A stretch of 33,502 nt of DNA from a virus. Shown in pieces: positions 1 through 33,502 of the stretch. How positions within the stretch are numbered: the stretch's first letter is position 1; every line of letters begins with the position of its first letter. The stretch lies in the IMG/VR virus record IMGVR_UViG_3300005573_001597; one strand, written 5' to 3'. The notes below the pieces were generated by a model. That model worked only from the letters and a program-made list of their open reading frames with translations, was not told the origin of the DNA and ran no database searches. The translations under genes and the position numbers were made by a program.

Positions 1-204
1 ATGAAAGACGAAGAGATTGAGCAACTGCGGCAACGGTTGGCGGAGCATGGCTATACCCTCGAAAAGGTTACGCCGTTTGCGCATCATGACCGCATTACCT
101 TTGGCAACAAGGAGCTAAAAGTATCAATCAACCTTCGGGGTAAACTCAGCCAATTTGCTCTTGAGGCTATCGTTAAAGCCTGCATCGGCAAGGAGGCGAC
201 TTAG
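1..204 (+). CDS. Hypothetical protein (67 aa)
   Basis: ORF abuts the next gene (TAG then ATG at 205); no motif recognised. Confidence 0.6.
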   Translation: MKDEEIEQLRQRLAEHGYTLEKVTPFAHHDRITFGNKELKVSINLRGKLSQFALEAIVKACIGKEAT

Positions 205-528
205 ATGGGTGACGCGGTTTGGAATAGTATCTCGCAGTCCTTCAAAGATGGCCTTCTGGAACTAATCATACTCCGATTGGTTAATGATGGTCCCTCCCAG
301 ACAGCGAAAAAATCTGAATTGACAAAGCAACTGGCTAAGAAAGCGGGTATCTGGCTCTCAGAATTTCAAGTTCTTGTTATCCTAAAACGCTTAGAAAAGC
401 ATGGCATGTTGAAGAGGATTCCGAACTCGCAAATCTTCGGCATTACTGCACATGGTAAAGAAGAGATTTACGACCGAGTTAGCCAGATGGAACGGTTCAT
501 CGGCTATGTCAAGGAGGGTTCGCCGTGA
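205..528 (+). CDS. PadR-like winged-helix transcription regulator
   Basis: FKDGLLELIILRLV...GP, then ILKRLEKHGML and FGITAHGKEE, matching the PadR/MarR wHTH pattern. Confidence 0.65.
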   Translation: MGDAVWNSISQSFKDGLLELIILRLVNDGPSQTAKKSELTKQLAKKAGIWLSEFQVLVILKRLEKHGMLKRIPNSQIFGITAHGKEEIYDRVSQMERFIGYVKEGSP

Positions 529-725
529 TAGATGAGGATGGTTTTGTTCTCAGAGAAGTCGTGTCGGTGCAGCGGGTGAAGATTCCAGAGGGCAATATCC
601 GCTGTCCTCGCTGTCAGGGCACAGGAAAAGACGTTAGAATCTATCGTGACCCTGGTCCTAACGAGTACATGACTTGCCTAAAGTGCATGGGGCAGGGCTA
701 CGTCAAACGGGAGGGTCAGCCGTGA
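525..725 (+). CDS. Small zinc-finger protein, DnaJ-type CxxCxGxG
   Basis: CPRCQGTG and CLKCMGQG; GTGA overlap with the previous gene. Confidence 0.65.
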   Translation: MIDEDGFVLREVVSVQRVKIPEGNIRCPRCQGTGKDVRIYRDPGPNEYMTCLKCMGQGYVKREGQP

Positions 726-889
726 CTAAATGCGAGTACTGCGGTAAAGAAATCGACCCGCGCTCCGATTTCGTGCCTCTTGACGACACCCGCACTACGC
801 GAGTACACGTAAAATGCTACCTCAAAAAGCTGTTTCCAGACGCCAAAGAAGGCGAAATTAAAGTCATCAAAGAGGAGGCTAAGCCATGA
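722..889 (+). CDS. Small zinc-finger protein
   Basis: GTG at 722 overlaps the previous stop; CEYC...HVKC. Preferred over the track start at 674. Confidence 0.55.
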   Translation: MTKCEYCGKEIDPRSDFVPLDDTRTTRVHVKCYLKKLFPDAKEGEIKVIKEEAKP

Positions 890-1035
890 CTGACCGAGTA
901 ATCGTTGATACTGAGGATTACTCGATTGGTGCGGTCATAACCAAAGATGGCGCGACAAACTATAGAGTGGTCAGTAAAATTCCGTGTCGCGGCGGTCATC
1001 GTTATGGGCTGAAACTGTTGGAGGCATTGCCGTAA
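886..1035 (+). CDS. Hypothetical protein (49 aa, not in ORF track)
   Basis: MTDRVIVDTEDY...LEALP; GGAGG upstream, ATGA overlap at the start and TAATG overlap at the end. Confidence 0.55.
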   Translation: MTDRVIVDTEDYSIGAVITKDGATNYRVVSKIPCRGGHRYGLKLLEALP

Positions 1036-1442
1036 TGGACGGAATAGAACCAAGCCCCTATCACTGCACGCCCTACATCGAAGACGCCGATCCAGACAAC
1101 TTCACGCCGTGCAAATGCCCGGTATGCGGTGGCTTTTTGACCTGGGATAAGACAGGCGAAATTCCAATCTGCAACAACTGCGGAGCTGAGTTGGCGAAAG
1201 TGCCTAAGCAGAAACCCAAAGAGGGCGAAGAGGAAAGCGAGGAAGACGACGATTTAGGCTACAGGGACGGCAAAATCTGCGTTTTGTCAGGTCCAAAATG
1301 GAGTAAAGGGGAACGCCGTGAGAAGAGACGGCAACGCCGCGAAGAAAGGACTTTGTTGAAAAAGCAGCGGTTGGAGCGAAGTAGGGAGAGGGCGCAGAAA
1401 GCGATAGATGCACTTAACAAGAGACTGGAGGCGCTGTCGTAA
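1035..1442 (+). CDS. Zinc-ribbon protein with acidic patch and basic coiled-coil tail
   Basis: CPVCGG...CNNCG; ATG at 1035 coupled to the upstream TAA (track start 984). Confidence 0.65.
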   Translation: MDGIEPSPYHCTPYIEDADPDNFTPCKCPVCGGFLTWDKTGEIPICNNCGAELAKVPKQKPKEGEEESEEDDDLGYRDGKICVLSGPKWSKGERREKRRQRREERTLLKKQRLERSRERAQKAIDALNKRLEALS

Positions 1443-1606
1443 TGCCTGAGGTTAAGTGTTCTGTTTGCGGTAAAGCCGTGAAGGCTTCGCCGTTTCAAGC
1501 CAAATTTCTTGAGCATGCGGCTAAGCAGGGGACGCCTTTTGTCTGTAGCGGTGAATGTAGCAAAAAGGTGCCTGATAGAAGCGGTGCTAGGAGTGTGAGT
1601 CTGTGA
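1442..1606 (+). CDS. TRASH/YHS-like metal-binding microprotein (54 aa, not in ORF track)
   Basis: MPEVKCSVCGK...FVCSGECSKK; TAATG coupling. Confidence 0.55.
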   Translation: MPEVKCSVCGKAVKASPFQAKFLEHAAKQGTPFVCSGECSKKVPDRSGARSVSL

Positions 1607-1779
1607 TGCTGGATTTACTTAGTGGCGTCATTGGTTGCTTTGTCGGTGTTCTCTGCGTTAGCCTTCTCTTCTATTTTCTTATGTGCTGGGTTGCTGCTCG
1701 TGCCTATGAGATGGGTTGGCGTGACCGAGATGGGGGCAGATGGATTGGGGACGAGCAGAAAAAAGAGGAGGTTCATTAA
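1606..1779 (+). CDS. Small single-pass membrane protein (57 aa, not in ORF track)
   Basis: MLDLLSGVIGCFVGVLCVSLLFYFLMCWVAA hydrophobic stretch then a charged tail; fills the gap exactly up to ATG 1780. Confidence 0.55.
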   Translation: MLDLLSGVIGCFVGVLCVSLLFYFLMCWVAARAYEMGWRDRDGGRWIGDEQKKEEVH

Positions 1780-2523
1780 ATGTTCAGGAAAATCTATATT
1801 GCATCCAGTTGGAAAAACAAAGATAAAGTTCGTGCGTTAGCTGGGAAACTACGCAGTTTAGGTCATGAAGTTTTTGATTTTACCGACCGAGAAAACCGCC
1901 CGAAAGGAACGGATTGGTTCAACTGTCCAGCAGATAAGTGGGATGGTCCGCCGCTTGCGACTATGGAGTATAAGGCGTTTCTCAAGTTCGCGACATCCCA
2001 ACATATTTTCACCGCTGATATGTCGGGACTACATTGGGCTGACACGGTAATTCTGTACTTGCCTAGTGGCCGCAGTAGTCACATGGAGGCGGGCTGGGGT
2101 GCTGGTGCTGGAAAAGACTTATTCATTCTGGGAGATTTGCCGCTTGGCGAATTCGACCCACTCTATTTCCTCGCAAAGGAATGCTATCACGAAGCTGAGT
2201 TGCCTGCGCTTTTGGAGACGCTTGCAAACCCATTCGGAAAGGTTGTTTGTGCTTGGTGTCAAAGCCCCGACCATCTGTCCAAAGACTGCCCCAGCAGCCA
2301 GAATGACGCGCAAAGTCGTGCATGGCGAGCTATCACAGACCCGCTAATCGAAGGCGATTACATTGGGTCTCTTCGCGGTGAAGTCAACATTTGTCTTAAC
2401 GTCATTCACTATCATAAATCGTTTGAGAAAGCGGTGCTTGAGTTGCTGCCACAGCGATATGATGAGATTCGGCGGCGGGCTAACGTAATTCGAGCGCGGG
2501 ATTATGGGAGGTTGCCTTGGTGA
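1780..2523 (+). CDS. Nucleoside 2-deoxyribosyltransferase / N-glycosidase-like protein with CCHC zinc knuckle
   Basis: KIYIASSW N-terminal strand; ADTVILYLPSGRSSHMEAGWGAG with the NDT-type catalytic Glu; C-terminal CAWCQSPDHLSKDC (CX2CX4HX4C). Confidence 0.7.
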   Translation: MFRKIYIASSWKNKDKVRALAGKLRSLGHEVFDFTDRENRPKGTDWFNCPADKWDGPPLATMEYKAFLKFATSQHIFTADMSGLHWADTVILYLPSGRSSHMEAGWGAGAGKDLFILGDLPLGEFDPLYFLAKECYHEAELPALLETLANPFGKVVCAWCQSPDHLSKDCPSSQNDAQSRAWRAITDPLIEGDYIGSLRGEVNICLNVIHYHKSFEKAVLELLPQRYDEIRRRANVIRARDYGRLPW

Positions 2524-2687
2524 CTGATGAAAAGCCGATTGTTCCTGAGGTTTGCGACCGCTTAAACTGTAATCTACCGTCTTGTTATGGTTGGGATTTG
2601 TGCAGGGAAGCCCGTGAAGCTTTGACGAATGAGGAACGGCAAAGGTGGGTTGAGGGCTTAAAGAAACTGTGGGGGCTTACTGAATGA
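2520..2687 (+). CDS. Cys-rich microprotein (55 aa, not in ORF track)
   Basis: MTDEKPIVPEVCDRLNCNLPSCYGWDLC...; GTGA and ATGA overlaps on both sides. Confidence 0.5.
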   Translation: MTDEKPIVPEVCDRLNCNLPSCYGWDLCREAREALTNEERQRWVEGLKKLWGLTE

Positions 2688-3577
2688 GTAAGTTTGAGCC
2701 TGTCTTGCAAGAGGTTGCGGATAAGATTTTGCATGATTTGCCTGAGGAGGTAGCTGTAGGCGTTTCTTTTAAGCTTCATGAGGGTGGGGATGCGCTGGTT
2801 TTGGCGTATCCTGTGAGTTTGCATGGGACGCCTGATATGCAGTTGCTTGACGGTGTTGTCCGCAGGTTTGGCGGAGCTTTTGTTAGCCGTGGGAAAGGTA
2901 ATTCGTTTTATTTGATTCCCAAACCGAAGCCTGTAGCTGAGAAGCCGATGGAAGAACCTAAACCCGCTGTTCCAACAGAGGCACCTAAACCTGTCGACGC
3001 TAAAACAGCCGAACCCGAAAAGCCAGCCCCGTCGCAAGAACAGGCGAATCCTCCAGAGCAGTTCAAGCAGCCCAGCCCAATTAGCATCTATCGCGGAAAA
3101 TACTGTAGCGCCTGTGAAGACCAGGGTACTTGTCGCCTTCCCAGCAATACCGGGCAGATGCAGCTTTGCGTCCGCATCTTGGAGTTGCAGTTTCTGGATG
3201 GCATTGCGGAGCGTTTGCATAAGCTTGGGTTGGTTCTTGAGGGTTTGCCTAAGCAGTTTCCGCAGCAAAAGCCGTCTGTTTCGCCTCCGTCCTCTCAGCC
3301 GCCGAAGGTGCAGCGGGACACTAACCCGCGGGAAGGGTTCGAAGAGGACGGGCTTGTCTGGGTTAAAGTGTTTGACGGTGCCAACGTGAAGTACCTGAAA
3401 GCCTACGAGAAGGATAACCAGGGCAGGCAGCGCTTCAAGGATTTGCAGGACTGGATCACTAAGAAGGGCGATAAGCCGTTTGCTAAGCAGCCTTTCTTGG
3501 GTGCGGAGTGCCAGGTCTTTCTATGGAATTTCAATCGTGGACCCAACGCGATTGGAAAAAGTAAGTGCAGGGGCTAG
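2684..3577 (+). CDS. Hypothetical multidomain protein with Pro/Glu/Lys-rich linkers and a Cys cluster
   Basis: 297-aa ORF coupled to the upstream gene; CSACEDQGTC motif. Confidence 0.7.
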   Translation: MSKFEPVLQEVADKILHDLPEEVAVGVSFKLHEGGDALVLAYPVSLHGTPDMQLLDGVVRRFGGAFVSRGKGNSFYLIPKPKPVAEKPMEEPKPAVPTEAPKPVDAKTAEPEKPAPSQEQANPPEQFKQPSPISIYRGKYCSACEDQGTCRLPSNTGQMQLCVRILELQFLDGIAERLHKLGLVLEGLPKQFPQQKPSVSPPSSQPPKVQRDTNPREGFEEDGLVWVKVFDGANVKYLKAYEKDNQGRQRFKDLQDWITKKGDKPFAKQPFLGAECQVFLWNFNRGPNAIGKSKCRG

Positions 3578-3608
3578 CTTTGGCGAGGTTTGAAGGGAGA
3601 ACGGGAAC

Positions 3609-4154
3609 TTGGGTGGGGAGCAAACTAAACTGGCTGTGCAACCGCGGCAGAATCTTATCTGCAATTTTAGAGCTCCCAACATGGACGAATTTCAAAAATG
3701 GAAAAAATATGTGCAGTGGGCGAAGGATAACGGCATGGATGTCTGTCATCTAACCCTTAGCTTAACGGATAGTTTTATGAAAGGCACGGAAGGTGCAGCG
3801 CAGGTCCGCAATGCTGGCCAAGTCGTCAATATCCAGCAAGTCAACACTTTTCAGTATCAAGTCCAGAAGCCGCGGCGGGAACCGTATAGTCTGGACTGTG
3901 TCAAACCTGAGTATGTGAGAACACTAAGTAGTACCCTCTTTGAGGCGTATGTCCTCAACAAAGCAAGAGATATAAACCGAGATTTTAGCTATATGGACTT
4001 TTTAGAGCTAAAACATGACGCTTTTCGCCGAATTATGGTTAGATTGAAGCGGAAAGGCAAAGTTATCGCTAATCCGCAGAGCACTCGCCCGCAATTTTAC
4101 TTCTTAACCGAAAAACTGCAACAGGAGAATTCAGGTTGGAATACACTACAGTAA
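3609..4154 (+). CDS. Putative DNA-binding protein (RHH-like N-terminus, wHTH-like C-terminus)
   Basis: Strand-helix-G-helix pattern (ICNFRA...WKKYVQWAKDNGMDVCHLT); C-terminal FRRIMVRLKRKGKV...PQFY. Fold call is inference. Confidence 0.55.
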   Translation: MGGEQTKLAVQPRQNLICNFRAPNMDEFQKWKKYVQWAKDNGMDVCHLTLSLTDSFMKGTEGAAQVRNAGQVVNIQQVNTFQYQVQKPRREPYSLDCVKPEYVRTLSSTLFEAYVLNKARDINRDFSYMDFLELKHDAFRRIMVRLKRKGKVIANPQSTRPQFYFLTEKLQQENSGWNTLQ

Positions 4155-5101
4155 AACCATTGTTTACAGGCGGGGCGGCTGCTGGGCGGGGCAGAAATGT
4201 TTTGTTGTTAGCCGTGGGTTCTAAGATGCCTGTTCCTGCGTTGATGAAGCTTAGTACGTATCACAAAAGGCTGGGTGACCGAGTTTTTTTTGGGAAGCCC
4301 TGTAATCCTGACGTGGTTTATGCTACAGTGATTTTTCAGAAGCATAAGGCGGAAGCTTTGGGGTTGGCAAAGATGTTTTCTTGCCCGGTGCATTTGGGCG
4401 GACCTGCTATTTCAAATGAGGGTTTGCCCGATGAGATTGAACATTTGATGCCTGACTATAGCTTGTACGGGATTGATTACGCGGTGGGTTTCACTAGTCG
4501 GGGTTGCAGTAGGCGTTGTGCTTTCTGTAGCGTTTTCAAGTTAGAAGGTGACATTCGGGAACATGCACCGTTTAGGGAGTTTGTATTGCCGAGGCATGAT
4601 AAGGTCCTGATTTTGGATAATAATTTTTTGATGAGTCCGAAATGTGAGGAGAAGCTGGATTATCTTCTTGAAAGACGCTTAGCGGTCAGTATTTGTCAGG
4701 GTCTAGATGCTCGGCTCATAACGAAGGATTTGGCGGATAAGATTGCTCGGTTACGTCTCTATAATTGGAAGTTCACCGACAAGGCGCTTTATACTGCTTG
4801 GGACCGCATCGAGGATGAAGCGGAAGTTTTAGAGGGCATCGATAACTTGATTGAGGCTGGCGTGAAGCCTCGGTTTATTCGTCCTTACGTTTTGGTTGGG
4901 TTCAACTCGACTTTAGAACAGGACGTTTACCGCTGGAAGAAACTTTGGAAACGAGGCGTCTACCCGTTCATTATGCCCTACAACCGCAAGTTTCATCCGC
5001 TTAGGCGGTATGGTCAGCGGCCAGCGTATTTCAAAACCACGGACATAGATGTCTACCTGAAGCAAATCGGTATAGAACTAAAGCGGGAGGTCTTCGCTTG
5101 A
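4136..5101 (+). CDS. Radical SAM Fe-S protein (virus-associated family)
   Basis: TSRGCSRRCAFC (CxxxCxxC), LDNNF and QGLDARL motifs; N-terminal PALMKLSTYHK. Confidence 0.85.
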   Translation: MEYTTVKPLFTGGAAAGRGRNVLLLAVGSKMPVPALMKLSTYHKRLGDRVFFGKPCNPDVVYATVIFQKHKAEALGLAKMFSCPVHLGGPAISNEGLPDEIEHLMPDYSLYGIDYAVGFTSRGCSRRCAFCSVFKLEGDIREHAPFREFVLPRHDKVLILDNNFLMSPKCEEKLDYLLERRLAVSICQGLDARLITKDLADKIARLRLYNWKFTDKALYTAWDRIEDEAEVLEGIDNLIEAGVKPRFIRPYVLVGFNSTLEQDVYRWKKLWKRGVYPFIMPYNRKFHPLRRYGQRPAYFKTTDIDVYLKQIGIELKREVFA

Positions 5102-5256
5102 GTTTGCAGGTTGAGATAGCGCCTTGTCCCTGCAGAAAGTGCCCGTGGAAACTCAGGAGTATGTGTGGCCATTATGCGGATGTTTGTTTGGAGCTTCGGA
5201 GCTGTAGTAATTGCGGGCATCCGCTTGAGCGATGCATTAAGGAGGCTTTCAGTTGA
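5098..5256 (+). CDS. Cys-rich microprotein (52 aa, not in ORF track)
   Basis: TTG start overlapping the upstream TGA; CPCRKC...CSNCGH...C. Confidence 0.5.
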   Translation: MSLQVEIAPCPCRKCPWKLRSMCGHYADVCLELRSCSNCGHPLERCIKEAFS

Positions 5257-5606
5257 GTTACAAGGAGCGGATGCATCCCAAAGTCAGCCGAGCAGAAATT
5301 GAAGTCTTCAAAGCTCTTAGCGGTTTGGGTTTGACTGGCGGGATGGTTACTCAAAAGCCGCTTGTGCTTAAGATGACGATTCCCGATTTTTGCTGGATTG
5401 AAAAGCGGAAGGTCGTTTATCTGGATGGCAGGCAGGTTCACTCTTCTGCTAAGGCGGAGAGGCGGGACGCAGAGATTGATGAGTTGCTGGAATTGCAGGG
5501 TTGGGATGTCTTGCGTATTGTCTATGACCCGCCGTTGACGGGCGAAAAGTTGCGGCAAGTGGTGGCTCAGATACGTGATTTTGTTGGAGGTATCGATGAG
5601 AAATGA
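5253..5606 (+). CDS. DUF559/Vsr-like PD-(D/E)XK endonuclease
   Basis: IPDFCWIEKRKVVYLDGRQVH...RDAEIDELLELQGWDVLRI. Confidence 0.8.
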   Translation: MSYKERMHPKVSRAEIEVFKALSGLGLTGGMVTQKPLVLKMTIPDFCWIEKRKVVYLDGRQVHSSAKAERRDAEIDELLELQGWDVLRIVYDPPLTGEKLRQVVAQIRDFVGGIDEK

Positions 5607-5794
5607 GAGTTTTTGGCAGTAAATGGCTGTTCAGAATTTTTAGAGGGCACTTTTTGGGGTGTAAAAGCATGGACTTTTTCCATGCTTTGCGAAGTGCCGT
5701 TTTAGCAGTCGCCGATGTAGACTACGAACTGTTAGTTTTGCCTTTCGTGAATGTTAACGAAACACAGGAGTGTGCAGTTTGTTATGGAAGTTAG
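5603..5794 (+). CDS. Hypothetical protein (63 aa)
   Basis: ATGA overlap with the nuclease gene; no motif. Confidence 0.35.
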   Translation: MRVFGSKWLFRIFRGHFLGCKSMDFFHALRSAVLAVADVDYELLVLPFVNVNETQECAVCYGS

Positions 5795-6284
5795 CGGAAA
5801 ACCTGTTCAGAAGAGTAGAAAAAGGCGTGACCAGAGCGAGAAAGTAGGGCGTCTAAAACACATTATTGAGCTTTGTAAACGGATAGACAAAAAGCTTGAT
5901 TCTCTTGACCGTAGAGTTAGCCGTATCGAGACGTATCGTAAGCATGATCTTGATTGGGTGCGCTCAGACATCGAGGAGATTTGCGCCGATGAGGTTGACC
6001 GGGAGATTGTGCGTTTAGTTTTCGAGGTGGGGGATTCGGGTTTGCTGCCTAGAGTTATAGCTGAGAAGTTGGCGGGTTTTGGGGTTACTCGTTTTCATGT
6101 GGCTCGCAGGATTGGGCGGATGAATAAGCGGTTTAGGGAGCGAGTGGACGAGGCTTTGTTTGAGCAGCGGGGTTGGCGTTGGGCGCTTTCAAAGTTTGCT
6201 GTTAATGCTTGGGGAGGCAGCGGAAAAGTCGAAGCGGATGCAACTGCTGAGATTTCCCAGACTGAAGAGGATGCGTGGCAATGA
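5784..6284 (+). CDS. Coiled-coil plus HTH-like protein, possible regulator
   Basis: ATG at 5784 preferred (track start 5751); basic N-terminus, coiled coil, LLPRVIAEKL...TRFHVARRIGRMN helix-turn-helix-like segment. Confidence 0.6.
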   Translation: MEVSGKPVQKSRKRRDQSEKVGRLKHIIELCKRIDKKLDSLDRRVSRIETYRKHDLDWVRSDIEEICADEVDREIVRLVFEVGDSGLLPRVIAEKLAGFGVTRFHVARRIGRMNKRFRERVDEALFEQRGWRWALSKFAVNAWGGSGKVEADATAEISQTEEDAWQ

Positions 6285-6475
6285 AAAAGGCGGATTCTGT
6301 TTTGCCTTTAGTTGAAGAGTGGCCGCTGGGTCCGCCGCATTATCCCGTCAAAAAGGTTATCTGTGCTGTTTGTGGGCGGGCTGTCTGGCTTGAGCAAACG
6401 CCTGAGTATTACGCAGTGCGGGAGCATGTCCGTTTTGTTTGTACCGATTGCTTTGAGAGGAGCATCAAGAAATGA
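6275..6475 (+). CDS. Small zinc-finger protein
   Basis: CAVCG...CTDC. Confidence 0.6.
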   Translation: MAMKKADSVLPLVEEWPLGPPHYPVKKVICAVCGRAVWLEQTPEYYAVREHVRFVCTDCFERSIKK

Positions 6476-6762
6476 AGCCTAAAGGATTTTTAGTTATAAA
6501 TCTTAAGTTGCTGCGTCGTTTTCAGGTGCCTACCGCTACTTGGGATTTGGTAAAAGACGGCACTTGGAAGACCTATTCTGGTGCTTTTCCCCAAGTTGAA
6601 AAACTCAAGAATCTAGGGCTTATCGCCTTAGCCTATGCTGACCGTACTAAGCGTGGGAAGCCAAAGAACCTTTATGCTCTAACCAAAAAAGGCAAGCTTT
6701 TGCTTGAACTGTTCCCTGAAAACGAAGCTGATGAGGATTACGGCTTATGGGAGGTATCTTGA
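6472..6762 (+). CDS. Winged-helix transcription regulator (PadR/ArsR-like)
   Basis: VEKLKNLGLI...RGKPKNLYALTKKGKLLL wing motif. Confidence 0.7.
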   Translation: MKPKGFLVINLKLLRRFQVPTATWDLVKDGTWKTYSGAFPQVEKLKNLGLIALAYADRTKRGKPKNLYALTKKGKLLLELFPENEADEDYGLWEVS

Positions 6763-7016
6763 TTTTGGCGGTAGCCAAGCAGGAGTTTTACTTGAAGGGC
6801 ATCTATCCTGTGGAGGTTATCTCTGAGGTTAAAGATGGCTATGTGGAGGTTCGGGCGAAAACAAATTTTCTGCATACCAGTGAGTATTCAAAGGGGAAGC
6901 GTCAGGTTCGTGTCGGCGTGACTGAGAAGCGTTGGGTTAAGTCAGGTGAGGTTTTGAGGGTTCCGTTTCGCCATGTTTGGTCTAGTAGGCGTCCTGCGCC
7001 GAAGGGTTATCGTTGA
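6747..7016 (+). CDS. Hypothetical protein (89 aa)
   Basis: ORF ending just before promoter motif A. Confidence 0.55.
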   Translation: MGGILILAVAKQEFYLKGIYPVEVISEVKDGYVEVRAKTNFLHTSEYSKGKRQVRVGVTEKRWVKSGEVLRVPFRHVWSSRRPAPKGYR

Positions 7017-7019
7017 TTT

Positions 7020-7037
7020 ATAAGTTAATTGTTATAT
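7020..7037 (+). promoter_or_regulatory. Late-promoter motif A: ATAAGTTA-attg-TTATAT
   Basis: One of four copies with identical 8-mer and 4-nt spacing to a TATA-like box, each at an operon start. Confidence 0.7.
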
Positions 7038-7068
7038 TGGCAGGGCGGACTAAGATTTTCTTCAAGAG

Positions 7069-7347
7069 ATGCTGGAACCGATGTTTAAGCTGAATTACGA
7101 AACTCTCACTTGCAAGATTCATCTCAGCCTACGTGGTCAAAAAGACAAAAAGGGCAAGTTTGACTGGTCTGGCGCCGTCTTGGATGCAGGGATTATTAGC
7201 GGTATCACGTTCTTTACGGGGCTGGGCACTTTGGCTTCTAGCGCCGCAATTTCTCCTACGAGCCTTTGCGTGCTGCTTAGTGCGGTTGGTGCCGAGTTTT
7301 TTGGGATTCTTGCAACTAAGCGAGGGCTAGTTCAAAAAAACTGTTAG
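7069..7347 (+). CDS. Small membrane protein (two hydrophobic helices), holin-like candidate
   Basis: FDWSGAVLDAGIISGITFFTGLG and LCVLLSAVGAEFFGILA. Confidence 0.55.
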   Translation: MLEPMFKLNYETLTCKIHLSLRGQKDKKGKFDWSGAVLDAGIISGITFFTGLGTLASSAAISPTSLCVLLSAVGAEFFGILATKRGLVQKNC

Positions 7348-7353
7348 GAACGG

Positions 7354-7941
7354 TTGAAATTGGAAAAGGTGTCCATAACTATTCCTGAGGTTTACAAGGG
7401 CATTGTTGAAGACCTGCGTCTTTTGCAGAGGGACGGCCAGAATCCCAATAAGATGACGGATAAGCAAAAGGCGTCCGTCTGGAAGAGTTTAACCGATTTC
7501 GGCTGGATTTATCCCATAGTCACCAATAAAGACGGTGTGCTAACCGACGGAGAGCAACGTGTAGATGTCTGTTTGGAGCATAGCGAGTTTTACGGTCCTG
7601 TTCTGCGGCTCCCAATTAAAGACGTTAATAGACGAATTCTGCGGCAAGTTCTCAATAAACTGAAAGGTACACATGATAAACTTTTAGACGCTCAAGAGTT
7701 CCAGCGGATTCGTGAAGCTGACGGGGAAGAGGACCTGAAAGCGCTTTTGGGTCTTTCTAATCGGACGTTGGAGCAGTATGATAAGTTGCTTAATGATGCT
7801 AAGAATAGCGCTGAGAGCGGCGATATTTTGTTGGATCATACTTTCCAAGTAGTTATCACATGCGCTGATGAGGCGGAGCAAAAGCAGATATTTGAAGAAC
7901 TGCAAGCGGAGGGTTATCGCGTATCAATTTTGACATTGTGA
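7354..7941 (+). CDS. ParB/sulfiredoxin-like N-terminal domain protein
   Basis: NPNKM...SLTDFGWIYPIVTNKDGVLTDGEQR (DGHHR-like)...LNKLKGTHD. Confidence 0.8.
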   Translation: MKLEKVSITIPEVYKGIVEDLRLLQRDGQNPNKMTDKQKASVWKSLTDFGWIYPIVTNKDGVLTDGEQRVDVCLEHSEFYGPVLRLPIKDVNRRILRQVLNKLKGTHDKLLDAQEFQRIREADGEEDLKALLGLSNRTLEQYDKLLNDAKNSAESGDILLDHTFQVVITCADEAEQKQIFEELQAEGYRVSILTL

Positions 7942-8603
7942 GAGAATGGCGTAAGCCTCAAAGTTTCAGGGCGCAGAGCGTAGCCAGCAGCTTTACCATT
8001 ACCGCTGACAAGATGGATAAGCGGTTTGTTGGTTCGTTGCCGATTGAGGATTGGAGTTGGCAGATTGGCGTCATTGTTGGGCGTAGTGGCACGGGTAAAA
8101 CAACTATAGCTAAGCAGCTTTTTCCAGCCGATTACATAAGAGGCTTTGAGTATGGAGCTGAGACTATCCTTGATGATTTTCCTGAGGGTCTTTCCGTGTC
8201 TGAAATTACGCGGGCGCTTTGCTGTGTGGGTTTCTCTTCGCCTCCTGATTGGCTTAAGCCCTATGCTGTTTTGAGTCAGGGTGAGAAGATGCGTGTGGAT
8301 GTTGCACGTGCTCTTTTGCTTGCGGAAAAGCGGGTGGTTTTTGATGAATTTACGAGTGTGGTTGACCGTGAAGTCGCCAAGATTGCATCTCTCGCCATCA
8401 GTAAAGCCGTGCGGCGGTCAAATAAGCAGTTCATAGCTGTAACTTGTCATCGTGATATTCTTGATTGGCTTGAGCCTGACTGGGTTTTCGATACAGACGA
8501 TATGACGTTTGATAAAAAAAAAGAATCCATCCGCCGCTTGAACTCAAAATTCTCGAAGTTAAGCGTGAACTCTGGGGATTGTTTAGGAACTATCATTATC
8601 TAA
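7938..8603 (+). CDS. ABC-type ATPase (soluble; N-terminal part of a probable frameshift fusion with GNAT)
   Basis: Walker A GRSGTGKT, signature LSQGE, Walker B VVFDEFTS, H-loop VTCH; no membrane partner. Confidence 0.88.
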   Translation: MREWRKPQSFRAQSVASSFTITADKMDKRFVGSLPIEDWSWQIGVIVGRSGTGKTTIAKQLFPADYIRGFEYGAETILDDFPEGLSVSEITRALCCVGFSSPPDWLKPYAVLSQGEKMRVDVARALLLAEKRVVFDEFTSVVDREVAKIASLAISKAVRRSNKQFIAVTCHRDILDWLEPDWVFDTDDMTFDKKKESIRRLNSKFSKLSVNSGDCLGTIII

Positions 8604-9001
8604 ACACGGATGAGCTTAATTTTTGTACGTGTTATGCTGCCTTTTTAGATGGAAATCCTGTGGCTTTTTTGGCTGTTCGCCATGTGAAGATGAAGTCTGA
8701 ATATTTTGCGGTAAGTCGCGTTGTTGTGTTGCCTGATTATCAAGGTGTAGGGATTGGACGGCGGCTTGTGACTTTTGTTGCTGAGCATTATCGGTCTCGG
8801 ACGCATCGGTCTTTTCGTCTTGTTACTAGTAATCCGCAGTTCGTTTATGGCAAGATGCCTGGCTGGCGTCTGGTGCGTGTTGGTAGGTCGGGGCGTTTGG
8901 ATAATGCGAGTTTTCGGCAGCGGTTTGGCGGCGCCTACACGTCTAGTAGCAGAAACCGCTTAACGGTTACGCTTGAATATTTAGGAGTGCTTAAGGCATG
9001 A
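8516..9001 (+). CDS. GNAT acetyltransferase domain, reachable by -1 frameshift at the A9 run
   Basis: Motif A VSRVVVLPDYQGVGIGRRL; this frame opens right after TAA 8513-8515 (KKRIHPPLELKILEVKRELWGLFRNYHYL). The track start at 8579 is a TTG with no clear RBS. Confidence 0.8.
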   Translation, partial: KKRIHPPLELKILEVKRELWGLFRNYHYLNTDELNFCTCYAAFLDGNPVAFLAVRHVKMKSEYFAVSRVVVLPDYQGVGIGRRLVTFVAEHYRSRTHRSFRLVTSNPQFVYGKMPGWRLVRVGRSGRLDNASFRQRFGGAYTSSSRNRLTVTLEYLGVLKA

Positions 9002-9046
9002 CTTTTCTTTTTTGTTTTTATTTTTTGCAAATTTGCGTATTTTCCT

Positions 9047-9580
9047 TTGGGGGGGTTCGGTGTGAAGGATGAGTTGTTTAGGCGTCGGCAGCGTATGCTT
9101 CGGCTTTTGGCTATCGGGAATAGCTTGAAGGTTGTTGTTGATACTATTTGCAAGGAGTTTGGTGTTTCTAAACAAACCGTTTATTCTGACTATTATCGTA
9201 TGGCTGATTGGGTGCATGTTCTGCAGCAGGATAAGGCTTTGTCTTCTCTGGTGCGGGAACGGCTAGACCTTCTTAATCGTGAGCTTTTGGGGTTGATGCT
9301 TGAAATTGAGTCTGTAGGGGAAAAGAAAGCGTCTATTAAGGAGCGGTTTTTGAAGGTGAACGCCGCTATAGCTGCCTTGAAGGTTGTGCAGGAACAGATT
9401 AAGCTAGGGCAGAATCTTGGGTTGATTGAGCGGAAGCCTGAGGTTATTCAATCCGCGGTTAGTTTGGCTATGCCGTTTGAGGCGTCCCCTGAAATTAGAG
9501 ACGCTTACGCCAAGTTTGCTGAGGCGCAAAGGGCTGAGAAGGATGCCGCAACAAAAGCTGAATCTGACGCCGGGCACTGA
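9047..9580 (+). CDS. Putative terminase small subunit (N-terminal HTH)
   Basis: TICKEFGVSKQTVYSDY HTH, helical body, overlaps the terminase large subunit start. Confidence 0.6.
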   Translation: MGGFGVKDELFRRRQRMLRLLAIGNSLKVVVDTICKEFGVSKQTVYSDYYRMADWVHVLQQDKALSSLVRERLDLLNRELLGLMLEIESVGEKKASIKERFLKVNAAIAALKVVQEQIKLGQNLGLIERKPEVIQSAVSLAMPFEASPEIRDAYAKFAEAQRAEKDAATKAESDAGH

Positions 9581-10811
9581 TTTTCTGCGGTATGCTCCGC
9601 ATCCTGCGCAGCTTCCTTTTCACGCAGGCAAGGGCATCTACAGTCAAAGGGCTTGTCTTTGCGGGACTGGGTCGGGGAAGACAAAATGTGGGTTGGCTGA
9701 GGATATTCGTTGGGCGCTGGATTATCCTGGAAGTGTAGGGTACATTTTTGAGCCGTCTTATCCGATGATGAAGCGTATTTTGTTTCCGACTTTGGAGAGT
9801 AAAGATTTTTTTGGGTGTTCTTTTCCGTTTACGCAGAATCCCTATGTTGCTGGCTTTAGTAGGGAGGATATGCGGCTGGATTGGTTTAATGGTTCGCAGT
9901 GGTGGTTTGTGTCGCTGGATGATCCAGAAAAAGCGGAGGGTCCTAACATTGATTATGCGCATATTGATGAAGCGCGTTTGGTGCGGCATTTTGATACTGC
10001 GTGGCTTACGGTGGTTCGGCGGTTGCGTAGGAGTGGCCGTTGCATGGTTCCGATTAATCCAGCCGTTTGGCTTACAACTACGACTGATGCGCCGGGCAGT
10101 CCATTGTTTAATGTTACGGAAAATCCTCAGACGGCTAGCGCTGATATGCGGGTTTACCGTTGGAGCATCTTTGAAAACCCAACTTTGCCAAAGGAATTCA
10201 TAGCGGAGATTGTGCGGACGCATACGGGCGGCTTAGCTGACCGCTTTATCTACGGCAAATTCGCCACTGTCGCCGCGGGTAGCTTGCCCTTTGATTCTTC
10301 CAAGCATATTCGGGAGTTGACTGATAAGGCGTTGATTGACCGGGTTAGTTATGGGGTTGACTTCGGCTGGAGTGCTCCTTCGGCGATTGTGGTGAACTGT
10401 TTTGACCCTGACGGCAGAGCCTACGCTGTGGATGAGTTCTATAAGCGGGAGACTACGGATGAAGAGTTAGCTAAGGCTGCTTTGGAACTGCAAGAGGAGT
10501 GGGGGAAGGGAACTTTTTGGTGTGACGCCCGCTTTCCTCAGTCGATTCTGAAGCTTTGCCGTGCAGGTCTAGACGCCAAGCCTTACACTTTCAAACGTGA
10601 GGATGGCTTGAGGGAGCTTGGAAGCCGTCTAACGCCTGCGAGTGATGGGAAGCCCCGCCAATTTGTGAGTAAACGCTGCGTGAATCTGATTAGTGAGTTG
10701 TTGGAGTATCGGGAAGACGTGAAGGAAAACGACCATGCAACGGACGCTTTGCGGTATAGTTTGCCGCTTGAGTTGGAAGAAAAGCCGTTCTTGTACGTGG
10801 TTCGGCGTTGA
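9543..10811 (+). CDS. terL: Terminase large subunit
   Basis: PHPAQ, Walker A CGTGSGKT, Walker B AHIDEA, coupling motif TTT, nuclease GVDFGWSAP and DHATDALRY. ATG at 9543 preferred over 9426. Confidence 0.93.
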   Translation: MPQQKLNLTPGTDFLRYAPHPAQLPFHAGKGIYSQRACLCGTGSGKTKCGLAEDIRWALDYPGSVGYIFEPSYPMMKRILFPTLESKDFFGCSFPFTQNPYVAGFSREDMRLDWFNGSQWWFVSLDDPEKAEGPNIDYAHIDEARLVRHFDTAWLTVVRRLRRSGRCMVPINPAVWLTTTTDAPGSPLFNVTENPQTASADMRVYRWSIFENPTLPKEFIAEIVRTHTGGLADRFIYGKFATVAAGSLPFDSSKHIRELTDKALIDRVSYGVDFGWSAPSAIVVNCFDPDGRAYAVDEFYKRETTDEELAKAALELQEEWGKGTFWCDARFPQSILKLCRAGLDAKPYTFKREDGLRELGSRLTPASDGKPRQFVSKRCVNLISELLEYREDVKENDHATDALRYSLPLELEEKPFLYVVRR

Positions 10812-10815
10812 GGCT

Positions 10816-10833
10816 ATAAGTTAATTTTTATAA
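10816..10833 (+). promoter_or_regulatory. Late-promoter motif B: ATAAGTTA-attt-TTATAA
   Basis: Same 8-mer and spacing; precedes the head operon. Confidence 0.75.
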
Positions 10834-10863
10834 GGTGTTGGCTTCGATAGGGTTGTTTCGTGT

Positions 10864-10932
10864 AGGCAGCTCTGGGGAAAGCGGTAAGCTTGACCTCTCC
10901 CACCCAGGGCTGCTTGGCTTGCTGTTTTCCCC
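10864..10932 (+). promoter_or_regulatory. Structured 5' leader with two competing stems
   Basis: 10864-10876 pairs with 10903-10915 (13 bp); 10874-10890 pairs with 10916-10932 (17 bp, several G-U), ending at ATG 10933. Confidence 0.5.
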
Positions 10933-12531
10933 ATGGCTGACAAAGCTTTCGGGTCTGTTGCTGGGTTGACTGGAAATTCAGGTAATGAGGAAGGCAAGTT
11001 AGTTCATGAACGTGTAGCTTCGATTCTGCCTTTTTCTGTTACTGAGAAGATTGCCGATAAGCCGTTGCGGATTCGCGGTTTGGCGATGACTGCGGGTTTG
11101 TCGCGTAACTTCAACCTGTACACGTCTGAAGAGTTGGCGGCTTTTGCGGGGAAACTTCAAGCGGCACCTGTCTATCTTGAGCATGTTTCTGTCAATGACG
11201 CTGTTGGTAAGGTTACTAAGACGGAGTGGGATGGGCAGAACCTGCTTTATGAGGCGGAAATCTACGATGAGGAAACAGCCGCTAAGATTCGCAAGGGCTT
11301 AATTCGTCATGTTAGCGTGGGCGCTGACTATGAGACTCTTGATGTGACGGCAGGCGGCAAGGTTCCTCATGGCTTGCATAATGCGGAGATGTCGCTTGTG
11401 GCGGTGCCCGGTATTCCCGAAACTAACATCCAAGTTCTTGAGCGGCTCTGTGAGAGTTTGGCTGCGGGTAAGCAGCGTTTTCATCTTTCCGCTAAGATGC
11501 GGGAGATTTTGGAGCCGCTTGGTCCTGAGTTTCTGCAATGTGTTTTCTGTGGGCAGCCAGGTGAATACTTGGTTAGTCTCTGCACTTCTTGCGGTGATAA
11601 CGCGCAAGCCGCGGTAGATGGTGCTGCTCACGAGCAGTTAGAGCCTGAGGTGCCTGGAGAATACTTTTTGGGTTTTGTTCAGGACCCGAATCTGTTTTTG
11701 GCTGAGCATTTTAGGACCGTCTGGCTCGACCATGCAAACGGTATTTTGGCTGTGATGGCTAAGACGCGCTCTGACCCTGCGGTCGAGCGATGCCAAGAGA
11801 TTCTTTTCCTTAAGTCCAAGTGGCAGCCGAATACGGTTGCTGATTGGCTTCGCATTCACCCAGATTACACGGTTTCAGCTGGTGATTTGGGTCAAAGTAA
11901 TGGAGTTGAAAATATGCAAAAAGAAGAGCTAAAGAACCTCGTTAAGGAGGCGTTGGAAGAAGCGGGCGTTGTTGAAGCTGAATGGGATACTGAATACATC
12001 AACAACCTGCCAGATGATGCTTTCGCTTATGTCGAGGACGGCGGCGAGAAGGATGAACAAGGCAAAACGGTTCCGCGTAGCCTTCGGCATCTGCCGTACA
12101 AGAACGCGGAGGGTAACTTGGATGCTGACCACGTGCGGAATGCTCTGGCGAGGTTAGACCAGACGGAGATTTCTGCTGAGGCAAAGAAGGCAGCGTTGAG
12201 GAAACTTTGCGCTGCTGCTGGCGAACTTGAGATTGAAAGCGCTGTTTGCAATTTGGATAGTGCAGCGGAGCGTCTGCAAACTGAGCTAGCTCAAACCAAA
12301 GAGAAGTTAACCCAGGCTAGCAACTTGGTTGAGAAGCTTAAACAGTTTGTGCCCGGTGTGGACTTGCTTTCCAATCCGCCTAAGCTGATGCCTGTTTCTG
12401 AGTGTCTAGAGCGGCTGGGGCGCCTAGAGTTGCCGAAGATGCAGGAGCGACTTTCGTTGGGTAATCAGTTGCAGGCTCAGAAGGTTCGCAAGGAAATCTT
12501 CGAGGTTAAGCAAAAGTACGGTGTTGCCTAA
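10933..12531 (+). CDS. HK97-family prohead protease fused to zinc finger, accessory domain and scaffold-like coiled coil
   Basis: IRGLAMTAG-SRN...YLEH...HVSVG...EMSLVAVPG; then CVFC...CTSC; WDTEYINNLPDDAFAY...RHLPYK domain; C-terminal coiled coil. Confidence 0.85.
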   Translation: MADKAFGSVAGLTGNSGNEEGKLVHERVASILPFSVTEKIADKPLRIRGLAMTAGLSRNFNLYTSEELAAFAGKLQAAPVYLEHVSVNDAVGKVTKTEWDGQNLLYEAEIYDEETAAKIRKGLIRHVSVGADYETLDVTAGGKVPHGLHNAEMSLVAVPGIPETNIQVLERLCESLAAGKQRFHLSAKMREILEPLGPEFLQCVFCGQPGEYLVSLCTSCGDNAQAAVDGAAHEQLEPEVPGEYFLGFVQDPNLFLAEHFRTVWLDHANGILAVMAKTRSDPAVERCQEILFLKSKWQPNTVADWLRIHPDYTVSAGDLGQSNGVENMQKEELKNLVKEALEEAGVVEAEWDTEYINNLPDDAFAYVEDGGEKDEQGKTVPRSLRHLPYKNAEGNLDADHVRNALARLDQTEISAEAKKAALRKLCAAAGELEIESAVCNLDSAAERLQTELAQTKEKLTQASNLVEKLKQFVPGVDLLSNPPKLMPVSECLERLGRLELPKMQERLSLGNQLQAQKVRKEIFEVKQKYGVA

Positions 12532-12650
12532 TGGCGAAGGAAAAGAGCTTCTACGAGCTAAGCAAGTCGCAAGTACTTGACAATATGCAGCTGGCGGCTT
12601 GGCTGCGTTCCATCGAGGACCGCTTAAACAGTAAGGTGGTAACTGCATGA
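12531..12650 (+). CDS. Microprotein (39 aa, not in ORF track)
   Basis: TAATG coupling; MAKEKSFYELSKSQVLDNMQLAAWLRSIEDRLNSKVVTA. Confidence 0.4.
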   Translation: MAKEKSFYELSKSQVLDNMQLAAWLRSIEDRLNSKVVTA

Positions 12651-12665
12651 TAGCGGTCCTTTTTT
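12616..12665 (+). terminator. Stem-loop plus T-tract inside the head operon (terminator or attenuator candidate)
   Basis: AGGACCGCT (12616-12624) / AGCGGTCCT (12652-12660), a perfect 9-bp stem followed by TTTTT. Confidence 0.5.
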
Positions 12666-12739
12666 GCTCACAAATGTGGGGGAGAGTACCAAAAGACGAA
12701 TTTTGGGAAATCTTGAAAACACTTGGAGATTGATTTAGG

Positions 12740-13168
12740 ATGGCTGATAAAACTGGCAAGACATGGATGGCTGTAGGCGAGTCAGATGACCCTAATGCAC
12801 TCATAGAATCTTTCGAGGCTGAAGCATCGATTACTAAAGGCTCACCTGTTTACTTGAGCGCTGACGATAAGGTTTCTGCTAGTCCAGGCGGAGATGACGC
12901 TTTAGGTATAGCGGTAAAATCCGTTACAGCAGGCCAAATGTGTCCAGTGCTTAGGAGGGGCAGAGTCAAAGTTACTGCTAACGGACCAATAACACGGGGT
13001 AAAGCAGTGTGCAGCGCTGCAAGCGGCAAAGTTACGCAGCTAGTGGATCAGGCAGTTAACGAGGGCGGCTCAGCGACCTATACCATATACTACAATCGCA
13101 AACTCGGAACCGCTCTTGAATCTGCAACAACTGATGGAGACCTAATCTTCATCGATGTGGAGAAGTGA
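12740..13168 (+). CDS. Capsid decoration/cement protein (DUF2190-like)
   Basis: FEAEASITKGSPV...ALGIA...GRVKV...GKAV...GTALESATTDGDLI; directly before the capsid gene. Confidence 0.75.
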   Translation: MADKTGKTWMAVGESDDPNALIESFEAEASITKGSPVYLSADDKVSASPGGDDALGIAVKSVTAGQMCPVLRRGRVKVTANGPITRGKAVCSAASGKVTQLVDQAVNEGGSATYTIYYNRKLGTALESATTDGDLIFIDVEK

Positions 13169-14127
13169 TAGCATTGAAACCCCGATTATTTGAATCAGTA
13201 ATGCAGAAACAAGGCGAGCAAAGAGCACTATACGAGCAACTGAAGACAAAGACTGAGTCACCGTTCTTTAAACGCTATACCGCTATGGGCATCAAAGAAG
13301 GTCTGTTTAGTGACTCTGCGGGCGCATTGGGTAAGATGCATGATACGTTGGTTGAGGCGGCGTATCCTGAACTCATCGGCAGAAACATAATTAATGTTAT
13401 GCCGACAAGTGAGGCTTTGGAACGTTTTCCGCTTGATGCTGACGCTGTAGCTTACCGCTATGCTGAAGGTGCCGTGACTCGGTTAAGCGGCAAAAAGAAC
13501 ACAACCGTCGACATAAACACTGACAAACTGGTCAGTTCCTCTGAGGAATGGACACGTGAATTCGTTGAGGACGCAACTTGGAACGTCATGGATAACATGG
13601 TTAACAAAGTCGGCAGAGCACTCGGCATCAAAGAAACCGAAGACATCATTAGCATGTACGGGGCAATTGCGGCAGGCGATTTAGCAAGTGGAGCAGCCCT
13701 AGCAGGCGGCGGCGCCGTCTTTAGCTGGGCTAAACTGCTTGAACTCTACAACGCGGTCAAAGGTGAAAACTGGAAGCCCACAGTACTAGCGCTCAACGAA
13801 ACACAGCTAAACCAACTACTCAACGACGACAAATTCATCCATTCCCAATATTTGCCTAGCAGTGAGACGGAAATCGGGCAAGGTGTAATCGGTAGCGTAC
13901 TTGGCATGAAGGTGCAAGCAAGCACTTTGGTGCCTAACGGTACTGCTTACGCGATTGATACCCGTGTCGCTTCCGTCATGTTGCTGCGCCGTGACGTTAC
14001 AGTCGAGGACTGGGAGAGCGTCAAGGAAGGCAAGTATGGTGTCCGCGCTTCTACTCGCTACGGTCTAGGTGTCTTGCGTTCAGATGCAGTTGCCAAAATG
14101 ACCAACATTAAGACTACGCTGACTTAG
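13165..14127 (+). CDS. Major capsid protein, HK97 fold
   Basis: 320 aa; P-domain-like TVLALNETQLNQLL...DKF, GSVLGMKV, RYGLGVLRSDAVA end; position after protease and cement genes. Confidence 0.88.
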   Translation: MIALKPRLFESVMQKQGEQRALYEQLKTKTESPFFKRYTAMGIKEGLFSDSAGALGKMHDTLVEAAYPELIGRNIINVMPTSEALERFPLDADAVAYRYAEGAVTRLSGKKNTTVDINTDKLVSSSEEWTREFVEDATWNVMDNMVNKVGRALGIKETEDIISMYGAIAAGDLASGAALAGGGAVFSWAKLLELYNAVKGENWKPTVLALNETQLNQLLNDDKFIHSQYLPSSETEIGQGVIGSVLGMKVQASTLVPNGTAYAIDTRVASVMLLRRDVTVEDWESVKEGKYGVRASTRYGLGVLRSDAVAKMTNIKTTLT

Positions 14128-14129
14128 GG

Positions 14130-14417
14130 TTGAGGTTGCTTTTGGCTGAGTATGAGGGCAAATGTTCCAACTGCGGTCGCATCTACCATTCGCAACATGC
14201 GGATGTGGTGGTTTGCGATTGCTGGGAGGTTTGTCCCTTATGCGGTGCCAAGATGGAGCCTTACACGCCTGATTTAGCTGCTAACACGTATGGTAGAAAT
14301 GGCAGGCGTGACTTGCTTGTCATGCGTGTATGCAATAACGTTGCGGGTCACTCTAACAATATCCCCTTTTTTAGTTATCAAAGACCTGTTGAAGTAGAGT
14401 TGGAGCAGTTGAGATAG
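14130..14417 (+). CDS. Zinc-finger protein
   Basis: CSNCG, CDC...CPLCG. Confidence 0.65.
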   Translation: MRLLLAEYEGKCSNCGRIYHSQHADVVVCDCWEVCPLCGAKMEPYTPDLAANTYGRNGRRDLLVMRVCNNVAGHSNNIPFFSYQRPVEVELEQLR

Positions 14418-15734
14418 ATGGCACCGAATATCTTTGGGAAATTGCGGGAAGTTCTGAGTTATCAGCCTGTGAGCGGAGCTGCTTCGCCTAATAAGCGAAC
14501 GTTTTTTGATTCTGCCTTGATTCCTTTGGCGGATGTCATGCGGTTGTACGAGCGTGACCCCACTTGCAAGGCAAGTGTGGATTTGCTGGCGGCTTCAGCG
14601 GTTGGTGTGGGCTTTTACACCACGGTCGATGAGAAATACGACAAAGCTGCCGAGGCTAAAGCGGTGGTGGACCGGTTCTGTGAAGACGTGAACTTGGACG
14701 GCTTGCTAAATGACATGGCTAAGCCTTTGATTGCCTGCGGGAACGATTTCTGGCTCAAGCTCACACCGCAACGGCTAGCTGATGTTTTGCGTATGCCGAT
14801 TGATGCGGTGCAGCGGATTGGGCTTAGCAGTGTTCCCGACCTAAAACTTCCCTATCAGGTTACGGGTTATCAGCTTAAAAGCACATACACGGCTAGCGCG
14901 GGAGGTGAGCTTAAGCCTGAAGCTGTGATTCACTGGCGCCTTAGCGGTGATGTGCCTTCTGGCTTCGGCGTTGGTTTGCTGCAGGTGCTTTTACACACGT
15001 TAACCGTTGACTCGGATAATCGTCCGGCTGTTGCTTGGATGAAAGCCAAAATCGAGCGCATAATGCCCAAGATTTTTGAGAAGTATGCGGGACCTGACGT
15101 TTTGGCGATGCTGGAAGGTACAGATGAGGAAACGTGCAAAAAGTTTGAGCAGGCTATAAATAACCGTGATGAAGAGGGTACATGGCTTTTTTATAACAAG
15201 AAAATCGATGTGAAGCCTGTGACGATTGACCCGCGGGCGCAAGGTTTCGTTTACTATATCGACCATATCATTAATCAGTTTTATTTGGGCTGCGAGACGC
15301 CTCTGCCGCGGCTTTTTAGCACTCCGGGCTTTACTGAGGCATCGGCTAGGGCAGCGCTGGATTTGCAGGACATGCTCATTAAGCCTATTCAGCGGTATAT
15401 CAAGCGTCAAGTGGAGAGGGAAATTTTCGCGGTGGTTGTGGCTCAAGCAGGTTTTGACGCTGCCAAGGCTAAGGTTCGGTTGAATTTTGGCAGCCCCGAA
15501 ACGCCAGAACTTAATCCAGCCGACCTCATCAAAGCGGCAGAAAGCGGATTAATTCGTGCAGAGGAGTTCCGTAAGAACGCCGTTAAGTTTGGCTGGGAGC
15601 TATGGGAGCAAAAGCAAACCACAGCGGCGGGGCAACAGCCGATAGATAGCCTTGAGGGTTTGCATGGAAGGAAAGGCGCGGGTAGGTATCTTGTTGTTGA
15701 TTTGGGGAAGAATAGGGAGCCTGCTAAAAGTTGA
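14418..15734 (+). CDS. Portal protein
   Basis: 438 aa; YERDPTCKASVD...GVGF, EAVIHWR...FGVGLL, C-terminal RLNFG pattern typical of portals. Confidence 0.78.
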   Translation: MAPNIFGKLREVLSYQPVSGAASPNKRTFFDSALIPLADVMRLYERDPTCKASVDLLAASAVGVGFYTTVDEKYDKAAEAKAVVDRFCEDVNLDGLLNDMAKPLIACGNDFWLKLTPQRLADVLRMPIDAVQRIGLSSVPDLKLPYQVTGYQLKSTYTASAGGELKPEAVIHWRLSGDVPSGFGVGLLQVLLHTLTVDSDNRPAVAWMKAKIERIMPKIFEKYAGPDVLAMLEGTDEETCKKFEQAINNRDEEGTWLFYNKKIDVKPVTIDPRAQGFVYYIDHIINQFYLGCETPLPRLFSTPGFTEASARAALDLQDMLIKPIQRYIKRQVEREIFAVVVAQAGFDAAKAKVRLNFGSPETPELNPADLIKAAESGLIRAEEFRKNAVKFGWELWEQKQTTAAGQQPIDSLEGLHGRKGAGRYLVVDLGKNREPAKS

Positions 15735-16042
15735 GTCTGCTGGGGATAGTTGAGGCTGTCGCTGCTGTTCAGATGGTGGGTGAAGCCAAAAGACGTATTC
15801 CTGTTGGGTTGCGCGGCTTAACTTTCTATAGTGAAGATGACGAGTGGGTTTTCCTTTCGAGCGGTCACCCAAATATGTGCGTTGACTGCGCGGACTATGA
15901 GGGCGATATTTATTCGGGTACGGAGCTACGCAGTGCTTTCCCGTATCATACAATCATAGACGAGAATACGATAGCGGCTTCTGTTCATCCTAACTGCTCT
16001 TGCCTGCTAATGAGGGCGGTTTCTATGGGAGGTTTCCTGTAG
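15731..16042 (+). CDS. Short MuF/SPP1 gp7-like minor head protein
   Basis: CVDCADYEG-IY...HPNCSC motif; follows the portal. Confidence 0.65.
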   Translation: MSLLGIVEAVAAVQMVGEAKRRIPVGLRGLTFYSEDDEWVFLSSGHPNMCVDCADYEGDIYSGTELRSAFPYHTIIDENTIAASVHPNCSCLLMRAVSMGGFL

Positions 16043-16273
16043 ATGGGTGAAGTGGCGTATGGCAGATATGAAGATGGCTTTAGGGCGATTCATAGTGCCT
16101 TAAGAGATTTGACAGCTCCGCCACCGGGGAAAAAGATTACGAAAATGGCTTTTTCTTGGAACCTAGACGGGACAGTTAGTGCAATCCGAGCCTATGACGG
16201 TGCAGAACTGCTTTTCACTCTTAGCCTAACTTGGGATGTAAGCGGTCAATTGCAGGATATTACTCGCACTTGA
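16043..16273 (+). CDS. Small virion-associated protein, paralog of 24631-24867
   Basis: Shared RAIHSAL-DL-A-P-G-KIT...AYDG--LLFTL--TW---G-L. Confidence 0.65.
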   Translation: MGEVAYGRYEDGFRAIHSALRDLTAPPPGKKITKMAFSWNLDGTVSAIRAYDGAELLFTLSLTWDVSGQLQDITRT

Positions 16274-16285
16274 AGCCTCTATGTT

Positions 16286-16303
16286 ATAAGTTAAGTCTTT
16301 TAT
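16286..16303 (+). promoter_or_regulatory. Late-promoter motif C: ATAAGTTA-agtc-TTTTAT
   Basis: Same 8-mer and spacing; precedes the neck/tail operon. Confidence 0.7.
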
Positions 16304-16353
16304 GCGGTTGGTTCCGTAACTTGAGAACCAAAGCGTTTGAGGCCTAGTTTGCT

Positions 16354-16707
16354 TTGGCTAGTGTGACTGCCGAGGATGTTCGAGATGTGCTTAATGTTGA
16401 GGATTCAGATATTCCAGACGCTAAAGTCCTTAAAATGATTAAGCGGGCAGCCGTCACAGTCGGGCTTGAAATCTCTGCTACCATCGACTCCATTAACTGC
16501 ACTGATGCCCAAAAAGAAGCCATCACGGTTCTGGCTGCTATCTATGCGCTCTGCTTTTTGACGGGCGGCTCAGCCGTCGGGTTGAACTTTAGCGTAGGCG
16601 ACCTCAACGCTAGTACATCTTCGAGACTGCCAAGCCTCGATGTTCTTCAGGGCGAATTTTCCCGCCTACTAGACAAGCTCAAGACGCCCTATATTGGGAG
16701 GGCTTAG
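16354..16707 (+). CDS. Head-tail connector (adaptor) protein
   Basis: SVTAEDVRDVL...IPDAKVLKMIKRA helical adaptor pattern; size and position. Confidence 0.65.
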   Translation: MASVTAEDVRDVLNVEDSDIPDAKVLKMIKRAAVTVGLEISATIDSINCTDAQKEAITVLAAIYALCFLTGGSAVGLNFSVGDLNASTSSRLPSLDVLQGEFSRLLDKLKTPYIGRA

Positions 16708-16711
16708 CCCC

Positions 16712-18334
16712 ATGGGCACGGTTCCCGACGCCTATTTTCAGTTTGTGATGCATTACGCGCCCTACTACTATGTAGTTCCCACTAGCTTGGCTGCGGATGC
16801 GGCTGCTGGGCAGAGAAACGTCACTGTTGCGGATGGTTCGAAGTTTCAAGCGGATTTTCCTGTTGAAATCAAGGATTCTGCTCATAGTGAATGGGGCGAA
16901 GTTGAAAGCGTTCTTGGTAACGTTGTAACCCTTAAGAGTAATCTAGCCAATAGCTATTTTGTTTCAAAGGCTGCTTTGATGGAGGGTCCTGATCCTGCGT
17001 TTGGTCGTGGCACTTTTGCCGCTGCCTTTGCTATCGAGTTTCTCTACGAAGCCTACTCTTCTGAGCAGTTTGTGGCTAGCCAGCCAGATATCCTTGCTAA
17101 GATTGATGAGCTTGCGGATTGGCTTTTGACCCAGCAGTGCATCGACCCATCCAGAGCCGCTTACGGGGGCTATAGGAGCAGCGAATCAGCAACCGACTAC
17201 TGGAGCATCGATGCTGGAAGAGCTATTCCTGCTTTGCTAAAAGCCTATCAGCTAACAGCTGACCCTGCGTACCTTGACTCAGCTAAGCTAGCTGGATATA
17301 ACTTTCTTTATACTATGCAGCAACAGCCCTCAGTTTTAGGTGTGCATGATCGCTACTATGGCGGCTTTGCACAATACGTCACCATAACTGACGGATGGAG
17401 CCAACCCATAGCAGTTGAGAACCTATACTGCCTTATTGGGCTAAAGATGCTAGCAGAAACCTACGACACCGCAAACGCAGCTCACTACACAGCTATGATG
17501 GCTGATTTGGTCGGTTTTCTGCGAGAAGGCTTTGAGAAACTTTGGCTACACTTTGACCCCTTGCCTTCAGGAGATGACGCCTGGCACCGTATAGGTATAA
17601 ACAATACCGAAATCTATGATGACCCAATCAGCTTCGCGCTCTTAGGCTTGTATACTTATGAGGGCTGGAGCAACAGCTGCCAGCGCGTCTACAACTACGT
17701 ACAAAGCATTAGGGCTAGCGGCCAGTACCCGGCTTATATACCTGATATCTGCTGGCCAGGCTACATCGATGTCACAACACGCTTTCCGGCATGTCCCTAC
17801 TATGACGGGGTTACCATTGGGATTCTGTGGAAAATTCGCCGAGAACGCGACCCTCCAGGCTACAAGTTAGCCCACGACATTGCTGAGAAGTACGCCGATG
17901 AATTCCTAAATTGGGGTCCCATCTTCACCGACTATAGCCCAATTACGCCTGCCAAAGCTATGGCGAATGTAAGCTGGATCGCCCGAATGTTTCTAAACTA
18001 TCAAGAGCCTGCAACCCAATTCTTGAGGGTTCTTAAGAGTAAGGGTGAAGCGGTCCTTCTTTATCCTGTGCGGCAGGCTGTTGAAACCGTTGATTACGGC
18101 GACCCTCTTGAACTGCAAGCTGTGGTTTCTCAGCTTAAAGCTGAACAAGTGCTCATTGAGCCTGGGTACTACCTTAATGACTATTTGGCGTTCTACACGT
18201 TTCTGCCCGTGCGTAGTCACGACAAAATTAGGCGTCAGGGCGAGGACTACGAGGTGCAGACTGTTACGCCTTTTACTCTTGCTAATCAGCGGTTGTACTT
18301 CAAGAGCACTGCTAGGAGGTTGCTTACGAGTTGA
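16712..18334 (+). CDS. Alpha/alpha-toroid (six-hairpin glycosidase-like) domain fused to a C-terminal head-closure-like domain
   Basis: WLLTQQ...YGGY, DAGRAIPALLKAYQLTADPAYLDSAK, W/Y-rich helices; the last ~95 aa (GEAVLLY...HDKIRRQGEDYEVQTV) resemble a stopper beta-barrel. Confidence 0.6.
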   Translation: MGTVPDAYFQFVMHYAPYYYVVPTSLAADAAAGQRNVTVADGSKFQADFPVEIKDSAHSEWGEVESVLGNVVTLKSNLANSYFVSKAALMEGPDPAFGRGTFAAAFAIEFLYEAYSSEQFVASQPDILAKIDELADWLLTQQCIDPSRAAYGGYRSSESATDYWSIDAGRAIPALLKAYQLTADPAYLDSAKLAGYNFLYTMQQQPSVLGVHDRYYGGFAQYVTITDGWSQPIAVENLYCLIGLKMLAETYDTANAAHYTAMMADLVGFLREGFEKLWLHFDPLPSGDDAWHRIGINNTEIYDDPISFALLGLYTYEGWSNSCQRVYNYVQSIRASGQYPAYIPDICWPGYIDVTTRFPACPYYDGVTIGILWKIRRERDPPGYKLAHDIAEKYADEFLNWGPIFTDYSPITPAKAMANVSWIARMFLNYQEPATQFLRVLKSKGEAVLLYPVRQAVETVDYGDPLELQAVVSQLKAEQVLIEPGYYLNDYLAFYTFLPVRSHDKIRRQGEDYEVQTVTPFTLANQRLYFKSTARRLLTS

Positions 18335-19329
18335 GTGAGTTAGAAGACCCTGTGGCTACCTTGCTTAGGCTGATTAATAGCCGCATTCGAGTTACCAAAG
18401 ACAACGGCGAGGCTGCCAAATTGTTGGCTTCTGAGGCAGCGTTTGACCGCGAAATACTGCTAAAAGAGTATGATGCCCAAATAACCCTTCAAGTTGACCC
18501 TGTGCTGGGCGTGCAAGACCAGAAGCTTAACCTTTCTGGTAGTCTTAGGCGTCAAGTGCATTTCTTCAAGTGTACGGTGCATACAATCGACAAGGTTGCT
18601 CCCGGTGCTGATGCGGGCAGGGTCATGCGTAACAAGGTTACTGAGCAGATTAAAGCGATTATCAGGGAAAACCGCACTTTGCCCTATCAGACGATCTACA
18701 ACTTTGCTGGGATCGGTTATCCGGAGGGCGACCCGCACAAGGCGTATGCTGCAGGTGCTGCCTCGGAGTTGGCGCCGTCCGCTGCAGGTTGGACTGAACT
18801 CACCAACTTGGAATACCAGGGCATTTGGTACAGTGACGATGTTCGCTACTCCAAGAGTGTGGCTGTTAACAATCAGTATGGCTTGATGCTGTTTAGGTTC
18901 AAAGTTGGGCCTAGAGAGCAATGCGTTAAATCTTTGGTGCTGAGTTTCGAGGGCTACGGAACCGCGCCCGGTGGCAACGGGGTAACTGTCAAGGTTTGGA
19001 ACCATATTGCTGGGGCTTGGCAGTATGCGCAGTATGGAACCGCGGGAACGGATGAAACCCTGACAATTACGATTTCGGCGAACTGGACGGACTACATCGA
19101 CTCTGATGGGTATGTTTGGATGATTGCCCGAACCACTAATCCCAGCAACGGGGTAACACCCGCCGTGGTCTACTGCGACTATGTGCAGTTGACCGTTCAG
19201 GTTCGTGGAATTACTAACTGCGATGTCGTGAGCTACAAGCCCATAGACATTGTTGAGGTTAAGCCGTTTCTCTTCAAGACTGAGTTTGTTTTGAAGGGTT
19301 GGGCTTTCGAGAACATAACTTTAGGCTAA
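18331..19329 (+). CDS. Putative tail terminator/completion protein with inserted beta-rich domain
   Basis: Position before the tail tube; terminator-like N- and C-terminal halves around a ~190-aa W/Y/G/T-rich insert. Confidence 0.5.
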   Translation: MSELEDPVATLLRLINSRIRVTKDNGEAAKLLASEAAFDREILLKEYDAQITLQVDPVLGVQDQKLNLSGSLRRQVHFFKCTVHTIDKVAPGADAGRVMRNKVTEQIKAIIRENRTLPYQTIYNFAGIGYPEGDPHKAYAAGAASELAPSAAGWTELTNLEYQGIWYSDDVRYSKSVAVNNQYGLMLFRFKVGPREQCVKSLVLSFEGYGTAPGGNGVTVKVWNHIAGAWQYAQYGTAGTDETLTITISANWTDYIDSDGYVWMIARTTNPSNGVTPAVVYCDYVQLTVQVRGITNCDVVSYKPIDIVEVKPFLFKTEFVLKGWAFENITLG

Positions 19330-19344
19330 TGGAGTTTGGAAAGA

Positions 19345-20214
19345 ATGGTTGAAACCTATAGTACCGACCAAGAGCGCATATACTACGTTGCCGAAAGCGT
19401 TTTTGGAGCCACGCCGACAAATCCATCGATGCTGTCTGTTCCAGCAGACCAGATAGAACCCAGCATTGATCCGGGGCTTTTGAAACTACGAGGGGCTGGC
19501 AGTTACGACCTGCAAGTGCTAAAGAAAGGGCTAAGACAAGTGGGGCTTAAAGTTGGTTGGCCACTGCCTTCTGCGGCGCCTATCGATTTGCTACAGTACG
19601 CCAAAGTCGACCTAAACCAGAGCCTTAGTATGCAGGTCCTCTACTACAAAGGACAGTTTGCTAGCAACCCAACAGACATTATCTCGCTGCTTTTCACAGG
19701 CATGAAGTTTGACAGGGTCAGCGTCAGCTGTAGCGTTGAGGATGTGGTGCGTGCGGTTGCCGAGTTTCAGGGCGTAGACGTCGCTGTTGGCTCAGCTAAA
19801 ATCACTGGGGCAACCTACACCGATTATGCTGATGCTGTGCCTTTCCATCAATCATACGTAAAAAAAGACGCTGCGGTACTTGATCGGGTGACAGATTGGA
19901 AGTTCGATATACAAAACAACCTGACCCGTGTCCCGGTGATTCGGAGCACTAACGGGCATTTGGCTAAGTACTTGCCTTTTAAGCATCGAGTCTTGGGCGG
20001 CGAGTTCACTTTCGAGTTTGAGAGCATCCAGGAAGCCAGCGAGGTCCTTGCGGATACAGAGTTTGACCTTGAATTCGGTTTAGGCGGCACCTGCAAGGCT
20101 GTCTTCACTGATTGCAAGTGGGAGAACGTTTCTATTCCCAGTAAGATGGAGGACCTGATTTCGCTTAAGGCGACGTTTACTGCCAAGGGGCCTGTTTCAA
20201 TTAGTTCCAGTTAA
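19345..20214 (+). CDS. Tail tube (major tail) protein
   Basis: RIYYVAESVFGATPTNP start, beta-rich, ends ISLKATFTAKG; directly before the chaperone gene (TTG at 19336 is an alternative start). Confidence 0.75.
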   Translation: MVETYSTDQERIYYVAESVFGATPTNPSMLSVPADQIEPSIDPGLLKLRGAGSYDLQVLKKGLRQVGLKVGWPLPSAAPIDLLQYAKVDLNQSLSMQVLYYKGQFASNPTDIISLLFTGMKFDRVSVSCSVEDVVRAVAEFQGVDVAVGSAKITGATYTDYADAVPFHQSYVKKDAAVLDRVTDWKFDIQNNLTRVPVIRSTNGHLAKYLPFKHRVLGGEFTFEFESIQEASEVLADTEFDLEFGLGGTCKAVFTDCKWENVSIPSKMEDLISLKATFTAKGPVSISSS

Positions 20215-20230
20215 GAGTGAGTGATTAAAA

Positions 20231-20704
20231 ATGAAATCAGAAACTATAGAGATTGATGGACGATTCGGTGAAGAGTACCGGGGCAAATATGTCTTCAAAG
20301 AGATCACTTGGGCTAAGCGCAGCCGCATCATCCAAAAATACACCAAGTACCACAAATTGACCGGAGATATTGAGAGCAGCGACTTCATTGCCATTCAAGC
20401 GGAGACCATACTGGCTAGCCTGCATGGCCAACCCCCAAGCCATCCCATAACCCTTGACAAGCTCCTAGGTGAAGAGGAAGGAATCCCGATTGAACTTGGC
20501 GAGCTCTTTTCAAAGATCGTTAACAGGTTGAATGCGCTTAGCAGGGAGGAGACGGCTTTTTTATCCGAGCCCTCAGGCGTCAAAAGCCCCATCCCGCCAT
20601 CACCGATTTCAGGTTTTCAAAAGAGTTCGGTTGGACCCCAAGCCAACTCGCCAAGCAACCTGCCCGAGTCATCCACGAGTACACCGTCATCCTCAACGAG
20701 TTAG
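20231..20704 (+). CDS. Tail assembly chaperone (G-type)
   Basis: Between tube and tape measure; slippery T TTT TTA at 20557-20563; the 0-frame tail after the site is low-complexity S/P. Confidence 0.75.
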   Translation: MKSETIEIDGRFGEEYRGKYVFKEITWAKRSRIIQKYTKYHKLTGDIESSDFIAIQAETILASLHGQPPSHPITLDKLLGEEEGIPIELGELFSKIVNRLNALSREETAFLSEPSGVKSPIPPSPISGFQKSSVGPQANSPSNLPESSTSTPSSSTS

Positions 20705-20763
20705 ATCGCCAAGCGGAGGAAGAGAAGCGGAAGAGGGAGCGTGAAGTTGGACGGCGGCCATAG
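20231..20763 (+). CDS. Tail assembly chaperone, -1 frameshift product (GT-type)
   Basis: The -1 frame after 20563 reads IRALRRQKPHPAITDFRFSKEFGWTPSQLAKQP...ILNELDRQAEEEKRK to TAG 20761-20763. Confidence 0.75.
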
Positions 20764-20807
20764 AAGTAAGCTGTGACATCGATGGTGTAGAAGAGTTCAA
20801 GGCGGCT

Positions 20808-21125
20808 ATGCAGAGGTTTGATAGTGGCATGCAGCGTCATGTCCACCGCCAGTTAGCTAGCTGGGCTGCCGATGTTAAGGCTGAAGCTCGAAAGCTTGTT
20901 CCAGTCAGAACAGGGCACTTGCAGAGCACTATCTATGCGCAAATTCAAGAGTGGGTGGCTAACATTGGGGCTGATGCAACCTACGCTTATTTTATTGAGA
21001 TGGGCACTCGACATATGCAGGCGCAACCTTACCTGTACCCTGCTATTTCGGGGTATCTGCCGCAGCTGGAGCGGATTATTCTTGACGCCTTGGAAGCGGC
21101 TAAGTCGGAGGCTGGGCTGCAGTGA
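20808..21125 (+). CDS. HK97 gp10-like tail/neck component
   Basis: PVRTGHLQSTI...ATYAYFIEMGTRHMQAQPYLYPA. Confidence 0.8.
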   Translation: MQRFDSGMQRHVHRQLASWAADVKAEARKLVPVRTGHLQSTIYAQIQEWVANIGADATYAYFIEMGTRHMQAQPYLYPAISGYLPQLERIILDALEAAKSEAGLQ

Positions 21126-21664
21126 GTTTTAGAGAGATCGCCGTCACTATCAGGGCTGTTAACCGAGCCTCAAACGAGTTCAGTCGCATACAAACTGATG
21201 CTGAAGCTTTGGCTGCCAGAGTGAAAAGTTTAGGCGCTGCTCTTGCGGGTATAGGCGCAGCCGGTGTTGCCATTGGTAGTATAGCGCAGCAAATGGGCAT
21301 TTTAAACGATGAGCAGGCTAAGGTGTTCAACAGTGCTATGGCGGTGGTTACTGCGTTGGGTTTGTTTTTGCGCACCAGCACGGGCTTAGCCGTGGCTCAA
21401 AAGGTGTATTCTGCCGCCTGCTGGGTGGCCACTGCTGCACAGAACGCCCTAAACATAAGCTACGGCACCTTCTTGGCTCTGACCGGCGTTGGAATTGCGG
21501 TGATTGTTGCGGCTGCCGCTGCCATGTGGAGCTTCGCAAGTAGTATGAACGCCGCTACATCTAGTGTGCAAAGTTTCAACAATGCGGCGTCTATAATGCC
21601 TAGTCGCACTCGTAGTATTCAACGTGCAGGCGAAGCTGAACTATACCGTAGGGGGATCGAGTAG
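21122..21664 (+). CDS. Very short tape-measure-like protein (180 aa)
   Basis: IAVTIRAVNRAS N-terminus; Ala/Gly-rich helical and hydrophobic body; downstream of the chaperones. Confidence 0.65.
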   Translation: MSFREIAVTIRAVNRASNEFSRIQTDAEALAARVKSLGAALAGIGAAGVAIGSIAQQMGILNDEQAKVFNSAMAVVTALGLFLRTSTGLAVAQKVYSAACWVATAAQNALNISYGTFLALTGVGIAVIVAAAAAMWSFASSMNAATSSVQSFNNAASIMPSRTRSIQRAGEAELYRRGIE

Positions 21665-24583
21665 TTGCCAGAGCCTGCTAGACCCAGCATTGCTCTTGTT
21701 TTCGGTAGTATTACCCCGCCGCAAAGCGACGTTGTAGAGTTATTTGCTCATTTGGGTTGTAGTAAAGAAGTGTCAAGCTTTGAGGTGAAATTGCATAATC
21801 ATGATGGGAAGTACAGTCCAGGCGGATCTTCAGCCATAGCTGTTGGTACGGATGGTTCAATTAGCCTTGGGCGCGGCGCTGCATGCCCCCTGCTCATGAC
21901 GCTGCGAGTTGAAAAAGTCCATTATCAAAGCTCACCTATCGAAAGCTACTTGACTGTTTCTGGGCGATGCTGGGGCGAACGCCTATTCCGCAGGACCGTC
22001 ACAGCAGATTATACAGGGCTCAAAGGCGAAGAGATAGTTAAGAACCTAATGGATTACTATGCAGGTCTTAGCCACAACCGAAGCGGCACTGAACTTGTCG
22101 AAGCCACAGATACAACCTACACTGAATTAAAGTACGAGGACTCGCCAGTCTGGGACATCCTCAAGTACGTTGCTGAAAGCGCTGATAAGGCAGGCGTTAT
22201 TGGCTATGATTTTCGGGTTGCGCCTGACGGTAAATTCGAGTTTTTCCCCAAACTCTCCAAAACCAACTCAACCGTAATCACCGAAAATATTGATACTGCG
22301 GCAGAATATGAGAAGGACATTACACGGGTTAGAAACAAAATTATCGTTTGGGGTTTAGCTGACAAGAGTCTACCCAGTAATAAGGTGGCTTGGACGCGGA
22401 GTCTGACGACGTCTGAGGGTACTTGGACGGCAAGCGCGGGGTCGGTAAGCGTTGACGCTACGGGGGCACCTGACGGGGGTGCTTGTATTAAACTGTATGC
22501 GCCCAACAACTACTATGGCAGTGCAAACTTTACTTTAAATGCGGGGAATCTGCTGGACTGCGAGAAATATCCTATTTTAGCTGCCATGTTAAAAGCAGAA
22601 AATACATTCAGCGGAACAGGGCAAATCACTCTTTACGACAACAACTACAAAACTGCAAGCAAGGAACTATCCGTTAGTCCTGACGGTTCTTGGCATAATT
22701 TTGAGACTGGCGTCGGTTCTGCGTATAAGAATCAGTGGAATTGGGTGCAGGACGGCTTTGACTGGACAAAAATCTTGGTCGTACGCATTACCTTTTATTA
22801 TCCCGGTGTGGGCACGGGCAGTTTTTGGATACATCAACTCTACATAGGCGGTCGCCGATACCGCGGTATTGCCGAGAACGCAGCAAGCCAAGCAGCCTAC
22901 GGATTGCGGGAATACGTTGAGGTTGATGAGGAGCTCTGGAGCGATGAAGAATGCAACAGGCGAGCCGCCGCGCTTTTGGCGCATCTCAAAGACCCAGCAG
23001 AGCATTTGCACATAGTTAGCACAGTCTTAGATTATGGGCTGTCGCCGATTTTGGGCGGAGATAAAGTGCACGTGCAGTTGCCAGTTGAAGGCGTTAACGG
23101 TCAGTTTCGGGTTGAATGGGCTGAATATCGGGTGCCAAAAGAGGACCCAACAAAGCTGGAAATAACTTTGGATTTAGGCAAGGAACCGCCTCACCTAGCC
23201 GATTATCTTTATGGCTTGCGTACCCATACGCCTAACGTTGAAAAGTTGAGCCGAACAAAAATTGGTAAACGGGGCGTTCCCGTGTCTTCTGGCGGGGGCG
23301 GAGGCGGCGGAACTGCAAGCAGCTACTTTAACAGTAATGTGGAAATTGACAAAACCGCTCCTGTGCTAAATCTTCTGACTGGCCGTAATCATAAGTCTGC
23401 TTTAGGTTTTGATGGCGCCAACACCTTTCTAACTACCTATATAGGAGACTTGATTCTCAACGCTGCAGCCACGGGCATAATCCGCCCTGTTACCGATGGC
23501 AGCGACCAGCTTGGCAACGGAACGTTCCGTTTTAAGGAGGGTCATTTTAAGGATAAGATTTTCGTGGCGGGCTGGGAGGTGATTGGTGATGACGGCAGGG
23601 TTAAGATGTGGTCGATGCCGCGGGATACCTCAGGTTACGTATTAGAAGCGCAAGGCCCGACCAATTATCCCATGTATGTTAATCCGAATGGGCGCTATGT
23701 CCCTGCTGCTCACACGCATGAAAGTATAGTCCGCGGCACTAAGCATGTGGAGCTTGATCCAAACTATGCGGTCGCTAACTTTTATGACGGCGCTAATCTC
23801 AAGGGTGCTATAGGACATGATGGAGCAAACTTTTTCGCGGTTGCCTACGCTGGAGACCTCATCATTTACTCTGCTAATGCTTTGATTCGTCCTGAGACTG
23901 ATGGCGGCGCCGATTTAGGAACTACAAGCTCCGCTAAACGCTTTGGTTCTCTACACCTGAAAAATGACCTTTGGGTGGCAGGCTATCAGGTTGTGGATAC
24001 TAACGGCAAAATTAGCTTCTATGCCTTCCCCCGAGATACTGCAGGTTATGTAATTGAGGCCCAAGGCGCTGGATATAATCCAATGTACGTCAATCCTAAC
24101 GGCAGGTACTCGCCTGCAGCGCACGATAGCGGTCATGCAAATCTCTATCCTTCTGGCGGCTCTAATTCTGGGCAGGTTGGGAATACTTCCAATTATTGGA
24201 ATGTTATAGCGACTAACAGTATGTGGTATAAAGCTGTTGGAACCTTCGGCTGTGACCCTGCACTCGCTGGCAAAGAAATTACCCGCAGTATTCAGTCTCG
24301 CAGCCAAGCTGAAGAGGTCTTAACTCATGAAACAACTAAGACTTGGCGCCACATGCCCTATGCGCGGTCCAAGAAGCATAAGGGCAAAATCATCTGTACC
24401 TGCGGAAGGGCGATGGCGGAGCCTTGTCCTGAGCACCGCAAAGCATGGGAAGACCGCTATATAGTTAATACGGGCGCTCAGCTTGAAGCTGCTGCTTATC
24501 TCGTCTTGGAGCTTAGCGCCGATGTCAGACGTCTAGAAACAGAGCTGGCCGCGTTGAAGGAAGAGATGACGAAGGGGAGATAA
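21665..24583 (+). CDS. Tail tip / baseplate hub protein with carbohydrate-binding-like insert and internal duplication
   Basis: Hub-like N-terminus (VSGRCWG, GYDFRVAPDGKFEF), beta-rich insert, poly-Gly linker, two ~120-aa repeats, C-terminal coiled coil. Confidence 0.65.
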   Translation: MPEPARPSIALVFGSITPPQSDVVELFAHLGCSKEVSSFEVKLHNHDGKYSPGGSSAIAVGTDGSISLGRGAACPLLMTLRVEKVHYQSSPIESYLTVSGRCWGERLFRRTVTADYTGLKGEEIVKNLMDYYAGLSHNRSGTELVEATDTTYTELKYEDSPVWDILKYVAESADKAGVIGYDFRVAPDGKFEFFPKLSKTNSTVITENIDTAAEYEKDITRVRNKIIVWGLADKSLPSNKVAWTRSLTTSEGTWTASAGSVSVDATGAPDGGACIKLYAPNNYYGSANFTLNAGNLLDCEKYPILAAMLKAENTFSGTGQITLYDNNYKTASKELSVSPDGSWHNFETGVGSAYKNQWNWVQDGFDWTKILVVRITFYYPGVGTGSFWIHQLYIGGRRYRGIAENAASQAAYGLREYVEVDEELWSDEECNRRAAALLAHLKDPAEHLHIVSTVLDYGLSPILGGDKVHVQLPVEGVNGQFRVEWAEYRVPKEDPTKLEITLDLGKEPPHLADYLYGLRTHTPNVEKLSRTKIGKRGVPVSSGGGGGGGTASSYFNSNVEIDKTAPVLNLLTGRNHKSALGFDGANTFLTTYIGDLILNAAATGIIRPVTDGSDQLGNGTFRFKEGHFKDKIFVAGWEVIGDDGRVKMWSMPRDTSGYVLEAQGPTNYPMYVNPNGRYVPAAHTHESIVRGTKHVELDPNYAVANFYDGANLKGAIGHDGANFFAVAYAGDLIIYSANALIRPETDGGADLGTTSSAKRFGSLHLKNDLWVAGYQVVDTNGKISFYAFPRDTAGYVIEAQGAGYNPMYVNPNGRYSPAAHDSGHANLYPSGGSNSGQVGNTSNYWNVIATNSMWYKAVGTFGCDPALAGKEITRSIQSRSQAEEVLTHETTKTWRHMPYARSKKHKGKIICTCGRAMAEPCPEHRKAWEDRYIVNTGAQLEAAAYLVLELSADVRRLETELAALKEEMTKGR

Positions 24584-24597
24584 GTTATCTGTTATAA
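24580..24597 (+). promoter_or_regulatory. Late-promoter motif D: ATAAGTTA-tctg-TTATAA
   Basis: Same 8-mer and spacing; overlaps the stop codon 24581-24583; precedes the adhesin operon. Confidence 0.72.
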
Positions 24598-24630
24598 ACC
24601 TGGTCGGTAGATAAGTGATTTGGGTGATGT

Positions 24631-24867
24631 ATGTTGACTGATACTGAGGTTCAGTATGGCGATAGTGCGAGTGCTGCGCGTGCGATTCATAGTGCTCTTG
24701 ACGATTTATCAGCGGCTCCCGTTGGGCATAAAATTACTGAGAAGAGATTTACTTGGGCTGCTGGGAAGATGGCTACGATGGCTGCTTATGACGGCGTTAC
24801 TTTGCTGTTTACGTTGACTTTCACTTGGAACGCTGATGGTACGCTACAGAAAGTTGTACGGACTTAG
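24631..24867 (+). CDS. Small virion-associated protein, paralog of 16043-16273
   Basis: GGTGA RBS; same shared motif as its paralog. Confidence 0.65.
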   Translation: MLTDTEVQYGDSASAARAIHSALDDLSAAPVGHKITEKRFTWAAGKMATMAAYDGVTLLFTLTFTWNADGTLQKVVRT

Positions 24868-24869
24868 CG

Positions 24870-25175
24870 GTGGTTGCGTTGACGGCTGCTGTTAGCGTGA
24901 AGAGTGGTCGGTGGAGTGATGCTGAAACTTGGAGTGGCGGCGTTGTTCCAGTGGACGGCGACGACGTAACAGTTACGGCGGGGCACACTGTAGTTTTTGA
25001 CGTATGCATGTGTGGCGGTGTCGGTGTGGGGTTAACAGTTGATGGTGTTCTGCAGTTTAGCGCCGAAGTTATGTCGGTTTTGCGTTTGAAGCATGCGATT
25101 TCTGGCGTTGGCAACGTGTACCTGTCTGAGTTATGTATGGTTCAAGTTGTTGCTGATTTGGAGGCGACCCCGTAA
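24870..25175 (+). CDS. Stand-alone G8-like domain protein
   Basis: SGRWSDAETWSGGVVPVDGDDVTVTAGHTVVFDV, closely similar to the N-terminus of the next gene. Confidence 0.55.
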   Translation: MVALTAAVSVKSGRWSDAETWSGGVVPVDGDDVTVTAGHTVVFDVCMCGGVGVGLTVDGVLQFSAEVMSVLRLKHAISGVGNVYLSELCMVQVVADLEATP

Positions 25176-26834
25176 ATGGTTACTACTACAAGCGTTGGCA
25201 GTGGCAATTGGAGTGAGGCGGGTACTTGGAATAATGGTGTGCCTGCTAATGGTGACAGCGTTGTTATTGCCAGTGGGCATACGGTAGTTTTTGATGTTGA
25301 TGAGTCGGGGTTTGCTGCTGGGCTTGCAGGCTTAACTATCAATGGCACTTTGCGGTTTGCTGTTGCCGCTAACACGGTGCTTAAACTCGCCTGCTCGGTA
25401 GTGGGCACGGGCAGTTTGTACGTTGGAAACAGCGACGCCGACCCTATCCAGAACGCTTACACCGCAAAAATTCAGTTTAACGGCGCCTACGAAATCACAG
25501 GTTCGCTTGCTTCCGTGGCGTTTTACGGTCGGGTGCGTACTGGCGGTTTCCTTAGTAGACTAAACCAAGCCTACGGCATCGGTACGGCGACTATGGTTTT
25601 GAAGGATGAAGTTGAACTTGAAGCCAACGATGTAGTAAGTTTAGGCAGTCCAACTGCTGGGCAATACGCTGAGTTGCTTACTGTGCAAAGTTACACTTCA
25701 ACAACCAAAACGGTTGTTTTCACCGCTGGCTGTGCGGTTGCGCATGTAGAAAATGACTACTTAATGCTTATTACAAAAAATATCGTTTTAGAGAATATTC
25801 ATGCTTCCAGCAAGGCAGGGGCGCTAAGAAAAAGCGGCAGCACCGTTAAAGGCGTATTGTTTAAAGGTTTCAATCCTGGCCCGATCAGAGATATAACTGG
25901 CTGTAATATCGAGTTTTGCACGGGGCAAAACAACACCTATGGTGGCATCTCGTACTGGGGTTCTGGGCATACTATTAGCGGTTGCACGGGGCAAAACAAC
26001 ACCTATGGTGGCATCTCGTACTATGGTTCTGGGCATACTATTAGCGGTTGCACGGGGCAAAACAACACCTATGGTGGCATCTCGTACTATGGTTCTGGGC
26101 ATACTATTAGCGGTTGCACGGGGCAAAACAACACCAATGGTGGCATCTCGTACTATGGTTCTGGGCATACTATTAGCGGCTGGCTTGGCGGCGTAAACAC
26201 AGATGACCTTTATTATACGCAGTCTGCTACTTTGTTTGGCGGCACCTATCAAAGCACAAACTTTTTCACCAACGGATACAATGACGTTAGCCGATTGCAG
26301 CATCATACAGTTGAAGCTTTCGACTTTAATGGTGTAGCAGGCGATTATCGTGCGTGGTTGCGTGGCGGGAAAATTGCAAGCGACTTTGTTGTTAAGCCTG
26401 CTGGGGCTGCTCAAAGCTGGAAATTTATGTTGGAGAATGCCTCTTTTGCGGTGCATCGTAGTTTTGAGGTGCGAGTTGAGGCTGGGCAGACGCTTGTTTT
26501 GAGGGCGTTTGTGCGGAAAAGTGCTGTAATGGCGTATCAGCCTCGGCTGCAAATAGTTGATCCAGCGGCTGACCCGTTGATTTTAGCAGCGGCGCCTTTG
26601 GCTGAAACTTTAGCTGTTGGCGATGAGGTTGATGCGTGGCAGTTGTTGACGTTGCGGTATGTGGCGGTGCAATCGGGGGTTTTGTTGGTGCGGTTGTTGG
26701 CTAAGAATGCTTCGGGTAATGTTTGGTTCTGGCTGGATTGGCAGGGTGCACCAGTGTGGATTGACGTTGAGGGGCAGTTAGCGGTTAACCTAAAGCCGAT
26801 TGAGCCAGAAAATACGCTTGCGATTAAACTTTAG
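25176..26834 (+). CDS. Adhesin / receptor-binding protein: G8-like N-terminus, beta-helix repeats, C-terminal beta-sandwich
   Basis: SGNWSEAGTWNNGVPANGDSVVIASGHTVVFD; four 22-aa repeats CTGQNNTYGGISYYGSGHTISG; beta-rich C-terminus. Confidence 0.65.
   Translation: MVTTTSVGSGNWSEAGTWNNGVPANGDSVVIASGHTVVFDVDESGFAAGLAGLTINGTLRFAVAANTVLKLACSVVGTGSLYVGNSDADPIQNAYTAKIQFNGAYEITGSLASVAFYGRVRTGGFLSRLNQAYGIGTATMVLKDEVELEANDVVSLGSPTAGQYAELLTVQSYTSTTKTVVFTAGCAVAHVENDYLMLITKNIVLENIHASSKAGALRKSGSTVKGVLFKGFNPGPIRDITGCNIEFCTGQNNTYGGISYWGSGHTISGCTGQNNTYGGISYYGSGHTISGCTGQNNTYGGISYYGSGHTISGCTGQNNTNGGISYYGSGHTISGWLGGVNTDDLYYTQSATLFGGTYQSTNFFTNGYNDVSRLQHHTVEAFDFNGVAGDYRAWLRGGKIASDFVVKPAGAAQSWKFMLENASFAVHRSFEVRVEAGQTLVLRAFVRKSAVMAYQPRLQIVDPAADPLILAAAPLAETLAVGDEVDAWQLLTLRYVAVQSGVLLVRLLAKNASGNVWFWLDWQGAPVWIDVEGQLAVNLKPIEPENTLAIKL
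25917..26180 (+). repeat. 4 x 66-bp in-frame tandem repeat
   Basis: Units start at 25917, 25983, 26049, 26115; units 2 and 3 are identical, units 1 and 4 each differ from them by 2 nt. Confidence 0.97.
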
Positions 26835-26843
26835 CAGAGGTGA

Positions 26844-27146
26844 ATGTGTATGGATTTGCAGGTTTTACTCGGTCCCTTTTTCCCCTATGTCGTCAGCATC
26901 GTAATTACGCTGATGTACGCGACGCTGGGCAAGACATCGAGCGGGGAACCCTTCGACAGAAACAAGTTTCTTGCAACTTTGGGCGTGCAAGTGGCTGCAG
27001 TAATCAGCATCGGCTTTGCAGGTGAACCAACAATTACGGCGTTGGCGCCCTCGGTTGTCACAGTGCTGTTCATGAAGGCGTATAGTGTCGCAAAGCAGAA
27101 ACTCAAAGCCCCAGTATCGGCGGTTCCCAAAACTGCTGCTTCTTAG
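26844..27146 (+). CDS. Small multi-pass membrane protein, holin-like candidate
   Basis: GAGGTGA RBS; three hydrophobic segments around GEPFDRNKF; basic C-terminus; last gene of the late operon. Confidence 0.6.
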   Translation: MCMDLQVLLGPFFPYVVSIVITLMYATLGKTSSGEPFDRNKFLATLGVQVAAVISIGFAGEPTITALAPSVVTVLFMKAYSVAKQKLKAPVSAVPKTAAS

Positions 27147-27463
27147 CAGCTCTTCTCTTTTTTGATGAGTTGAAACTCGTAAACTGTGACTACTAGGTCG
27201 GGGTTGTAGTTGCCGTTAATTTGAATCCAGGCTTGGCGGAATTCGTCTATACTATTGAAGCCTTCTTTTTTTGCTTCTTTTTCGCTGATGCAGCATAGGG
27301 GCTGTCGGTATTTTTTGAGAATTTTTATGTAGCCTGCGGGTTTGGTGTAGCCGCTGCTGACGGGTTGGATGCTACCTACGGTGAATTGTTTGGGGCCTAG
27401 GCGGCGGGTTTGCGTTTTCTGACCGCTTAGGACTTTGGCGAGTAGGTCTGCTTTGAAAAGCAT
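27143..27463 (-). CDS. ASCH domain protein
   Basis: MLFKADLLAKVLSGQKTQTRR...AKKEGF...F...W...VTVYEF. Confidence 0.85.
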   Translation of the reverse strand: MLFKADLLAKVLSGQKTQTRRLGPKQFTVGSIQPVSSGYTKPAGYIKILKKYRQPLCCISEKEAKKEGFNSIDEFRQAWIQINGNYNPDLVVTVYEFQLIKKEKSC

Positions 27464-27465
27464 AT

Positions 27466-27570
27466 TTACCACACTACCGGGAAGGGTTCGAGAATTTCCG
27501 CTTTCGCTCTTTTGGCGATTTCCTTGAGCGGTAGCTGTTTGGTTTCTAAATATTTTAAACCTTCAAACAT
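27466..27570 (-). CDS. Microprotein (34 aa, not in ORF track)
   Basis: AGGTGA RBS before the ATG; MFEGLKYLETKQLPLKEIAKRAKAEILEPFPVVW; stop lies 2 nt before the ASCH ATG. Confidence 0.5.
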   Translation of the reverse strand: MFEGLKYLETKQLPLKEIAKRAKAEILEPFPVVW

Positions 27571-27636
27571 TTTTTTCACCTTTTCTTTTCCCCCAACTAG
27601 GCAAGCTAGTTGAGGCTGGAAAGAAACGTAAAATTT

Positions 27637-27863
27637 GGGACGGCTCTTATCGAGCGTTTAAAAGTCTAGTCTATCGTCTTTTTCTAGGCGTCTAGATAAG
27701 CTCGCGAAGTCTTCGCGAGAAAAAGTAAACTTTAGACGTTAGACGCTTACTCGAAACTACTCGCTTACTCGTCTAGAACTTAAGAGACTTCTAGAGGTTT
27801 CGCGAGCCTAGAGCGCTTAGTTTTTCTCGCTCGTTCGCGCTTTCTTTTTCGCTATTTCTTACT
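27637..27863. other. 227-nt CA/TG-free intergenic island with short palindromes and direct repeats
   Basis: Read base by base: no CA or TG step; 6 CTAG, 3 TCGCGA, inverted repeat CTCGCGAAG-T-CTTCGCGAG (27701-27719). Confidence 0.9.
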
Positions 27864-27876
27864 GTAATTTACAGTA
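27860..27876. promoter_or_regulatory. Operator 1: TACTGTAA-T-TTACAGTA
   Basis: Perfect inverted repeat abutting TTTATAAG (a leftward TATA-like box on the - strand). Confidence 0.75.
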
Positions 27877-27916
27877 TTTATAAGCTTTTGTCATGGAAAA
27901 CGAATAAAGCTTAAAT

Positions 27917-28105
27917 GTGAATCGAAACAATTATAGAACGGAGCTTGGTCGGTTGGGAAGCGACTATAAGTGCAAAAAATGCGGTTTTACGTTCCCCAAA
28001 AAAGGCGCCAATATCAGCGGCGGAGAGGGCTATCCCTATGGGCATCATGTACACTGCCCAAACTGCGATGCTGTGGTTGCCCAGTTTGTCAAAGTTGCTC
28101 AGTAA
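27917..28105 (+). CDS. Small zinc-finger protein
   Basis: CKKCG...HCPNC. Confidence 0.5.
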   Translation: MNRNNYRTELGRLGSDYKCKKCGFTFPKKGANISGGEGYPYGHHVHCPNCDAVVAQFVKVAQ

Positions 28106-28201
28106 TGTCGCTTTGGAGAACAGTATTATTTCTGTTGGGTCTAATACTTAGTTTTTAATTTCGAACAGGTTTATTTTGGGTTTATGAAGGTGTGCCTTTA
28201 G

Positions 28202-28384
28202 ATGAGTGAAAAAGAAATTGAGGTTAGGCAAGTCTCGCCTATCGTTTTTGAGCTTTCAATTCCTGAAGAACTATACGTTAAGCTTAAGGAGGCGGCTGAT
28301 TCTGGGGGGTTTGATTCTGTTGACTCCTTCGTTTCAAGGTCTCTTCTGCCAACTCATTTAGCCGATATATTACGTAGCCGTTGA
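28202..28384 (+). CDS. RHH (CopG-like) DNA-binding protein
   Basis: AGGTG RBS; FELSIPEELYVKLKEAADSGGFDSVDSFV strand-helix-G-helix pattern. Confidence 0.6.
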   Translation: MSEKEIEVRQVSPIVFELSIPEELYVKLKEAADSGGFDSVDSFVSRSLLPTHLADILRSR

Positions 28385-28499
28385 AGCTTGTGATTCCGTG
28401 TCGAACTAGCCACTCCTTTGACATGGCTTTGTAGTCTTTCATCAGGATGTCGTATGCTTCTTGCCTTACTGTGAAGTTCCGAAAACCTTTCGGGGGCAT
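28284..28499 (-). CDS. RHH-like DNA-binding protein (repressor candidate)
   Basis: GFRNFTVRQEAYDIL...HGITSFNGYV; N-terminus similar to 28706-28879. Confidence 0.65.
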   Translation of the reverse strand: MPPKGFRNFTVRQEAYDILMKDYKAMSKEWLVRHGITSFNGYVIYRLNELAEETLKRRSQQNQTPQNQPPP

Positions 28500-28536
28500 C
28501 TTAGGGTGTACCTTCTCGCGTTGTTTTCTTTTTTTA

Positions 28537-28553
28537 TACTGTAACTTACAGTA
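28537..28553. promoter_or_regulatory. Operator 2: TACTGTAA-C-TTACAGTA
   Basis: Perfect inverted repeat just downstream of a - strand TTAAATAT box (28567-28574). Confidence 0.75.
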
Positions 28554-28609
28554 AGATGTCCGAGTTATATTTAAGTTGTGGGGTATATTGCTGCATATTT
28601 GGGTATGAA

Positions 28610-28680
28610 TATATAACTACTGTAAACTACAGTAAGGCTTATATCTCGAGTGCTCGTAGGGAGTATATAACTACTGTAAA
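28610..28680 (+). promoter_or_regulatory. Operators 3 and 4 with tandem TATATAAC boxes
   Basis: 17-bp direct repeat TATATAACTACTGTAAA at 28610 and 28664; operator 3 at 28618-28634 (1 mismatch), half-site at 28672-28679. Confidence 0.75.
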
Positions 28681-28705
28681 ATGAGGTAAGAGGTGGGGAA
28701 AAGTA

Positions 28706-28879
28706 ATGCCTGTTCCAGGATACAAAAATATAACCGTAACCGAAGAGGTCTACGGTAAACTTGAAATTTTAGCAAAAGAGGACAACAGAAGCGTAAGCAA
28801 CGAAGCGGAACAATTAATCATCAATGCGGACAAAAACCGCCGAAAAACCCGAAAAAAGATAGCTTTGGAGGCGGAGTAA
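28706..28879 (+). CDS. RHH-like DNA-binding protein (57 aa, not in ORF track; Cro-like candidate)
   Basis: GAGGTG RBS; MPVPGYKNITVTEEVYGKLEILAKEDNRSVSNEAEQLI. Confidence 0.7.
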   Translation: MPVPGYKNITVTEEVYGKLEILAKEDNRSVSNEAEQLIINADKNRRKTRKKIALEAE

Positions 28880-28880
28880 C

Positions 28881-29174
28881 TTGCTTGCGGGGAATAGACT
28901 TGGCAGACATATTTCTGTCTCTGGGGAAAACAAGCCACGACCTACACCTTTTTCATGCTCTCCCTTCGTCCCCCGGAACTCCCAGACGCAAGCAGTACCC
29001 AGCGAACAAGCTAGTACCGGGTCTTATGATGCCTTGCTGAAAGCGGTTTGGTGCCCTATCTGCGGCGGAAAACTCACTGTGCAGGAGAAAGACGGAAAAA
29101 AGACGCTTGTTTGCAGTCGGCATGGCGAGATGAAGGTTTTCCTTGACCATGACCCGAAGGTTGGAGGTGAATAA
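28881..29174 (+). CDS. Zinc-ribbon protein
   Basis: WCPICGG...CSRHG; true start uncertain. Confidence 0.55.
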   Translation: MLAGNRLGRHISVSGENKPRPTPFSCSPFVPRNSQTQAVPSEQASTGSYDALLKAVWCPICGGKLTVQEKDGKKTLVCSRHGEMKVFLDHDPKVGGE

Positions 29175-29176
29175 GC

Positions 29177-29401
29177 TTGTCTGAAGAGGTAGTTTTAGAG
29201 TATGCCGGTAGTTCCGTTAGCAAGCGCAAAGACAAAGAAGGTAACATAGTTGAAGTCTACAAGGTTAAGCTGCAGGACGACAAAAAACGGTACACACTAA
29301 CCATCAGCGACGGCAGCGAGGCGCTTTTTGACAAGTATCCTGAAGACTGCGAAGTACCCATTCAACTGAACAAAAGCAGCCAAACTAAGCTGATGGAGTA
29401 A
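29177..29401 (+). CDS. Hypothetical beta-rich protein (74 aa)
   Basis: GGAGGTGA RBS then TTG start. Confidence 0.65.
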   Translation: MSEEVVLEYAGSSVSKRKDKEGNIVEVYKVKLQDDKKRYTLTISDGSEALFDKYPEDCEVPIQLNKSSQTKLME

Positions 29402-29407
29402 GCAAGC

Positions 29408-29803
29408 ATGGCTGAGCGAACTCTCAAGACAGCTGGGTGGCAGGCGCAGGCTAGACCCGCAGAGGGTAGAGAGTTAATTGAAAGTAGGCAGCTTATCCGC
29501 GAAGTTATCTTTAGTTTGCATCGCGAAAAAGCTGAGTTACTTGCTAAAATGGGTATGCCAGCTCAGCCTGTTCATCTTTCCCAGATTTTTAAGGAAATTG
29601 AAAGTCGCATAGCGCTTAGGCGCAGTTGCGGTTGCTGGCCTCATCCGCCGCATGAGAAGCGTTGGTGGGATCGCCGTGTAAACGAAACCGCCTGCCCAAG
29701 CTACTACGATGATGGCGTGCCTAAGATTGTGTCCGCGTCTGCGGGCTTGTACATGCCTAATCCTCTTTTATTCGCTAAAAAAACCGTGGAGGTCACTCAA
29801 TGA
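29408..29803 (+). CDS. Hypothetical protein (131 aa)
   Basis: In-operon ORF; ATGA overlap with the next gene. Confidence 0.65.
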   Translation: MAERTLKTAGWQAQARPAEGRELIESRQLIREVIFSLHREKAELLAKMGMPAQPVHLSQIFKEIESRIALRRSCGCWPHPPHEKRWWDRRVNETACPSYYDDGVPKIVSASAGLYMPNPLLFAKKTVEVTQ

Positions 29804-30060
29804 GTGCGTTTAATAAGACATTACCGCCTTGTGCGAAGTATAATTATGACTGCAAAAACTGTAATCACCCATTAATTCCGCAGTCGCCTAAAGGCCCGCT
29901 TGTGCCCTGTGACGGCACGATTCATTTTTGCCGTTTTGCCACACCCAGCACCACGACCCCAGCTTGTCCGCGGTATGACTTGCATAATTATGCTTGTACA
30001 CATGGTGGCGGGTCTTGCGCTGGATACAGAAAAAGGAGGCGTCTTAGTCATGCCTTTTAG
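29800..30060 (+). CDS. Cys/His-rich small protein
   Basis: CAKY..DCKNC, C..IHFC, CPRY...C...C. Confidence 0.55.
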   Translation: MSAFNKTLPPCAKYNYDCKNCNHPLIPQSPKGPLVPCDGTIHFCRFATPSTTTPACPRYDLHNYACTHGGGSCAGYRKRRRLSHAF

Positions 30061-30283
30061 TGTTGATTTTACAAAAGACCGACCGAAGGCTGTCATTAAA
30101 CTTCCAGGTTATTTAAAAGTAAGCTGTCAAAAAGCCGACTCCTGCAATAGTTCCTCGAAGCGGAAGCGTGGTTTCGTCTGTGGTAGCGACTTTAGCCATG
30201 ATGACCGTATGCAGAGCTGTGCGGAGTATTGCCGTTTATGCCGCGGCGTAGGCTATGGGGAGAGGGGAGGGTATCCAATTTGA
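30050..30283 (+). CDS. Cys-rich small protein
   Basis: GGAGG upstream of ATG 30050 (track start 29900); CAEYCRLCRG. Confidence 0.5.
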   Translation: MPFSVDFTKDRPKAVIKLPGYLKVSCQKADSCNSSSKRKRGFVCGSDFSHDDRMQSCAEYCRLCRGVGYGERGGYPI

Positions 30284-30690
30284 ATTTTGGTGACGTGCCA
30301 GAGTTGTCCAGAAAACAGAAGCTTTTGCTTATGATTTCAGGTCAGGCTTTTCTTAGATTCCAGCAACCCGATGGCTATCGTTTGCCTGTTGCGGTGTACG
30401 TGGTTAGGTGTTCTAAACATGGTTTATATTTGGATACTCCACATGGCTTCAATGGTTATTTTCAATGTAACGATTGCTTGGCTGAAGCGGTTGCCGAGAC
30501 TAAATCTGTTGTTGATCTCGGTTTTTGTCCTAGATGCAAGGATGTGATTCAGCCTGAGCATTCTGAGGGTTACGCAAGCCGACCTGTGGATGGCGTCCTG
30601 TTCTGTACCTTGTGTGCTTGGCATGCCGAGGGCGATCCAGCGGAGCGGAAGAGATGGGTAGAGTGGGCAAAGACGGAGGCTGCCAACTAA
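30280..30690 (+). CDS. Double zinc-ribbon protein
   Basis: TTG at 30280 overlaps the upstream TGA; CSKHG...CNDC and CPRC...CTLC. Confidence 0.6.
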   Translation: MNFGDVPELSRKQKLLLMISGQAFLRFQQPDGYRLPVAVYVVRCSKHGLYLDTPHGFNGYFQCNDCLAEAVAETKSVVDLGFCPRCKDVIQPEHSEGYASRPVDGVLFCTLCAWHAEGDPAERKRWVEWAKTEAAN

Positions 30691-31815
30691 ATGGGCTGGG
30701 ATTCTAAAACAATCATTTGGGGCGACCTCGGCGAAAGCTTCTGGCGTCGCTATGCTGAACTCTCCTATTATCAAAGGCGCCAATTTCTCCTAAAGTATGG
30801 CCTTCAATATGGCGACGTCCCCAAATGCAGAAAATGCAAAGCCGTCTTTCATCACTGCTACTGCAACGATGAGCAACACAAAGCTATCATAGCCGCTCAC
30901 AAGGCAGAATACAAAAAACCGTTCTCTGAGAAACTACGGCATTCTGAGGAGCTAGTCGCCAAAGTCTTAGAGGAGCATAAAGGCGAAAAAATCTATCTAG
31001 CCTACTCTGGCGGAATCGATAGTGAGTGCTGCGTCCGACTTTTCCAAGACGCCATCATAGACGGCAGAGTAACTCTCATTACGTCAGACACCCTCGTGGA
31101 CTTCCCAGAAACCCGTGCTAAATGGGTTGAATTGGAGCAAGAATTAGGCGTCAAAATCACCTTTGCCCGCCCTGACCCAGGCGTTTCCTATAAGACTATC
31201 ACCCGCTGCAAAGACTTGCCAGTTTACGCGAGGGCTGGAATCGACAAAGAGAAGCGCCGACCGACTGAGCTATGCTGCGAGGGATTAAAGAAGAAAAACA
31301 TGCGCAAATTGGAGAAAGGCGCTACTGTTCTTATTTTAGGCATCCGAGGCACCGAGAATCATAATCGCCGACTCAAAACTATCAGATACGGGGATTACTT
31401 TTTCGCTAAATCACACAAGCAATGGCACGTTTACCCTATCGCCTACTGGACTATTGAGGACGTCTGGGAATTCCAGAAGCTTCGAGGCTTTAGTTATAAT
31501 CGCCTTTACGACAAAACAAACTGCGGCAAAAAAGGGTTCTATCTGCTACCAAACGGTGAATACTATCAAATTAGAACTGGCTGTTGGCCGTGTCCTCAGT
31601 CAATCGACGGCGGCTATCTAATCTGGCTCAAAGAGTATTTCCCCAAGTTCTACGACGCCATGGTTAACAAGCTGGGCTTACGAGACCACGTTATTTGGGC
31701 GCATGTTCAAGCAGTAATGGGCAACCTACTGTCCAAACAGACGGAAATTTGCGGTGCGTTCGATTCGCTAGCTAGCAAACCTCGTAAGAAACGTTTGGAG
31801 GTTATCGCCCAATGA
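30691..31815 (+). CDS. PAPS/APS reductase family protein (CysH/DndC superfamily)
   Basis: YSGGIDS PP-loop, DTLVDFPET, CCEGLKK, GIRGTE, PIAYWT..DVW, RTGCWPCP. Confidence 0.88.
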   Translation: MGWDSKTIIWGDLGESFWRRYAELSYYQRRQFLLKYGLQYGDVPKCRKCKAVFHHCYCNDEQHKAIIAAHKAEYKKPFSEKLRHSEELVAKVLEEHKGEKIYLAYSGGIDSECCVRLFQDAIIDGRVTLITSDTLVDFPETRAKWVELEQELGVKITFARPDPGVSYKTITRCKDLPVYARAGIDKEKRRPTELCCEGLKKKNMRKLEKGATVLILGIRGTENHNRRLKTIRYGDYFFAKSHKQWHVYPIAYWTIEDVWEFQKLRGFSYNRLYDKTNCGKKGFYLLPNGEYYQIRTGCWPCPQSIDGGYLIWLKEYFPKFYDAMVNKLGLRDHVIWAHVQAVMGNLLSKQTEICGAFDSLASKPRKKRLEVIAQ

Positions 31816-32066
31816 TTCCTCGTGTGCCTCCTTACACGGCGGCGGGTTGGAAAGAACTGGCCTGCGCGACGGATAGTTGGGCGGATAGCGACCCGTTTGA
31901 GGAAACCAAATGGTTCCACATGCTAAACATTGTTCCGTCTGGATGGCAGGGGCAGGAGTTCCCAGATATTTTCAATGTAGTCATGGGCAAAGTTAAGCAG
32001 CCAAAGCCGCCTCGCCAACGAAAAGTAAAGGTGCGGCAAGCATCGTTAGAGGAGGCTTTTGCTTAA
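31812..32066 (+). CDS. Hypothetical protein (84 aa)
   Basis: ATGA and TAATG coupling on both sides. Confidence 0.6.
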   Translation: MIPRVPPYTAAGWKELACATDSWADSDPFEETKWFHMLNIVPSGWQGQEFPDIFNVVMGKVKQPKPPRQRKVKVRQASLEEAFA

Positions 32067-33502
32067 TGGTGGGGTTGGGGAGGGAAAAGTGTGAGCTTGC
32101 CGGGTCTCTTGTAGAAGTCGGTTCAGATTTCAGTGGCAAGTCGGTTACTACCATAGCCGCCGACGCTCCGCTCCCAAAACTCCAACTCTGCCCTAACTGC
32201 AAAAGTTCAAAGGTTGACCGTAATGGCTCAGATGTCCGCTATGGCGTACGAATTCAGCGGTATAAGTGCCAGAATCATGGTTGTGGCCTACGTTTCAGCG
32301 ATGCAGGCGACTTGGCGAGGGCTGCGGCGGCGAAGCAGCGGTTTATTGCTGATAGCTTAAATTTTGGATGTGCTAATAGGGTATCTATCCAAGTCTGCGA
32401 CAAAAATATGGTAGAAGGTTCGAAAAACTTGGGTAGTGAAACACAGCAGCGTGAACGTTGTGTTTCTCAAGATGAAAAACTGAAAGACACCAACACAAGC
32501 AGCATTGAACTCGTAATCGCCGACTATAAGCACTATATGCAGAAAGAGCACATCGTCAACGACCTAACCCTGAGCAGATACGTAACCCGTTTACGTATGC
32601 TTGCAACACAAATCAAAGTTGACCTCTTCAATCCTGATGACTTCAAAGCAAAGCTCGCATTCGACCCAGTCTTAAGCGTGAAAAGTAACTGTAATAAGAA
32701 CAGCATCTGTAAAGCCTACAGTAGTTTCGTTAAAAGCTACCTGCACATAAAAGACGTCAAAATTCCGCACTTCGAGTATAAGTGTCCTGAGTATGATGTT
32801 CCATCAGCAAATCACATGGAATTGTTATACTCGATGCTAAGCGATCAGATGCGGGTCTTTTGCTATGTGCTGATGGCAACTGCCGCCAGACCTATAGAAG
32901 CCTTACGCCTTGAGTGGAAAGATATCAACTTTGCGCAGAGAACTATCGCTATCAATCATCCTGCTAAGCATGGCCGCACTAGAACTATTCAGTTGAAAGG
33001 CAGATTCGTCAAGGTCATCGATATGCTATTCGACTGGAAAACTCGCCAATACGACCGTGACGTCGTCCAGTGGCGGGGAAACCGCAGCCCAGAACTAGTG
33101 TTTACCTATAAGGACACTGACGCTGCAGGTCACAACTTCCGCAAAGCCCGGGAACGCGCAGTACGAAAATTAGGCGGACCCGACCAAGCGCCAGAACTGA
33201 TGAGAATTACATTCTACAGTAACCGTCATTGGCGAGCGGTCCTTGAGCGATACCTGAAAGGCAATAGTGACGCAGTAGCTAACCTGCTGGGTGAGAATAG
33301 CGACAAATACGTGCAGGTGTATGCGCCGATTTCAGAGCGGCTCTATGGCAACAGCAGAGAATTTGACCCTGTGGAAATCCTTGAGACTGATCCAGATTAC
33401 AGCGAAAAGATGGAAAAATATGGCCGAGAAGGCTACATAGAGTACAACTATAACCGAACGACTGGCAGGCATTACCTGCGCAAGGAGAAGTGTGAATATT
33501 GA
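32066..33502 (+). CDS. int: Tyrosine recombinase/integrase with N-terminal zinc ribbon
   Basis: CPNC...NG...QRYKC...C ribbon; ATAARPIEA (Arg), PAKHG (Lys), YSNRHW, LLGE-x8-Y. Confidence 0.85.
   Translation: MVGLGREKCELAGSLVEVGSDFSGKSVTTIAADAPLPKLQLCPNCKSSKVDRNGSDVRYGVRIQRYKCQNHGCGLRFSDAGDLARAAAAKQRFIADSLNFGCANRVSIQVCDKNMVEGSKNLGSETQQRERCVSQDEKLKDTNTSSIELVIADYKHYMQKEHIVNDLTLSRYVTRLRMLATQIKVDLFNPDDFKAKLAFDPVLSVKSNCNKNSICKAYSSFVKSYLHIKDVKIPHFEYKCPEYDVPSANHMELLYSMLSDQMRVFCYVLMATAARPIEALRLEWKDINFAQRTIAINHPAKHGRTRTIQLKGRFVKVIDMLFDWKTRQYDRDVVQWRGNRSPELVFTYKDTDAAGHNFRKARERAVRKLGGPDQAPELMRITFYSNRHWRAVLERYLKGNSDAVANLLGENSDKYVQVYAPISERLYGNSREFDPVEILETDPDYSEKMEKYGREGYIEYNYNRTTGRHYLRKEKCEY

Follow-up and report, generated by a model that had tools for sequence, protein, structure and literature searches.

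The viral DNA analysed here (IMG/VR record IMGVR_UViG_3300005573_001597; a stretch of 33,502 nucleotides, referred to as the window) carries a real, conserved and apparently undescribed structured element with a maintained ban on the dinucleotides CA and TG. Comparison with relatives indicates that this element, called the cassette, is discrete and optional and lies at the predicted +1 of a leftward accessory operon, because it has a fixed start behind three promoters and the same promoters are empty in four relatives. The cassette is probably a folded RNA made from the leftward promoter. Coordinates are given in Table 1.

Table 1. Features of the cassette region, in window coordinates.
Feature	Position	Strand	Remarks
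CA/TG-free run	27637..27863	.	dinucleotide count; identical in L173-L175
Optional structured cassette, first bases GCGAAAAAG at predicted transcription start	27641..27852	-	~212 nt; ~275 nt in L189
Putative TATA-like box, leftward promoter	27876..27883	-	from position and consensus; 31 nt before cassette
Palindromic operator, one of four, overlapping promoter; itself contains TG/CA	27860..27876	.	family D2, I2-I4
Predicted P1 helix: 27839-27834 with 27708-27703, 6 bp, invariant	27703..27839	-	
Predicted P2 helix: 27830-27815 with 27730-27715, 15 bp, C.C mismatch, invariant G-U	27715..27830	-	
Predicted P3 helix: 27807-27802 with 27764-27759; rewritten in G012 and L189; closing G-U/A-U exchange	27759..27807	-	4/6 pairs change both sides
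Predicted P4 helix: 27795-27789 with 27778-27772	27772..27795	-	5/7 pairs change both sides
U-rich tract, then covarying 10-bp hairpin, outside purge	27591..27633	-	
SD (27581-27576) and 34-codon stub of LPD29 gene (ATG 27570)	27466..27581	-	truncated here; 128 aa in G001
ASCH-domain gene, final gene of leftward operon	27143..27463	-	PF04266, 1e-9
Small zinc-ribbon gene, divergent from cassette	27953..28105	+	

The window represents a head-tailed temperate virus with terminase, HK97-type capsid, tail and tyrosine integrase genes. It also encodes RHH proteins, accompanied by four palindromic operators, and virus immunity appears to rely on both. A tRNA-Arg(TCG) gene adjoins the virus in the window and in two relatives. 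Relative G012 abuts a ribosomal eL22 gene, from which we take the host, an archaeon of sediments, to be probably Bathyarchaeia. In this relative (G012 1-1000; L107, L163) the provirus ends ~700 bp past the cassette beside host eL22, and the side next to eL22 has neither immunity region nor integrase.

The CA/TG-free island has the immunity region on one side and, on the other, a leftward operon whose small genes vary (LPD29, zinc ribbons, ASCH); the cassette lies ~18 kb downstream of the terminase genes. The leftward early accessory genes are probably anti-host. In the window this operon is mostly deleted; the deletion took the accessory genes between cassette and ASCH and shrank LPD29 (27466-27570, minus strand) to a 34-codon stub, and the cassette is intact. 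In L189, the unit of U-tract, hairpin and SD (window 27576-27633) is repeated before a second gene (755-820 and 2000-2070); it resembles a gene-cassette head or processing site. In L180, a very close relative of the window virus, a gene for a TFIIB (TFB) homolog (3297-4271, minus strand) lies immediately upstream of the cassette promoter, where the zinc-ribbon and left RHH genes would otherwise be. Elsewhere in the window, genes for a ParB-like protein, an ABC ATPase and a GNAT acetyltransferase (7354-9001) directly precede the terminase; this module is widespread in relatives and is a candidate for packaging-linked DNA modification. A PAPS-reductase gene occupies 30691-31815, a locus that in relatives holds a C5 DNA methyltransferase gene (L002 4803-5573; L185 545-1282).

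Over the 227 nt of the island, 0 CA and 0 TG were counted, as had been claimed in a preliminary description of this DNA. Elsewhere in the 33.5-kb window the longest CA/TG-free run measures 45 nt, and the CA+TG frequency of the whole window is 0.131. Under a first-order Markov model, the probability of the run was 2e-17 per site and 7e-12 after a correction that took in the window length and the 10 classes of dinucleotide. Across 20,000 mononucleotide shuffles, CA+TG averaged 27.7, with a minimum of 13. Our counts agree with the motifs listed earlier (6 CTAG, 3 TCTAGA, 3 TCGCGA, and two copies each of TTAGACG and GCTTACTCG) and with the scarcity of GG and CC (5 and 1 occurrences, respectively; CC/GG O/E 0.27). 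AT, which had not been listed, is likewise depleted (4 occurrences; O/E 0.23). CG and AG/CT are raised (O/E 2.0 and 1.75), and TA barely so (O/E 1.13).

The island is not an artefact, because three other JGI assemblies (L173-L175) carry a 100% identical sequence. A simple repeat or low-complexity tract was rejected, as no array accounts for the island, and a RIP-like purge by C-to-T deamination was rejected on the doubled CG and barely elevated TA. The five scarce steps spell CCATGG; this was judged a coincidence, such a chain having about even odds. Rfam 15 returned only chance matches, far under the gathering threshold, and no match to the cassette was found in the GTDB genomes, INPHARED phages and plasmids searched. 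A covariance model of the cassette recovered no further homolog from 76 sources, and pattern matches in L147, L148, L150 and L190-L192 were attributed to chance. The literature searched held no description of such a CA/TG-free island. In more distant viruses, a purine-rich, CA/TG-poor non-coding patch lies just after an HTH gene (G005 29316-29398; G004 ~1250-1320); it has two 10-mers in common with the 3' part of the cassette and no covariance-model match, and is a possible origin.

Six distinct alleles carry the cassette (window, L180, G001/G027, L185-188, G012 and L189), and the first 23 nt are common to all six. In three unrelated promoter types its predicted start lies 30-31 nt after the A/T octamer, and the genes behind it differ from virus to virus. 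L170, G003, L195 and L166 have the same promoters and no cassette; in these empty alleles an SD-like stretch and ATG occur directly where the cassette would begin. The purge covers the cassette from +1 to ~+200 in all carriers, where CA/UG are lacking and AU, GG and CC are scarce. The operator, promoter, 3' hairpin and downstream genes contain CA/TG, and the first 200 nt of the empty alleles show no purge. In the test on syntenic relatives proposed in the preliminary description, carriers thus kept the CA/TG void, and empty alleles merely lacked the cassette. Two positions were revised: the functional unit begins at 27852, not at 27863 where the island ends, and the leftward TATA-like octamer is at 27876-27883 rather than 27877-27884.

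The cassette is predicted to fold into a rod of four helices, P1-P4. In this rod 97.5% of cells are paired and 10 of the 34 pairs change on both sides, in a sample of ~3 independent lineages with mostly block rewrites and with a structure chosen with these sequences in view; the covariation controls gave 0/500 for shuffles and 32-48% for slid controls. Pair counts on A9 were set aside, one row in them being spurious. P1 provides no covariation information because it is invariant. P2 masks an internal U5 tract, and in L189 it has a compensated substitution and a paired insertion. P4 has three stem sequences and one common 10-nt loop (27788-27779), which is mostly deleted in G001. On the leftward strand there are 1-2 G-U pairs per allele and 0 A.C pairs, and that strand is 5-7 kcal/mol more stable. 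The 9-bp inverted repeat reported earlier at 27701-27719 is perfect in the window but disrupted in G012 and L189; it is not conserved. Single-sequence folding energy was no better than that of dinucleotide shuffles (z -0.3 to -0.8) and is uninformative: with so self-complementary a composition, shuffled sequences fold just as well. The window's own MFE favours a different 3' arrangement, and pairing of the 5' arm with the cassette 3' end is possible in several alleles; a cassette RNA with two states is conceivable. The proposed secondary structure is supported by compensatory change, seen in few independent lineages.

Avoidance of CA/UG is actively maintained in the cassette. Between the window and L189, the most diverged allele, 35 substitutions in a 158-nt core created 0 CA/TG versus 8.9 expected with derived-base composition kept (0/20,000); scattered single substitutions in L189 avoid CA/TG as well. 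In G012, 1 CA/TG was created versus 4.0 expected (P = 0.046). The same substitution test revealed no avoidance in the flanking ASCH gene or the upstream region. Exceptions within cassettes comprise 4 CA events and 1 UG, or 2 UG if one at the 3' margin of L189 is counted; numbers this small do not establish an asymmetry. In the unpaired parts, CA is depleted (P ≤ 0.007), as are UG (P ~0.01-0.02), GG and AU. A ban on UG only, with start codons avoided and CA lost via pairing, was rejected on this depletion of CA in unpaired parts.

Among the three alternatives offered for the island in the preliminary description, a non-coding RNA from the leftward TATA fits best: the cassette stands at the predicted +1 behind three promoters, and covarying stems and wobbles favour the leftward strand. 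The optional nature of the cassette, which is missing from same-promoter relatives that include G003, rated 100% complete by CheckV, speaks against its being an essential origin or packaging site. The whole cis-acting account, which we hold tentatively, is that of a structured untranslated leader of ~210 nt with which the leftward early transcript begins. With the RHH repressor off the operator, host RNA polymerase would make the cassette RNA first, and this RNA would fold as the rod P1-P4, hiding its own U5 tract; its A-rich 5' end would be able to pair with the distal U-tract. The distance from cassette start to the first ATG is 282 nt, and the fold would enable polymerase to cross 280 ribosome-free nt. 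The leader may tune read-through into the variable accessory genes, a function that HK022 put and the P4 leader have in bacteria. The composition of the cassette would represent negative design of a naked nascent RNA: with neither CA nor CC, it would offer no preferred cut sites to host aCPSF1/FttA or a similar RNase, and with no UG, AU or GG, it would present no start codon and no Shine-Dalgarno motif.

In vitro, Pab-aCPSF1 prefers single-stranded CA, cuts at CC as well and leaves helices uncut (PMC3553952). FttA cuts nascent RNA 22 nt from the 3' end and binds U-rich RNA; within the termination complex it selects for U rather than CA (PMC11616081). Counting against a reading at the RNA level, CA is missing also from the helices, which aCPSF1 spared in vitro, and both CA and UG occur in ordinary archaeal ncRNAs. 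Since unpaired parts are short of CA and of UG alike, two RNA-level pressures would be needed, and the strand-symmetric ban would be explained more simply by one DNA-level agent.

Such a DNA-level agent is a serious rival to the leader RNA, although we rate it as rather unlikely. The cassette would then act as folded ssDNA or extruded DNA, e.g., as a transcription-primed (R-loop) auxiliary origin, and would have to exclude a step recognised by some enzyme acting on DNA, such as one that places a viral base mark, a primase or a nuclease. TG/CA is a single base-pair step of which both halves are depleted, and hairpin covariation alone does not separate RNA from ssDNA. The ORFs scanned (window 1-9000 and 28200-33502) include no DNA polymerase, replicase, helicase, primase or Orc1 homolog, which would suit an auxiliary origin; however, no ORB-like repeats or iteron array, adjacent initiator or skew inversion was found, and G003, L170, L195 and L166 do without it. 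Thymidine hypermodification directed to TG exists in phages (PMC6449724), but genes for it were not detected. The ParB-ABC-GNAT module does not track the cassette, being present with it and also in the cassette-less G002, G003, G004, G005 and G009, and promoter, operator and genes are unpurged. The zone free of a DNA mark that had been suggested earlier is weakened on both counts, though it may still apply.

The DNA-level agent is possibly the same as the one purging the early blocks of Wifcevirus phages. In phage ECML-117 (JX128258), positions 7146-7645 are coding DNA with a CA/TG O/E of 0.22, doubled CG, and normal AT and CC/GG. Like the cassette, the early-gene block of Wifcevirus phages combines strand-symmetric CA/TG loss with doubled CG at the head of early transcription units. 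However, it consists of ~1.5-2 kb of promoters and coding genes and its purge is incomplete, with AT and CC/GG spared, whereas these steps are depleted in the cassette, where the purge is nearly absolute, is confined to ~210 nt of non-coding, structured sequence and stops at the promoter. The ECML-117 void is real and similar to that of the cassette, but not the same. In the same phage sequence (L193), a 250-nt non-coding stretch at 4501-4750, ~2.5 kb from the void, has 33 TG and 0 CA on one strand.

It is unlikely that the cassette is a gene of its own for a trans-acting small RNA. Such an RNA, terminating or being processed at the U-tract and hairpin (27633-27591), would be uncleavable and would either decoy or inhibit a protein of the host: an RNase, a termination factor or a defence protein. 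The U-tract and covarying hairpin do follow the cassette, and its loops are invariant while stems vary. Like the anti-defence-type genes that come after it (LPD29), it is an optional module, and it moves among promoters and downstream genes. However, every cassette found lies in cis, at +1 of that one operon, and conserved antisense targets of the P4 CI/C4 type were not found in the viral genomes, where the only matches of at least 11 nt common across genomes were operator and A-tract words. A selfish or neutral element, for which we see little chance, would be a small mobile insert or the product of local template switching that remakes palindromes and recycles a small vocabulary, its dinucleotides not being under selection. 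The sharp edges of filled versus empty alleles, the block-wise changes, the many short palindromes and the unremarkable folding energy are compatible with it. On the other hand, there is a single copy per genome, always at the same site, and a search of 1.1 Mb of related viral DNA with the covariance model revealed no second copy. The hallmarks of MITE or IS-derived elements (terminal inverted repeats, target duplication, several copies) and a transposase were not seen, isolated single substitutions in L189 avoid CA/TG, and the distant P2 arms are compensated.

On present comparisons, the cassette appears to work like a viral leader RNA outside the catalogued families; the literature searched describes neither a structured leader nor an antitermination RNA in any tailed virus of archaea. 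In HK022 putL and lambdoid nutL, structured untranslated RNA follows a repressor-controlled leftward early promoter, ahead of accessory genes. The cassette is likewise placed directly after the leftward early promoter of a temperate tailed virus and before accessory genes; unlike putL/nutL it has an archaeal promoter, is ~3x longer and is optional, and its antitermination role is predicted. It has no sequence or Rfam similarity to HK022 put, for which we know of no dinucleotide ban. P4 CI and P1 C4 are RNAs from the long structured leader of an early leftward operon, and C4 is in Rfam. The cassette resembles them in being a long leader with internal complementary motifs and possible alternative pairings, but it has no Rfam match and immunity apparently depends on RHH proteins and operators.

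Archaeal oriC1-type and viral origins are ORF-free, palindrome-rich intergenic regions, and so is the cassette; unlike them it has no ORB repeats, A/T unwinding element, adjacent initiator or skew switch, and it is missing from a complete relative. Frpo/ssi elements are folded single-strand promoters of ~200 nt in plasmid leading regions, upstream of anti-defence-type genes. The cassette also offers a foldable strand of ~200 nt upstream of such genes; in contrast to Frpo/ssi, it lies downstream of an ordinary double-stranded TATA promoter in a head-tailed virus, and its stems hold no conserved promoter box.

The module is of a size (210 nt) that makes synthesis and tests with purified archaeal RNA polymerase and aCPSF1 feasible, its sequence rule is strict, and nature supplies alleles with and without it. 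With this finding, the CA/TG void is no longer confined to the early genes of bacteriophages: it also occurs in an archaeal virus, and in a non-coding element, which constrains the possible agent. It is doubtful that, in tailed viruses of bacteria and archaea alike, the nucleic acid transcribed first is shaped by one CA/TG-reading agent, with the cassette as a folded RNA or ssDNA that evades or jams this agent; if true, this would define a new kind of viral counter-defence by dinucleotide-level negative design. The cassette also bears on how archaeal tailed viruses carry untranslated RNA past FttA/aCPSF1.
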